Part shown: positions 1 to 64,000 of the stretch, piece after piece
Layout of the letters: every line of letters starts with the position of its first letter
How positions within the stretch are numbered: the first letter of the stretch is position 1
Origin: a virus
Length of the DNA: 64,000 bases
Direction: 5' to 3' (one strand)
Virus record (IMG/VR): IMGVR_UViG_3300043466_002666
The notes under the pieces: generated by a model
Databases searched by the model: none
What the model was told of the DNA's origin: nothing
What the model saw: the letters and a program-made list of their open reading frames with translations, nothing else
Made by a program: the position numbers and the translations under genes

Positions 1-3000
1 CAGTATTAAATGCAGGGATAATATAAAATTCAGTTCCTGCAGTTAGATTTGTAAGTAGTGGGTTAGAAACTACGAAGGTAATTTCTTCATTTGCAGTAAA
101 TTCTACTGATTGATTACTGATTGCAGCAGTAGCATTTTGGTTTAACGTAATTGTATAGGTGAAGTTAGGTGAAGTGCCAGTTCTGTTAACAGAAGAAATT
201 CTGGTTCCAGTTGGAATACTTGAATGTATTACTCTAATTCCAGGAACAAGTCCGAATGCAACTGATGCAGCACCTGTGAGAGTAAATGTATTTGAACCAC
301 TTGCAATTGTAATGTTTGCAGTTCCAACACCAGTTGTCTGATTACCAGTTAGAGGAATACCATTTAGTCTATCAAGACCTCTGGTTGATTCAATGATTGA
401 TAGAGGATCAACAACTCCAAAAATTGCTTGTTCTGATCTATTATTAATAAATGTATTTACATTATTGGCAACTTGATGTGGAGCAGCAATATTTTGGAAG
501 ATAATTCTTCCTGAAGTTTCATTAGTTTGATCATTAAAATCAGCAGTTGCTCTCTTGGTGTTAATGATTTCACCAAAGATTAGGTTATCTCCAATTCTAT
601 TTCTAGATGATGGGGTAGCAGCAGTTCCACTTGCAGTACCAACTCTAAACTTGTAGAGTTTTGGCCAGGAATCAAATGTATCATTTGTTCCTCTTCTATA
701 CCAGCTTTGAGCTATATTTCTATGTGGTAGGGAAACAATTTGACCCACTTCAAACTTCTCAGCATCTTCATTTAGAGTGTCTGCAGAGCTAGTGACATCT
801 ACATATGCTCTATTGGTTGTAGTAATACCAGTGTGAGTTAGATATGAAGTGGATAGAGTTGTGTAACCGATTGCAGCAAGTCGCTTATATGTTGATGCAG
901 TTGTATCAACTGGATCTGCAAGTTTAATTTCAGTAGCAACTAGGTTGTTAACAGAAATTGTTGGAGTTGCAACAGTTGGGTTAGTTGGATCGCCAGGCTG
1001 TAGATTCTCAGTAATATCAAGACCATCCCAATCATGAATATATGAAGGCCAATACTTGGTATTACTTCTAGTAATAGTTAGTCTATAACCAATTAGATTA
1101 TTCACAAATATTTTATTAAAGTCACAAAGTTCTAGTTCACCGATTTCACATCTACCTGCAGATGGCCAGTATCTTAGAATATTATCATCTTCAAATAGAT
1201 CAAATCTTGATACTAATTCGCCATTTGCAAGTGTTCTGTTATATGTAATATTATATGATTCTTCTTCTAGTCTTACTACTAGTGAAGTTCTGATATCCTC
1301 TGGATTTGCTGGGTTTGCATACTGATAGATGCCTAGATATGGCTTTCCAAGAGTACTCTTAGCAATCTTATAGTTTTGACCACCATACTGAATGTAGTTT
1401 CCTGGAGCAATAATGGACTTAGCACGCTGTAGTGCTGCCTTAATACCAGTTAAACTTGTTTCGATAAAGTTATTTACAATAAATGTGTTGTTAGCAACTG
1501 CAGAGATGATTTCACCTGGCTCAAACATTTCATAATCAACATCAGTGATGTTTGTTCTAACTCTTGCAGTTTCTAGAACTGTAATTTCATAGTAATCATT
1601 TCCAGTTACAGGGTATCTTAGAACATCATTTTTATTGTTATTAAGACCTAATGAAATGATATCGAAGGAAAGAATATTTCCGGCCCCATCTGTCTCTAAT
1701 AAGGCTTTAATCTTATCTCCAGATGTTTGTGTCTTATTTGTATTGGTGAATTCAATTACATTTAAACTTGATCCAGATACTCTTGGAAGAGTTGCAATTC
1801 CATTTCCTCTCTTGACAATAGACACATCTTTTGGATTTGCAAAGATTGATTTCTTTTGTGCAGAATCAAAACCTAGTTCATACTTGGAATAAGTGGTTCC
1901 GTCAGCATTTGCAATCTTCTTGTATCTAGTTGTTAGAGTTGCAAGATAGTTAAATCTCTGTGATGGAATAAAGTTGGTTAGAAGTTGTAGTTGGAAACCA
2001 GACCAGTCAGTAATATTCGCAGTAGAATCATAGTTATTATATTCAATATTTCCAGAATATGTAATTTCAAAGTATGCAGTAGTTCCCTGCTTATAGAAGT
2101 TAAATGTTAAAACAATAGCAAGTACTGAGTCTACATTACCACCTCTTACAATTTTGGTGTAGTTAGGATAAACGTTTTTAGCAATTAATTCTGCTTTATC
2201 CTTTTGAGTTTGAGTATCATAAGGTAAGGTGAACACAAGTGTCTTGGAATTTAAAATCTTACTTGAGTCAGGATGTCCACCAGATACTCCTGCAGCAATA
2301 TTAATAAATGTATTATTAAATCTTAAATTATTTCCATCTAGACTTGAAGAAGTGCTTCCACTATAAGAAATATTCTGAGTTGTAAACTTCTCATCTAGAA
2401 TAACAGTTGTCTTGAATGATGTATTATTGGAATCATATTTAGGAATTGCAGAAATAGTTTGAATTGGGAATGTTCTGGAGTCATAGTCAACCCTCTTGCC
2501 TGATGGCAGGAAGTTTGGCTCGATGTAAAGATTATTAGACTTAGAGAATGTGGTATAATACTTGAAGAGAATATCATCTCTACTTACATTAATTCTCTTG
2601 AAATCATTATTTCCAATTGCATTAATAACAGTAGTTCCTCTTGGCTCAATGAGATCTACAGAGTGACCATATCCAAACTTATTGGTTGCAATGAGTCTAT
2701 TTGCAAGTGGTGAAGTTGCAGAATTATCATTTCCAGAATATAATAATGAAGACCAATCAAGAGTTAGATTTCCTCTAATTCTTACGCCATTAATGAAGAT
2801 TTGACCATTATTTGTGGAAATGATGCCACCATGATATGCACCGCCATATGTGTTTGAAACATCTGATGCGTCTGAGAATGCACCAATTGTAACATCAGAA
2901 AGTCTGATTTCATTGGTACTACCAGGAATTCCATTGATCTTGATTAAGCTTGCACCTAGATTTCCTACTGATGGAGCTGCAGTAGTTGGGAACTTCTTAC

Positions 3001-6000
3001 GAGTTACTCTATAGCTATTTGCATAGTTGATAAATACCTTTCTACCTCTTGTATCCATTCCAGAGCCACTAAGTCTATAACCAGAGCCAGCTTGAGATAG
3101 GTTGTACTTAGCAATTCTTTCAAATTCTTGGTCACTTACGAATCCAGTAGTTCTTCTTCTATCTTGACCAATTGTAACACCATCAATTGTAAATACCTGA
3201 CCATCAAGTAATGCATAACCATTAATATCTGCATAGCTAAATCCAGAGAATGCACCGAGAACTGAAGAATTTGCTCCAGAGTTATCTGGGTGTGATGCAA
3301 CTGCAGAAGCATTCACTTCAAGTAGATAGTATCTTTCATTCTGCCTACCATAAAGTCTTCTAAAACCGTTGGGGAATACTGGAACTGTTATACTATACTC
3401 TTCATTATTATTTCCAATTTGTACAGTGATTGAAGTATGCTTTGCCATATCAAACCACTGTGGGTAGATCTTCTTGGCAGGAACAATTGAACCAACTGTA
3501 ATTGTAATGTTATTTGAAGAGCTTCCTCCGAGTGAGGTGCCTGGAATTGTTAGAATATCTCCAATTTTATATCCAGAACCTGGAGTTGCAACTGTTACTG
3601 ATGTATATGCACCACCACTTCTAGTTACATTAAAGGTTGCTCCTGTTGAACCTGCGGTGCCACCTGTAGCAGCAACTGCAAGATAAGTTTGATCTCCAGT
3701 AACTGCAAAACCAAGTCTGCTGAAGGAGTTAACTCCGCCGAATGATGCACTTGGATTTAGGTCAATTACGAGGTTGATTGTATCTCTCTGATATCCCGCA
3801 ACGATACCAAAGATTTCTGGAGTATCGAATTCTGTATCATCATAACCTTCACCAGATGAAGTATATGACTTGGGTAGGAATTCTCTTCTCTTCTCTAGAC
3901 ACCAGTTGTAAGTTAGTGAAACAAACTCATCACCATCACGGTTGGTAAATACTAGATATACACCATCAGATAGATTGGTTGCAGATGTAAAATCAATATC
4001 CTCATCAGCAGAAGATCTTCCATCAGTTGGATCATATAGAGCACAAATAAGTTCAATTCCTGTCAAAGTAGAACCACTAATTACTTTTTTGACATCAAGA
4101 ACTTTTGTCTTCTTGGTTGATGCAGTTACACTTCCGGTTGTTGCATTTGGGAAGTAATACATGGTTGTGCCAGGAATTACATAATCTCTTAACCAATTAA
4201 ATTTCTGTAAATCAGAAGAAGTTGTGAAGTTAGATGCAGTGAATACAAACTTGATAAATCTTGAATCTTTTGAAATAAAAGTTGTTGAGTCTACAGTTGG
4301 ATTTACAATAGCACCAGAAGCATCAGTTAGAGTTTGATTATTCACATAGTATGAGAACAGACCCTTACCTGCAGATGCAGAATTATAAGTTGTATGGAAT
4401 GCAAGACCACCTTGAATATTTGCAGTTGATGCAGGGAATCCAGCAGATTGTTTTACATACCATGCCTTTCTAACTCTTCTTCTTGCAACGATTGTTGAAG
4501 GATCTGATGAGTAAGAATTATCAAGAATTTCATTTCTTGTAATTGCTTCGTTTAGACCTAGGAAGTGAATATTGGAAATGTTTAGTCCGCCAGTCGAGGT
4601 AATGTTGTCTCCAATGCTTGAAACATAGAGGTTATCAGTTCTTCCTCCCCAGGTATTTGAGAATCCAGGACTTCTGAAGAAGCTTACAGAGTCTCCAGAC
4701 TTAACTTCACTTAGGGAGTATCCGCCAATTCTACCAGCAGATCTCTTAGCGAATTCTTTAGAGTACTGTTCACTAGTTGATTGTACACCGGAACCATTGA
4801 TGACTAGTTTACATGGGAAGTTAGCACCAGTTAGTCTGTAATATCCAGGCTTCATGATGAGTTCCACTTCATCATTTGGACCAAATGATTGATCAGTTGC
4901 AAATTTAGCAACCTGAGTTAGATTTTCAAATGGTTGGAAAGTCTTAACAGCACGCTTAGTTTGTAGGTTTGCACCTAGAGCCTTAGATGTAACTGGGTTT
5001 GGAACAATTGAATCTGTATACTTAGTATCAATATCGCCAGTGTATGGAACTGGTTTCTGTGGTAGAGTATATAGAGTTGCACTTTCAATGTCTACATCTT
5101 CACTGATTGATTCTACATCTGGAATAAATGCAGTCTCAAATGTCCACTTATCTCCATAAGATGCATAAGTTTGACAACCAGTAAAGAAGATTTTGGTAGC
5201 TGAATCATCAATATAAGTTACATTGTTATCTCCACTTGATTGAGTATCAACTCTTCTGAGTAAGCAAAGTTGATTTGCAAAAGATGAAGTCTTGAAGTAG
5301 ATGAATGTAGTATATCTTACATTTCCAGAAACACTGTTTCTGATTGTTACTGCACCTCTTGTTGGAATTGCATTCCAGAAGTTTGAATCAACGGAGATTC
5401 TTACCGAGGTATCTCTTACAGGAGTGTCAACAATATTAGATGCAACATTTTGACCTAAAGTTCCTCTTACATATTGTGTATCAGCAATTGCAACATCATC
5501 GCCAATTACTGAAAGTACAGATGAATAATTCCTTAGAATTGTATGTAGATTGTACTGTGAAGATTTTGGAAGTACACTAGTTACATAGTCATAATATGAC
5601 ATGTAGTTTTGTGTTGATGAAATACTAATAGTATTATTAGTGTAATCTATATCATCATACTGTAGAGAAATATTAATTGTTGGATTGAAGTAGTACTTAA
5701 CTCCACCAACAGTTACATAGTCTTCAGAAGTAACTTGAGCAAGAGTCATTTCAAGATCAATTCTACCAAATGGAGGCATACCACTTGTATCAACAAGTCT
5801 TAGTCTATCAATTGCATAGAATGTTCCATTAGATACTGTGGAGAATGTAGCTCCAGTTAGAGTTACTTGAGTTCCACTATCTACTGTTGCAATGGTTGCT
5901 TCTCCAACGATGCCTACACCAGTTAGATTTGCAATCTTCATTCCAGGATACATTGCTGCAGTGCTTGAAATACCACTTAGAATACCACCAGTGGTTAGAC

Positions 6001-9000
6001 TTGCATTAAATGTAGTTGGAACAGTTAAACCAGTTACTGAGTCTAATTGAACAGAGTTTAGGAATGTTCTGCTTAATGGTTCAATATAAATTCTATTGTT
6101 GTCTAGGTTCACATTAGATGCAGATAGAATCTTCTTCTTGATTCTCCATGCATCGAGGAACTTAGGTGAAACATAGAGTCGATCATTGGTATCAGTTGCA
6201 ATATATCCAGTTTTCTCTGGTCTTGCACCCTTAGTGAAACCATAACCTTCTGGACCACCTTCTGGGAACTTCTCGCCATTGAGAATCTTATTGTTCGCAA
6301 TGAACATTCTATCTGTTACATACAGAGTCTGAATGTTAGCTCTGTCAGAAACAGTCAGTCTTGCAGTAGTAAAGAAGTTTGATAGGCCCTTGAGTAAGTT
6401 CTGTGATGCAGTGTTTCTTGCAGTAGTTGCAATTACATTGATAACAGTGTTGGCAATTCTGTTCTCAATATCTGATACATCAACACTATTAGATTCTGAA
6501 GATTTACGAACCTTAGGAACATTAAGTGTAGTGGATGACTGACCACCTGCCTGAATAACTTGGTTTCCAATGTAGAAGTCACCTTGAGAGTTTGTACCAG
6601 ATGAAGCAACGAAACCACCTGCGTTTTCGTAACCTTGAACGATGAACTGTTCGTATGCTTTGAGAACTCTAGTCTGTAGATTTGGGAAACCAGTTGAGTA
6701 GTTACCGGGACCAATACCGATATATTCCCAAGTGTGTGAAGAAGCACGGAGAATAGATGGTCTATAAAGTGGTATAGTTGGTGCAAGTGAGAGTAAAGTA
6801 TCTGATTCGTTGTCTACTGTAGCTCCGCTAGAAATTGATGTGGTGCTTGAAAATACACAAACAATCTTTCTTGATTCTTCATCAGATTGAATACCATAAG
6901 CGTTATCATCTGCAGATGCACTAAATGTTCTGCCAGAACCAATTCTATAACTGCTTCCATAGGTATTGAATGAAGTTGAGATAGTTGAGAAGCTGGCCTT
7001 ACCACTTCTGCTATCCCATGCAGCAACTGGTGCGACATCAATTGAAGTAGTAGTTGCAGCGTCTCTGGTTGCATAGCAAAGATTGAGTGCTCGTACAAGT
7101 CTATGGGCTGCTTCTGCAGTTACAGAAGTCATTGCAGGAACTTCTGCAAATGGAGTACCAGACTGACCACTATGATAATACTTTTTGTTTGGAACAGAAA
7201 CATCTTTTGCTCTATATCCACCAGTATTTGCACCATTGCCAAATACATATTCAACCATACAACGGGAATCCATTTGTGGTGGGTTCCAGAGTACTCTTGG
7301 GTTGGTAATATTTCCTTCTTCGTTGGTTGATGGATATAAGTAGTTTATATTAGACTGTACTCTATAATTGTTATCATTTCTGTAAAGCTCAGAAAGATTA
7401 TCTGCAACAATTGTCTGAAATTCGTCATCACGGGTGATAGTGACAGGAGTATTCTTGTAATTTCCAATGTCTCCATCAACAAATCTATCAATATCTGCTC
7501 TAAGAATAGTTAGATAGTATACTCCATCACGAATTCCTCTTTCCCAAGAATCAATTTCTTGGACATCATAAACCATGAAACGATAATTTGCATATGGAAT
7601 TCCATCTGGATCATTTCCGCCAGCAGTTCCTTTAATGATAAATCTTTTTTCAGGTGGCTTTGGAGTTACTGCAGTGGTTTTAGGAATTACATACTTAACT
7701 CTCCAGAGAAGATCATTTGGAACAGATCCTCTGGTATCTACAAACTTAGCAGAAGTCACTGAGCCAGGGAATGATTCCCAATAGGTTAGAACATTAATAT
7801 CTTCAGTAACTGAAACTACTTGGCTGCTTCCATCAGCAAGAGTTTCAGTTTTGGTGGTAAATTGAGTTTCAATAGTTTGTGAGAATAGGAAGTCAGAAAC
7901 ATATGTTCTTGATGAAGCATATGTAGGATTAATTTTTAGATATACTTTCTGTCTTGCAGGATCCCAGAAATAACCAATACGCTGATTATTATTTGGAACT
8001 TGGGAAGTTGAATCTCCAGTACCAGCAGTTAGCTGTAGAACTGCTTCATAAGTTGAAATGCCACCATTAGCATTGTCTACTTGGTTTGCAATTTTACAAT
8101 CTGCTTCTGCAAGTAAACCAGTTGCAGTATAGTATTCTCTGAAGAGATTGTAGTTATTGTTTGCACCGAAGGTTAGGAATCTCTTGGTTATAGTAGAACC
8201 ATTATTAACATCAGTGGTTTCAATTACAAGTTCTGGAATGTCATCTTCGCTGAGAACTCCAGGAATATCCAGATATACTTTAAATGAGTTGCCAGTTGCT
8301 GAGCTAAAGTTAATTTTTGCTTGCTTCCAATCTTGTTCTGCCTTTGTAGCAGATTCACCTAGGTTTGCTCTCCAAGTCTCTGTAGCATTAATTGGGTATA
8401 ATTCAGTGAACTGTGAAGTTCTATTGATACCTGCAGGTGGAATGAGTGCAGTAATCTTACCAGATGCAGATGGAGGATCGACCTGGAACTTATTACCAAC
8501 TGCTCTGAGTGAAATTTGACCGAAGTTGGAGTTAGAGTTGGTGATAGACATATCACCACCATTAACTGCCAAAAATTGATCAGCGTAACCAACAGCAAAA
8601 ACAGATACTACCTGAATGAAAGCTCCGTTGGATGCTTTGATGTGGAAATGTCTCCAATCATGCTTATACTCAGCATCTGGATCTGCATAGATTGGACCTC
8701 TGTTTGATGCAGAATCATCTTGAGTTGCGATGTTGCGTACTGTATCACCAGCTGCAAATGTAGTTCCAGAATCTGTGTAAACCTTACCAGTTGCGTTTCT
8801 TGGTTGCCAGTATGCAGTTGGATCTTTCTGTAGTGAGATACCAGTGAACTGAGCAACAACCATGGACTTGAAGCTACTCTCTTTTACTTTACTGCCATCG
8901 GTATGCATACCGCAAAGACCGAGGACAGAGCGAAGTGAGCAGTTGAAGATGTATGGTGAGCAAGAGTTTACAGTATCAATAGTAGTCTTTCTTGAAGAAT

Positions 9001-10516
9001 CTCCAACGATTTCGTATTCTTCAGTTCGTACTTCTCTTGTACCAGTTTCACCTAGAGCTTGTGCCCAAGCATCAATTCTCTTATAATATCTTTCTAGTTC
9101 ACCATCAGTAGTTCTTTGGTCTGCATATGTAAATGCAACTACTCTATGGTGAGAATAGTTTGAATTTGCTGCATTAGTGAATGAAGGAATGCCGCTTCCG
9201 CCATATGTTACAGAATTGATAGGAGTTGTAGCAGAATCTTTAAATGTCATCTGCCAGAAATAACAACCACCAGTTACCTTGAAGATTGAAGTCTGGTAAC
9301 CGACACCCACTACTTTTTTGTAGAGTGAAGTATATGTATCTGGGTTGTCGATAATGCCAGTAACGATACCCATGAGGCTTGCAATTGCAGACTCTGCAGT
9401 TGCACAACCCGCATCATAGGTATTTCCGGTGGAATAATCTACGCCAGCAGTAAATGTTGGCCTGTTAATTGTCTTGCCAGATGTAATTTCAGTATACTCA
9501 TACTGATCAGGAGTATTAGCATTACTCCATGCATTGATGGCAGAGATCATGATATCTCTTGCCTTGTTAAATGCTGCAATAGTAGCAGCCTTTTCATTGG
9601 TTCCAGTAATGTGCTGAAGAGCAGTACCGTTGGTATAGAATTCACCCGCTACAAATGAATTTGCGTTGCCACCCTCTCTAAGGTCTCCAATTACTGCGTC
9701 TACAATATATCCAAGGTCTCTCTTGCATGTTTCATTTATTTTTGAAACAGATGGATATTGTTGTTGTGCAAATAGGAATGCTTGTTCTACAATATATCCT
9801 CTTGACTTTTCAACCATATTAGCAGCATCATATATGACACCGCTAATTACATAGTTATCGCTTGAAATGCTTCCGTCATTAGAAACTGGAGATGGAACAT
9901 ACTTAGGACGAATTACAGTTTTTCTAAGATCATAACCGACGATAGAAGTACCTCTTGGTACGATAACACCACCGTTTCTTGGGTTGAATCTGTAAACTTC
10001 ATTACTAATATCAGTTAGCCCAGTAACTGGGTTTGTGACTACATCATATCCAGGTCTGTTATCAATGGTGTAATCACCCGGAAGAACCATAATGGTGTAT
10101 GCTTCAAACTTATCGTTTGCTGCACCAGCAACATAGCTTTTTCTGGACGCTTCAAGAAGTGCTCTCTCAATTGTTTTAAATGGCTGGTTAAGGTTACCAC
10201 CATTATTGCTTAAAGCGTCAGTAGCATTTTTGTCTGACTGGCTAACATATAGAACTACATTTCTGGAGTTTTCAAAATCTGGGTTAGTACCACCAAGAGC
10301 AGTATTATTTCCTGTAACAATACTTCCGTCTGCCTTAAAAGTTAATCTAGGTTGACCTGCAGTAGAAATTGAAAGTTCATTTGTCCCTGGGCTGTAGATA
10401 CCAGTCTGAGGACTACCTTCAAAACTTATAGCAGGAGCTGTTGGAGTATTATTACTATCGAACTTAATTACTATACCTTCCGCAATGCCACCAGATGTAA
10501 TTCTAGTTAGAGCCAT
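1..10516 (-). CDS. Giant virion structural / tail-fibre-like protein (>3500 aa), 3' end beyond window
   Basis: ATG at 10516 (MALTRITSGGIAEG...) lies downstream of late promoter TATAAATA (10550-10557). The same frame is still protein-like at the window edge (...FYIIPAFNT). The ORF track reports no terminated ORF in this frame, which implies no internal stop. Motifs YVSQSDKNATD...QPFKTIERALLEA...IMVLPGDY and GGVIVPRGTSIVGYDLRKT are typical of cyanophage fibre/beta-helix proteins. Confidence 0.8.
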   Translation of the reverse strand, partial: MALTRITSGGIAEGIVIKFDSNNTPTAPAISFEGSPQTGIYSPGTNELSISTAGQPRLTFKADGSIVTGNNTALGGTNPDFENSRNVVLYVSQSDKNATDALSNNGGNLNQPFKTIERALLEASRKSYVAGAANDKFEAYTIMVLPGDYTIDNRPGYDVVTNPVTGLTDISNEVYRFNPRNGGVIVPRGTSIVGYDLRKTVIRPKYVPSPVSNDGSISSDNYVISGVIYDAANMVEKSRGYIVEQAFLFAQQQYPSVSKINETCKRDLGYIVDAVIGDLREGGNANSFVAGEFYTNGTALQHITGTNEKAATIAAFNKARDIMISAINAWSNANTPDQYEYTEITSGKTINRPTFTAGVDYSTGNTYDAGCATAESAIASLMGIVTGIIDNPDTYTSLYKKVVGVGYQTSIFKVTGGCYFWQMTFKDSATTPINSVTYGGSGIPSFTNAANSNYSHHRVVAFTYADQRTTDGELERYYKRIDAWAQALGETGTREVRTEEYEIVGDSSRKTTIDTVNSCSPYIFNCSLRSVLGLCGMHTDGSKVKESSFKSMVVAQFTGISLQKDPTAYWQPRNATGKVYTDSGTTFAAGDTVRNIATQDDSASNRGPIYADPDAEYKHDWRHFHIKASNGAFIQVVSVFAVGYADQFLAVNGGDMSITNSNSNFGQISLRAVGNKFQVDPPSASGKITALIPPAGINRTSQFTELYPINATETWRANLGESATKAEQDWKQAKINFSSATGNSFKVYLDIPGVLSEDDIPELVIETTDVNNGSTITKRFLTFGANNNYNLFREYYTATGLLAEADCKIANQVDNANGGISTYEAVLQLTAGTGDSTSQVPNNNQRIGYFWDPARQKVYLKINPTYASSRTYVSDFLFSQTIETQFTTKTETLADGSSQVVSVTEDINVLTYWESFPGSVTSAKFVDTRGSVPNDLLWRVKYVIPKTTAVTPKPPEKRFIIKGTAGGNDPDGIPYANYRFMVYDVQEIDSWERGIRDGVYYLTILRADIDRFVDGDIGNYKNTPVTITRDDEFQTIVADNLSELYRNDNNYRVQSNINYLYPSTNEEGNITNPRVLWNPPQMDSRCMVEYVFGNGANTGGYRAKDVSVPNKKYYHSGQSGTPFAEVPAMTSVTAEAAHRLVRALNLCYATRDAATTTSIDVAPVAAWDSRSGKASFSTISTSFNTYGSSYRIGSGRTFSASADDNAYGIQSDEESRKIVCVFSSTTSISSGATVDNESDTLLSLAPTIPLYRPSILRASSHTWEYIGIGPGNYSTGFPNLQTRVLKAYEQFIVQGYENAGGFVASSGTNSQGDFYIGNQVIQAGGQSSTTLNVPKVRKSSESNSVDVSDIENRIANTVINVIATTARNTASQNLLKGLSNFFTTARLTVSDRANIQTLYVTDRMFIANNKILNGEKFPEGGPEGYGFTKGARPEKTGYIATDTNDRLYVSPKFLDAWRIKKKILSASNVNLDNNRIYIEPLSRTFLNSVQLDSVTGLTVPTTFNASLTTGGILSGISSTAAMYPGMKIANLTGVGIVGEATIATVDSGTQVTLTGATFSTVSNGTFYAIDRLRLVDTSGMPPFGRIDLEMTLAQVTSEDYVTVGGVKYYFNPTINISLQYDDIDYTNNTISISSTQNYMSYYDYVTSVLPKSSQYNLHTILRNYSSVLSVIGDDVAIADTQYVRGTLGQNVASNIVDTPVRDTSVRISVDSNFWNAIPTRGAVTIRNSVSGNVRYTTFIYFKTSSFANQLCLLRRVDTQSSGDNNVTYIDDSATKIFFTGCQTYASYGDKWTFETAFIPDVESISEDVDIESATLYTLPQKPVPYTGDIDTKYTDSIVPNPVTSKALGANLQTKRAVKTFQPFENLTQVAKFATDQSFGPNDEVELIMKPGYYRLTGANFPCKLVINGSGVQSTSEQYSKEFAKRSAGRIGGYSLSEVKSGDSVSFFRSPGFSNTWGGRTDNLYVSSIGDNITSTGGLNISNIHFLGLNEAITRNEILDNSYSSDPSTIVARRRVRKAWYVKQSAGFPASTANIQGGLAFHTTYNSASAGKGLFSYYVNNQTLTDASGAIVNPTVDSTTFISKDSRFIKFVFTASNFTTSSDLQKFNWLRDYVIPGTTMYYFPNATTGSVTASTKKTKVLDVKKVISGSTLTGIELICALYDPTDGRSSADEDIDFTSATNLSDGVYLVFTNRDGDEFVSLTYNWCLEKRREFLPKSYTSSGEGYDDTEFDTPEIFGIVAGYQRDTINLVIDLNPSASFGGVNSFSRLGFAVTGDQTYLAVAATGGTAGSTGATFNVTRSGGAYTSVTVATPGSGYKIGDILTIPGTSLGGSSSNNITITVGSIVPAKKIYPQWFDMAKHTSITVQIGNNNEEYSITVPVFPNGFRRLYGRQNERYYLLEVNASAVASHPDNSGANSSVLGAFSGFSYADINGYALLDGQVFTIDGVTIGQDRRRTTGFVSDQEFERIAKYNLSQAGSGYRLSGSGMDTRGRKVFINYANSYRVTRKKFPTTAAPSVGNLGASLIKINGIPGSTNEIRLSDVTIGAFSDASDVSNTYGGAYHGGIISTNNGQIFINGVRIRGNLTLDWSSLLYSGNDNSATSPLANRLIATNKFGYGHSVDLIEPRGTTVINAIGNNDFKRINVSRDDILFKYYTTFSKSNNLYIEPNFLPSGKRVDYDSRTFPIQTISAIPKYDSNNTSFKTTVILDEKFTTQNISYSGSTSSSLDGNNLRFNNTFINIAAGVSGGHPDSSKILNSKTLVFTLPYDTQTQKDKAELIAKNVYPNYTKIVRGGNVDSVLAIVLTFNFYKQGTTAYFEITYSGNIEYNNYDSTANITDWSGFQLQLLTNFIPSQRFNYLATLTTRYKKIANADGTTYSKYELGFDSAQKKSIFANPKDVSIVKRGNGIATLPRVSGSSLNVIEFTNTNKTQTSGDKIKALLETDGAGNILSFDIISLGLNNNKNDVLRYPVTGNDYYEITVLETARVRTNITDVDYEMFEPGEIISAVANNTFIVNNFIETSLTGIKAALQRAKSIIAPGNYIQYGGQNYKIAKSTLGKPYLGIYQYANPANPEDIRTSLVVRLEEESYNITYNRTLANGELVSRFDLFEDDNILRYWPSAGRCEIGELELCDFNKIFVNNLIGYRLTITRSNTKYWPSYIHDWDGLDITENLQPGDPTNPTVATPTISVNNLVATEIKLADPVDTTASTYKRLAAIGYTTLSTSYLTHTGITTTNRAYVDVTSSADTLNEDAEKFEVGQIVSLPHRNIAQSWYRRGTNDTFDSWPKLYKFRVGTASGTAATPSSRNRIGDNLIFGEIINTKRATADFNDQTNETSGRIIFQNIAAPHQVANNVNTFINNRSEQAIFGVVDPLSIIESTRGLDRLNGIPLTGNQTTGVGTANITIASGSNTFTLTGAASVAFGLVPGIRVIHSSIPTGTRISSVNRTGTSPNFTYTITLNQNATAAISNQSVEFTANEEITFVVSNPLLTNLTAGTEFYIIPAFNT

Positions 10517-10549
10517 ATATTTACCTTGAGAGAGGCTAAAAACTAGATT

Positions 10550-10557
10550 TATTTATA
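10550..10557 (-). promoter_or_regulatory. T4-type late promoter TATAAATA
   Basis: Exact gp55 consensus about 35 nt upstream of the giant ORF start. Confidence 0.75.
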
Positions 10558-10567
10558 CAATTTATTC

Positions 10568-10903
10568 TTATCTATCGAAGCAATTCATGCTATATTCTGT
10601 TGGTTTTAGGAAGTTTATGATGTGTAAAAGGGCTAAATCTGGCTTGGAATTTCCGCAGGTAAAAACGTCTAATGCGACACTACCATCTTCTGGCCAAGTA
10701 TGTATTGAAATATGACTTTCGGACAATAAAGCAACAATTGTTACTCCTTGTGGAGTAAATTTATGTGAAGATATTTCTAAAAGAGTTGCTTCTGCAATAT
10801 CTATAGATTCTCGTATTAGTTCTTTTAGAACCTTTTCATCATCGAGAATAGTATGGTTGCAGCCATATAATTCTGCAACACAATGCTTTCCTAACTTTTT
10901 CAA
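10568..10903 (-). CDS. speD: S-adenosylmethionine decarboxylase proenzyme
   Basis: GKHCVAELYGC and FTPQGVT...LSESHISIHTWPE...DVFTCG, including the ES-H autocleavage motif. Confidence 0.95.
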   Translation of the reverse strand: MKKLGKHCVAELYGCNHTILDDEKVLKELIRESIDIAEATLLEISSHKFTPQGVTIVALLSESHISIHTWPEDGSVALDVFTCGNSKPDLALLHIINFLKPTEYSMNCFDR

Positions 10904-11013
10904 GCTCTTACTAGTATAACGGATAATTTATTTATTACCAAAAAACCTCAATGAATAAAAATTCTGGGGAATTTTTTTGGGGCTATTTGGTAACTAAAAG
11001 TCAATTTTGATTT

Positions 11014-11199
11014 TTAGTATGTGTACTTGATCATATCTTCGGTTAGTGAACCATTGATAAATGCACACATGTTAGTAAAGTCTTGGGCGTCTGGTTCATG
11101 TAGCTTTAGGTATTCACCATCGTCTCCATGAAGATGGATAGTCCTTGATAGCATGTCCACTTCAACACGATTTAGAGTTGAGTTATCTCGGATGTTCAT
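11014..11199 (-). CDS. Hypothetical protein (61 aa, start revised to MNIRD)
   Basis: The longer track ORF overlaps a sigma70 promoter; ATG at 11199 lies downstream of it. Confidence 0.6.
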   Translation of the reverse strand: MNIRDNSTLNRVEVDMLSRTIHLHGDDGEYLKLHEPDAQDFTNMCAFINGSLTEDMIKYTY

Positions 11200-11221
11200 A
11201 CAAAGTCTCCAGTACCAACCT

Positions 11222-11250
11222 AGTATAGCACGATACCTGGCGGCTGTCAA
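11222..11250 (-). promoter_or_regulatory. Sigma70-type early promoter
   Basis: TTGACA-17 nt-TATACT with extended TG. Confidence 0.75.
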
Positions 11251-11262
11251 GCCCCCCTCGGA

Positions 11263-13710
11263 TTATGTATCGAAGATGGCTGGTGCTTCTCTCATGCACA
11301 GAGAAGAACTTACATCTAATAATGGTCCTTCTGTAATTCTAGATTCTGGAGCTGCAACAGTGCAGAATTTAGACCCACTAACGGTTTCTAATTCTAACGC
11401 TAATCTGTTACTTGAGGATATTCCAGCAGTTGTATCATTATTAATTGATAATCTAGTAACATTAGTCACTCCCATTATACTAGTATTAGATAATCCACCT
11501 TTCCAAACATTTTCTGCAGCGGCTTGAAATTTATTTGAAACACCAGTTCCAATATCTGTATTGGTTCCTGCACGAAGATTAATTCTGTTGCCGCCAATCA
11601 AACAGAACTTGTTTAACCCAATGTACTTATTTTCATACATTGTAGTCAATGTCCATGAACCAGATACTAAATGATTTTGTTCTGTGCAATTTGTACTAAA
11701 TGATGGAGCATAAAGATCAAGTTGACCAGATGCAGTTAATCCTATTTTAGATCCGGCAATGGCCAGTCCATTTCCAGCACTTAACATAGCATCATTTTTG
11801 TAGATAGATGTATGTTCTCCTGCGTATGTTATTTCGCTAATTTTATTAACGTTTAAATTATAATCTCCACCTACCTGTAAATGATAATTACCACCTACTT
11901 TCAAATGATAATTTCCTTTAACTGATATATGTGCATCTCCCATTATATTAATTTCTTGTTTACCAAATGTAACTTCTACTTTATTGTTACTATTGGTCAC
12001 ACGAATATTCCCAGCATCATCTACTTGGAATCCAGTTCTACTTCCTGCAGCTTCAATAACCAATCTATTATTATATGGAGTATCATCCATAACGATGATA
12101 TGTCTTTCACTTGCTTGGATAAACTGCTTAGAATATTCTGGATTCCATTTCCCTGCAATATTATTAGTTACTCTAAAATTAAATGGATTGCAATTATTTC
12201 CAGTTAATTGACATTCATTCCAATCAATTTGAATTGGAGATTCAGTAGTTCTATTACACCCAATTCCCAATATGTTCAATACAAACGCTACAATGTTTCC
12301 AACATTTGCTAGCATATTTGCATTGACATATCCATTGCTATCAAATAACTCTCCCATATCAGCAATATTGCCAACATTTTTGATGAGATCTATTATACCT
12401 TTAATAGCACTAGCAATCTCAGTTCCAACTGAAACAATTTCAAATATAGAACCAAAAATATTATTTACGCATTCTTCTGCAAATTGAATATACTTGTCTG
12501 CTTGAGCAAGTAAATCTGCAGCCATGTTCTCAACAAAGTCAACAATAAATCCTTCAATTCCATTCATTAGTGCATCTACTAATGCTTCATCAATAGTACA
12601 TGAAATTGTTCTGAGAATTTGAATGACAACTTCGGTAACTGTTTTTACAAAATATGGTATTGGACTACTGGCTGCCAGACCAATGGCATTTAATATTTTA
12701 GTAACTTCAGCCATTAGCCAAGACTTAACTTGGTTAACAATATACCAAACTAAGTTTCTAATTACATTGATACATCTATCTACAGCACTCTTTAAATCTA
12801 CAACTTTATTAGTATATCTTCCATAGATTTCAATCGGAGTATCTGTTTTTTTAATATACCTTACGGAAGAATTTATTGGGTGTGTTGATGGCTTAGTTCC
12901 ATCTGCACCTCGTTTTACATTAACTAGCGATTTTTCATTTTTTCCATTATATCCAATTATCTCATTTCCTATTTTAATTTTTCCTATTGGTGGAAATTGT
13001 GATACATTACTTACAGTAACATACTGCTCTTCAATTGACAAATCCCTAGTCAATATTGGATTTCCAGCATTTGGATTATATACAACCCCGGTTTTAAAAA
13101 TATTTCCAAGTCCTTCAATACAACGTTTGATATCTTCTACAATTGTTTTTGCTGGGCCATCTTTTCCATCAGCAATTGAAGTTGCACCCAAATTTCCAGA
13201 TGGATTTGACGGAGATGCAGGTAATGATGCAGCAGCAACTGAATCTGATGCTAGACCACCTTCATCATTGGTTCTTTCTGAATCTTGTGGCTGACCTGTT
13301 TTACTTTTGTTGGGAGATATAGCATTAACTGCACCTGGATTATTTGCAGCTGCAACTGTATCTGGTTCTATAAATATTGGTCTAATTTGACTATAAAATG
13401 ATCCCATTACTACAGGTTGCTGGCAGTCTGGATAATCAAGAAAAAATCCCATCACAAAACTACCAGCTTTTAATCCTCCATTAGCTGCATTGCCAATTCC
13501 ACTGACTGCAGCGTTTGTAGTTGGCTGCAAGACAAGTGCCCATGGAAGATTCTCTGGTTTCTCAAAAGGATCATGAAACCCAAGAATCTTTACACGTACT
13601 CTTCCTAACTTTGCATCTCGATCATCTGGGTTCTCAACAGTCCCCAGCCACCAAGTGAAATCATTATTACCAAGAAATGCTGAGTTTTGTAATGTAGGAT
13701 TAATTGACAT
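11263..13710 (-). CDS. gp5: Baseplate hub / central spike protein gp5-like
   Basis: N-terminal OB-fold motif WWLGTVEN...LGRVRVKILGFH...LPWA...VMGFFLD...QPVVMG; C-terminal VxGxxxxx beta-helix repeats. Confidence 0.85.
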   Translation of the reverse strand: MSINPTLQNSAFLGNNDFTWWLGTVENPDDRDAKLGRVRVKILGFHDPFEKPENLPWALVLQPTTNAAVSGIGNAANGGLKAGSFVMGFFLDYPDCQQPVVMGSFYSQIRPIFIEPDTVAAANNPGAVNAISPNKSKTGQPQDSERTNDEGGLASDSVAAASLPASPSNPSGNLGATSIADGKDGPAKTIVEDIKRCIEGLGNIFKTGVVYNPNAGNPILTRDLSIEEQYVTVSNVSQFPPIGKIKIGNEIIGYNGKNEKSLVNVKRGADGTKPSTHPINSSVRYIKKTDTPIEIYGRYTNKVVDLKSAVDRCINVIRNLVWYIVNQVKSWLMAEVTKILNAIGLAASSPIPYFVKTVTEVVIQILRTISCTIDEALVDALMNGIEGFIVDFVENMAADLLAQADKYIQFAEECVNNIFGSIFEIVSVGTEIASAIKGIIDLIKNVGNIADMGELFDSNGYVNANMLANVGNIVAFVLNILGIGCNRTTESPIQIDWNECQLTGNNCNPFNFRVTNNIAGKWNPEYSKQFIQASERHIIVMDDTPYNNRLVIEAAGSRTGFQVDDAGNIRVTNSNNKVEVTFGKQEINIMGDAHISVKGNYHLKVGGNYHLQVGGDYNLNVNKISEITYAGEHTSIYKNDAMLSAGNGLAIAGSKIGLTASGQLDLYAPSFSTNCTEQNHLVSGSWTLTTMYENKYIGLNKFCLIGGNRINLRAGTNTDIGTGVSNKFQAAAENVWKGGLSNTSIMGVTNVTRLSINNDTTAGISSSNRLALELETVSGSKFCTVAAPESRITEGPLLDVSSSLCMREAPAIFDT

Positions 13711-13713
13711 CTA

Positions 13714-13929
13714 TCACACTTCGTATATACGGCATTCAGGAGCATCTGGATTTTCATCGCAATATAGCTCTAGTGGAGTTGGATCACTTGTTTGATTTGG
13801 GTGATTCTCCTTATATTTAATTAAAGATTCCAGTTCACTTTCTAGATATCTGCGTCTTTGTGAATTGGTGTTGCCATCCAACAATTCATTTTTGTTTTTA
13901 TTGATGTGTTGGTCTATGTTCTGATCCAT
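13714..13929 (-). CDS. cp12: Calvin cycle inhibitor CP12
   Basis: C-terminal PLELYCDENPDAPECRIYE CP12 signature. Confidence 0.9.
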   Translation of the reverse strand: MDQNIDQHINKNKNELLDGNTNSQRRRYLESELESLIKYKENHPNQTSDPTPLELYCDENPDAPECRIYEV

Positions 13930-15236
13930 TAAAACGTTGCTCCGCTAGGGACATTAGTTTGTTTAATTTCATTGCCACCAAATGAATCTCTTGTTAATGT
14001 AGCAATAGTTCTAAGTTCAGTTCTATTTAGGATGGTATGCTTAACTGAATGAACTATATATCTTCCACTAATTCTAGTATCTTCTTTAATTCTACCATCT
14101 TTACCTTTTTTGGGAGATGGTATCGAAATATTGATTACATATCCTGGCTGCAATTTTAAATCTCCTGGAATTGCTATTTCTAGTTTGTTATATTCTAAAA
14201 AGTAATATCTATAAATTGACTTTTCGTAATTTTTATTTACTTCATCTACATGATTTAATTTTTCGATTTCATCATTCGATAAATCTTTCCAGCCAAATGT
14301 AGATATTGTTGTTGGTCTATAGATTAATCTAGAGGGCTTTAATAATAATTCATTATCTTGAAATGGAGTCATCTTATTTAAATGACTCATATCTTTCCAG
14401 TATGTAGATGCATTTGTATTCCAATTTTGAAAATTTCTATTATTGATATCTACATATAAAGCATTATGTGCGAATGCACCATTACGAAGATCATCCAGAA
14501 TATCAAATGCTTTTGGAGAGGAGTAATTTAGTATTCTATAGTTGTTTAATTCTGTTTTCGATACTTTAGTATTTCCCTGAATAAAAGTATATTTTGTTCT
14601 TTTATTTGGATATGCATCTGCGTCAAATAGTACATCTAGTGATTTGTAATTATATCCATCAACCGTCTCATAGAAAAGATATCCCACGGAGGATTTATTT
14701 TTTACAGGTACACTTCTTCTTGACATCCAAATTGCAGCATCAAACAATCTCCAATTTGGGACATACATATCAAACGGATATAACGTTTCGTCTACATTTT
14801 TAAATTGTTTATCAGAAATTGATTTAATTTTTTCTTTCAAAAATACTTCTGCTTTTTTTCCATCAACTCTTTCACGAATTCTGGTGTATTCATTATCCAA
14901 AACTTCTTTGCTGACTGCATGAATTACATATGCCTGATTTTTTTCTTGCATCACTCGACCATCAATCTTGTGAATATAGAAATTTAAGGTGTAATTTGCA
15001 GCTAGTGTTGATAATACAAGTTGAATTTGCTCTCTTCCAATCAAAGGTAAAGTTTCAATTAAATTTTCCCCGATATCATTTATAACTAATTGACAGTATA
15101 TACTCGACGAAATAATACTTTGATAGAAAGTAACTTCATGCACTAACTCTTTAATGTCAAGTTTACTTTGATTGGCATTTAGTGGGTATAGAAATACAGA
15201 TTTTAGAGAAAAATCTCCAGTAAATTCTTGATTCAT
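13929..15236 (-). CDS. Baseplate hub protein (gp27/VgrG-hub-like)
   Basis: YLFYETVDGYNYKSLD, IPGDLKLQPG and SGRYIVHSVKH motifs of hub proteins; position next to gp5. Confidence 0.6.
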   Translation of the reverse strand: MNQEFTGDFSLKSVFLYPLNANQSKLDIKELVHEVTFYQSIISSSIYCQLVINDIGENLIETLPLIGREQIQLVLSTLAANYTLNFYIHKIDGRVMQEKNQAYVIHAVSKEVLDNEYTRIRERVDGKKAEVFLKEKIKSISDKQFKNVDETLYPFDMYVPNWRLFDAAIWMSRRSVPVKNKSSVGYLFYETVDGYNYKSLDVLFDADAYPNKRTKYTFIQGNTKVSKTELNNYRILNYSSPKAFDILDDLRNGAFAHNALYVDINNRNFQNWNTNASTYWKDMSHLNKMTPFQDNELLLKPSRLIYRPTTISTFGWKDLSNDEIEKLNHVDEVNKNYEKSIYRYYFLEYNKLEIAIPGDLKLQPGYVINISIPSPKKGKDGRIKEDTRISGRYIVHSVKHTILNRTELRTIATLTRDSFGGNEIKQTNVPSGATF

Positions 15237-18190
15237 TAGAGTCTTGTCTTGAGGTTAAATGCTAGTGAACTATCTATTGAAGAATATGATCCTGCAGAAT
15301 AGTCTGGAAATTCCACTGGAGTTATCAGGTTGGTGTTTGTTATTGTATTGGTTCCGCTCATCATAATGTATGTATCTGAATATGCAGTAACATCTTTAGC
15401 TGCTTGAAGATATTGCATACTGTCCTTTTCCATTTGTGCTCCATTAAATTTAGCTGGAGCATTTAACATTTGATATAATTTTCCAAGACTTTCTGATACT
15501 TTAATAGGATCAAATGCTGGTTGTTGATCTTGAGTAGATTCTTCAGCAGGAGCCACCCTATCAGCTTCAACTGTTGGTGTTTGAGCTGCTGGAGATGTTG
15601 CTTGACCAGGAGTTCCACCTTTTCTCAGTAATGAAAACAATCCTTGAGTTAATGGATCAACCTTACCATTTAAAGTTTCTGCTAAATCTTTTTTTGTAGT
15701 GTGTTGTTCTAGGTGTAAATGTGCTCCACCAGATCTTCCTGCACCAGGAGTTTTTGGCACACCTCCACTCATTGCAATTACAGAATTAGGATTAAAATTT
15801 TGACCCTCTTTTACCCAAGAAGGAATAGAACTTAAATGTGCAAGTCTAGCAATCTTTCCATCAGTTAATTTAACATCCATATATTGACCATAGCCACCAT
15901 TAGCTTCTTTTTCTACACTAGAAGTTCTACTAATTTTCATAAACTGTCCACCCAGCGTAAATGATAATGGAGTTCCAGACCCAAATGCAATATCTATTCC
16001 TTCATGTGCATGTTTTCGGAATGATTCTTTCTTGCCAAATTTACTAGTAATATCTCCTCTAGACACCAATCCACCAGTTTGCATTTTTGCAACACCAGCA
16101 GTGTTGAAAGTATGTCTCTTATAATTTGTTTCGTTTACTTGTTGAGAAGTATCTATACCTGCACCCGCAGAATAATTTCTAAATCCAGTTGCATTGATCA
16201 AATACTTAATAGTATTTCCACTTAGACCTTCAGCTTCTAATGCAGATTTCAATTTAGATTTATCCATGCCCATTGCTAGGGCTTTTTCTGCAAGATCTAA
16301 AGATCCTTTACCCCATTGCTTATTAATATTACCATTACTAACTGGAGTGTATTGTCCTGGGCCATATATAATTCCACGAATACTTTTATCATTTGCACCA
16401 TAGAATCCTGCTGATTTGCCAGAATCTAATATTCTCTTTCTATTGAGTACAGAATTTACAACTAGTGCCATACCAACAACACCTTCACCAGCAGCTTCTG
16501 CAAGTGCAAGTTGTTTTAGTAAAGTTCTATCATCAGCAGAAGATAAATCTACTTCACCAGTAAGGTCACCAATATCTTCAGCAGGATCTCCTGGTCTTCT
16601 TTTATTTTTAGATTTTTTAGTAAAATCTAGATTAATAATATTGTTTAAAATGTCTGCAAGTATTTCACGAATACTATTGCCAGAATTATATCTTGCTTTC
16701 TTGGATTCTTCTGATGATTCTTTCTTTGCAATGATATTTAAAGTTTTATTTAAACCAAGTACCTTTTCAAGTTCTGAATTAGATGATTGTTTCTTTTGAT
16801 CAATATTAAACCCACCTGTTGTTCCACCAATATCAGATGTAAATACATAATTACTTGACCCAAATTCTCTTCGATAAGGTGATAATAAACTAGATGCATA
16901 TGGACGAATTGTTAATCCAATAGGTCCTAGAGAAGATATGACAGCATCAATTCCACCAATCATTGAGGATGCAACTACTCCCATAGGAGCATTTAATATA
17001 GTCCCATCGTAAATTCTAGGCAGAGGAATAACTGCTTCTGGTCCTGCTTCACCAATAAGTGCTCTAGTTGGTTTTGTTACAATACCACCCACTGCAAGAG
17101 CAGGTTCTTTTGGTGCAGAAAATCCTTTAAAGAATCCATATAATTTATCTCCAACCCAATCACCAAGTAATCCACCAACAACAGCACCAAACGTAGCACC
17201 AGCAGCAGTACCAGCAAATGGAATGATACTTCCCAATGCTCCCATGACAATACCACCAAGCCATGCACCAATGCTAGATCCAATCAGCTTTACTGCAGCT
17301 TTATCTAATGGATCTCCAAAAATTAAGTTGAGTCCAAATCCAATAACAGGACCAATCAATGGAATTTTACTTAATGGTTTTGCTGCAGTTTTTATTGTAT
17401 TTTTTACAAATTCTTTTGCTGAAGCAAATCCAATTTTAGATGCTACTTTTACTAAAAACTTTAATGCGTTCTTTCCAAATACTTTAAGTATAACTCGTTT
17501 AATTCCAGCAGTTAATCCTTTGGAGTATGCAATATAGAGATTAGGATTTAATAATTTAAATATTCCTTCAATAGCTTCTTTGAATTTACCAGATCCTATA
17601 TTTGTAAATACCTTACCAATATTCTTACCATTCTTTAGAATCCATACAATGTCTTTTAATATCTGACCTGGGAATAATAACCTCTTGATGATAAAAAATC
17701 CACCAATAGCTTTAAATACACCAAAGAATCTTTCTAAAAAACTACCTCCAAATAAAACACTATGCAATCCACCAAGAACACCTTCGACACCAACTCCAGC
17801 AATAAAGTCAATCATCTTGAATATATTTTTCATTGCCTTAGCAATTTCACCAAGAGACTTTACATTCTCTGGCTGAGACATCCATTGAAGAATTTTATAC
17901 CCTGCAAAAAATTTGAACAAGTCATATAATTTCACTGACTGTTCTTTTATTTTACCTCGTACAGCACCCGAAACTGTATTAGACTTTTTTAATTCTTGAC
18001 TTCTTTCTCTTTCTGATATTGCAGATCTATCAATTGATTCTTTTTGAATTTTGAAAAATTTTTTCTCTAAGTCAAAATTTTTCTTTTTCTGTAATACTAA
18101 ATTTTTGGCAACACCATGTACCGTCTTCAACTCTTTGAGACGAGTATTACCTATAATGGAAGCTGGTCTAACTGGTGTTAAATTTTCCAT
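15236..18190 (-). CDS. Tape-measure-like virion protein with SleB-type (Hydrolase_2) and peptidase M23 domains
   Basis: LALAEAAGEGVVGMALVVNSVLNR (cell wall hydrolase); HEGIDIA and GAHLHLE (M23 HxxxD/HxH); Gly-rich hydrophobic helices. Confidence 0.7.
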   Translation of the reverse strand: MENLTPVRPASIIGNTRLKELKTVHGVAKNLVLQKKKNFDLEKKFFKIQKESIDRSAISERERSQELKKSNTVSGAVRGKIKEQSVKLYDLFKFFAGYKILQWMSQPENVKSLGEIAKAMKNIFKMIDFIAGVGVEGVLGGLHSVLFGGSFLERFFGVFKAIGGFFIIKRLLFPGQILKDIVWILKNGKNIGKVFTNIGSGKFKEAIEGIFKLLNPNLYIAYSKGLTAGIKRVILKVFGKNALKFLVKVASKIGFASAKEFVKNTIKTAAKPLSKIPLIGPVIGFGLNLIFGDPLDKAAVKLIGSSIGAWLGGIVMGALGSIIPFAGTAAGATFGAVVGGLLGDWVGDKLYGFFKGFSAPKEPALAVGGIVTKPTRALIGEAGPEAVIPLPRIYDGTILNAPMGVVASSMIGGIDAVISSLGPIGLTIRPYASSLLSPYRREFGSSNYVFTSDIGGTTGGFNIDQKKQSSNSELEKVLGLNKTLNIIAKKESSEESKKARYNSGNSIREILADILNNIINLDFTKKSKNKRRPGDPAEDIGDLTGEVDLSSADDRTLLKQLALAEAAGEGVVGMALVVNSVLNRKRILDSGKSAGFYGANDKSIRGIIYGPGQYTPVSNGNINKQWGKGSLDLAEKALAMGMDKSKLKSALEAEGLSGNTIKYLINATGFRNYSAGAGIDTSQQVNETNYKRHTFNTAGVAKMQTGGLVSRGDITSKFGKKESFRKHAHEGIDIAFGSGTPLSFTLGGQFMKISRTSSVEKEANGGYGQYMDVKLTDGKIARLAHLSSIPSWVKEGQNFNPNSVIAMSGGVPKTPGAGRSGGAHLHLEQHTTKKDLAETLNGKVDPLTQGLFSLLRKGGTPGQATSPAAQTPTVEADRVAPAEESTQDQQPAFDPIKVSESLGKLYQMLNAPAKFNGAQMEKDSMQYLQAAKDVTAYSDTYIMMSGTNTITNTNLITPVEFPDYSAGSYSSIDSSLAFNLKTRL

Positions 18191-18191
18191 T

Positions 18192-20861
18192 TTATGGTGC
18201 TATCGGATAGTTAATTAATGGATTTGGTGGAGTTGTATTTCCAAGTGCCGCAGTCATTGGCTGTGAAGTTGTTTGTGTAATAGTTTTATTTGGTTGTCCC
18301 AGTGTAATAACATTGCCACCAGTTTTGGATTGGCTTCTAGATTGACTTTGAAGTTGTAAATTTTCTTTTTGAACTCTCTGTAAATTTCCAGATGATTGTG
18401 AAACAGTCTGGGTTATTTTTGGTGGTGTTGCTGGCTTTGGTGTTGAAGTTAATTCTTGATTAGGTGAAGGAGCATTCAACATCTTGAATAATTTCCCAAG
18501 ACTTTCTGCAGCAGATGTTGCCATTTCTGCAGTAAATTCTGATGAAGTATTATTTTGATCTTGATTTGTCGTATCTGTAGCTGCAGTTGAAGATGTTTGC
18601 CCACTTACAGAGGGAGTAGCTTTACCTTTTGTCCATGCAATTGGTTCTACTTTTCCCCCAATTGTTCCATTCCAAGAACTTCCAATCTCCCAATGTAAGT
18701 GTGGACCAGTACTTCTTCCCCCACCATGTTGATGTCCACTAGAAGCAACTTGTTCTCCAGTTTTTATCAAATCTCCTTGTTTCTTGGCATACGAACTGAC
18801 ATGACCAAACAATGAGAATATTCCATTATTACTTTTTAGAACAATATAATTTCCCCATCCACCAGGATTTTTATTAATCTCATGAACTTTCCCATCAAAA
18901 GGAGATAGTAATGGAGTTCCCACAGGCATTGGTAAATCTCTTGCTGTATACCCATGTTCAAGACCTCTACCCATCACAACTCCTTTAGAGTCTTCTGGAA
19001 CTGGTGCCCAACCACCGCCAAGTTTCAGAAACTTTCTAGTTGCCACTGGACCACCACTACCAAATCTAGGATATAATCCATAATTAATTTGATCGAGAAC
19101 CTTTGGTCCTCCCATTCCATTAACTGCATTTTTATTCAACACATATTCGTTTGGTTCTAATAGTGCAGGAATCTTATCTCCGACTCCTTGGCCGGGAACC
19201 GCACCAGAGGTAGAAGATCGGTCAAATATTGGAGAGATGGAAGGGGCAGCAGATGGAGCCGCTGGAGCTGCTGGTGGAGCTGCTGGAGTGGCTGCTGGTC
19301 CAGGTGGAGTGGTAGCTGAGGGTACAGTGGCAGACTTATTCTGTTTACTTATCAAAGCACCCAATATATTTCCAAGCAATCCTTTGACAGTTGTATCTCT
19401 ACTAGCATTGAAATCTTCACCTTTCTGTTGATTTATATTGATCTCTTGTTTTCCAAATAATTCTGCAACATCTCCCATTCCAGACGTTACCATCTCACCA
19501 ACACCACCAACAAAGCCAGTCATTCCAGACACTAATCCAGGTGGCAATCCAAATCCAGATGCAATATTAGAAATCAAAGGTTTTATAAATTGACCAATTC
19601 CAGGAATTTTTCCTACAGTAGATGAAATTAATGCTAATATTCCAGCTCCAATAATCTTAAAAGGTAACGTCAATAACTTCATGAATTTAGGAATTACCTT
19701 ATTGGTAGTTGCCTTGAATCCATCAATTCCAAATGAACCCAATTTGTCTAATGGAAGGATTGCTTCTGGACCAGCCTCACCGACGATAGCTTCAGTTGGC
19801 TTTGTTACAATTCCACCCTTTGCTAACTTTGGAAGTTCTTCTTGAGACTTACTTCCTGTAAATAATGACTTGATAGATCCACCAATTTTTGCACCGATGT
19901 CAGTAGCAATATCTATTCCTGGGAATAGAGTTTTTAAAATATTTTTGCCAATATTTGATAGAGATTCTTTTGCCTTTTCTCCTAAATCTCCTTGCCCAGT
20001 TTTATCAGATTCTGCAGATGTTTCTGCTGGAGATTCTGCTGGCTTTTTAGTATCTACTGATTGCTCAGCTTGACCTTGAAGTTCTTTTTGTCCACCAAGC
20101 AATCCATTGGTTAAAACAGATTCTAGAAAATTTGGTAATAGATTAGTTAAAAATTTTACTGTCAGTGAAATTGCATTTGGAATGCTTGCAAAGACTGATG
20201 TTACATCCTCTATAGTTTTAAGTAGCCATTCGACTCCACCACCAATCCATCTAAAACTAAAAAACTCTGCAACCTTACCGACAAAATCAAATACCCCATT
20301 GATTACCTTAGAAGTAACCGTAATGGTTTTCATTAATACATCAACACCAAATTCAGTGACTGCACTAATGAATTTAAATATCTTTGTGAATAAAGTTACA
20401 AAGTCCTGAATTTTTTTTGAGTTTGCTGGGTTGGATGCCCACTGAAGAACTTTGTATCCAACAAAAAATTTCAAGAGATTCTTAAAGAATTCTCCAATCA
20501 TAGAAAGGTCAGACTTTGCCTTTTCTACAATAGAATTTGCATTTGATTTTTTTCCACCTCTTCCTCTACCTTCTTCTTGTAATCTTTCTCTTTCTCTAGA
20601 TTTTCTTCTTTGTTCTTCCTTTGCAAAGTTTAAAATTCTATCTCCAAGAAAACTATAATACTTTTTCTCGATGGCAAGTAAAGTTCCAAGGGTTTTTCTA
20701 ATCTGACCTAATTCTTCAATCTCTTTTTTGGCGATAATATTCCCAGACAATCTAATAGGTCTCCCCCCAGTAATAGCTGATGGATTTACTGGGGAAAGTC
20801 TTCTAGATCGGAGAGACTCAGCAAATGATTGCATTGATGTCTGGGTTTGTCTTTCTGCCAT
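18192..20861 (-). CDS. Tape-measure-like virion protein with peptidase M23-like domain
   Basis: PVGTPLLSPFDG, GWGNYIV, LFGHV and STGPHLHWEI; shares GGIVTKPT...GEAGPEA with the neighbouring gene. Confidence 0.7.
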   Translation of the reverse strand: MAERQTQTSMQSFAESLRSRRLSPVNPSAITGGRPIRLSGNIIAKKEIEELGQIRKTLGTLLAIEKKYYSFLGDRILNFAKEEQRRKSRERERLQEEGRGRGGKKSNANSIVEKAKSDLSMIGEFFKNLLKFFVGYKVLQWASNPANSKKIQDFVTLFTKIFKFISAVTEFGVDVLMKTITVTSKVINGVFDFVGKVAEFFSFRWIGGGVEWLLKTIEDVTSVFASIPNAISLTVKFLTNLLPNFLESVLTNGLLGGQKELQGQAEQSVDTKKPAESPAETSAESDKTGQGDLGEKAKESLSNIGKNILKTLFPGIDIATDIGAKIGGSIKSLFTGSKSQEELPKLAKGGIVTKPTEAIVGEAGPEAILPLDKLGSFGIDGFKATTNKVIPKFMKLLTLPFKIIGAGILALISSTVGKIPGIGQFIKPLISNIASGFGLPPGLVSGMTGFVGGVGEMVTSGMGDVAELFGKQEININQQKGEDFNASRDTTVKGLLGNILGALISKQNKSATVPSATTPPGPAATPAAPPAAPAAPSAAPSISPIFDRSSTSGAVPGQGVGDKIPALLEPNEYVLNKNAVNGMGGPKVLDQINYGLYPRFGSGGPVATRKFLKLGGGWAPVPEDSKGVVMGRGLEHGYTARDLPMPVGTPLLSPFDGKVHEINKNPGGWGNYIVLKSNNGIFSLFGHVSSYAKKQGDLIKTGEQVASSGHQHGGGRSTGPHLHWEIGSSWNGTIGGKVEPIAWTKGKATPSVSGQTSSTAATDTTNQDQNNTSSEFTAEMATSAAESLGKLFKMLNAPSPNQELTSTPKPATPPKITQTVSQSSGNLQRVQKENLQLQSQSRSQSKTGGNVITLGQPNKTITQTTSQPMTAALGNTTPPNPLINYPIAP

Positions 20862-20865
20862 TTAC

Positions 20866-21054
20866 TTACAACGATGTTGTTGTTTTATTTTTGAGATTCT
20901 CTTCTTCAATGTAATCTACCAACATTTGCACATATATTTCTCTTTCCCACGGAAGCATATTTTCAATTTCTGAAAGAGCCCACTTATGATGTTGAAGTAA
21001 TATAAAATTAATTCTGAAGAAATTTTCTAGCGACTCATGTGCTAGGGCTATGCG
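20866..21054 (-). CDS. gp51: gp51-like baseplate hub assembly protein, -1 frame extension of gp26 with no start codon of its own
   Basis: 62-codon frame RIALAHESLENFFRINFILLQHHKWALSEIENMLPWEREIYVQMLVDYIEEENLK... beginning at slippery site T-TTT-TTC; not in the ORF track. Confidence 0.75.
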   Translation of the reverse strand, partial: RIALAHESLENFFRINFILLQHHKWALSEIENMLPWEREIYVQMLVDYIEEENLKNKTTTSL

Positions 21055-21758
21055 AAAAAAGACGCAAGACCCTCCAATACAACATCACTTTCAACATTAG
21101 TTACTGGGTTAGTAACTTTAACCGTATGAGATAGTTTTGGCATAGTCTCAAAGAATTTTTGAATTAACAAAAACTGAGCCGTGTCTAAACTATCTAGAAA
21201 CTCATTGATTTCCTTTTTACTGAAACTCTTTGTTTCATATACATCTTCACCTTCTACAACTTGTTCAATACAAGATGCTGCAATTTCAAATACATCTTCA
21301 GTTTTTGCATTGGCAGTAAAGTTTGTTTTGACAAACATCTCCATGCTAGGATATTTCATTACAACAGAAATAGTATCATTCAATGAAATAATTCTGGAGT
21401 GATCTTCAAATTTTTGAACTTTAATATCTTCAACATTGAGTTCAAGAGGAACTGTAGTTTCTCCATCATCTGGACATGTAATATTTAAATCAATCTGTTC
21501 TCCAACAGACTTTGCACGGATATTGAGAAACAAATACTCAATATCAAATACAGCAAGATCATCAACTTTAATTTTAGATATAATGCAGTTCTTCAGAATA
21601 GTCTTGACTGCATTGATCATTTGATTTTCATCTTCAGATTCCATAGCCATGAGAAGAACTTTCTCTTCTTTTACTAGGAATGGTCTGTATTTAATTAATT
21701 GATCAGTTGATGGTAAACGCAATTCATACGTCGGAGTTACAATTTTTGGTAAAGGCAT
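21048..21758 (-). CDS. gp26: Baseplate hub assembly chaperone gp26-like
   Basis: MPLPKIVTPTYELRLPS...YRPFLVKEEKVLL...DIEYLFLNIRAKSVGE...CPDD...LEGLASFF. Confidence 0.9.
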   Translation of the reverse strand: MPLPKIVTPTYELRLPSTDQLIKYRPFLVKEEKVLLMAMESEDENQMINAVKTILKNCIISKIKVDDLAVFDIEYLFLNIRAKSVGEQIDLNITCPDDGETTVPLELNVEDIKVQKFEDHSRIISLNDTISVVMKYPSMEMFVKTNFTANAKTEDVFEIAASCIEQVVEGEDVYETKSFSKKEINEFLDSLDTAQFLLIQKFFETMPKLSHTVKVTNPVTNVESDVVLEGLASFFA

Positions 21759-21788
21759 AGTGAATACTATAATATAATCTAAAATTAT

Positions 21789-22610
21789 TTAGGTGATGTC
21801 CGCCCAAGATGTTGTTATTTTAGTAGAGTTTTCTCCAGTCTGAGATGATGGTACTGCAAGTTCGTATTCAAAAGTAACCTGAACTTTTACTAATTGTGAT
21901 GATCCACTGGATAATGGTATTGCCGATATTGTTGTTGGGAATGCATTTCTCAATCTAACTGAGTATGTTGCAAATGGTTTACCAAACCCAGAAATATACT
22001 TAAGTCCAGAGTCTGGAATAATTTGATCACTGATATAAAAATTAGATTGAGAGTCTAATTGTATAGTTTTTAATCTAGTATTTTTTCTACTACTTCTATG
22101 TCTTTCAAGTTTAATTACAATTATATCACAACAATAATCATCTCTATATCTAGTTCTACCCAAATCAACACTTTGATTCATATTAATGTTTGTGTTTATG
22201 GTATTTCTACCTGATAATGAAACCCCAGTATAAATGTAATTGCCCCAGGAATCAAAAATTCTTCTAATTTCAGAATCTGCATCCAAAATAAATGAAATAG
22301 TAATCTCATTGTTTACAATTCCATATGCATATTTCATCGTAGGAGTATTTGTAATTCTATAATCTCCTGTAGAAATAGAATACCCAGGGATAGAACACTC
22401 ATCTGCATACACTCTCACAAGTCCTTGCATAAAAGATTCATCATTAGTATTTACATCTCCAGTCATGCCAAGGGTAAATAAATTTTTTAATAATTTACTG
22501 CTATTGACAAGTTCAAATTGAATATCATAAAAATTACTTAGAGAAAAACCATATCTCTCTACATATCCTCTAAATTCTTTAAAATTTTTAGGAATCGTAT
22601 TAATACTCAT
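21789..22610 (-). CDS. Tail tube initiator / gp54-gp19-fold protein
   Basis: ADECSIPG, FILDAD...FDSW, YRDDY and LRNAFPTTISAIPLS...VQVTFEY tail-tube-family motifs. Confidence 0.65.
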   Translation of the reverse strand: MSINTIPKNFKEFRGYVERYGFSLSNFYDIQFELVNSSKLLKNLFTLGMTGDVNTNDESFMQGLVRVYADECSIPGYSISTGDYRITNTPTMKYAYGIVNNEITISFILDADSEIRRIFDSWGNYIYTGVSLSGRNTINTNINMNQSVDLGRTRYRDDYCCDIIVIKLERHRSSRKNTRLKTIQLDSQSNFYISDQIIPDSGLKYISGFGKPFATYSVRLRNAFPTTISAIPLSSGSSQLVKVQVTFEYELAVPSSQTGENSTKITTSWADIT

Positions 22611-23170
22611 CTACTACTATCTCCCCAAACAAAGGACTTATTAACTCGTTTGTATGATCCTTTCTGCCTACTCACGAAACTTTCCAACGGCAAAAAGATA
22701 GACTTCATCCAATCTTCACTATTTATTTTAAAAAGCGGTGTATCAAGACCTTCATAAACATAATTATGAAAGCACTGTTTTGGAATTGTTGGTCGTCCAT
22801 CTTGAATGCTTTGTAGTACTTTATATCTAGTTGGAAGATTTAGATAGTGTAAATTTGCTCCAAAAAATTTTCTTCCACCTTGTAACATATAAACTAATGG
22901 AAACTCATCATAGTATGGAAGTTTCTTTGCCCATGTTGCACTGTATTCAAACAGATAAAGATTTCCTCCAGATGGAATTAATGTCTCATCTAGAGTTACC
23001 AGTGTTTTATAAATATCATTTCTTCTTGCAACTTCAGCAACTGTATCTTTATACCAGCTATATGATAGAGCATAAAATCCACGTCTTTTTTTATTGGCAA
23101 TCTCATCAACTTGCTGGAATATATTTAACTGAGGTTGATTTTTAGTTCTTGCCGATACTTCTCTTCTCAT
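22607..23170 (-). CDS. gp2: DNA end protector gp2-like
   Basis: LYLFEY...LPYYDEFPLV...FFGANLHYL motif. Confidence 0.75.
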   Translation of the reverse strand: MRREVSARTKNQPQLNIFQQVDEIANKKRRGFYALSYSWYKDTVAEVARRNDIYKTLVTLDETLIPSGGNLYLFEYSATWAKKLPYYDEFPLVYMLQGGRKFFGANLHYLNLPTRYKVLQSIQDGRPTIPKQCFHNYVYEGLDTPLFKINSEDWMKSIFLPLESFVSRQKGSYKRVNKSFVWGDSSR

Positions 23171-23604
23171 ACCTTTAACTCCGATTCTGTGAGTACTTTA
23201 AATTTCCACATTCTATCTTCACAGAATTGTTTAGCTGCCTCCCATTTGGCTTGATTTTTTACATATTCAGTCACTTCATAGATATAACTTTTGGTTTGTC
23301 TTTGTGGTTTTTTGGGAGGAACAGTTTGTTTGCTGGGTTTTATCTCAATCAAATACTTGACAATAGTACCATCACTCTCTTGAATTTTGGCATAAAAATC
23401 CACAAAATATCTATGGATTCTATTATCTAATGGAGATCTGTATGGAACAACCACTTCTTCTGATGCCCACTCTAATACATTTGGTCTAGTGTCACAATAC
23501 TTCATGAACTTCAATTCCCATGAAGATCTATAAATTATATTTCTATAATCTCCCTTGTATTTTTGAATATTTTTTGGGACAAATTTTCCCTTTAAAGTAT
23601 TCAT
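23167..23604 (-). CDS. gp4: Head completion nuclease gp4
   Basis: KYKGD...IIYRSSWELKFMKYCD...WASEE...HRYFVDF...IEIKP...NQAKWEAA. Confidence 0.9.
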   Translation of the reverse strand: MNTLKGKFVPKNIQKYKGDYRNIIYRSSWELKFMKYCDTRPNVLEWASEEVVVPYRSPLDNRIHRYFVDFYAKIQESDGTIVKYLIEIKPSKQTVPPKKPQRQTKSYIYEVTEYVKNQAKWEAAKQFCEDRMWKFKVLTESELKV

Positions 23605-23639
23605 AAATACTTTTATAAAAGGCGTATCATAAGATATTT

Positions 23640-24641
23640 ATGGGAGCTGCTAGTAAAAGTTATAATAGTGAATATCAAAAGGGCCAATTTGGCAAGGATT
23701 TATATTGGCCAGATAAACAAAATATGTTTGATATGTTGCAGATGGATGTATTAGAATACGTTCCCATATCAAAGGCAGTATCTACCAGTACCGCAACAGA
23801 ATTTACTGCATTAACTGATATTCAAAGTGTTGATACAGTATATAATATAGTAGATGGTTCTAGAAAACCGGATGGCAGAAAAAAATTAAATACAATTTTA
23901 CTTCCAATTCCAAATGATATTAATTATTCAGATCAATTAGATTGGTCAACTAGCCAGATGAACATTTTAGGAAAAATGTTACCAGCATTGGCAGGTGCAG
24001 CTGCAAATGGTCAAGGAAATGTAGGAGAATTAATTTCAAAACTAGCTCGTGGTGGAACTCCAGAATTCATATTGAATGCAATAAAAAATGTTCCTGGTGC
24101 TCCGCCAGCCGAAGCATTGACTCAAGGAATTGGCGGAAAAATCCTTAACCCATATATTGAACAAGTATTTAAAGGTATTGGCATGAGAGAATTTAATTTT
24201 TCCTGGAAGTTAGTACCAAGAAATTCAAGAGAACAAGGAAGAATTCATAATATTATTAAAGCATTACGATACTATTCACTGCCAAATTATAGCACTGCTG
24301 GTGTGGTAAATATGTCAACAGATCCAGCATTCCAAGGATTTGAGGAAAGTGTAAACTTAAAAGATAGATGGTTAACTGTTCCAAATATCTTTAAGCTAAC
24401 TTGGAGACAAGCCGGAACTGAAAGGTTAGAAATACAATCTTTACCAAGAATAAAACCTTGCGTATTAAAAAATATTCAAGTCAACTATACTCCAGATAAT
24501 GTATGGGCAACCCACATTAATACCAGTAGTGTAGGATTAAGTGGCCCAGCTCCAGTCGCATACAATATAACTATAACATTTGCAGAAACAGAAATCATTA
24601 CTGGCCATGAAGTTATTCCTGGAATAGATGGAGGATACTAA
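23640..24641 (+). CDS. gp48: Baseplate tail tube cap gp48
   Basis: ILLPIP, NPYIEQVFKGIGMREFNFSWKLVPRN and CVLKNIQVNYTPD; divergent from gp4. Confidence 0.85.
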   Translation: MGAASKSYNSEYQKGQFGKDLYWPDKQNMFDMLQMDVLEYVPISKAVSTSTATEFTALTDIQSVDTVYNIVDGSRKPDGRKKLNTILLPIPNDINYSDQLDWSTSQMNILGKMLPALAGAAANGQGNVGELISKLARGGTPEFILNAIKNVPGAPPAEALTQGIGGKILNPYIEQVFKGIGMREFNFSWKLVPRNSREQGRIHNIIKALRYYSLPNYSTAGVVNMSTDPAFQGFEESVNLKDRWLTVPNIFKLTWRQAGTERLEIQSLPRIKPCVLKNIQVNYTPDNVWATHINTSSVGLSGPAPVAYNITITFAETEIITGHEVIPGIDGGY

Positions 24642-24643
24642 AA

Positions 24644-25294
24644 ATGTTTTTTGATGCACAACCAAATTTTTACTATCCATATAAAGGTGGATTAAAATTA
24701 TCTAAAAATCTATTTCGTAGAGTTAGATTTAGAGATAACCTAAATGCCCTATACGTAGCATCCACCAAATATACTATTCAGCAAGGAGAAACTCCAGAAC
24801 AAATTTCAAACAGAATATATGGTTCAACAGATTGGTATTGGACAATATTATTGATCAATAATATTATTGATATGAATAACGATTGGCCAGTATCAGATTA
24901 TGAATTAGATATTTCGATTGAAAACAAATATGGCAATGATCAAGATAAAATTCGTTTTTGGGAAACTAAGCAAATTTTTGAAGGAAATAATCTCGTATTG
25001 CAAGGTGGAATAATCATAGAGTATAATCAGAACACTACACTCCAACAAGTGCCTGGGTATTATCCTACAACATATTCATTCCGCCAACCTAATGGAACTT
25101 TATTGACAGGTGCTCAAGTTATGACTCCAGTTACAAACAGAGAATTTGAGTATAGAGAAAACGAAAAGAAAAAAGAAATATTTTTAATTAGACCAGCATT
25201 CTTAACTACCATGGAAGAAGAGATTAATTCTTTATTTGCATATGATACTGATTATAAAATTGATTCTGCTGGAGTTAGATTTTCCGAAACATAG
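24644..25294 (+). CDS. gp53: Baseplate wedge subunit gp53
   Basis: KNLFRRV and LysM-like GETPEQISNRIYGSTDWYWTILLINNI...DWP. Confidence 0.85.
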   Translation: MFFDAQPNFYYPYKGGLKLSKNLFRRVRFRDNLNALYVASTKYTIQQGETPEQISNRIYGSTDWYWTILLINNIIDMNNDWPVSDYELDISIENKYGNDQDKIRFWETKQIFEGNNLVLQGGIIIEYNQNTTLQQVPGYYPTTYSFRQPNGTLLTGAQVMTPVTNREFEYRENEKKKEIFLIRPAFLTTMEEEINSLFAYDTDYKIDSAGVRFSET

Positions 25295-25298
25295 ATAT

Positions 25299-25323
25299 AA
25301 AAAAGGGGGGTCTATGACCCCCC
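25299..25323 (-). terminator. Rho-independent terminator after gp32
   Basis: GGGGGGTC-ATA-GACCCCCC hairpin followed by T6 on the minus strand, between convergent gp53 and gp32. Confidence 0.8.
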
Positions 25324-25330
25324 AAGTATA

Positions 25331-26227
25331 TCAGTCTTCTTCAGCTAGTCGAGCAAAGTAACTTAGAGTATCATCTTCATCATCACTACTGGTAGAGCGT
25401 GAAGAGAATGAAGGAGTGGCACTAGCAGCAAAGGATTCCACTGTAGTAGATTCTTCATCCTCATAAGTCTCACGATCAATACGTTGAGTTGGACGTGAGT
25501 TCAGAACATCAGTTAGACGTTTTTGAAGTTCATCATAAGTTTTGAAGTTATCTCCAGAAGTAAACTGAACTAGGCTATGAGTCTTAGAATAGATCTGCTC
25601 TAGTTGATCATCATCAAAATTACCGAGTGTACTAGGGCTAGAGAACTCAGACTTGTCATAGTTCCAGTAACCTTCAACTTTACGAAGCTTGATTTTGAAA
25701 TCTGCACCAGTCCAAAAGTCGAATGGATTGATAGGAGTTTCATCTGCAAATGCAGGTTGCATAGCTTCAGTGATTTTGTCGAAGATCTTTTTGCCAAACT
25801 TGTAAAGGAATACTTTACCTTCGTTTTCTGGATGAGCAGGATCTGTTACAACGTAAATGTTGGTGTAGTAGGATAGCTTACGTTTTTGTTTGCGAGCAAC
25901 TTCTTTGTCTTTCTCGCTGCCGCTATTCCAGAGTTGACGATTGAGATCCCCTACAGGATCCTTCTGGTTGAGAGTGGTTAGAGAGTTCTCGATATACCAA
26001 CCACCAGGACCTTGGAAAGCATGACTCCACACCTTTGCCCAAGGAACATCTTCACCTTCGGGAGCGGGGAGGAATCGGATTACAGCATAACCATTACCTG
26101 ACTTGTCCATCTCAGGCTTCCAAAACCTTTCGTCAGCACCACCTTCAGTGGCTGACATCTTTTCGATTTCTTGAGTTAGCTTTTCAAAAGAATTGTTTGA
26201 ATTACGCTTTAGTGTTGCAAAAGACAT
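25331..26227 (-). CDS. gp32: Single-stranded DNA-binding protein gp32
   Basis: DERFWKPEMDKSGNGYAVIRFLPAP...HAFQGPGGWYIENSLTT; acidic C-terminal tail. Confidence 0.95.
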   Translation of the reverse strand: MSFATLKRNSNNSFEKLTQEIEKMSATEGGADERFWKPEMDKSGNGYAVIRFLPAPEGEDVPWAKVWSHAFQGPGGWYIENSLTTLNQKDPVGDLNRQLWNSGSEKDKEVARKQKRKLSYYTNIYVVTDPAHPENEGKVFLYKFGKKIFDKITEAMQPAFADETPINPFDFWTGADFKIKLRKVEGYWNYDKSEFSSPSTLGNFDDDQLEQIYSKTHSLVQFTSGDNFKTYDELQKRLTDVLNSRPTQRIDRETYEDEESTTVESFAASATPSFSSRSTSSDDEDDTLSYFARLAEED

Positions 26228-26289
26228 GCGGATTCTCCGTATTAGTTGGATTGTTTGGATTTGGCTTGTGAACCCGAACCCATGAGACT

Positions 26290-26318
26290 ATGGTAGCAGG
26301 TTCAGACAGATTTGTCAA
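26290..26318 (-). promoter_or_regulatory. Sigma70-type promoter for gp32
   Basis: TTGACA-17-TACCAT with extended TG. Confidence 0.7.
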
Positions 26319-26637
26319 GCCCTTCCTTGGCAGTGGCGATGTCCTCTTTCATCTGGATGAAGATTTGTGACACATCAACATTGGAAGGGACTCCAAGAAA
26401 TGTAGCAGATGCACGAATCATTTCTACGAATTCTTCGGCTTCTTTATCACTAGAATACTTTGCTCGGAAGTAAAGTAACTCTTGAAGTTCAACAAGTCTT
26501 TCTAGTTTATCTAGACATTCTCTACGTGTCTCCTCAGTTTTACCATCGGGACCATACATCATTCTAGCAAGTGTTTGATATAATGATGTCATCTCTTCTA
26601 ATTCATCACGAATTAATTCTTGCTCAAAGAAAGACAT
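26302..26637 (-). CDS. Conserved cyanophage hypothetical protein
   Basis: MSFFEQELIRDEL...QELLYFRAKYSSDKEA; typical gene between gp59 and gp32. Confidence 0.7.
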   Translation of the reverse strand: MSFFEQELIRDELEEMTSLYQTLARMMYGPDGKTEETRRECLDKLERLVELQELLYFRAKYSSDKEAEEFVEMIRASATFLGVPSNVDVSQIFIQMKEDIATAKEGLDKSV

Positions 26638-27224
26638 TAGTTTTTAACCTTTGACAAAAGTATCTGCTTATATTTAGGTTTGTCCACCGAAAGGAATGGT
26701 TCGTATTTCACGACTTTCTTTTTTATTCCTGGCCAAACCAAAGGATCCACAATGGTAGTATCAAAATCTTTGATAAAGTTTAACAATTGATTAAGAATAA
26801 CCAGTGTTTCTATAGATATTGAATTGGATAGATACTTCTTTAATAATGGAGGATGAGTAGATGTAACTTTGAAGATATCTTCAAAGCTATTGTCATTGAG
26901 TAAAGTATCTACATCATTTGCAAATACAAAACTCATACTCTGAATTTTTTTAATCCATTCAGTATACACAGAAGTATTCTGTAATTTGTAGATATCTCCG
27001 ATCCAAGTATCTTCATTCTGCACAAAATGTGATACAAAATATTGTATCAATTCTTCTTGATTAAATTTTGTGCCTAGCTTTTTAAAAAAATATTTGTCCC
27101 TTCGTTTTTCAAAAGATTGAAGGGTAGTTCTTGTCTTTCCGTTAAAAATAAAATAGTTGTAGCTATCTGAAGTGAAATGTAATTTTATGGCAAGATAAAG
27201 TTTATAAACTTCAAATCCATTCAT
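26637..27224 (-). CDS. gp59: Helicase loader gp59
   Basis: YKLYLAIKLHFT...YNYF...GK...FEKRRDKYFF...ISIETL. Confidence 0.9.
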   Translation of the reverse strand: MNGFEVYKLYLAIKLHFTSDSYNYFIFNGKTRTTLQSFEKRRDKYFFKKLGTKFNQEELIQYFVSHFVQNEDTWIGDIYKLQNTSVYTEWIKKIQSMSFVFANDVDTLLNDNSFEDIFKVTSTHPPLLKKYLSNSISIETLVILNQLLNFIKDFDTTIVDPLVWPGIKKKVVKYEPFLSVDKPKYKQILLSKVKN

Positions 27225-27565
27225 AAAGGAAGTCTTGCACGAGAAGTTCGTTTCATAAAGTTCATACGCTGTGCATCAACTTTAAGTTTTTCTTTTAGTG
27301 GTTTTGAAATTAGTTTAGAAACATTTTCTAATTCAATTTGGTTTTCTTCACAGTATACCAGTACTGCATCAATATAGTTGAGACCACCTTGATTGGTTTT
27401 GACGATCTCTTCTACTTCCATAGAAAATTTAGCTGCGGTCATAAATTTATCTTCAATAAGTTGATCAAAACATTCAGATGCATATGGAGAATTTTTGTAA
27501 AAATGTTCATTTCGTACTGGACCTTTACCAGACTTTTTTAGCTGTTTATTAGAATCCATATGCAT
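27221..27565 (-). CDS. gp33: Late transcription coactivator gp33
   Basis: FSMEVE...NYIDAVLVYCEEN...KLISKPLKEKLK...NFMKRTSRARLP; the start may lie further downstream. Confidence 0.9.
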   Translation of the reverse strand: MHMDSNKQLKKSGKGPVRNEHFYKNSPYASECFDQLIEDKFMTAAKFSMEVEEIVKTNQGGLNYIDAVLVYCEENQIELENVSKLISKPLKEKLKVDAQRMNFMKRTSRARLPL

Positions 27566-27571
27566 CTAAAA

Positions 27572-28234
27572 TTAGTGGGTATTATTCCAATGGTCAATAT
27601 AAGTCATGAGAACTTTCATGTATTTCATGATGTCGTACTCCTGGAAGACTTGAATTTCTCCATCTTCACAGGCAATTAAAGTAACAAGTTTCTTTACTTT
27701 GATACCAGTACGTTCATAATACATCATTGCATATGCACATTCCTGTGCAATGTAATTCTCAATCCATTCTCGTTTCTTTGGTTCAGTGGAAGATTTAAAG
27801 TCTATGATTGCCAGCTCATTTTCATATTCGGCAATACAATCAACTCTTCCAGCAAGTTTTAATTTATCACTATACAAGGCACCTTCTAGAACATGGATGT
27901 TGTTAATTTTGTCCAGAAAGGGCTTCAAGTGTTTAAACATGAATAGAGGAAGTACTTTGGTTTTATACTTCTCTTCATCGAATACATTATTTAGGTAATC
28001 TTCATTCATGGAATGAAGACTAGTACCTCTAGAAGCTGCCCTAGAAGAAATACGATTTGCTTCTGCTTCACCTACACGTTTTCTCCATTCCAGAATTGAT
28101 TTCTTTGATTTTGCACCAATAACAGTTGTAACGGAAGGATACTTGTTACCTTCTGGAGTAACATACATCCTTCCACTATCTGTAGTCTCTGCGACCAAAT
28201 CAATCAAATCAGCATTATTTAGATGTACAAACAC
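27572..28234 (-). CDS. PD-(D/E)XK exonuclease
   Basis: YPSVTTV, RGTSLH, E...LAGRVDCIA...IIDFKSS...Q..AY. Confidence 0.85.
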   Translation of the reverse strand: MFVHLNNADLIDLVAETTDSGRMYVTPEGNKYPSVTTVIGAKSKKSILEWRKRVGEAEANRISSRAASRGTSLHSMNEDYLNNVFDEEKYKTKVLPLFMFKHLKPFLDKINNIHVLEGALYSDKLKLAGRVDCIAEYENELAIIDFKSSTEPKKREWIENYIAQECAYAMMYYERTGIKVKKLVTLIACEDGEIQVFQEYDIMKYMKVLMTYIDHWNNTH

Positions 28235-28236
28235 TA

Positions 28237-28992
28237 TCAGAATCCCAAATTCAATTTACTAATTAGATAACTCCTGATTAGGCCAGAACGAACAATGTCT
28301 TCAATTCCAAATTCTACCATAGAGAACTCTTCCATAGTTTGAAGAATACTCATAAAATTAAGAATACCATTTCTTTCGTTGGTCTTTACTAGATCAGTTT
28401 GTTGAACATCCCCACAAAAAATAATTTTAGAATTTTGTCCTACACGAGTAATAATAGAATCTAATTCATGAAAGTTTAGGTTCTGACTTTCATCCACAAT
28501 GATAATACAATCATCTAGGGTTGTGCCTCTAATGAATGATGTACTCCAGAAACTAACTGTTCCTTGACCTTTTAGATTCCCATATAGAGCTTCAAAGGAA
28601 GCATCATCTGGCATCTCAAACATGTACTTTACCATATTCTTATATGGAATCTGATAAAGTGAAGACTTATCTTCATGATCCCCAGGAAGGAAACCAATCT
28701 CCCTAGTCGAAACTAGAGATCGAACCATATACACTTTTTCATATGGTGTCTTTTCATTCATTACATCTCTTAGTGCAAGATATAAACTGACAAAAGTTTT
28801 ACCAGTTCCTGCAGCTCCATATAGGAAAAGATTTTTCTGCTTTGAATATTCTTCAAATACTTTTTCCTGGGCTGGAGTTAAAGGAGCAATCTCCTTCATG
28901 TGATCTGAATTAATTGGCTTTTTACGTCTCATTTTTTTATTAGAGATATCTGCAAATGATGGTTCGATTTTCTTTCTGCGGGAACTTGTCAT
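28237..28992 (-). CDS. phoH: PhoH-like ATPase
   Basis: GAAGTGKT, IGFLPG, FIRGTT, DESQN, TRVG, GDVQQTDL, DIVRS. Confidence 0.95.
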   Translation of the reverse strand: MTSSRRKKIEPSFADISNKKMRRKKPINSDHMKEIAPLTPAQEKVFEEYSKQKNLFLYGAAGTGKTFVSLYLALRDVMNEKTPYEKVYMVRSLVSTREIGFLPGDHEDKSSLYQIPYKNMVKYMFEMPDDASFEALYGNLKGQGTVSFWSTSFIRGTTLDDCIIIVDESQNLNFHELDSIITRVGQNSKIIFCGDVQQTDLVKTNERNGILNFMSILQTMEEFSMVEFGIEDIVRSGLIRSYLISKLNLGF

Positions 28993-29222
28993 ACTTCAAA
29001 TGTGGAATTAGGATATGATTTTTTGATGCGTCCTAGAACGTCTTTAAATGAGCCAGGAACTTTGGTATTTTTCCAGTCTCCGACTTCACTAACAGAAGAC
29101 ATTCCAGTAGGAACCTGAGTAATGTGTGGATTTTCTTTTAGATAAGGTTCCCTTTCTGCCATATACATCCACTTCTCAAACATTTCACCAGTATTGTTAT
29201 CTAGGAATTTATACGTTGGCAA
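28989..29222 (-). CDS. Small conserved protein (FmdB-like MPTY N-terminus)
   Basis: MPTYKFLDNNTGE...YLKENPHI. Confidence 0.65.
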   Translation of the reverse strand: MPTYKFLDNNTGEMFEKWMYMAEREPYLKENPHITQVPTGMSSVSEVGDWKNTKVPGSFKDVLGRIKKSYPNSTFEV

Positions 29223-29224
29223 AG

Positions 29225-29770
29225 TTATACCTCCATTTGTTCAAACCATTCGGGAATTATTGCTGGAGATTTCCATTTCGCAAAAGAAACTTTTTCTCCA
29301 ATATAATAGTTGCGATATGACTGAATTGAATCAGTTTGCTTGTATTTATCGGGCATTGCCGGAGGGGGTTCAGTCCATCCAAGCTCTGGAAGATTGTTAG
29401 GAATATTCTGCAAATATCCTTTTAGAGATTCAGTAGCATGAAACTTGCCATATCTCCTGGTGTATTCGATACAACATTGTTCAAAGAGTTCATAGAGCCA
29501 TTTGTAATGTGATCGAGAACTCCTAACCCACACAGCAGAAGGGTGGTTGATATGACAAGCTTTATAGATATTTGATTCTCTGGGTTCATCGAGTTTGAAT
29601 CTCTTGACTTGTCGATTCTTACTAGAAAGTTCGTAATAACCAATACCGTCAAGAACTCGATGAGCAGTTGAAAGAAGTTGTGCATACTCAACAATCATTT
29701 TAACAACATGTTTATCACAATGTTCTTGAGCACACACAACTGGATTGTAGTTCAAATAAAAGATGTTCAT
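29225..29770 (-). CDS. Pyrimidine dimer DNA glycosylase (DenV)-family protein
   Basis: MNIFYL...CDKHVVKMIVEYAQLLSTAH...HINHPSAVW...EYTRRYGKFH...PPAMPD...YRNYY. Confidence 0.7.
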   Translation of the reverse strand: MNIFYLNYNPVVCAQEHCDKHVVKMIVEYAQLLSTAHRVLDGIGYYELSSKNRQVKRFKLDEPRESNIYKACHINHPSAVWVRSSRSHYKWLYELFEQCCIEYTRRYGKFHATESLKGYLQNIPNNLPELGWTEPPPAMPDKYKQTDSIQSYRNYYIGEKVSFAKWKSPAIIPEWFEQMEV

Positions 29771-29789
29771 AATATAAGGGGAGATCAGA

Positions 29790-30452
29790 TTACCAGTCTA
29801 ACGCTTCGGCAAGGTCAGGGAAAGCAGTTTTAAATACTTCTTTACATTCATTGGCAATGTCCATGTGCTCCTTTTGAGTGCCGTGGGCAGAGCGAAGATT
29901 AATATAATGAATCCATGACCTGGCTGAGCCCTTCATATAGATTCTAGTTGGAGTTGATAATGGAAGTACAAACCTTGCACATTCCTTAGCAACACCCTGA
30001 CTCAGAAGACTGTCATAAAGTTGTTGTCCTCGTTCAAAGTATTCTTGAATTTCTCCTTGCATCTTGAGCTTTACATAATCACCAAAATCATCAATAGAGT
30101 TTTGGCGATTCTTGTCATCTTGTCTGCGAAGATCAGGAATCACAGGACGATCAGAAAGAAGTTTGGTATCAGCATACCTCTGTGAAAATTCTTGAAATGT
30201 GAAGCTCCTATGTCGAAGCACTTGGGCTGCGATTCCTCTAGTAGTATTGATCTCTAGAGTCATATCAGCTTGTTCAAAAATTGACCAGTGATTCTGACGA
30301 ATACAATAACGAAGAAGTTTAGCTGCAGTATCAAAATTTTCTTGATTTGCTGGATTACTTACACGAGCAGTATAAGTAATCACTTCTTGAGCAGACTTAC
30401 CTTCTAGTTTGCCTGCACCTTGACTGAGTGAAATCAAATAAACATTGCTCAT
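29790..30452 (-). CDS. thyX: Flavin-dependent thymidylate synthase
   Basis: ARVSNP, HWSIFE, QVLRHRSFTFQEFSQRY, ARFVLP, TQKEH. Confidence 0.95.
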   Translation of the reverse strand: MSNVYLISLSQGAGKLEGKSAQEVITYTARVSNPANQENFDTAAKLLRYCIRQNHWSIFEQADMTLEINTTRGIAAQVLRHRSFTFQEFSQRYADTKLLSDRPVIPDLRRQDDKNRQNSIDDFGDYVKLKMQGEIQEYFERGQQLYDSLLSQGVAKECARFVLPLSTPTRIYMKGSARSWIHYINLRSAHGTQKEHMDIANECKEVFKTAFPDLAEALDW

Positions 30453-30454
30453 AA

Positions 30455-30712
30455 TTACTTTTTCTTTTTAGGTTGCTTTGGTTCAACTCCCCATAGCTTG
30501 GGGTTTACTTTTCCGTCTGTCCAACAAATGTTTTTCAGACCTTCTCGATACTGATCCCAGTACATGTCGAAGATCTGAGCCCGCTTGTTACATACCACTA
30601 TATCATACTTTTCCTGGTTGTCAAGTAGATAGGTGACCAGATATGAATTCAGAGGAAGAGATTTATCTTTTGCTAGTTCTTTACTACAGTCTTTATGTAC
30701 AATTTTACACAT
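30455..30712 (-). CDS. Conserved cyanophage hypothetical protein (start revised to MCKIV)
   Basis: LPLNSYLVTY...YDIV...IFDMYWD...GKVNPKLWG. Confidence 0.65.
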   Translation of the reverse strand: MCKIVHKDCSKELAKDKSLPLNSYLVTYLLDNQEKYDIVVCNKRAQIFDMYWDQYREGLKNICWTDGKVNPKLWGVEPKQPKKKK

Positions 30713-30713
30713 A

Positions 30714-31166
30714 TCACGACCTATTTCCCCACTGGATTTCGGGATATGCCTCCTCCACACATGCTCTGGTAATCTTATACTTTTTACCTAGAGTTTTATC
30801 TTTTACCATACAAAGCACCTTTGCTTCATCTTGGTGAAGTCCTTCCAGTAACTGAATGAACATGACCTCTCGTTTGCTAGTTGATAGACCATCATTACCA
30901 CCCTTTACGAAATTGTATAGAATTCTGTATTGGTGAAGTAAGCGAGTGTGTTCAGTATCTGCAGGAGCTTCGTTAGGAGTATATGGAACTTCTCCCTCGG
31001 GTAAAAGACTAATTACACTATCATCAAAATTCCAAATTAAAATTGATTGTAGTGCTGCAGTTTTATACCTATGCAGTAATTCAATTTTTTCTTTTTTTGT
31101 TTTTGCATTGGAAACTTTTTGCAATACTTCAGAAAGCAAAAGTCTCTCTACTGGTAGTTCAGCCAT
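30714..31166 (-). CDS. Conserved T4-like hypothetical protein
   Basis: LLSEVLQKVS...LPEGEVPY...REVMFIQLLEGLH..EA; conserved downstream of rnh. Confidence 0.75.
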   Translation of the reverse strand: MAELPVERLLLSEVLQKVSNAKTKKEKIELLHRYKTAALQSILIWNFDDSVISLLPEGEVPYTPNEAPADTEHTRLLHQYRILYNFVKGGNDGLSTSKREVMFIQLLEGLHQDEAKVLCMVKDKTLGKKYKITRACVEEAYPEIQWGNRS

Positions 31167-31169
31167 GAG

Positions 31170-32051
31170 TTAAAAATCCTCCAATTCATTTAATAATGAG
31201 ACTAGTTTATTTTCAATGAAATAATTCATTGAAACCTTATTAGGTTTACTACTATTTAATAGATTAAATTCGGTGACAATTTTATCTTCTATTTCAGATG
31301 GAATTTGCGTAAGATCAATTAGTTTTAAATTCCGATGGTAGTTTGATAATTGTTCTTCATTACAATAAGTTTCTGGTTCTGAATGAATCCACTTAGCAAT
31401 GTTCTTTTTACTAATTGGTTTTTGTCTTTTGCCAGTGACAAAAGTATCAGAAGCAGATAAAAAGTTAGGAATGCCATCAGACCTATCACCTTTAATTACG
31501 TGTTCTTTTATATAAAGTTTTGGATTTATGTCGGCATTGACATATTTCTTTTGGGTAGGATTATACTGAGATACACAAGGATACTTTAATAATTGAATGA
31601 AGTCCTTATCTCCAGATAAAATTAAAACTTTTTCGGTGGATAGATTTTGTTTTTGTCGTTGAATGTTCTGTGTAGCAACAAATTTAGATAATGCTGCGAT
31701 TATATCATCTGCTTCTGCTCCATACACTTCCATAACAACGTATGGAAAATTGTCACGAATTTCATCACGTATTTTGTTGAGAATGTCAAAAATTTGACTC
31801 CAATCAAATGATGATTTTTCTCGGTCTTTTTTTCTGTTTTGTTTATAATATGGGAAGTATTCTTTTCTCCAATAGTGTTTGCTATCGTAACAAAGAACTA
31901 AATTCCCATATTCGGCATGAAATTTCTTTTTGTATGATTTGAGAGATGTAAGTACCATGTGACGGACCATATTTTCATCAAGTCCGTCACTCAGTCTAGT
32001 CTGCATCATCAAATTACTAATCATGCACTGATTCATATCAACCAGTATCAT
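31170..32051 (-). CDS. rnh: T4 RNase H (5'-3' exonuclease)
   Basis: MILVDMNQ, YWRK..FPYYK, AEADDII, SGDKDF.QL, GDRSDGIPN. Confidence 0.95.
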   Translation of the reverse strand: MILVDMNQCMISNLMMQTRLSDGLDENMVRHMVLTSLKSYKKKFHAEYGNLVLCYDSKHYWRKEYFPYYKQNRKKDREKSSFDWSQIFDILNKIRDEIRDNFPYVVMEVYGAEADDIIAALSKFVATQNIQRQKQNLSTEKVLILSGDKDFIQLLKYPCVSQYNPTQKKYVNADINPKLYIKEHVIKGDRSDGIPNFLSASDTFVTGKRQKPISKKNIAKWIHSEPETYCNEEQLSNYHRNLKLIDLTQIPSEIEDKIVTEFNLLNSSKPNKVSMNYFIENKLVSLLNELEDF

Positions 32052-32054
32052 AAA

Positions 32055-32285
32055 TTAATCCTCTTCGTCTTCGTCTTCCTCTTCTTCAAAGCGTACAGCA
32101 ATCAATTCTTCGGTAATATAGTTTCCATTTTCATCATACATTTCTGGATGTCCAGTTGCATTATTTGAAATTGGATTGAAGTATTCATTTGCGAACCATC
32201 CAAAAACCATACCAACTAAAAATGATAATCCTATTAGAACAAAACCTACTGCAAATACAGTGAGCAAAAGTAATAGATTTGTCAT
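32055..32285 (-). CDS. Small membrane protein
   Basis: N-terminal TM helix, HPEMYDENG motif, acidic tail. Confidence 0.65.
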   Translation of the reverse strand: MTNLLLLLTVFAVGFVLIGLSFLVGMVFGWFANEYFNPISNNATGHPEMYDENGNYITEELIAVRFEEEEDEDEED

Positions 32286-32305
32286 GGTTCTCTTCCCGTT
32301 GAGTG

Positions 32306-32464
32306 TTAGTCTTGTATATCTTCTATAAAGATTTTAACTTCCACCCTATAGTTCCTTTTAAATATGGAAACTAATTTATCGAAGTGGAAGTCAGGCTTTT
32401 GCAAGTCTTGTTTCCTCCCACTTATCATTGCTCTTACATTTTTATTTAGTAACTTTTCTGTCAT
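32306..32464 (-). CDS. Small hypothetical protein (52 aa; not in ORF track)
   Basis: MTEKLLNKNVRAMISGRK...IFIEDIQD; ATGA overlap with the upstream stop. Confidence 0.55.
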   Translation of the reverse strand: MTEKLLNKNVRAMISGRKQDLQKPDFHFDKLVSIFKRNYRVEVKIFIEDIQD

Positions 32465-33162
32465 GCAATAACTTTGATTAGAATATGTTTGGAAGTCATT
32501 CTTCCAGATGGAGCCTTTGGTTTAGTAGTTAGATGAGTGCCAATAGATTCAGCATTAAACTTACTACATGAAATAACCTCTGTCAAAAATTCTTCGGGTT
32601 TTCTCAAAGTACGAACCCAAGATTTTTCTGCATCAAACCCATCAACCATTGTACGACGAACTGTAAGAGACCTACCAGTATAGTAACAAAGCTCCCTCTT
32701 TTCTACATTGTAGAGAAACACATGTTTTGCACCAATGATTTCTGTTGCAGGAAGAGGTTTGTAAGTTGTGTCTCCAAATGAAATTGGCTTGTCATATAGA
32801 GTCACATATTTGACCAGCTTTTCAGGAGTAATCTTACGCCGCTTGCGAACAATCTTTTTGGAATCTTTATATGCATAAAGATCATCAAGAATTTGATTTA
32901 ATAGTTCTTTGAAGTCACGAAGTTCAGGACGACGAAAATGAGAATACCCTTCTTTTACAACTTCATCTTGATTGTTGAGAGCAATATCTATTTCTTCAAT
33001 TTGCTCATTTACAAATCCAAGTTTAGTCTCAATAAAATTATTGATTGTTCTGCGGTCAATATCCTCAGATTTCAAAAACTGCATAAAGCTCGCTTTAGGT
33101 TTTTTGCGAGTAATTACAAAGTCATCAATAACTGAATCAATAAAAGCTGCAATTTCACTCAT
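32461..33162 (-). CDS. Conserved T4-like hypothetical protein
   Basis: 233-aa ORF coupled to glutaredoxin; VKEGYSH and RTLRKPEE motifs. Confidence 0.7.
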   Translation of the reverse strand: MSEIAAFIDSVIDDFVITRKKPKASFMQFLKSEDIDRRTINNFIETKLGFVNEQIEEIDIALNNQDEVVKEGYSHFRRPELRDFKELLNQILDDLYAYKDSKKIVRKRRKITPEKLVKYVTLYDKPISFGDTTYKPLPATEIIGAKHVFLYNVEKRELCYYTGRSLTVRRTMVDGFDAEKSWVRTLRKPEEFLTEVISCSKFNAESIGTHLTTKPKAPSGRMTSKHILIKVIA

Positions 33163-33395
33163 AGTAGATTCTGCTCCTTTAGATAAGCAATAGTTTCAGA
33201 AGATCCTCCAGTCAATTTACCATCAATGACCACTCGTGGAAATGTAGAGTTCTCTCCAAATTCAGAGATAAAATTCTCTCTCGTAAAATCATTGCCAAGG
33301 GTATACTCAATGAAATCTACATTAAGTAAATTGAATACTGTTTTAATTTTTTCGCAATAGGGACAATCCTCTTTACTGTAAATCGTAACCTGCAT
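33159..33395 (-). CDS. nrdC: Glutaredoxin
   Basis: IYSKEDCPYC, TFPRV, IDG..GG. Confidence 0.9.
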   Translation of the reverse strand: MQVTIYSKEDCPYCEKIKTVFNLLNVDFIEYTLGNDFTRENFISEFGENSTFPRVVIDGKLTGGSSETIAYLKEQNLL

Positions 33396-33418
33396 AAGTG
33401 CCTTTGAATCACCCTGAT

Positions 33419-33455
33419 ATCATAGCAGAAAAAAGGGGGTCTGTCAAGACCCCCA
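33419..33455 (-). promoter_or_regulatory. Sigma70 promoter fused with a terminator hairpin
   Basis: GGGGGTCT-TGAC-AGACCCCC hairpin plus T-tract carries the TTGACA; 17 nt then TATGAT. Confidence 0.75.
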
Positions 33456-33460
33456 GAGGA

Positions 33461-33619
33461 CTAAAATTTTTTGAACATCCACTTAAGCTTAATGTATCTT
33501 AATTGCAGTTCTGTCAACAAATGTTTTACTTTAATGCTGATCCAATCCAATACATTTGGATCAATCACACAAACATAAGTAAATATCATTGCAAATAAAA
33601 TAAAATATAGCTGCATCAT
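33461..33619 (-). CDS. Small membrane protein (52 aa; not in ORF track)
   Basis: MMQLYFILFAMIFTYVCVIDPNV...; fills the gap and overlaps the upstream stop. Confidence 0.5.
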   Translation of the reverse strand: MMQLYFILFAMIFTYVCVIDPNVLDWISIKVKHLLTELQLRYIKLKWMFKKF

Positions 33620-33801
33620 TCTAGTGGATCATCTGTAGTTACATTTTCAGCATTATCAAAATATCCGCTTTCAATTGCATCAGAAAGAAGTTGCTGTAAT
33701 AAATCTTCCACAGAAACTCCTTTTTCTTTTGCAAGTGCCTCTGCGATTGCCGCAGTCTCATCATCCAGTTCAATTTGAAGTTCTTCAGTTTCAGCTGCCA
33801 T
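33616..33801 (-). CDS. Small acidic protein, possible ribbon-helix-helix
   Basis: LQIELDDETAAIAEALAKEKGVSVEDLLQQLL. Confidence 0.55.
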   Translation of the reverse strand: MAAETEELQIELDDETAAIAEALAKEKGVSVEDLLQQLLSDAIESGYFDNAENVTTDDPLE

Positions 33802-33803
33802 AG

Positions 33804-34004
33804 TTAATTAAAAGGTAAAGGTAGTTCATCATATCCTGGGGGATAATCATGTTCATCATTGTAGCATGGATTTATACATGGAGAATCAACTTTTCGATAT
33901 TGACATACTCTTTGTGCCAAGTAATTTAAATCTCCAGGTTTACCAAAAGAAAATTTGGCTATTCCGTCTTCAATAATTACCCCACATGCAGGACATTTTT
34001 CCAT
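33804..34004 (-). CDS. Cys-rich hypothetical protein
   Basis: CPACG...RVCQY...CINP. Confidence 0.6.
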   Translation of the reverse strand: MEKCPACGVIIEDGIAKFSFGKPGDLNYLAQRVCQYRKVDSPCINPCYNDEHDYPPGYDELPLPFN

Positions 34005-34028
34005 ATCAACCTCAGTTTAAAGGTGATA

Positions 34029-34184
34029 CTATTTAGTCTCAGCTTGATATTTGTGTTTTAATTCATTGACAATCATAATTGATTTTTTTAATCCCAGTGC
34101 ATACTCATTGTGTCCATGCTTGACGGAAATTTGTATGCTGTGTTGAATTCGTTCACATAGTTCTTTGTAAAATTGTTCATCCAT
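34029..34184 (-). CDS. Hypothetical protein (start revised to MDEQF)
   Basis: The 5' part of the track ORF is tRNA-Ser; ATG at 34184 follows it. Confidence 0.55.
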   Translation of the reverse strand: MDEQFYKELCERIQHSIQISVKHGHNEYALGLKKSIMIVNELKHKYQAETK

Positions 34185-34201
34185 AATGTAATTGTGAACA
34201 A

Positions 34202-34284
34202 CGGAGAGAACAGGAATCGAACCTGCGAAGCTTTTACACCCAGCCGCTTTCAAGGCGGTGTCCTCGACCAACCGGACTCTCTCC
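34202..34284 (-). tRNA. tRNA-Ser(TGA)
   Basis: GGAGAGA acceptor, CT-TGA-AA loop, long variable arm, GGTTCGATTCC. Confidence 0.9.
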
Positions 34285-34315
34285 AAAAAAGTAACCAAAG
34301 GTTACTTATTATATA

Positions 34316-34546
34316 TCAAGAATTTGATTGAGTCCTAGCGTCCATTTGCCTTACAGCATGAATAGGACTTTTCATATAACGTTTAATTTTTTTGAGCTGT
34401 CTATTTAATTGTTTCAAATGTTCTAAATCTTGTTTGATTTCTGATGGACTTTTAATTCGATCTTCATTCAAACTCAGTTCTGGAGTTAGAACTGTTTCTT
34501 CTTCAACTACTTCAGTTGATTCAACATCAATAATTTGATCTTCCAT
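34316..34546 (-). CDS. Hypothetical protein
   Basis: 76-aa ORF with acidic N-terminus and basic coiled C-terminus. Confidence 0.6.
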   Translation of the reverse strand: MEDQIIDVESTEVVEEETVLTPELSLNEDRIKSPSEIKQDLEHLKQLNRQLKKIKRYMKSPIHAVRQMDARTQSNS

Positions 34547-34549
34547 AAT

Positions 34550-34912
34550 TTAACTTCTTGTTTTTAAGTACTCTACTGCCTTATATAGGCCACTAAGATT
34601 ATCGCCAAGATTTCCTAATCCAACATTACATGGATCGCAAATCCATCCACGAAACTTTCCAGTATCATGGCAGTGATCAAGAACAATTTTTTTGTTGTGT
34701 GGGGGTGTCTTGCCACACAGATCACATACCTCTGGTTTTGGTGGTGCCGTTTTTTTCAATTGATACCGAAGTTTACTTTGCTCGCTAATACATGTTCTAC
34801 ACCTAGTATCATGCCTATCCTTATGTCCACGATGTCCAGGAAACTCAGACAGTTTTTTCGTTTTATTGCAATAGACACATGATTTAGTTTTTAATTCATC
34901 AATAATCTCCAT
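34550..34912 (-). CDS. Free-standing endonuclease VII-family (His-Me) homing endonuclease #2
   Basis: CVYC...CRTC zinc module and CDLCG...VLDHCHDTGKFRGWICDPCNVGLG; start revised to MEIID, downstream of the promoter at 34941-34969. Confidence 0.85.
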   Translation of the reverse strand: MEIIDELKTKSCVYCNKTKKLSEFPGHRGHKDRHDTRCRTCISEQSKLRYQLKKTAPPKPEVCDLCGKTPPHNKKIVLDHCHDTGKFRGWICDPCNVGLGNLGDNLSGLYKAVEYLKTRS

Positions 34913-34940
34913 AGGCACCGGAGGCTTTGGTTGCTCTAGC

Positions 34941-34969
34941 ATCATAGCATGGTTTTCAGGGCTTGTCAA
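34941..34969 (-). promoter_or_regulatory. Sigma70-type promoter for endonuclease #2
   Basis: TTGACA-17-TATGAT with extended TG. Confidence 0.7.
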
Positions 34970-35391
34970 GTGCCCTTGAGGTACTCGACCATTGCTTGGA
35001 GAGTACTGATGTTGTCCCCTACAAGACCAAGAGCAGTATTGCAGTGGTGACATAATAGTTTTCGTACTTTACCAGTAGAATGGCAATGATCTACACACAG
35101 TTTTTTCCATTTACCATTTCCTTCATTGCCACAAATAGCACAAAGACCTTCTTGTTCCTCATACATTTTAGTATGCTCGTCAAGAGTTATGCCATAGTTT
35201 CTTTTCAAATCATTATTTCGGGTACGTTCTGGATTTTCCTTGTGTCTAGATTTTACCCTTTCTTTATCACACTCTTTGCAAGATGAATGACGAACTCCAG
35301 TTTTTTTATTGCGAACATAAAACTCAGTAGCAAATTTTTCATCACCACAAGTCATACAAGTTCTATACAAATCAGAATACAATTTAGTCAT
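34966..35391 (-). CDS. F-CphI-like free-standing endonuclease VII-family homing endonuclease #1
   Basis: CMTC...CKEC, YGITL...Q.G.CAICG...LCVDHCHSTGKVRKLLCHHCNTALG; immediately downstream of psbA. Confidence 0.9.
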   Translation of the reverse strand: MTKLYSDLYRTCMTCGDEKFATEFYVRNKKTGVRHSSCKECDKERVKSRHKENPERTRNNDLKRNYGITLDEHTKMYEEQEGLCAICGNEGNGKWKKLCVDHCHSTGKVRKLLCHHCNTALGLVGDNISTLQAMVEYLKGT

Positions 35392-35415
35392 TTCGTGCTT
35401 TCTTTCGTGCTTAAT

Positions 35416-35448
35416 TATTTATAAAAAAGGAACTCCGAAGAGTTCCTT
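35416..35448 (-). terminator. psbA terminator overlapping a late promoter for the endonuclease
   Basis: GGAACTC-TTCG-GAGTTCC hairpin plus T6 running into TATAAATA (35416-35423). Confidence 0.85.
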
Positions 35449-35457
35449 AACATTATA

Positions 35458-37463
35458 TCAACCGATGGTTGGAGCAGTCAAGGCAACTGGTGTTGCTTCA
35501 ACTGATGCAAGGTCAAGAGGGAAATTGTGGGCATTCTTGTAAACCTCTTGAAAGTCTGATATTGCTATCAGGATTGGACTATATCATCACCAGTTCTGGT
35601 GTCGGAAGCTCTAGCCTGTTATTAAGGGGACTAAACCCCTCAGGTAGTCTCTGAACCTTTCCTAGATGCATCTAGGACTTGGCTGCTGATTGCCCGCTTG
35701 GGGTTTCCAGCAATTCATCCGATTTAAAGAGCGCAATACCCAAATCTACGCTCATGCATTACCTCCATACCGAGTCCACCACGATTCAGAATGTCTGCCC
35801 ATGTATTAATTACATGACCCTGACTATCTTGAATTGACTGGTTGAAGTTGAAGCCATTCAGGTTGAATGCCATCGTGCTAACTCCCAGAGCAGTGAACCA
35901 AATACCAACGACAGGCCAAGCAGCCAGAAAGAAATGTAGAGAGCGAGAGTTGTTGAAGGACGCATATTGGAAAATCAAACGACCAAAATAACCATGAGCA
36001 GCTACAATGTTGTAGGTTTCTTCTTCTTGTCCGAACTTGTAGCCGTAGTTCTGTGACTCATTTTCTGTCGTCTCACGTACAAGACTAGAGGTGACAAGAG
36101 ATCCGTGCATAGCAGAGAAAAGAGAACCACCGAAGACACCAGCAACTCCCAGCATATGGAAAGGGTGCATAAGAATGTTGTGTTCCGCCTGGAAAACAAG
36201 CATGTAGTTGAAAGTTCCTGAAATCCCCAGAGGCATTGCATCAGAGAAGGATCCTTGACCGAAGGGATAGACCAGGAACACTGCACTAGCAGCAGCAACG
36301 GGTGCAGAGTAGGCAACACAAATCCAAGGACGCATACCCAGTCGGTAAGATAGTTCCCATTCACGACCCATGTAGGCATAGATACCAATTAGAAAGTGGA
36401 AGACGACCAATTGAAATGGTCCACCATTATATAGCCATTCATCGAGAGAAGCAGCTTCCCAGATGGGATAGAAGTGCAGACCGATAGCATTGCTAGAAGG
36501 AACAACAGCACCAGAAATGATGTTGTTTCCATACATTAGTGACCCAGCAACTGGTTCACGAATCCCGTCGCTTACACCTAACAAACAACCATATCTTTTG
36601 ACTTAGGTTGCTTCTGTTGACGAATTTGATTTGCTCGTTTTGCGTTTTCTACTCTTCCACCATTCTCTACCCACTCTTTCCAAGTTTGTAGATGAGAAAT
36701 ACATTCTTTTATCCTCTCTCCTCGTCTTACTCCCATATAAGGAAGTATTTGTTGTAGAATGGATAAAACTTTTTCTTTTTCTCCGATGTGAAGTGTATAA
36801 ACTTGCTTTCCTTTTACAGTTTTTCTTGATGGTGAGAAGTATGATTTATCTAAAAGTTTACTCAACCTTTGGATAATATCTTCATCTACCATAGAAATTT
36901 TGATAAAAGGTGCTGGTGGAGTATTAGAAACTTCGTAACGGTCTTTGGAACGATTGTCTATTCCAAAGTATCCTTCACCTTCTAATAAACCAGCAATCCA
37001 AGCAACATCAGTTTCAGTTAAGTCTAACATTTTAATCTTGCGTCTTCTGTACTATTTATACAGCATTAGCAAGAAAAAGTCAACAGTAGATGTGTGGACT
37101 ATATCTTCACCCTTCAAAGAAGGGGCTGGGCACTTAAACCTGTTATTAAGGGGACTAAACCCCTCAGGTAGTCTCTGAACCTTCCTCAAGTGTACTTGAG
37201 GCTTGGCTGCTGATTGCCTTTCGGTTTCCAGCAATTCACCCAGTTTCGTCAATACTCTTACGAGTAAGGGACACCGATTAGTTAATGTCTACGGGAGGAG
37301 CAGCAATGAAAGCAACAATGAAACAAATAGTAGCAGCAAGAAGGGTAGGAATCATTAGAGTTCCGAACCAACCGACATAGAGACGGTTATCGGTAGAAGT
37401 TACCCACTCACAGAATTGTTCCCAAGTGTTACTTCCACGCTGTTGAGCGAGGGTAGCAGTCAT
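35458..37463 (-). CDS. psbA: Photosystem II D1 protein, three exons: 37463-37285, 36570-35748, 35535-35458 (359 aa)
   Basis: Exons of 179+823+78 nt sum to 1080 nt and join in frame to restore PPVDIDGIREPV and [15 protein letters not shown]. Confidence 0.97.
35536..35747 (-). mobile_element. Group I intron (212 nt, ORF-less) after psbA codon 334
   Basis: 5' exon ends in U; P1 GAGCGU/GCGCUC; P10 AAUGCCCA/UGGGUAUU; core AAUUGCUGGAAA, AAUCAGCAG, UCAGAGACUA, GAUAUAGUCC; terminal G. Confidence 0.95.
36571..37284 (-). mobile_element. Group I intron (714 nt) within psbA codon 60, carrying a homing endonuclease ORF
   Basis: P1 GACAU/GUGUC with U-G at the splice site; same core elements as the other intron; ACAUCUA/UAGGUGU stem encloses the ORF; terminal G at 36571. 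Confidence 0.95.
36578..37030 (-). CDS. Intron-encoded single-motif LAGLIDADG homing endonuclease
   Basis: [14 protein letters not shown] motif, then [11 protein letters not shown]...YTLHI...ILPYM..RR; own late promoter TATAAATA at 37053-37060. Confidence 0.85.
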
Positions 37464-37483
37464 AGTTTTAAAAGAACGTAAGG

Positions 37484-37559
37484 TTTGTAAAAATATGTTA
37501 AGGAATGTGTTGATTCCTTAACACTTATTTATAGTAGCACGCCCCCTCAAATTTGTCAA
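37484..37559 (-). promoter_or_regulatory. psbA control region: overlapping sigma70 and late promoters, 5' hairpin, HLR1-like box
   Basis: TTGACA-17-TACTAT (37559-37531) overlapping TATAAATA (37533-37526); 11-bp inverted repeat at 37496-37523; TTAACATA-TT-TTTACAAA at 37501-37484. Confidence 0.75.
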
Positions 37560-37595
37560 GGGGTTTCCTAAATATAGTTGAGTTGGAAATTACAA

Positions 37596-37760
37596 ATGTA
37601 TAAACTTAACTCCACTGACATAGACTACTTAATTTTAGCTTGCAATGCTTACCAAGAAAAAACTGGTTCTGAAGAAATGTGGGATGTATATAGTGAACTG
37701 AAACAAAAATTACATACTTACATGGAGCAGAACCTATATGGACGAGAGAAGAACATTTAA
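37596..37760 (+). CDS. Small hypothetical protein
   Basis: ATG at 37596 (MYKLNSTD...); divergent from psbA. Confidence 0.55.
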   Translation: MYKLNSTDIDYLILACNAYQEKTGSEEMWDVYSELKQKLHTYMEQNLYGREKNI

Positions 37761-37935
37761 CACTCCTATTAGGGAACCTTGGAATGCACCTATTCATAAT
37801 ATATTAAAAGCTATAGATAATCATACAAGACAATATTTAAAAACTGAAGATCCTTGGCATGAAGAGAAAGCTAATATGTTAAGAGAATATCTACACGAAT
37901 TAAAAACCTGGATACACAAAGAAGAAAATGAATGA
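37738..37935 (+). CDS. Conserved cyanophage hypothetical protein
   Basis: REPWNAPIHNILKAIDNH...LREYLHELKTWI. Confidence 0.65.
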   Translation: MDERRTFNTPIREPWNAPIHNILKAIDNHTRQYLKTEDPWHEEKANMLREYLHELKTWIHKEENE

Positions 37936-38053
37936 CTTTCCATGGGGAGTTTCAATAGGACTCGGAATAGTATTATTAGGCACATTAAGTTTTTTAATCT
38001 ACATTATGATGTTAGATCACTTAGAAGGCAATGACAAAAACAATACTCATTGA
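37928..38053 (+). CDS. Small single-TM protein (41 aa; not in ORF track)
   Basis: MNDFPWGVSIGLGIVLLGTLSFLIYIMMLD...; overlaps the upstream stop. Confidence 0.5.
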   Translation: MNDFPWGVSIGLGIVLLGTLSFLIYIMMLDHLEGNDKNNTH

Positions 38054-38198
38054 GTTGTTGATCATAGCTAGATTATTAACTAATGATGGAATGATGCTGG
38101 AAAATAGAAGACCTCAACCGAAAAGACAATCGGTTGAGGTTCTTCGTTTTATTCGTAGACCAGCTAAAAAAGGCAGAAAATTATTTAAGTTTACCTAA
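38031..38198 (+). CDS. Small basic protein (55 aa; not in ORF track)
   Basis: MTKTILIELLIIARLLTNDG...RRPQPKRQ...FIRRPAKKGRK. Confidence 0.45.
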   Translation: MTKTILIELLIIARLLTNDGMMLENRRPQPKRQSVEVLRFIRRPAKKGRKLFKFT

Positions 38199-38813
38199 TC
38201 CATTTTCCCATAAAGAACCCTCTGCTCGTCTTCTTCTAGCTAATCCTTTCTCTACAGATGATCCTGGATTACGATAACGATAAAGTGCTTCTGGAACAAG
38301 ATGCCAAGATTTATCTTTTAATACTTTGGTAATGGTATTAAACCCATCTGATCCATAAAAATTTGCACCAAGATTATATGCAAATGAAAGTAGTGCTCCT
38401 CTCATTTCTTCATTCATTTCATTCCAATATGGAATCTTGGTTAGTGGAGGAAGAAACTGATTCCTAGCTTGATACTCAAGTAATTCATCTGCCTGTAATT
38501 GAGTAATCTTGTCTGTAATTTTAAATGGTTTTCCATTTAAATCTTTGGTACTTCCCCACCCAATTGTAATTGGAAGTCCACCAGTAAGTGGATCATAATA
38601 AGCACTCAAATGACATCCTTCAAATTCTTTGATTAAATCCAATCCACATTCTGGAACTATAGATGGATTGGATACTTTATATTCGTTTCTAAATCTTTTA
38701 GCAAATTCTTCTAGTACATTGGAAGGAATATTTTTTTGAAGGTATTCCCAAGCATCCATTTGATGCATATATCCTTTTGTATGTGTAGCAGCATCAATGA
38801 GTTTTATAGTCAT
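38181..38813 (-). CDS. GH24 lysozyme / endolysin
   Basis: LIKEFEG...AYYD...TIGWG, ALLSFAYNLG, GLARRR.AE. Confidence 0.9.
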   Translation of the reverse strand: MTIKLIDAATHTKGYMHQMDAWEYLQKNIPSNVLEEFAKRFRNEYKVSNPSIVPECGLDLIKEFEGCHLSAYYDPLTGGLPITIGWGSTKDLNGKPFKITDKITQLQADELLEYQARNQFLPPLTKIPYWNEMNEEMRGALLSFAYNLGANFYGSDGFNTITKVLKDKSWHLVPEALYRYRNPGSSVEKGLARRRRAEGSLWENGLGKLK

Positions 38814-38838
38814 AAAAAAAGGAGGTATTGAACCTCCT
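38814..38838 (-). terminator. Terminator after hli
   Basis: AGGAGGT/ACCTCCT stem plus T-run. Confidence 0.7.
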
Positions 38839-38857
38839 GTATTTAGGAATTAATAAT

Positions 38858-45692: not shown

Positions 45693-45812
45693 TAATTTGA
45701 ATAGAACTCTACATCCCAATAGAAAGGGGGTACACCCAACCTCTCGGAGGGCACTTTCCTGGGCACAACATGATAACACTCAACCGCTTATAATATAAAT
45801 TGGTGTTACCAA

Positions 45813-45903
45813 TGAGAAGGGAGGGAATTGAACCCCCGATGGTTCTTATGTAACGGTTTTACAGACCGCAGCCACACATATTGCCAACAGTAGCCACCTT
45901 CCC
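45813..45903 (-). tRNA. tRNA-Tyr(GTA) with enlarged D region
   Basis: GCGGT-CTGTAAA-ACCGT, long variable region, GGTTCAATTCC. Confidence 0.85.
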
Positions 45904-45906
45904 GAA

Positions 45907-46013
45907 AAGCCTGAAACCAGTAATGCCTCCTTCTATGCTATCTGCATAGCGAGTAACATATTTCCAGCAGGACTCTTGGCGGAGATGCCAAAAGGTTTAC
46001 TGGCTTCAGACTT
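45907..46013 (-). ncRNA. Candidate 107-nt structured RNA at the start of the transcript
   Basis: 17-bp terminal stem AAGTCTGAAGCCAGTAA/TTACTGGTTTCAGGCTT enclosing CTTTTGGC/GCCAAGAG and CTATGC/GCATAG hairpins; begins at the predicted +1. Confidence 0.7.
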
Positions 46014-46019
46014 AAGACA

Positions 46020-46048
46020 ATCTTAACACACTTCTATTTGGTTGTCAA
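46020..46048 (-). promoter_or_regulatory. Sigma70 promoter
   Basis: TTGACA-17-TAAGAT; a late TATAAATA also occurs at 46060-46067. Confidence 0.75.
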
Positions 46049-46071
46049 GGTGTTTGGGATATTTATAAAAC

Positions 46072-46767
46072 TTATGGTGTCTGGAAAACCCTACCCCATC
46101 CATCGTTGCCAGCAGGACACCATCTACGAGCTAGATCAGATCGTTTGTAGATTGCTCCTTTACCATTGGTCACTGGACCAGTATAGCTATCATTGAGGCT
46201 TCCGTAAGGGTCATTAACTACATAATCTCCATTTGGTGTCTTTCCAATTACAACTACCATGTGTCCTCCTGTCGGATTAGATAAAGTCCCCCTATGAAGA
46301 ATACCAATAACAACAGGTCTACCAGCGGCAAGCTCTCTATCAAGATCAGCAAAAGTAAGGGAATAGCTGAAGCTTGACTTAATTCCATAATACGCAAGAG
46401 CACGAGTTTGAACCAAGTGGTCTGTTGTATCTCCGATGGAGAAGACTTTTTGAACATATGCATCATCTCCTTTTGGTCCTTTTAATGTGCCTGGTTTAAA
46501 ATACTCAAGGCACATTGCACATGCAGATGAATTACAGGTTCGATTTGCATCTCTGTAATTATCTGTCTGAGGAAACCATGGAAAATTTTCTATAGTATTT
46601 GATTTTGGTTTTTCTGGTTTTGTTCTATAAATTCTTACCCAATTAGATGAATCATCTATTAATGGAGAATCCATTAAATCAACTTCAAGTTGCTCTACTG
46701 CAGCAACATGCTTTGGATTATTTTCATTATAGTGTTTAAAGAAATTGTGTAAATCAATTCTGGCCAT
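46072..46767 (-). CDS. Peptidase C39-like protein (putative endolysin)
   Basis: Q.DN....RTCNSSACAM (Cys), GGHMVVVIG (His), VNDPYG (Asp). Confidence 0.8.
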   Translation of the reverse strand: MARIDLHNFFKHYNENNPKHVAAVEQLEVDLMDSPLIDDSSNWVRIYRTKPEKPKSNTIENFPWFPQTDNYRDANRTCNSSACAMCLEYFKPGTLKGPKGDDAYVQKVFSIGDTTDHLVQTRALAYYGIKSSFSYSLTFADLDRELAAGRPVVIGILHRGTLSNPTGGHMVVVIGKTPNGDYVVNDPYGSLNDSYTGPVTNGKGAIYKRSDLARRWCPAGNDGWGRVFQTP

Positions 46768-47101
46768 CTTTCTCTCCGAATAGTTTGATAAAGTACTCTG
46801 CGTCTATTACGACTAATGGTTTCTTGTGGTTCTTTTTCATGACCACTACTGGTTCATAATCACCACAATTTGCTTTAGCTTGTTCATATGCTTCCCAGAC
46901 ATTTAACTTCTCAACATTTTTACATTCTATTGAGAAAGGAAATTTACTTCTAGCTGCTCTAGCCATGATCAAATCTTCACCTCCAGCACCCATAGATCTA
47001 GATTCAATATCTTCAGGATGTATATCTAGTTCTTCTATGAGTTGATCTCTAACCCACTTTTGTAAATTCCTACCTTTAGCTTTAGCACTCTGAGGTTTCA
47101 T
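46754..47101 (-). CDS. Holliday-junction-resolvase-like PD-(D/E)XK nuclease
   Basis: SAKAKGR...SMGAGGEDL...SIECKN. Confidence 0.7.
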   Translation of the reverse strand: MKPQSAKAKGRNLQKWVRDQLIEELDIHPEDIESRSMGAGGEDLIMARAARSKFPFSIECKNVEKLNVWEAYEQAKANCGDYEPVVVMKKNHKKPLVVIDAEYFIKLFGEKDGQN

Positions 47102-47149
47102 AATATATCTCTAATAACTTAGAATATTTATCTGAACCCTGACAGAGTT

Positions 47150-47178
47150 ATTGTACAGGGTTTCTTGGGTCTTGTCAA
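47150..47178 (-). promoter_or_regulatory. Sigma70 promoter
   Basis: TTGACA-17-TACAAT. Confidence 0.7.
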
Positions 47179-47311
47179 GCCCCCCCTTCTTTCAGGAATT
47201 AAACAGCTTATATGGCCAGTTAAAGGGGTCTATGACCCTTTCCCTAGTCAGCCCAGTTTAAAGGCCATAAACCGCTGTTTTTTAGGAGATTTTACTGGAA
47301 GTCCCAGACAC

Positions 47312-47344
47312 AAAAAAGCCACCTACCTAGTCGGCAGATGGCTT
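47312..47344 (-). terminator. Rho-independent terminator
   Basis: AGCCATCTGCC/GGTAGGTGGCT stem plus T6. Confidence 0.7.
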
Positions 47345-47364
47345 GGATTACTTAAATATTTGGT

Positions 47365-48519
47365 TTATCCATCGTAGCTTCTTCTTGAACCAGTTTCAAC
47401 ATCTTGCCTACGCTGAGTTCCTACTACTGCATTCAATCTAGATCTTAATTTAGCTGCCTTCTTTTGCTCAGATGTTTTACCATCCCATTCAGTTGGAGTG
47501 TTATCTTTCCAATCATCATGCCTGCCAATATTTGCTTCACGACTTCTTGGTAGTTTAGTTGTTTTTGGGGATTGTGGCCTTTCTGGATATGGTGCAGTAA
47601 ATCCTTCAACAATTACATCAATCCAATCTTCACTCATGTTAACCATGATGTTTTCTGCTGAATCTACAGTATCAGCATATCCTTCTTCTAGAAGGTGGTC
47701 TAGAACTACATCATATACATCTACATCTTCACCTAGTCTTGATGCAAGATTTCCTGCTTTAGTAGATACCTTTCTAGCAACTCTGCCTAGGAAACCTCCA
47801 CCAGCTTTCTTTGCAGCAGAACCTGCTGCTTGCATCTTAGCTTGAGCAGCATCACCGGCAGTTTTAACGCCAGTCACTGCTCTTTGGCCGGTAGATTGAA
47901 CCGCACCCTTTACCTTTTCTACTCCACGCTGAAGCTTACTAGCAGCTCTTGATGCAAGGTGACCAACAACCTGTGAGCGAATGCCTCTACGAACAGAAGG
48001 ATCTTTTGAAGCCTGCTTCATACCAATAGAGGTTCTATTGAGTGGCTTACCCTTCTTGCTTGATACTAGGCCATGCTTAGCAGCATAATCACCTGCAGCG
48101 GTGTCTACAGCCTTTCTAGCTCTAGCTACAGCCTTACCAGGAGCATCCTTGACTGCTTGAACTTGACGCTGACGGGCAGCAGATACAACAGCTTGCCTTC
48201 TAGCTTGTTGACGCATTGCAGTACCCTGACCAGATGTTACTGGTGCAGAACGCCTATCAGTACTTAGTTTAGTATATCCACCACGACCTTTAGTTACAGT
48301 AGCCTCGGAGAAAATCTCATCTAAAGCTTCTTCAATATCTAATAATTCATATCCCTCTTCAAGCATAGCTTCGATTGTTTCTTCAACAATCTCTTCAATC
48401 TCACCATCATAGAGATAATTAATATCCTCAAGAAGTTCTACTTCTTCAGATAATGTTTCTCTTACTTCATCGTTATAAACGGCAAAGTATGATTCGTAAA
48501 GTCTTTGAGTTTCTGTCAT
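47365..48519 (-). CDS. Late protein with alternating acidic and basic blocks (putative internal head protein)
   Basis: TATAAATA at 48551-48558; LLEEGY-type acidic modules flank Ala/Lys/Arg-rich segments. Confidence 0.6.
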   Translation of the reverse strand: MTETQRLYESYFAVYNDEVRETLSEEVELLEDINYLYDGEIEEIVEETIEAMLEEGYELLDIEEALDEIFSEATVTKGRGGYTKLSTDRRSAPVTSGQGTAMRQQARRQAVVSAARQRQVQAVKDAPGKAVARARKAVDTAAGDYAAKHGLVSSKKGKPLNRTSIGMKQASKDPSVRRGIRSQVVGHLASRAASKLQRGVEKVKGAVQSTGQRAVTGVKTAGDAAQAKMQAAGSAAKKAGGGFLGRVARKVSTKAGNLASRLGEDVDVYDVVLDHLLEEGYADTVDSAENIMVNMSEDWIDVIVEGFTAPYPERPQSPKTTKLPRSREANIGRHDDWKDNTPTEWDGKTSEQKKAAKLRSRLNAVVGTQRRQDVETGSRRSYDG

Positions 48520-48574
48520 TGGAGTTTCTATAAATGTTACTTTATAGTATTATTTATAAAAACTCCAGTATTAA

Positions 48575-49738
48575 TCAGAGTTTAAATCCAGAGAAAGTAT
48601 CTTTCTTCATGTCTTGTTTGATACCACCAATTACATAGCTCTCAATTTCAGTTTCCTGTGGAGCATTCTGCATCATCTTGGAATTGAGCCAATGCTCAGT
48701 CCAAGGAAGAGGATTGTTTGACATGGAGATATCAAACATTGGCTTGATACCAATTGCTTTCATTCTACGATTTGCAATATACTCAACATATGAAGAAAGT
48801 AATTTAGCATTTAGACCAATCATAGAACCATCCTTGAATAGATACTCCGCCCATGCTTTCTCTTCATTAACTGCACGAACATACATCTGCTTAACATTAT
48901 TTTCTTCCTCAGCAATAATATCTAACATCTGAGGATCATCACCATTCTTCCAGTTCTTGATAATGTTTTGAGTGATCACAAGATGCTGAGATTCATCACG
49001 AGCAATTAGAGAAATGATCTTTGCAGATCCTTCCATGAGTTTTAGTTCACCGAATGCAAAGCTACAAGCAAATGAAACATAGAAACGAATACCCTCAAGA
49101 ATGTTCACATTCATAACTGCACGATAAAGCTTTCGCTTCAGTTCCTTGAGTTCAATCTGTGCAGTTAAATGATCTCCTAGTTCCCAAAGAGTTCCAGAAT
49201 CCCATTGATGAGCACACTGAATTAGATCATCATATGCTTCAGTTACACTAGTTGCACGTTCTAGAATCTTTTCATCATTTAGAATAGTATCAAATACTTC
49301 TGTCACATCAGAATAGACATTCTTGATGATGTAGGTATATGAACGACTATGAATCATCTCCATAGTTTCCCAAATGGTCATGCAAGCTTCCAGTTCAGGA
49401 AGTGAACAGTATGGAATAAATGCAAGACCAGGACCACGACCCTGTACAGAATCAAGCATGATCTGATACTTCAGGTTGGAAGTAAAGATATGCTTTTGCT
49501 CAGGACGAAGAGTTTGATAATCTGCACGATCTTTTTGGAGGGAGACCTCCTCAGGTCTCCAGAAGTATCCAAGTTGTTGTTGAGTTAGCTTTTCAAAGAT
49601 AGGATACTTGTAGCTATCATATCTTTGAACTCCAAGTGGTTTACCAAAAAACATTGGTTGCTTTTTGGTATCTACATGATTACTATTAAATACGGTCATA
49701 CCTTTGATTTCACTGTTTGTATTTTTGATGAATTGCAT
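48575..49738 (-). CDS. nrdB: Ribonucleotide reductase class I beta subunit
   Basis: FWRPEEV, LDSVQGR, EMIHSRSY, LEGIRFYVSF, RDESQH, APQETE. Confidence 0.97.
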   Translation of the reverse strand: MQFIKNTNSEIKGMTVFNSNHVDTKKQPMFFGKPLGVQRYDSYKYPIFEKLTQQQLGYFWRPEEVSLQKDRADYQTLRPEQKHIFTSNLKYQIMLDSVQGRGPGLAFIPYCSLPELEACMTIWETMEMIHSRSYTYIIKNVYSDVTEVFDTILNDEKILERATSVTEAYDDLIQCAHQWDSGTLWELGDHLTAQIELKELKRKLYRAVMNVNILEGIRFYVSFACSFAFGELKLMEGSAKIISLIARDESQHLVITQNIIKNWKNGDDPQMLDIIAEEENNVKQMYVRAVNEEKAWAEYLFKDGSMIGLNAKLLSSYVEYIANRRMKAIGIKPMFDISMSNNPLPWTEHWLNSKMMQNAPQETEIESYVIGGIKQDMKKDTFSGFKL

Positions 49739-49749
49739 GTAAATTCTCC

Positions 49750-52050
49750 TTAGATTTTGCAGCTTTCGCAGTCGTCTTCGGTCTCTAGTTGCGAGACTAG
49801 TTGTGATAGAGCATCCGTTTTCTCTTCCGTATCACCATCAGATTTACTATCATATGTATTTTGATAGTATGATGTCTTCCAGCCATACTTATATGTTGTC
49901 AGTAGATCTTGTGCCATTACTGATGCTGGCACTTCATTATCTGGATAGTTTTCTGGGTTGTAGCTCCAGTTACCACTGATTGCCTGATCAAAGAACTTTT
50001 GCATCACAGCAACAATATTAATGTAACCAGTGTTATTAGGCATGTCCCAAAGAAGCGTATAGTTCTTCTTGAGGGTTTGATAGCTAGGAACAATTTGCTT
50101 AAGCGGACCTTTCTTTGATTTCTTAACGGACAAGTAATCTCTAGGTGGTTCAATTCCGTTGGTTTCATTTGACACAACGGAACTGCTTTCCGAAGGCATT
50201 TGTGCGGACAACGTGCTATGTCGTAGACCATGTGTTTGAATCTCGGAACGTAAAGTCTCCCAATCATAGTTCAGTTCGTTAGGTACTATTTCGTCTACAT
50301 CTGTTTTATAGGTGTCGATGGGAAGAATTCCTTGAGAATACTTTGTACGATTAAAATATTCACATGCACCCTTTTCTTGAGCAAGTTTATTAGAAGCTTT
50401 CAATAGATGATATTGAAATGATTCAGTCAAATCATGGACTAGTTTCCAAGACTCACGATCTTCATATTTCACACCATGTCTAGCCAGATAATGTGCAAGC
50501 CCAATATAACCGATTCCAAGTGAACGACGAGACTTTGTAGAAACTCTAGCAGCTTCAACTGGATAATCTTGATAATCAATTAGTTCATCCAAAGCACGAA
50601 TTGAAAGATCACAAAGTTCTTCCATTTCATTTAGATTATTCAATTTACCAACATTAACTGCAGAGAGAATACAAAGTGCAATCTCACCTTGTGGATCATC
50701 AATATGATTGATTGGTACAGTTGGAAGTGTGATCTCTTGGCAGAGATTACTCATGTTCACTTTGTCAAGGAAAGAACTATGTGAATTACAATGGTCAATA
50801 TTCATGATGTAAATACGACCAGTCTCTGCACGTTCTTTGAGAAGATCCAGAAACAGTTCCTGTGCATTTACAGTTTTTCTTGGAATAGACTGATCTCGTT
50901 CTGCACCCACATACATGTCATCAAACGAATCAGTCCCAAAAGCATCATACAAACCAGGAACGTCGTGTGGAGAGAATAGAGAAATTTCTTCATTTGTGAT
51001 GAACCTCTCATAGAATAGTTTTGAGATCTGAATGCTATAGTCTAGCTTACGAACTCGGTTATCCTCGGTTCCCTTATTGTTTTTTAATACTAGGATGTCT
51101 TCTATTTCTTGGTGCCAAATAGGGAAGTGAACTGTAGCCGACCCACCACGAATGCCGTTTTGAGTGCAACATCTGACCGTCGCTTCAAATTTCTTGAGGA
51201 AGGGTATAACTCCAGTATGGGCAACCTCACCACCACGAATTTTGCTATTGAGACCTCTGATCCTGCCTGCGTTAATACCGATTCCAGCACGCTGAGCCAC
51301 ATAACGGCCAATAGCCATGTCAGAGCTGAAGATAGAATTGAGAGAATCGTCAGAATCAATAAGCACGCAAGAAGCAAATTGACGAAGAGGGGTTCTAACA
51401 CCTGCCATAATTGGTGTTGGAATGTTAATTCTGTGCTTGGAGATTGCGTTGTAATATCGTCGGACATATTCTAGTCGAGTTGATTGTGGATATTCTGCAA
51501 AAATAGTTGCAGAAATTAACATGTACATGTATTGAGGAGTTTCATAAATTTTCTTTGAACTCCTATCCTGTACAAGATATTTGTCTACTACTTGACGAAG
51601 ACCAGCATAAGTAAAAATATAATCTCTTTCATGATCAATCCAGGAATTAATTTTATCCCATTCTTCATCAGTGTATTTGCCAGATAGGGCTTTATCATAT
51701 ACACCATTCATGATACCTTGGTACAGGTGATCACCTATTGAGGGGAACCCGTTCTTCCAATTAGCTCCAAAGACTTGTTTATATAAGCCGAACAAAAGAA
51801 GACGAGCAGCAACATACTGGTAATTTGGATTATCAAGACTAATGAGGTCACTAGCTGACCGAACCAAGATTTCTTGAATTTCATCAGTTGTAATTCCATC
51901 ATAAAATTGTAGTCCAGATTGAATTTCAACTTGAGATGCACTTACTCCAGCAAGCCCTCCACAAGCACATTCAACCATATTGTGAATCTTGTCCAAATCT
52001 AAAGATTCCAGAGTACCATTACGTTTTTTTACTTTAGTACCGTTACTCAT
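49750..52050 (-). CDS. nrdA: Ribonucleotide reductase class I alpha subunit
   Basis: ATP cone VKKRNG, PTPIMAG, ASCVL, SNLCQEI, C-terminal CESCKI; start taken as MSNGTK. Confidence 0.97.
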   Translation of the reverse strand: MSNGTKVKKRNGTLESLDLDKIHNMVECACGGLAGVSASQVEIQSGLQFYDGITTDEIQEILVRSASDLISLDNPNYQYVAARLLLFGLYKQVFGANWKNGFPSIGDHLYQGIMNGVYDKALSGKYTDEEWDKINSWIDHERDYIFTYAGLRQVVDKYLVQDRSSKKIYETPQYMYMLISATIFAEYPQSTRLEYVRRYYNAISKHRINIPTPIMAGVRTPLRQFASCVLIDSDDSLNSIFSSDMAIGRYVAQRAGIGINAGRIRGLNSKIRGGEVAHTGVIPFLKKFEATVRCCTQNGIRGGSATVHFPIWHQEIEDILVLKNNKGTEDNRVRKLDYSIQISKLFYERFITNEEISLFSPHDVPGLYDAFGTDSFDDMYVGAERDQSIPRKTVNAQELFLDLLKERAETGRIYIMNIDHCNSHSSFLDKVNMSNLCQEITLPTVPINHIDDPQGEIALCILSAVNVGKLNNLNEMEELCDLSIRALDELIDYQDYPVEAARVSTKSRRSLGIGYIGLAHYLARHGVKYEDRESWKLVHDLTESFQYHLLKASNKLAQEKGACEYFNRTKYSQGILPIDTYKTDVDEIVPNELNYDWETLRSEIQTHGLRHSTLSAQMPSESSSVVSNETNGIEPPRDYLSVKKSKKGPLKQIVPSYQTLKKNYTLLWDMPNNTGYINIVAVMQKFFDQAISGNWSYNPENYPDNEVPASVMAQDLLTTYKYGWKTSYYQNTYDSKSDGDTEEKTDALSQLVSQLETEDDCESCKI

Positions 52051-53027
52051 ACTTTCTTCCATGTAGTAAATTTAACTTTAGCTTCCAACCCTTGAAATGT
52101 GTTTTCTTTGATTATTTGCTGTGGGTTGAGTCCAGAAATAACCATATCATTAATATCTTTTTCTTTTATGGTGCTTGGCCAAATAACGACCTTTTCTCCT
52201 GCAGTGATAAGCTTGTCATACCTCTGGACAATCTGAAGATTTCTTGGTTCATTATCCAATACAAAAATTCTGTCTCGGTAAATAGATTTTTCCAGATGCA
52301 CATCAGATCCACACATGGCAATTGCATTAGACAGAAAAAGAGAGTCAAATGGACCCTCTGTAACATAGATGGTTTTATCGAAGTCTAAAGAATCAAGTCC
52401 AAATAATTTAACGTACTTATCATCCAGGATGGTAGTAATATAGCGTAGTTTTGCAGTTTTGTCAAGAGCCCTTCCCTGGAATCCAAAAAGTTTTCCACTT
52501 TTGGACATGAGGGGGATGACGATTCTAGACTCTTTAAGTTTTGTGTCTGTTTTGGCCCAAGCATGAAAATCCTCTGCGTAATAGAACTTAGAAAAATATT
52601 TTTCTGGTATTTGCCTGTTGGAAAGATATTCTCTTGCTGGGTGTGAATTATTTAGTTCTGATATTTTTTTGAGTTCGGATAGTGGAGTCTTCTTGAAAAC
52701 TGGCTTTTGAAATTCAAACTTAGGTTCTTCAGTGTTTGTTCCACGACCAGTCAGTCCAGACTTAAATCTCTCCATCACGTATTCATCGTGAAGAGTTACA
52801 TCTAGATCTTTTAAAAAATTACTGAGAGTTCTACCCACTCCACAGTTATGGCATTTGAATACCATATCTGCATTCTTTCGATAGAAAAATCCCCTTGCAC
52901 GGTTTTTGTATTTTGCAGAGTCACCGCAATAAGGGCATCTGAAGTTATATAAATTATCTTGCTTCTTTTGAAATTTACTTAGTCTAATTGAAATGAGGTT
53001 AATGTATTTGTGGTCAATGTAACTCAT
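52047..53027 (-). CDS. gp61: DNA primase gp61
   Basis: FRCPYCGDS...CHNC, GFQGR, VTEGPFDS, DNEPRN, KDINDM. Confidence 0.95.
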   Translation of the reverse strand: MSYIDHKYINLISIRLSKFQKKQDNLYNFRCPYCGDSAKYKNRARGFFYRKNADMVFKCHNCGVGRTLSNFLKDLDVTLHDEYVMERFKSGLTGRGTNTEEPKFEFQKPVFKKTPLSELKKISELNNSHPAREYLSNRQIPEKYFSKFYYAEDFHAWAKTDTKLKESRIVIPLMSKSGKLFGFQGRALDKTAKLRYITTILDDKYVKLFGLDSLDFDKTIYVTEGPFDSLFLSNAIAMCGSDVHLEKSIYRDRIFVLDNEPRNLQIVQRYDKLITAGEKVVIWPSTIKEKDINDMVISGLNPQQIIKENTFQGLEAKVKFTTWKKV

Positions 53028-53440
53028 TTTTTGGTGGTTTGCTCAGTCCCTCCATTATAGGGCATACCGAGCATGTTGTCAACAAGGGGAACCACCAGAC
53101 CGACCACTAAAATAACTGCCCCTGAGATGGCGGCTACCTGCCACCTAAATTTTAATAAATCTCCAACAGTTTTTTCTACTTCTGAAACTCTTTCAATAAC
53201 TTTTTTATGATCTTCGGTATTTGATTTTTTCATCTCATTCACCATCTGAATAATTACTTCATCAGACTTAGTTGAGTTCTCCAGTCTTTCTTCATGTATT
53301 GCCAACATTTTACTAATTGTCTGACTTGTTTCACTAATTTTTTCGATAGCTGCATCAATCTTTTTCATCATTTGTTCATAGATGCTAAGTTTTTCTTCTA
53401 GTAATGCTAACTTAGTTTCGGTGGTTTGAGATTGAAACAT
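53024..53440 (-). CDS. Coiled-coil protein with C-terminal TM helix (start revised to MFQSQ)
   Basis: KMLAIHEERL coiled coil, then KFRWQVAAISGAVILVVGLVV. Confidence 0.6.
   Translation of the reverse strand: MFQSQTTETKLALLEEKLSIYEQMMKKIDAAIEKISETSQTISKMLAIHEERLENSTKSDEVIIQMVNEMKKSNTEDHKKVIERVSEVEKTVGDLLKFRWQVAAISGAVILVVGLVVPLVDNMLGMPYNGGTEQTTKK
53054..53082 (-). promoter_or_regulatory. Sigma70 promoter for primase-nrdAB
   Basis: Perfect TTGACA-17-TATAAT inside the 3' end of the upstream gene. Confidence 0.8.
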
Positions 53441-53453
53441 ACTACCTCTAAAA

Positions 53454-53840
53454 TTACTGTTCTGGAGAAATGCCTCTGTTGGATGCAAATGTAGAAATTT
53501 TTTCAAATCCAGAAGCAGATGAATTAATAGTTTTAATCATTTTAACTCTATTACTAGCATTTAAGTTTCGATACAAGTCAACTAATTTGTTTGCACCATC
53601 AGGAGAAATCTGAGCTTTCTCTCCATTATCAAACATAACGACTCCTTGCTGTCCTGCCAAAGCTATTTGCTTTAGTTGGTCAATTACTTTACCACCACTT
53701 TCAAATAGTCTTTGCTCATTCACTTTTTTTCTTTTCTTTCTTTTTGATGCCGGAATTCCAGGTGGCTCTACACTTGGAGGAATGGATACTGCAGATCCAT
53801 CTCCAACACAATTAGCAGCAACTTCTTCGTTATAGTTCAT
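53454..53840 (-). CDS. Hypothetical (likely head-associated) protein
   Basis: 128-aa ORF in the late operon. Confidence 0.6.
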   Translation of the reverse strand: MNYNEEVAANCVGDGSAVSIPPSVEPPGIPASKRKKRKKVNEQRLFESGGKVIDQLKQIALAGQQGVVMFDNGEKAQISPDGANKLVDLYRNLNASNRVKMIKTINSSASGFEKISTFASNRGISPEQ

Positions 53841-54199
53841 ATTTTACTAAGCTCTTCTAAACAATAACTATCAGGTGTTATATGTGAAATTGAATTTGGC
53901 TCTAGCCTATCCAAAAATATTACAAAAGACTTCAAGTATTTCCAGTATTCCGGTTCAATTTTAAAAAATAAAATTGGAGTTGCTGCATCACCAAAAATAT
54001 TATATACAACTATAATATGATTTAACAAAAGATGAGTTTTGAGAATTCCTGTTTTATCATAACGTTTGAGTAATCTTTTGATATACTTAAATCGTTTTAG
54101 GTCTTCAAAAAAATCATCTTTTGTCATTGCATTTGGGTTGTCATAATGTTTAATTGCAAATAACAAAAAGTTGTCATCATTCAATTCATTAAATCTCAT
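53837..54199 (-). CDS. Conserved T4-like hypothetical protein
   Basis: LNDDNFLLFAIKHYDNP...EDLKRFKYIKRLL...LLLNHII..YNIFG. Confidence 0.8.
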   Translation of the reverse strand: MRFNELNDDNFLLFAIKHYDNPNAMTKDDFFEDLKRFKYIKRLLKRYDKTGILKTHLLLNHIIVVYNIFGDAATPILFFKIEPEYWKYLKSFVIFLDRLEPNSISHITPDSYCLEELSKI

Positions 54200-54205
54200 A
54201 TGTTA

Positions 54206-54814
54206 TCAGGTACCAAATGTTAGAGTTGCAGTTCTAGAAATAACTTCTTCAGTACCACCAGCAGACGTGATCTTCACTCTATACTTGTAACCAGTAACTG
54301 CTGAAGTAGCACCAGTTAAAGTTAGGGTGTGAGTTGTGGAGCCGGTGTAAATTCCAGTGTTGGTAAGATTTGTCCAACGAGTTCCGGTTGTAGTTTGAAC
54401 CTGCCACTGATAAGCAAGAGTTCCTGGAGTTCCAGTTGTAGTGGTTTGACCGTTAACTGTAAATGTTGCTCCACCGGATGATGTAGTAGCATTCTGTGGA
54501 TATGCAACGTTAATTGTTACTGCTGATGCAACATCTGCAGCAATTGTATCATCAGCTTGAGTTTCGTTTGCATTGGTATCTGGATTGCCAAGTGCAACTA
54601 GCTTTTCTGCTTTATGGCGAGTATTTCCTGCAGCATCAGTATAAGTGAAGTAGGACCACCAACCAGGACCATCAATACCACGGGTACGGTTCTCGTTTAG
54701 TCTTGCTTCAGTTTCATCAACGAAAACAATTGTTTTTGCTTGTGCTGAAGCAGCAATAGTTCTTTCAACTTTAGTCTTATTTGCGTTAGAATCAGTTCTT
54801 CCGTATAGAGACAT
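54206..54814 (-). CDS. Virion protein with C-terminal Ig-like domain
   Basis: LAYQWQ...W.NL....YTG....TLTL......GYKYRVKI; late promoter at 54846-54853. Confidence 0.7.
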   Translation of the reverse strand: MSLYGRTDSNANKTKVERTIAASAQAKTIVFVDETEARLNENRTRGIDGPGWWSYFTYTDAAGNTRHKAEKLVALGNPDTNANETQADDTIAADVASAVTINVAYPQNATTSSGGATFTVNGQTTTTGTPGTLAYQWQVQTTTGTRWTNLTNTGIYTGSTTHTLTLTGATSAVTGYKYRVKITSAGGTEEVISRTATLTFGT

Positions 54815-54865
54815 TTAAACCCCTCTTGAATTTTTATTCTATTAATATTTATAAAAAATGGGGAG

Positions 54866-64000: not shown

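Follow-up and report, generated by a model that had tools for sequence, protein, structure and literature searches.

A probable -1 frameshift at the end of gp26 and a start-less gp51-type tail in a T4-like phage: predicted short and long tail assembly chaperones from a single gene

In the T4-like cyanophage studied here, gp26 and gp51 are probably not separate genes but the two parts of one, read together when a fraction of ribosomes shift into the -1 frame at a slippery heptamer near the end of gp26, so that a short and a long tail assembly chaperone (TAC) would be made from a single start. A wider claim, that some recoded gp26-gp51 fusion is produced, whether by the ribosome or during transcription, seems to us very likely. 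The window, a stretch of 64,000 nucleotides from IMG/VR virus record IMGVR_UViG_3300043466_002666, had been read in this way in a first-pass annotation, and that reading is now supported by the T-run, by the -1 frame of the tail, by selection on that frame, by the make-up of T4 gp51 and by a TAC-like fold. The elements of the junction in the window are as follows.

21758..21048, minus strand: gp26 ORF, the TAC short form, 236 aa (PF12322, E 6.4e-74; phrog_150, E 5e-82)
21060..21054, minus strand: putative slippery heptamer T_TTT_TTC in X_XXY_YYZ phase, its first T being the third base of TCT (Ser)
20866..21060, minus strand: -1 frame gp51-type tail, 64 codons including both Phe codons, 62 new residues, ending at the TAA at 20868..20866
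21087..21085, minus strand: TGA closing the -1 frame upstream, which leaves that frame open for 8 codons before the heptamer

What the data below show is how the junction is built, how well it is conserved, what it is homologous to and that the fold is TAC-like; that the shift takes place, that it is ribosomal, the ratio of the two forms and their binding partners are inferred. Most ribosomes would read gp26 through to its TAG and yield the 236-aa short form. A minority, holding two tRNA-Phe on UUU UUC, would slip back by one base, re-pair on UUU UUU and continue in the -1 frame through Arg-Ile-Ala-Leu-Ala-His..., giving a 297-aa long form with a helical gp51-type tail. The two products would be the counterparts of T4 gp26 and gp51 and would correspond in function to lambda G and GT. 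Short and long forms together would cover the tape measure protein, whose gene comes next downstream, and the tail of the long form would dock this assembly to a partner in the tube or hub as the baseplate hub and tail are put together.

Gp26 is a full-length member of the PF12322 T4_baseplate family, to which T4 gp26 and gp51 belong; the profile scores 248.8 bits against a cut-off of 24.5 and places residues 9-236 on its positions 2-219. The 3' end of the gene reads GCG TCT TTT TTC GCA TAG, and the heptamer that had been picked out there is right in sequence, phase and coordinates. The -1 heptamers recorded as efficient in Escherichia coli include U_UU.U_UU.C, and U_UU.C ranks second among the tetramers (PMC4066793). 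From the heptamer on, the -1 frame comprises 64 codons, the first TTT included, and reads FFRIALAHESLENFFRINF... (also given as FFRIALAHESLENFF...). Its product hits phrog_634, 'baseplate hub assembly catalyst' (gp51), with an E value of 5.8e-27, as well as the C-terminal part of phrog_150, and the 62-codon gp51 proposed for this frame is thereby confirmed. Modelled alone, it forms three helices, the first starting at the junction (pLDDT 76). The frame had further been described as start-less and closed shortly upstream; the TGA accounts for the latter, and no ATG, GTG or TTG occurs in the window's -1 frame ahead of the 35th codon, the Met of ENMLPW. The two ORFs overlap, the second lying in the -1 frame and having no start of its own, which is the arrangement of lambda G/GT. 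Reading across the heptamer joins 233 residues to 64, and the sum, 297 aa, agrees with the length of about 297 aa estimated in the first pass; the junction peptide of the predicted fusion is ...GLASFFR followed by IALAHESLENFFR.

Evidence that the heptamer is more than an accident of codon usage comes from relatives of the gene. We collected 80 IMG/VR loci and 3 GenBank cyanophages which, with the window itself, make 84 loci; the gp26 relatives among them are 52-100% identical. These loci reduce to 68 distinct junctions and, when three distant phages are added, to 71, falling into 26 clusters at 80% amino-acid identity. The survey of gp26 3' ends that the first-pass annotation had suggested gives a uniform answer, with TTTTTTC in phase and the gp51 tail in the -1 frame in all 84 loci. 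An in-phase heptamer is present at 71/71 distinct junctions, and the relative frame, on whose constancy the frameshift reading hinged, does not vary, the tail always being -1 in the 71 distinct relatives. The upstream opening of the -1 frame is less fixed in these relatives: it precedes the heptamer by 0-19 codons, in most cases by 4 or 8.

Much of this constancy falls on bases that are free to vary at the protein level. The codon ahead of the T-run is TCT, AGT, GCT, AAT or GAT, encoding Ser, Ala, Asn or Asp, and its third base is T in all 71 junctions (P ~4e-6 over the 26 clusters, given a background of 40-82% T-ending use in the same genes). The first Phe codon is likewise TTT in 71/71 (P ~8e-6 over 26 lineages, against a background TTT use of 64%), and the second is TTC in 70/71. 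In none of the 71 sequences is the T-run lengthened, and in none is the base preceding it a T. Synonymous sites near the junction are otherwise saturated, because the Gly, Leu and Ala codons just 5' of the site use every available synonym. Close to where the first ORF ends, the relatives thus conserve an in-phase, putatively slippery heptamer, and on these sequence comparisons its presence and its relation to the tail frame lie far beyond chance.

Selection on the -1 frame can also be seen at the very point where slipped ribosomes would enter it. The two Phe codons are followed in the -1 frame by CGN (Arg) in 65 of the 71 junctions, with all four synonyms in use, by CAG in 5 and by TAC in 1, while the zero-frame residue on the same bases may be Ala, Asp, Gly, Glu, Val, Ser or Thr. 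As the -1 Arg is kept while the zero-frame residue varies, the -1 reading must be under selection from the heptamer itself onward, which lies upstream of every codon that might serve as a start, and this holds also in lineages that have an ATG downstream. In 37/71 junctions, there is no ATG, GTG or TTG between the upstream stop and tail codon 9; extending the search to tail codon 14 leaves 30/71 with none, and seven of the 37 start-less junctions are also missing CTG, ATT, ATC and ATA. About half of the lineages are thus without a start codon for the tail. For the tails of start-less lineages, dN/dS has a median of 0.21, and 3-8 stops interrupt the remaining two frames. Because these start-less tails are under purifying selection and the other frames are interrupted, the tail is evidently translated.

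A direct view of what the long form may look like is provided by T4 itself, where genes 26 and 51 are transcribed divergently. In T4 gp51 (249 aa), PF12322 covers residues 1-201 (E 4e-52) and phrog_150 the full length, and phrog_634 is hit with an E value of 1.2e-23. Residues 200-242 of T4 gp51 align to a profile built from the cyanophage tails, starting at the junction Phe, with an i-E of 6e-7 in a two-sequence comparison and an hhalign E of 9e-4; the residues at the junction are VF-KLLVNPDEIFTFYQINH versus FF-RIALAHESLENFFRINF. Profiles are required to see this relationship, as in pairwise BLAST against T4 gp51 the tail is not significant and gp26 is weak at best. T4 gp26 (208 aa; 3803-4429, minus strand, of our T4 record, L004) ends in GLKEFFELL and so has the GL..FF motif in common with the cyanophage short form. 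T4 gene 26 is also annotated with an internal-start product, 26', which initiates at AUU. Since T4 gp51 consists of a gp26-like domain that continues into this tail at the equivalent junction, the fusion of 297 aa predicted here would be its counterpart, and T4 encodes short and long forms as two paralogues. A tblastn search with T4 gp51 turns up about 1380 records with standalone long forms, the majority belonging to phages that infect enterobacteria, Acinetobacter or Aeromonas; one is annotated as 'tape measure protein assembly chaperone'.

The central idea, that gp26 and gp51 are the short and long TACs of T4-like phages, was already published in 2022, as far as the title of that paper and the articles citing it convey its content. 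According to the latter, Vladimirov, Gautam & Davidson (Virology 566:9-15, 2022; PMID 34826709) treat gp26 and gp51 as the TACs of T4-like phages (PMC10885494, PMC12846349) and describe short and long TAC genes in these phages (PMC10885494); it is Leiman et al. who cite the work in the former article (PMC10885494). The title mentions a mechanism that is not translational frameshifting, which the authors of PRFect take to mean 'two separate genes'. PolyT -1 signals have also been reported in the TAC-N genes of T4-like phages (PMC12846349). The wider implication drawn in the first-pass annotation, that the T4-type 'hub chaperones' are tape-measure chaperones, is accordingly not new. Our literature search found no protein, ribosome-profiling or reporter evidence of the slip in any T4-like phage. 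The present case belongs to a described system, and its remaining value lies in the annotation and in a slip that has apparently never been demonstrated experimentally.

Structural modeling is consistent with a chaperone of this kind. The AlphaFold2 model of gp26 has a pLDDT of 85, and by VIA-align the best match of its residues 1-90 is the HK97 tail assembly chaperone 2ob9 (Z 6.8, rmsd 3.8, 84 aligned), followed by YqbN 3klu (Z 6.5) and 3fgx (6.3), after which the scores drop to 4.2. The top group is coherent and clear of the rest, which suggests that the N-terminal domain of gp26 resembles the HK97 TAC; because Z lies below 8, the match gives this moderate support. A Foldseek search of the PDB with the gp26 model gave no match, and a sequence profile against the PDB gave nothing. 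For the tail together with the upstream tube-fold protein, complex prediction returned 'no answer', with a score of 0.00.

The gene neighborhood points in the same direction as the fold. Flanking the gp26-gp51 junction are three genes on the same strand.

21789..22610, minus strand: tube-fold protein (gp54-like / 'gp19.2') upstream of gp26, 273 aa (PF23849 Phage_TTP_2, E 7e-15; phrog_45 tail tube, E 7e-31)
18192..20861, minus strand: tape-measure-like protein with M23 peptidase, 889 aa (PF01551, E 7e-19; weak PHROG tape measure hits)
15236..18190, minus strand: second tape-measure-like M23 protein, 984 aa (phrog_10093, 12798 and 973 hits outside the M23 region)

The 889-aa gene begins 4 nt past the TAA of the tail. 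It shares with the 984-aa protein an N-terminal FF.GYK.LQW, the motif GIVTKPT...GEAGPEA..PL and a C-terminal M23 peptidase, and the tandem (15236-20861, minus strand) looks like a duplicated tape-measure-like gene. Neither copy resembles T4 gp29, and a BLAST comparison of T4 gp29 with the 889-aa protein found no similarity. In relatives, the downstream genes match the tape measure families phrog_58 and 305 over long stretches. The placement of gp26-gp51 between a tube-fold gene and tape-measure-like genes, which the first-pass annotation had noted, is thus confirmed, with the tape measure identity in the window resting on weak hits. An open frame of more than 3500 aa occupies 2-10516 on the minus strand and runs off the start of the window.

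Two elements that might stimulate a shift lie close to the slip site.

21045..21041 / 21031..21027, minus strand: CTAGC/GCTAG hairpin, starting 8 nt after the heptamer, -6.8 to -6.9 kcal/mol
21070..21075, minus strand: Shine-Dalgarno (SD)-like GGAGGG, ending 10 nt upstream of the heptamer, a possible stimulator

The hairpin exists where it had been described, but it is weak and is not conserved. Its z value against shuffles is -0.43, and 24% of equal-length gp26 windows fold at least as well. When the 42-60 nt after the heptamer were folded for 26 lineage representatives, alifold found no common structure; strong hairpins 5-10 nt past the site occur in only 6/26 lineages, and several lineages have none. 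With an ordinary energy and no structure shared across the 26 lineages, we rejected the downstream hairpin as the defining stimulator. Upstream, by contrast, GAGG/GGAGG at this 10-nt distance is conserved; its Glu codon is GAG in 16/21 lineage representatives, versus 30% elsewhere in gp26 (binomial p 2e-5). The run also encodes a conserved Glu-Gly, which leaves it no more than a candidate stimulator.

The arrangement extends beyond the cyanophages. The T-run, the stop and the -1 tail are also found in Sinorhizobium phage phiM12 (T_TTT_TTT), in Stenotrophomonas phage Bhz51, in KVP40-like Vibrio phages, in Rhizobium phage RHph_I1_9 (T_TTT_TTG) and in Cronobacter phage S13, which has T_TTT_TTC and a start-less, unannotated tail. 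The heptamer is in phase in 5/6 distant phage groups, and its third codon differs among them, being TTC, TTT or TTG. Vibrio phage D509 has a -1 tail and no T-run; its gp26 ends ...CTT TTC AAG TAA with a TAATG overlap (record L090, ~1590-1830), and this lineage may have switched to separate translation of the tail.

GenBank annotation gives little sign of any of this. The slip is annotated in none of the 11 gp26-family records inspected (T4 aside). Eight of the 11 (L001, L002, L086-L089 and L092 among them) carry a 54-60-aa ORF that begins at an internal or stop-overlapping start and is named gp51 or 'hypothetical protein'. In the other three, S-CAM8, S13 and D509, gp51 is without annotation.

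L003, 3212-3391: unannotated gp51 tail of Synechococcus phage S-CAM8
L091, 1576-1738: unannotated gp51 tail of Cronobacter phage S13
L090, ~1600-1810: unannotated gp51 tail of Vibrio phage D509, where an unrelated 35-aa ORF is annotated

How the two frames are joined, or whether they are joined at all, could be explained in other ways. RNA polymerase might slip on the T6 run, so that an extra U in some transcripts brings the tail into frame. We consider this unlikely, although several properties of the site would suit it: the strictly invariant part is the six T's, with the next base C, T or G by family, a variation to which a mechanism dependent on run length would also be indifferent, a downstream RNA stimulator is not conserved, and the 2022 paper, at least in its title, points to a non-translational mechanism. 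However, six T's are short for bacterial RNA polymerase. Its slippage usually occurs at runs of 7-9 or more, and here the run is never lengthened in the 71 sequences. A remark on U7/A7 avoidance partly supports such a need for length, and the same source gives U_UUU_UUC as a proven ribosomal -1 motif (PMC4066793). The SD-like GAGG at a dnaX-like distance of 10 nt upstream also speaks for the ribosome rather than the polymerase.

It is also conceivable, but in our judgment very unlikely, that there is no fusion and that gp51 is a separate small protein, made by termination-reinitiation or from a non-canonical start such as the ATA at 21051..21049. Stop-start overlaps of the ATGA, TGATG and TAATG types would themselves place the second ORF in the -1 frame, and an ATG overlapping the stop of gp26 or placed shortly after it (TGATG/TAATG type) is present in about one-third of the distinct junctions, lying within 8 nt of the stop in 25/71. 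In the junctions with such an overlap, a separately translated gp51 of 57-60 aa is possible. D509, with its TAATG and no T-run, the independent gp51 ORFs of GenBank and the internal product 26' of T4 can be cited to the same effect. Yet separate translation leaves unexplained both the invariance of the T-run at synonymous sites and an Arg codon that is conserved upstream of every candidate start, and it sits poorly with the 37 start-less junctions, seven of them without even a near-cognate codon, and with T4 gp51, a contiguous fusion joined at the same point. The ATA, which overlaps the TAG, was rejected as an initiator: the equivalent codon varies in many start-less relatives (ATA 32, TTA 11, CTA 8, GTA 8 and CTC 7 among the junctions), and the GGAGG is 19 nt away, too distant to serve it. 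Finally, a homopolymer sequencing or assembly error, or a tail that is a decaying remnant, might be suspected from a break that falls in a homopolymer run, but both are refuted, the former by 84 independent loci, from isolates as well as metagenomes, that agree in run length and frame, and the latter by purifying selection on the tail.

If the ribosomal -1 shift is accepted, a broader and more doubtful proposal can be considered. The groups in which one frameshifted gene takes the place of two are Kyanoviridae, Emdodecavirus, Menderavirus, Pootjesviridae, Schizotequatrovirus and outlying Straboviridae. The record nearest to the window, a 45-kb fragment, has one PF12322 copy, which is uninformative as to a second one. 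We put forward only tentatively the combined suggestion that the single-gene frameshifted state is ancestral and the most widespread among T4-like phages, that the T4 pair is a derived duplication, and that the upstream GAGG at dnaX spacing, not a downstream structure, drives the shift. Should this be true and lie outside the 2022 paper, it would be a new detail, and several hundred deposited genomes would mis-annotate gp51.

Four known systems help to place the proposed gp26-gp51 frameshift. The closest is T4, which shares with the window phage the families PF12322, phrog_150 and phrog_634, a short form ending in the same GL..FF motif, and a long form in which a gp26-like domain and a helical tail are joined at the same residue as in the fusion predicted here. 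T4 differs in having two divergent paralogous genes where the window phage has a single gene and a start-less -1 tail. In lambda G/GT, the order of genes is the same (a tube-fold gene, a chaperone with its -1 extension, and the tape measure), a heptamer likewise precedes the short form's stop by a few codons, and no start belongs to the second ORF. The -1 frameshift is said to be conserved in the TAC genes of long-tailed phages, a result attributed to Xu, Hendrix & Duda (Mol Cell 2004). There is, however, no sequence similarity to lambda, the slip site is G_GGA_AAG there versus U_UUU_UUC here, and the chaperone domain here is the larger of the two (236 aa, extra domains following residue 90) and its partners are predicted.

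The remaining two systems bear on the slip site and on its possible stimulator. T7 gene 10A/10B, whose slip site is G_GUU_UUC, resembles our case in its U-rich site, in the use of tRNA-Phe on UUU/UUC and in giving a minor, C-terminally extended product; it differs in being a capsid gene that encodes an unrelated protein and in having GUU rather than UUU as the P-site codon. The 10A/10B frameshift has been mentioned as a polyT signal (PMC12846349). The other system is E. coli dnaX, which has, like the window, an SD-like GGAGG/GAGG 10 nt before the heptamer. The upstream stimulator of dnaX acts at a spacing of 10 nt, and it was reportedly Larsen et al. in 1994 who described the dnaX -1 frameshift with such a Shine-Dalgarno-like element. 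Unlike the window, dnaX combines it with a strong downstream hairpin and an A_AAA_AAG site.

Follow-up and report, generated by a model that had tools for sequence, protein, structure and literature searches.

We conclude, with good confidence, that selfish group IA introns following two different homing strategies have twice invaded the psbA gene of a divergent T4-like cyanomyovirus. The evidence comprises the anatomy of the gene, covarying RNA structure, homology, purifying selection on a LAGLIDADG gene, and a series of related alleles; splicing, nuclease cleavage, use of late promoters, and any competitive benefit are inferred. The gene lies within a 64,000-nt stretch of viral DNA (IMG/VR), referred to herein as the window.

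The split psbA gene and its ribozymes

In this uncultured T4-like cyanophage, psbA occupies positions 37463-35458 of the minus strand and consists of three exons and two group I introns, preceded by a region containing several consensus matches:

37495-37559, minus strand: psbA upstream region, with a sigma-70-like promoter match (37559-37531), TATAAATA (37533-37526) and a 5'-UTR inverted repeat (37524-37495); consensus matches only
37463-37285, minus strand: psbA exon 1, 179 nt (CDS nt 1-179), D1 residues 1-59 plus two bases of the Ile60 codon; placed by joining and translation and by tblastn of the spliced D1 on 29 loci
37284-36571, minus strand: intron 1, group IA, 714 nt, after CDS nt 179; core in the first ~210 nt, terminal G (G714) at 36571
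36570-35748, minus strand: psbA exon 2, 823 nt (CDS nt 180-1002), D1 residues 60-334
35747-35536, minus strand: intron 2, ORF-less group IA, 212 nt, after CDS nt 1002; orthologue of the S-PM2 psbA intron, with a terminal G (G212)
35535-35458, minus strand: psbA exon 3, 78 nt including the stop, D1 residues 335-359

Joining and translating the exons gave a spliced gene of 1080 nt and a 359-aa D1 that aligns without a gap to the D1 of S-PM2 (94% identity). The original prediction of a 714-nt intron after nt 179 and a 212-nt intron after nt 1002 was therefore exact in its coordinates. If intron 1 is retained the reading frame runs into ...PPVDIN*, with a stop two codons past codon 60, and if intron 2 is retained the eighth intron codon is a stop; the exon beyond it encodes D342 and A344 of the D1 Mn-cluster as well as the C-terminal processing region. 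As stops follow each 5' splice site, D1 synthesis needs both splicing events, in agreement with the earlier proposals that unspliced RNA soon reaches a stop and that D1 output is doubly splicing-dependent. Judged from the reading frames, D1 is producible only from RNA spliced at both sites, and such splicing presumably takes place.

Upstream of psbA, the inverted repeat is comparable to the 36-bp inverted repeat in the psbA 5'-UTR of S-PM2 (PMC5931967). Sigma-70 promoter matches are not enriched (5 versus 6.9 expected) and the count of TATAAATA in the window (9 versus 5.9 expected) is not significant; for both motifs only the positions are suggestive.

Each intron had been predicted to possess an intact P1, P10, core and terminal G, and the Rfam scores together with compensatory changes uphold this for both. 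Matches to RF00028 scored 66.3 bits for intron 1 (37294-37078) and 84.0 bits for intron 2 (35793-35555), the gathering score of 50 being the threshold for a group I assignment. The pairings that guide splicing, and those that enclose the open reading frame (ORF) of intron 1, are as follows:

37270-37289, minus strand: P1 and P10 guide of intron 1; GACAU (37289-37285) pairs with GUGUC (37274-37270), with U.G at the splice site
37277-37275 with 36570-36568: P10 of intron 1, 3 bp; UCG pairs with CGA, the first three bases of exon 2
Intron nt 192-198 with 705-711, and 199-206 with 664-671: P9 and P9.1 of intron 1, respectively, which bracket the ORF
35753-35748 with 35734-35729: P1 of intron 2; GAGCGU pairs with GCGCUC, with U.G at the 5' splice site
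35741-35735 with 35535-35529: P10 of intron 2, 7 bp; GGGUAUU pairs with AAUGCCC

Over 17 homologues, the 72 pairs proposed for intron 1 are 98.7% paired and 23 of them have changed on both sides; none of 500 shuffles reached as high a value, and slid controls were 35-45% paired. Compensatory changes occur in P2, P6a, P7.1, P8, P9 and P10, and also in P9.1. P1 is invariant in 17 sequences, while P10 is 100% paired and includes one G-C to U-A compensatory change in a relative (L019). The structure of intron 2 is 94.5% paired on seven sequences, with 16 pairs changed on both sides and again none of 500 shuffles as high; slid controls of the two introns spanned 32-45%. With regard to subgroup IA1 in the Michel-Westhof scheme, the feature seen in intron 1 is the IA-type P7.1 extension. 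The 3' strand of P9 would bring the 3' splice site of intron 1 back to the core.

A junction after nt 180 (ATT/GAC) yields the same protein and was rejected, as it would leave intron 1 with a C at its end (A in L019) and deprive P10 of its compensatory pair. The junction at 179 is preferred over this synonymous alternative because only there is a terminal G kept in 17 of 17 homologues, and because of the compensatory change in P10.

Nuclease genes within and beside psbA

Three nuclease ORFs accompany the gene, one inside intron 1 and two downstream of exon 3. Together with the elements around them, they are:

36578-37030, minus strand: LAGLIDADG homing endonuclease gene, 150 aa, single motif, in the P9-region loop of intron 1
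37037-37073, minus strand: hairpin with TATAAATA at 37060-37053, the T4-type late-promoter consensus, 22 nt upstream of the LAGLIDADG ATG
35334-35531, plus strand: stretch homologous to the S-PM2 antisense RNA CfrI (S-PM2s001), covering exon 3, the intergenic hairpin and the 5' end of EndoA
35427-35448: intergenic terminator-like hairpin
35423-35416, minus strand: TATAAATA, 24 nt upstream of EndoA
34966-35391, minus strand: EndoA, free-standing F-CphI orthologue, 141 aa, Endo VII/DHHRN family (PF02945, E 8.9e-25)
34550-34945, minus strand: EndoB, second free-standing Endo VII/DHHRN-family gene, 131 aa from the M at 34945 (PF02945, E 2.6e-17)

The last ~22 codons of the LAGLIDADG gene and its TAG stop overlap the 3' strands of P9.1 and P9. 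The ORF passes the Pfam family PF14528 marginally (24.3 bits versus a cut-off of 22.5) and has a single motif, in which E17-G18-E19 is invariant among 53 homologues. Its AlphaFold2 model (pLDDT 87.5) predicts an I-CreI-like alpha-beta-beta-alpha-beta-beta-alpha fold, for which the best Foldseek matches are I-CvuI, I-CreI and I-MsoI (TM 0.55-0.62, probability 1.00); the top 50 matches all belong to the LAGLIDADG family, nearly all of them homing endonucleases, plus the bI3 maturase. A dN/dS of 0.06-0.26 indicates purifying selection on the ORF.

Modelled as a homodimer, the protein scored 0.77 versus 0.46 for the best of three controls, a pass that may be memory given that like dimers have been solved. 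The mark it reached is also attained by 20 of 30 proteins solved as one-chain pairs and by 1 of the 23 with single-chain structures. Between runs at least 97% of contacts agree, the partner has a pLDDT of at least 79, and the predicted interface runs through the LAGLIDADG helix. Such a homodimer would act on the pseudo-palindromic intronless sequence CCCGTAGAC^ATCGACGGG. Its candidate dyad, at nt 177/178, has 8 of 11 half-site matches and shares a top-3 place among the 1058 centres of the gene, a modest rank (about p 0.02) for a palindrome that partly follows from the codons of PVDIDG. The intron site lies 2 nt 3' of this dyad, where an I-CreI-type 4-nt staggered cut would fall, and repair of the break would copy intron 1 into the cut allele.

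The hairpin carrying TATAAATA was found in 16 of 16 phage copies of intron 1 and in a free-standing copy on another contig (L026); it is absent from the algal copy described below and from ORF-less introns. By this distribution the hairpin is part of the nuclease gene cassette, in which TATAAATA is a candidate promoter. Besides the full form, the intron 1 element exists in ORF-less (251-269 nt), ORF-remnant and free-standing states, the ORF-less forms closing P9.1 with a loop of 1-6 nt.

EndoA is 79% identical to F-CphI and conserves D101, H102, H104, R110 and N118, the catalytic residues that PMC6083498 gives for F-CphI/DHHRN enzymes. The tract from exon 2 through intron 2, exon 3 and the intergenic region to the start of the nuclease gene is 85.7% identical to S-PM2. 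If S-PM2 is a guide, intron 2 would move with the adjacent EndoA by collaborative homing, in which EndoA would cleave psbA copies that lack the intron, at its insertion site, and the intron would shield its own allele. By analogy, this arrangement may protect the allele in mixed infections. The suggestion that the classical and the collaborative kind of homing coexist in one gene fits these sequences, intron 1 carrying its own nuclease gene and intron 2 being of the S-PM2/F-CphI type.

EndoB is 31% identical to F-CphI and retains DHHRN. In every case its relatives (82-99% identity) follow psbA, both where that gene is intronless and where it bears introns. As EndoB adjoins both intronless psbA and psbA with intron 1 alone, it is apparently a resident of the phage lineage that is tied to neither intron and linked to psbA by position only; on this distribution, EndoB was rejected as the partner of intron 1 and of intron 2. 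The original prediction that psbA is served by three endonucleases thus holds for the number and nature of the ORFs (LAGLIDADG in intron 1, two Endonuclease_7 genes of PF02945 downstream) and fails for EndoB, which also adjoins intronless psbA.

In one alternative, genuine introns would be accompanied by nucleases that have ceased to drive homing: the LAGLIDADG protein would act as a maturase, or the Endo VII-family genes would be domesticated or decaying, and the whole would be a relic spread by ordinary phage recombination. Structures of maturase-acting LAGLIDADG proteins have been solved (I-AniI, bI3), purifying selection fits either a maturase or a nuclease, EndoB has no evident intron partner where it adjoins intronless psbA, and Sullivan et al. 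found F-CphI-like copies without catalytic residues in other cyanophages (PMC3037559). Nevertheless, intron 1 also persists without its ORF in psbA genes that are otherwise intact, so its ribozyme appears not to need the protein; the acidic E17 and E19 are invariant in the LAGLIDADG homologues, all five DHHRN residues are kept in both EndoA and EndoB, and the empty, full and remnant states match the classic homing cycle. We therefore regard the loss of homing activity as unlikely and favour active homing endonucleases.

Allele series and spread of the introns

Related contigs carry psbA in states that range from empty to full. Three (L163, L165, L168) have an intronless psbA followed by EndoB, the L163-type allele reading GTCGATAT/TGACGG around site 179. 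The sister contig L003 has intron 1 and EndoB and is without intron 2 and EndoA. The window and two further contigs (L161, L162) have both introns, EndoA and EndoB, and another three (L006, L014, L019) have both introns and EndoA. Intron 2 and an F-CphI-type nuclease are both present in the window, in these five contigs, in L042, and in the isolated phage S-SRM01.

Compared with L003, the window shows 6 mismatches in CDS nt 1-974 followed by 26 in nt 975-1069, and similarity resumes at the EndoA stop. The imported block accordingly begins 27 nt before the intron 2 insertion site and reaches as far as the EndoA stop codon, and exon 3 is counted within it because it is only 77.6% identical to exon 3 of L003. 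By this pattern, intron 2, exon 3 and EndoA arrived as one block, the footprint of collaborative homing. Break-initiated co-conversion is expected to leave block edges placed in this way, which argues against the relic considered above. Ordinary recombination instead of nuclease-initiated homing could give the same mosaic. On the reading that we favour, the window is the product of such a collaborative import, received by a genome in which intron 1 and a resident EndoB were already present. Taken jointly with a phage-plastid intron pool (see below), a stepwise build-up in this lineage, from intronless through an intron at 179 to one at 1002 with F-CphI, is a conceivable history that we put forward with some doubt.

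An abrupt shift in similarity at CDS nt 975 might also be expected if the two-intron, three-nuclease layout were an assembly chimera of co-occurring strains, and the two introns share an 80-nt stretch (86% identity, ~45 identical bases included) that could mislead an assembler. However, the breakpoints lie away from this repeat, the same layout occurs in two independent contigs (L161, L162), and intron 1, intron 2 and EndoA recur together in the L006, L014 and L019 contigs. Nor does psbA look like a dead gene, as its exons are intact and 98% identical to those of relatives, with mostly synonymous differences. Either artefact or gene death is, in our estimation, extremely unlikely, and we take the layout to be that of a real and intact gene.

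Alternatively, the introns might be kept mainly to regulate D1, with light-dependent splicing selected at two checkpoints and mobility secondary. Either intron, if retained, blocks translation, the ratio of spliced to unspliced psbA RNA in S-PM2 responds to light (PMC5931967), and the CfrI-like stretch, a putative RNA, is ~90% identical to the annotated S-PM2 misc_RNA versus ~85% for the flanking coding sequence. Against this, neither intron is required, since one or both are missing from close relatives that share the backbone (L003, L163, L165, L168), and the number and position of psbA introns vary freely among relatives, related contigs having from 3 to ~7. The sequence itself says nothing on light control, and a regulatory role is compatible with selfish introns. 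We consider regulation very unlikely as the main reason for their maintenance, and retain selfish mobility as the explanation.

The proposal that a second, nuclease-bearing intron at codon 60 is unusual proved overstated. The suggested search of viral metagenomes for psbA split at Ile60 returned at least 34 IMG/VR contigs with the site-179 junction, 26 of them with the LAGLIDADG gene, and the isolate S-SRM01 has three psbA introns. From 38 pattern matches in IMG/VR, four (L049, L050, L057, L059) were dropped as chance matches in GC-rich non-psbA DNA. Megablast, blastn and tblastn searches of GenBank phages found no record with intron 1 or with a LAGLIDADG relative of at least 60% identity, a result that is not a claim for isolates. 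According to the account of Millard 2010 relayed in PMC5931967, psbA introns are 'widespread in metagenomic libraries'. The window is thus a real and instructive case, although environmental phage DNA commonly carries introns of this kind.

These findings matter as, among the auxiliary photosynthesis genes of marine and freshwater phages, psbA is the best known and a widely used marker; because introns occur at many sites, it is mis-annotated as fragments and missed by PCR surveys. Two textbook homing strategies stand side by side in one gene, and the L163, L003 and window alleles offer natural before and after states from which the co-conversion tract of a collaborative homing event would be directly readable. 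The free-standing, intron-embedded, ORF-less and remnant forms together provide a complete homing cycle for experiment, and the 150-aa LAGLIDADG enzyme may serve as a compact new I-CreI-like scaffold with a predicted target of 18-22 bp.

Comparison with known phage and plastid introns

The closest counterpart of intron 2 is the psbA system of S-PM2, with its F-CphI nuclease and CfrI RNA, in which the intron lies at nt 1002, is 212 nt long and has no ORF. The earlier statement of such an intron after codon 334 was accurate in site and length. The S-PM2 intron splices during infection (PMC5931967); its collaborative homing was reported by Zeng et al. 2009, as summarised within PMC6083498, and the antisense RNA CfrI by Millard et al. 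2010, as summarised within PMC12197685. In contrast to S-PM2, the window has two further elements at psbA, the nuclease-bearing intron at nt 179 and the Endo VII-family gene EndoB, and the remainder of its genome is only distantly related.

The isolated cyanomyovirus S-SRM01 (MW015081) likewise combines nuclease-bearing and ORF-less psbA introns with a downstream homologue of F-CphI, to which it is 83% identical. The S-SRM01 introns follow nt 276 (with an HNH ORF), 750 and 1002; the nuclease-bearing intron is of the HNH type at 276, whereas that of the window is LAGLIDADG at 179. In the paper on S-SRM01 just one intron is described, and D1 is annotated as two partial genes (ORF319-321, PMC8557907). 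The same paper cites a psbA intron with a 633-bp nuclease ORF in S-CBWM1.

For intron 1, similarity extends to green-algal chloroplasts. The intron proposed there earlier, at or near psbA position 179, is Oc.psbA.1 of Oedogonium cardiacum, a subgroup IA1 intron with a single-motif LAGLIDADG ORF of 184 codons in L9 (PMC2442088, Table 4). By published description, it shares with intron 1 the insertion site, nuclease family, motif number and P9-region location of the ORF, and differs in its plastid host and its 184 codons, intron 1 being phage-borne with 150. A green-plastid-type contig (L029, GCA_006365115.1; D1 of 353 aa) also has an intron at nt 179, whose LAGLIDADG protein is 55% identical to that of intron 1 (E 6e-46 database-wide). 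The two ribozymes align throughout and share the P1 guide GGUGUC and the P2, P3, P8 and P9 pairings with compensatory changes, so that intron 1 is, by alignment, evidently homologous to this plastid copy. In its P6a and P7.1 periphery, intron 1 looks like the phage site-1002 intron and not like the algal copy.

A search with a single peptide pattern of 185,579 prokaryotic species genomes found no close copy of the LAGLIDADG protein; matches were 24-37% identical, mainly from Actinomycetota and Chloroflexota, and none among the 80 retained was cyanobacterial. Phage and green-algal chloroplast psbA have at least four identical insertion sites (179, 276, 548, 645), and at two of them the nuclease family is also common to both (LAGLIDADG at 179, HNH at 276). 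Cyanophage and chloroplast psbA may conceivably draw on one shared, still-moving pool of group I introns, an idea that we advance only tentatively. If true, phages would serve plastid introns as a reservoir or vector, or the roles would be the other way round, and the LAGLIDADG intron, as a link between the two pools, would bear on the origin of organellar introns.

I-CreI, I-CvuI and I-MsoI are homodimeric single-motif enzymes of green-algal chloroplast rRNA introns. The intron 1 protein resembles them in its one LAGLIDADG helix with acidic residues, its predicted symmetric dimer through that helix, and its pseudo-palindromic candidate target, and differs in that sequence identity is only 10-17% and their target is 23S rRNA, here psbA.

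Phage T4 carries group IA introns in td, nrdB and nrdD (sunY) with I-TevI-III, as well as free-standing Seg and Mob endonucleases. Like these, the introns of the window reside in a T4-like phage, are group IA with P7.1/P7.2-type extras, and keep the nuclease ORF in a loop outside the ribozyme; a hairpin and a candidate late promoter precede the ORF, as for I-TevI, and intron-borne and free-standing nucleases occur together. The introns and endonucleases of T4 are reviewed in PMC3984707. In T4, however, the nucleases are GIY-YIG or HNH enzymes, not LAGLIDADG or Endo VII-type, and the introns interrupt nucleotide-metabolism genes, one per gene.

Architecture and predicted splicing of the psbA gene

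As originally predicted, and at exactly the predicted positions, the psbA gene of the window is split twice, by group I introns inserted after coding nt 179 (intron 1) and nt 1002 (intron 2). The locus and its setting comprise the following features:

37463-35458, minus strand: psbA, in three exons
37463-37285, minus strand: psbA exon 1
36570-35748, minus strand: psbA exon 2
35535-35458, minus strand: psbA exon 3, carrying the conserved NFPLDLA C-terminal region
35391-34966: EndoA, a free-standing nuclease 79% identical to F-CphI
34945-34550: EndoB, a second Endo VII/DHHRN-family protein
40684-44870, minus strand: tRNA array (eight Rfam tRNA hits), interleaved with manA and wcaG RNA motifs
44140-44345: manA RNA motif (Rfam, 118.5 bits)
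40684-40791: wcaG RNA motif (Rfam)

The joined exons form a 1080-nt reading frame encoding a 359-residue D1 that aligns without gaps to other cyanophage D1 proteins and is 94% identical to that of S-PM2 and 98% identical to that of the sister contig L003. Both introns exceed the Rfam group I gathering score of 50 (intron 1, 66.3 bits at 37294-37078; intron 2, 84.0 bits at 35793-35555). Retention of intron 1 would end the frame at ...PPVDIN, and retention of intron 2 would bring a stop after seven further codons past Arg334; since the conserved C-terminal region lies in exon 3, functional D1 needs both splicing events. Given the genes flanking psbA (phage lysozyme, hli, ferredoxin and an SLH-domain protein), the tRNA array with its manA and wcaG motifs, and nucleotide matches to GenBank cyanomyoviruses that are no more than weak, the window is recognisable as a divergent T4-like cyanophage. 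The psbA 5' UTR contains a 30-nt inverted repeat (37495-37524), directly 3' of TATAAATA, similar to the hairpin described for the S-PM2 psbA 5' UTR (PMC5931967). Many related loci have the Rfam PhotoRC-II motif upstream of psbA; in the window it scored below threshold.

In intron 1 (714 nt), P1 pairs the exon end GACAU with GUGUC (intron positions 11-15), so that the splice site carries a U.G pair, P10 pairs UCG (intron bases 8-10) with exon 2 positions 1-3, and the terminal base is G. We wrote a P1-P10 structure by hand for an alignment of 16 phage copies and one plastid copy. Across these 17 sequences 98.7% of cells hold standard pairs, and 23 of 72 pairs have changed on both sides; none of 500 shuffles equalled any main measure, and sliding the partners left 35-45% paired. 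Compensatory changes fall in P2, P6a, P7.1, P8 and P9, plus one in P10, where an exon C to A change in contig L019 is matched by G to U in the guide. A junction at nt 180, which would leave the protein unchanged, was rejected, as only 179 retains both P10 and the terminal G in all copies. Intron 2 likewise ends in G; its P1 (GAGCGU/GCGCUC) includes a U.G pair, and its P10 (GGGUAUU/AAUGCCC) spans 7 bp. Aligned with six homologues, including that of S-PM2, its structure is 94.5% paired, with 16 pairs altered on both sides. Each intron contains one copy of an 80-nt direct repeat (35615-35694 and 37139-37218; 86% identity), including about 45 identical bases from P7 to P7.1. The copies lie 1524 nt apart in the same orientation, and recombination between them would delete psbA exon 2.

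The LAGLIDADG ORF of intron 1

The ORF of intron 1 is bracketed by the long-range helix P9 (intron positions 192-198 with 705-711) and the adjoining P9.1 (199-206, CUGUUGAC, with 664-671, GUCAACAG), the latter showing compensatory changes in L018 and L019 (an identical change in both), L023 and L024. As ORF-less relatives of intron 1 (251-269 nt) close P9.1 with a loop of 1-6 nt, the ORF cassette is an insertion into this loop, and ribozyme sequence supplies its last ~22 codons together with the stop. The encoded protein (150 aa) contains a single LAGLIDADG motif and narrowly passes the Pfam LAGLIDADG_3 cut-off (24.3 versus 22.5 bits). Its gene evolves with a dN/dS of 0.06-0.26 among phage copies, and E17-G18-E19 is invariant in 53 homologues. 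The closest structures to an alignment-based AlphaFold2 model (pLDDT 87.5) are the homodimeric chloroplast enzymes I-CvuI, I-CreI and I-MsoI (TM 0.55-0.62). The best of three controls for the two-copy model scored 0.46 and the model itself 0.77. Among proteins solved as one-chain pairs, 20 of 30 attained that mark, as did 1 of 23 among those solved as single chains; the runs of the model agreed in at least 97% of contacts, with pLDDT of at least 79. The modelling thus supports a symmetric dimer formed through the motif helix, with the caveat that this pass may be memory of similar dimers already solved.

At the candidate target, the joined exons 1 and 2 read CCCGTAGAC^ATCGACGGG. A dyad centred between nt 177 and 178 has half-sites matching at 8 of 11 positions, tied in the top three among 1058 psbA centres, and the PVDIDG codons are able to form a perfect 18-bp palindrome. 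LAGLIDADG enzymes of the I-CreI type cut with a 4-nt stagger. The intron 1 site lies 2 nt 3' of the dyad, where such a stagger would cut the top strand. A further top-three centre, between nt 498 and 499 of spliced psbA, falls where L024 has its site-499 intron (875 nt, with a 261-aa ORF lacking a Pfam match), which hints at the target of another dimeric nuclease.

A hairpin with TATAAATA, which is the consensus of T4 late promoters, sits 22 nt 5' of the LAGLIDADG ATG; such a hairpin is present in all phage copies and in a free-standing copy (L026), and is absent from the algal copy and from ORF-less introns. The same motif occurs 24 nt 5' of EndoA and 62 nt 5' of psbA; as it is not enriched across the window (9 occurrences versus 5.9 expected), we only infer that it may be used as a promoter.

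Free-standing nucleases and the gain of intron 2

Intron 2 has the same site and length as the S-PM2 psbA intron (85.7% identity over the region), which is spliced during infection at a light-dependent ratio (PMC5931967). EndoA retains D101, H102, H104, R110 and N118 (residues as in PMC6083498), and window positions 35334-35531 match CfrI, the antisense RNA annotated in S-PM2, at ~90% identity.

L003 is colinear with the window from 41026 to 35752 at 96.7% identity and has intron 1 and EndoB, with intron 2 and EndoA both absent. The spliced coding sequences differ by 6 mismatches over nt 1-974 and by 26 over nt 975-1069, and similarity resumes at the EndoA stop codon. Accordingly, the window equals an L003-like genome plus a block of ~800 nt, in which 27 nt belong to exon 2 and the remainder is made up of intron 2, exon 3, the CfrI-like spacer and EndoA. 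Co-conversion initiated by a break, with a donor of the S-PM2 type, would leave such a block, which ordinary recombination could also have produced. Anatomy, covariation, homology and this allele series together give good support to the prediction that classical homing (by a nuclease encoded within intron 1) and collaborative homing (of intron 2 with EndoA) coexist in one gene. Downstream of the psbA region, L003 has a borderline tRNA-Sec match (6102-6187; 49 versus 47 bits).

EndoB, counted originally as a third nuclease serving the introns, is 31% identical to F-CphI with all five catalytic residues intact. Its close relatives (82-99% identity) always lie downstream of psbA, whether intronless (L163, L165, L168), with intron 1 only (L003), or with both introns and EndoA (L161, L162), the full layout of the window. 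Service to the introns therefore cannot be claimed for EndoB, which is a resident free-standing gene of this phage lineage. In the intronless alleles beside it, both insertion sites show synonymous substitutions (GTCGATAT/TGACGG at 179; at 1002, GAAAGG/AAC in L163 and L165 and GAACGC/AAC in L168), and one may speculate that these confer resistance. Compared with the window, L161 and L162 are 100% identical over D1 residues 61-335 and 83-96% identical in EndoA and EndoB, and their site-179 LAGLIDADG proteins are only 68-70% identical, the intron or nuclease allele having been swapped independently of its host gene.

Relatives of the psbA introns in phages and plastids

The view that a second intron is unusual did not hold. 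Intron 1, absent from the GenBank phage records searched, is frequent in contigs of uncultured viruses: genes for the enzyme occur at 26 IMG/VR loci (76-99% identity), the protein matched 112 clusters in a large protein collection, and of 38 contigs with the exact site-179 pattern 34 are genuine psbA junctions (19 with the ORF, 11 ORF-less, 1 with an ORF remnant and 3 cut by the contig end). These forms represent full, empty and decaying states of the homing cycle. The ORF-less introns (L042, L044, L045, L047, L054, L055, L062, L067, L069, L072, L074) are 251-269 nt where measured, and in that of L073 (322 nt) all that remains of the cassette is the putative promoter hairpin and ~24 terminal ORF codons. 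In L026 (IMGVR_UViG_3300022752_000951, 3955-4480), a LAGLIDADG cassette of 87% nucleotide identity, with the same hairpin and no ribozyme, stands just 3' of an intronless, divergent psbA, an arrangement mirroring that of F-CphI; a glutamine riboswitch match lies downstream (7277-7335).

Insertion sites among the fetched loci were 179, 230, 276, ~317, 499, 548, 645, 750, ~890, 992, 1002, 1008 and ~1021. The introns nearly always follow T and end in G, with exceptions in 989-1011, where junctions are unresolved, and some bear HNH (sites 276 and 645) or GIY-YIG (site 230) ORFs. Uncultured cyanophage contigs from IMG/VR (among L021, L023, L024, L027, L013 and L044) carry 4-5 Rfam-supported psbA introns each, and L044 psbA has about seven gaps. 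The isolate S-SRM01 (MW015081, 1315-3717) has three, at 276 (with an HNH ORF), 750 and 1002, and also encodes an F-CphI homologue. The accompanying paper speaks of a single intron and of two partial psbA genes, and the record annotates only two partial D1 coding sequences, leaving the last two exons without annotation.

On the plastid side, contig L029 (353-aa D1, green-type N-terminus, psaA/psaB nearby) carries in its psbA, at nt 179, an intron of 730 nt (Rfam, 50.9 bits) with a guide sequence identical to that of phage intron 1 and a LAGLIDADG protein 55% identical. A single-peptide-pattern scan of 185,579 prokaryotic species, one genome each, returned no relative above 37% identity, and none of the 80 loci kept was cyanobacterial. 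Judged by its helices, phage intron 1 looks like a mosaic: P1, P2, P3, P8 and P9 follow the algal copy, but in P6a and P7.1 it almost equals the phage site-1002 intron. Neither a LAGLIDADG-bearing phage psbA intron nor its plastid kinship is described in the searchable literature, a scope outside which lies Millard et al. 2010, reportedly on psbA introns in metagenomes.

Collectively, none of the components of the locus is of a new kind, and their combination occurs repeatedly in public data. The green-algal psbA intron originally suggested at or near position 179 proved to be real: Oc.psbA.1 of Oedogonium cardiacum occupies site 179, belongs to subgroup IA1 and carries a 184-codon single-motif LAGLIDADG ORF in L9 (Table 4, PMC2442088), and phage sites 179, 276, 548 and 645 are exactly Oedogonium chloroplast psbA sites (PMC2442088).
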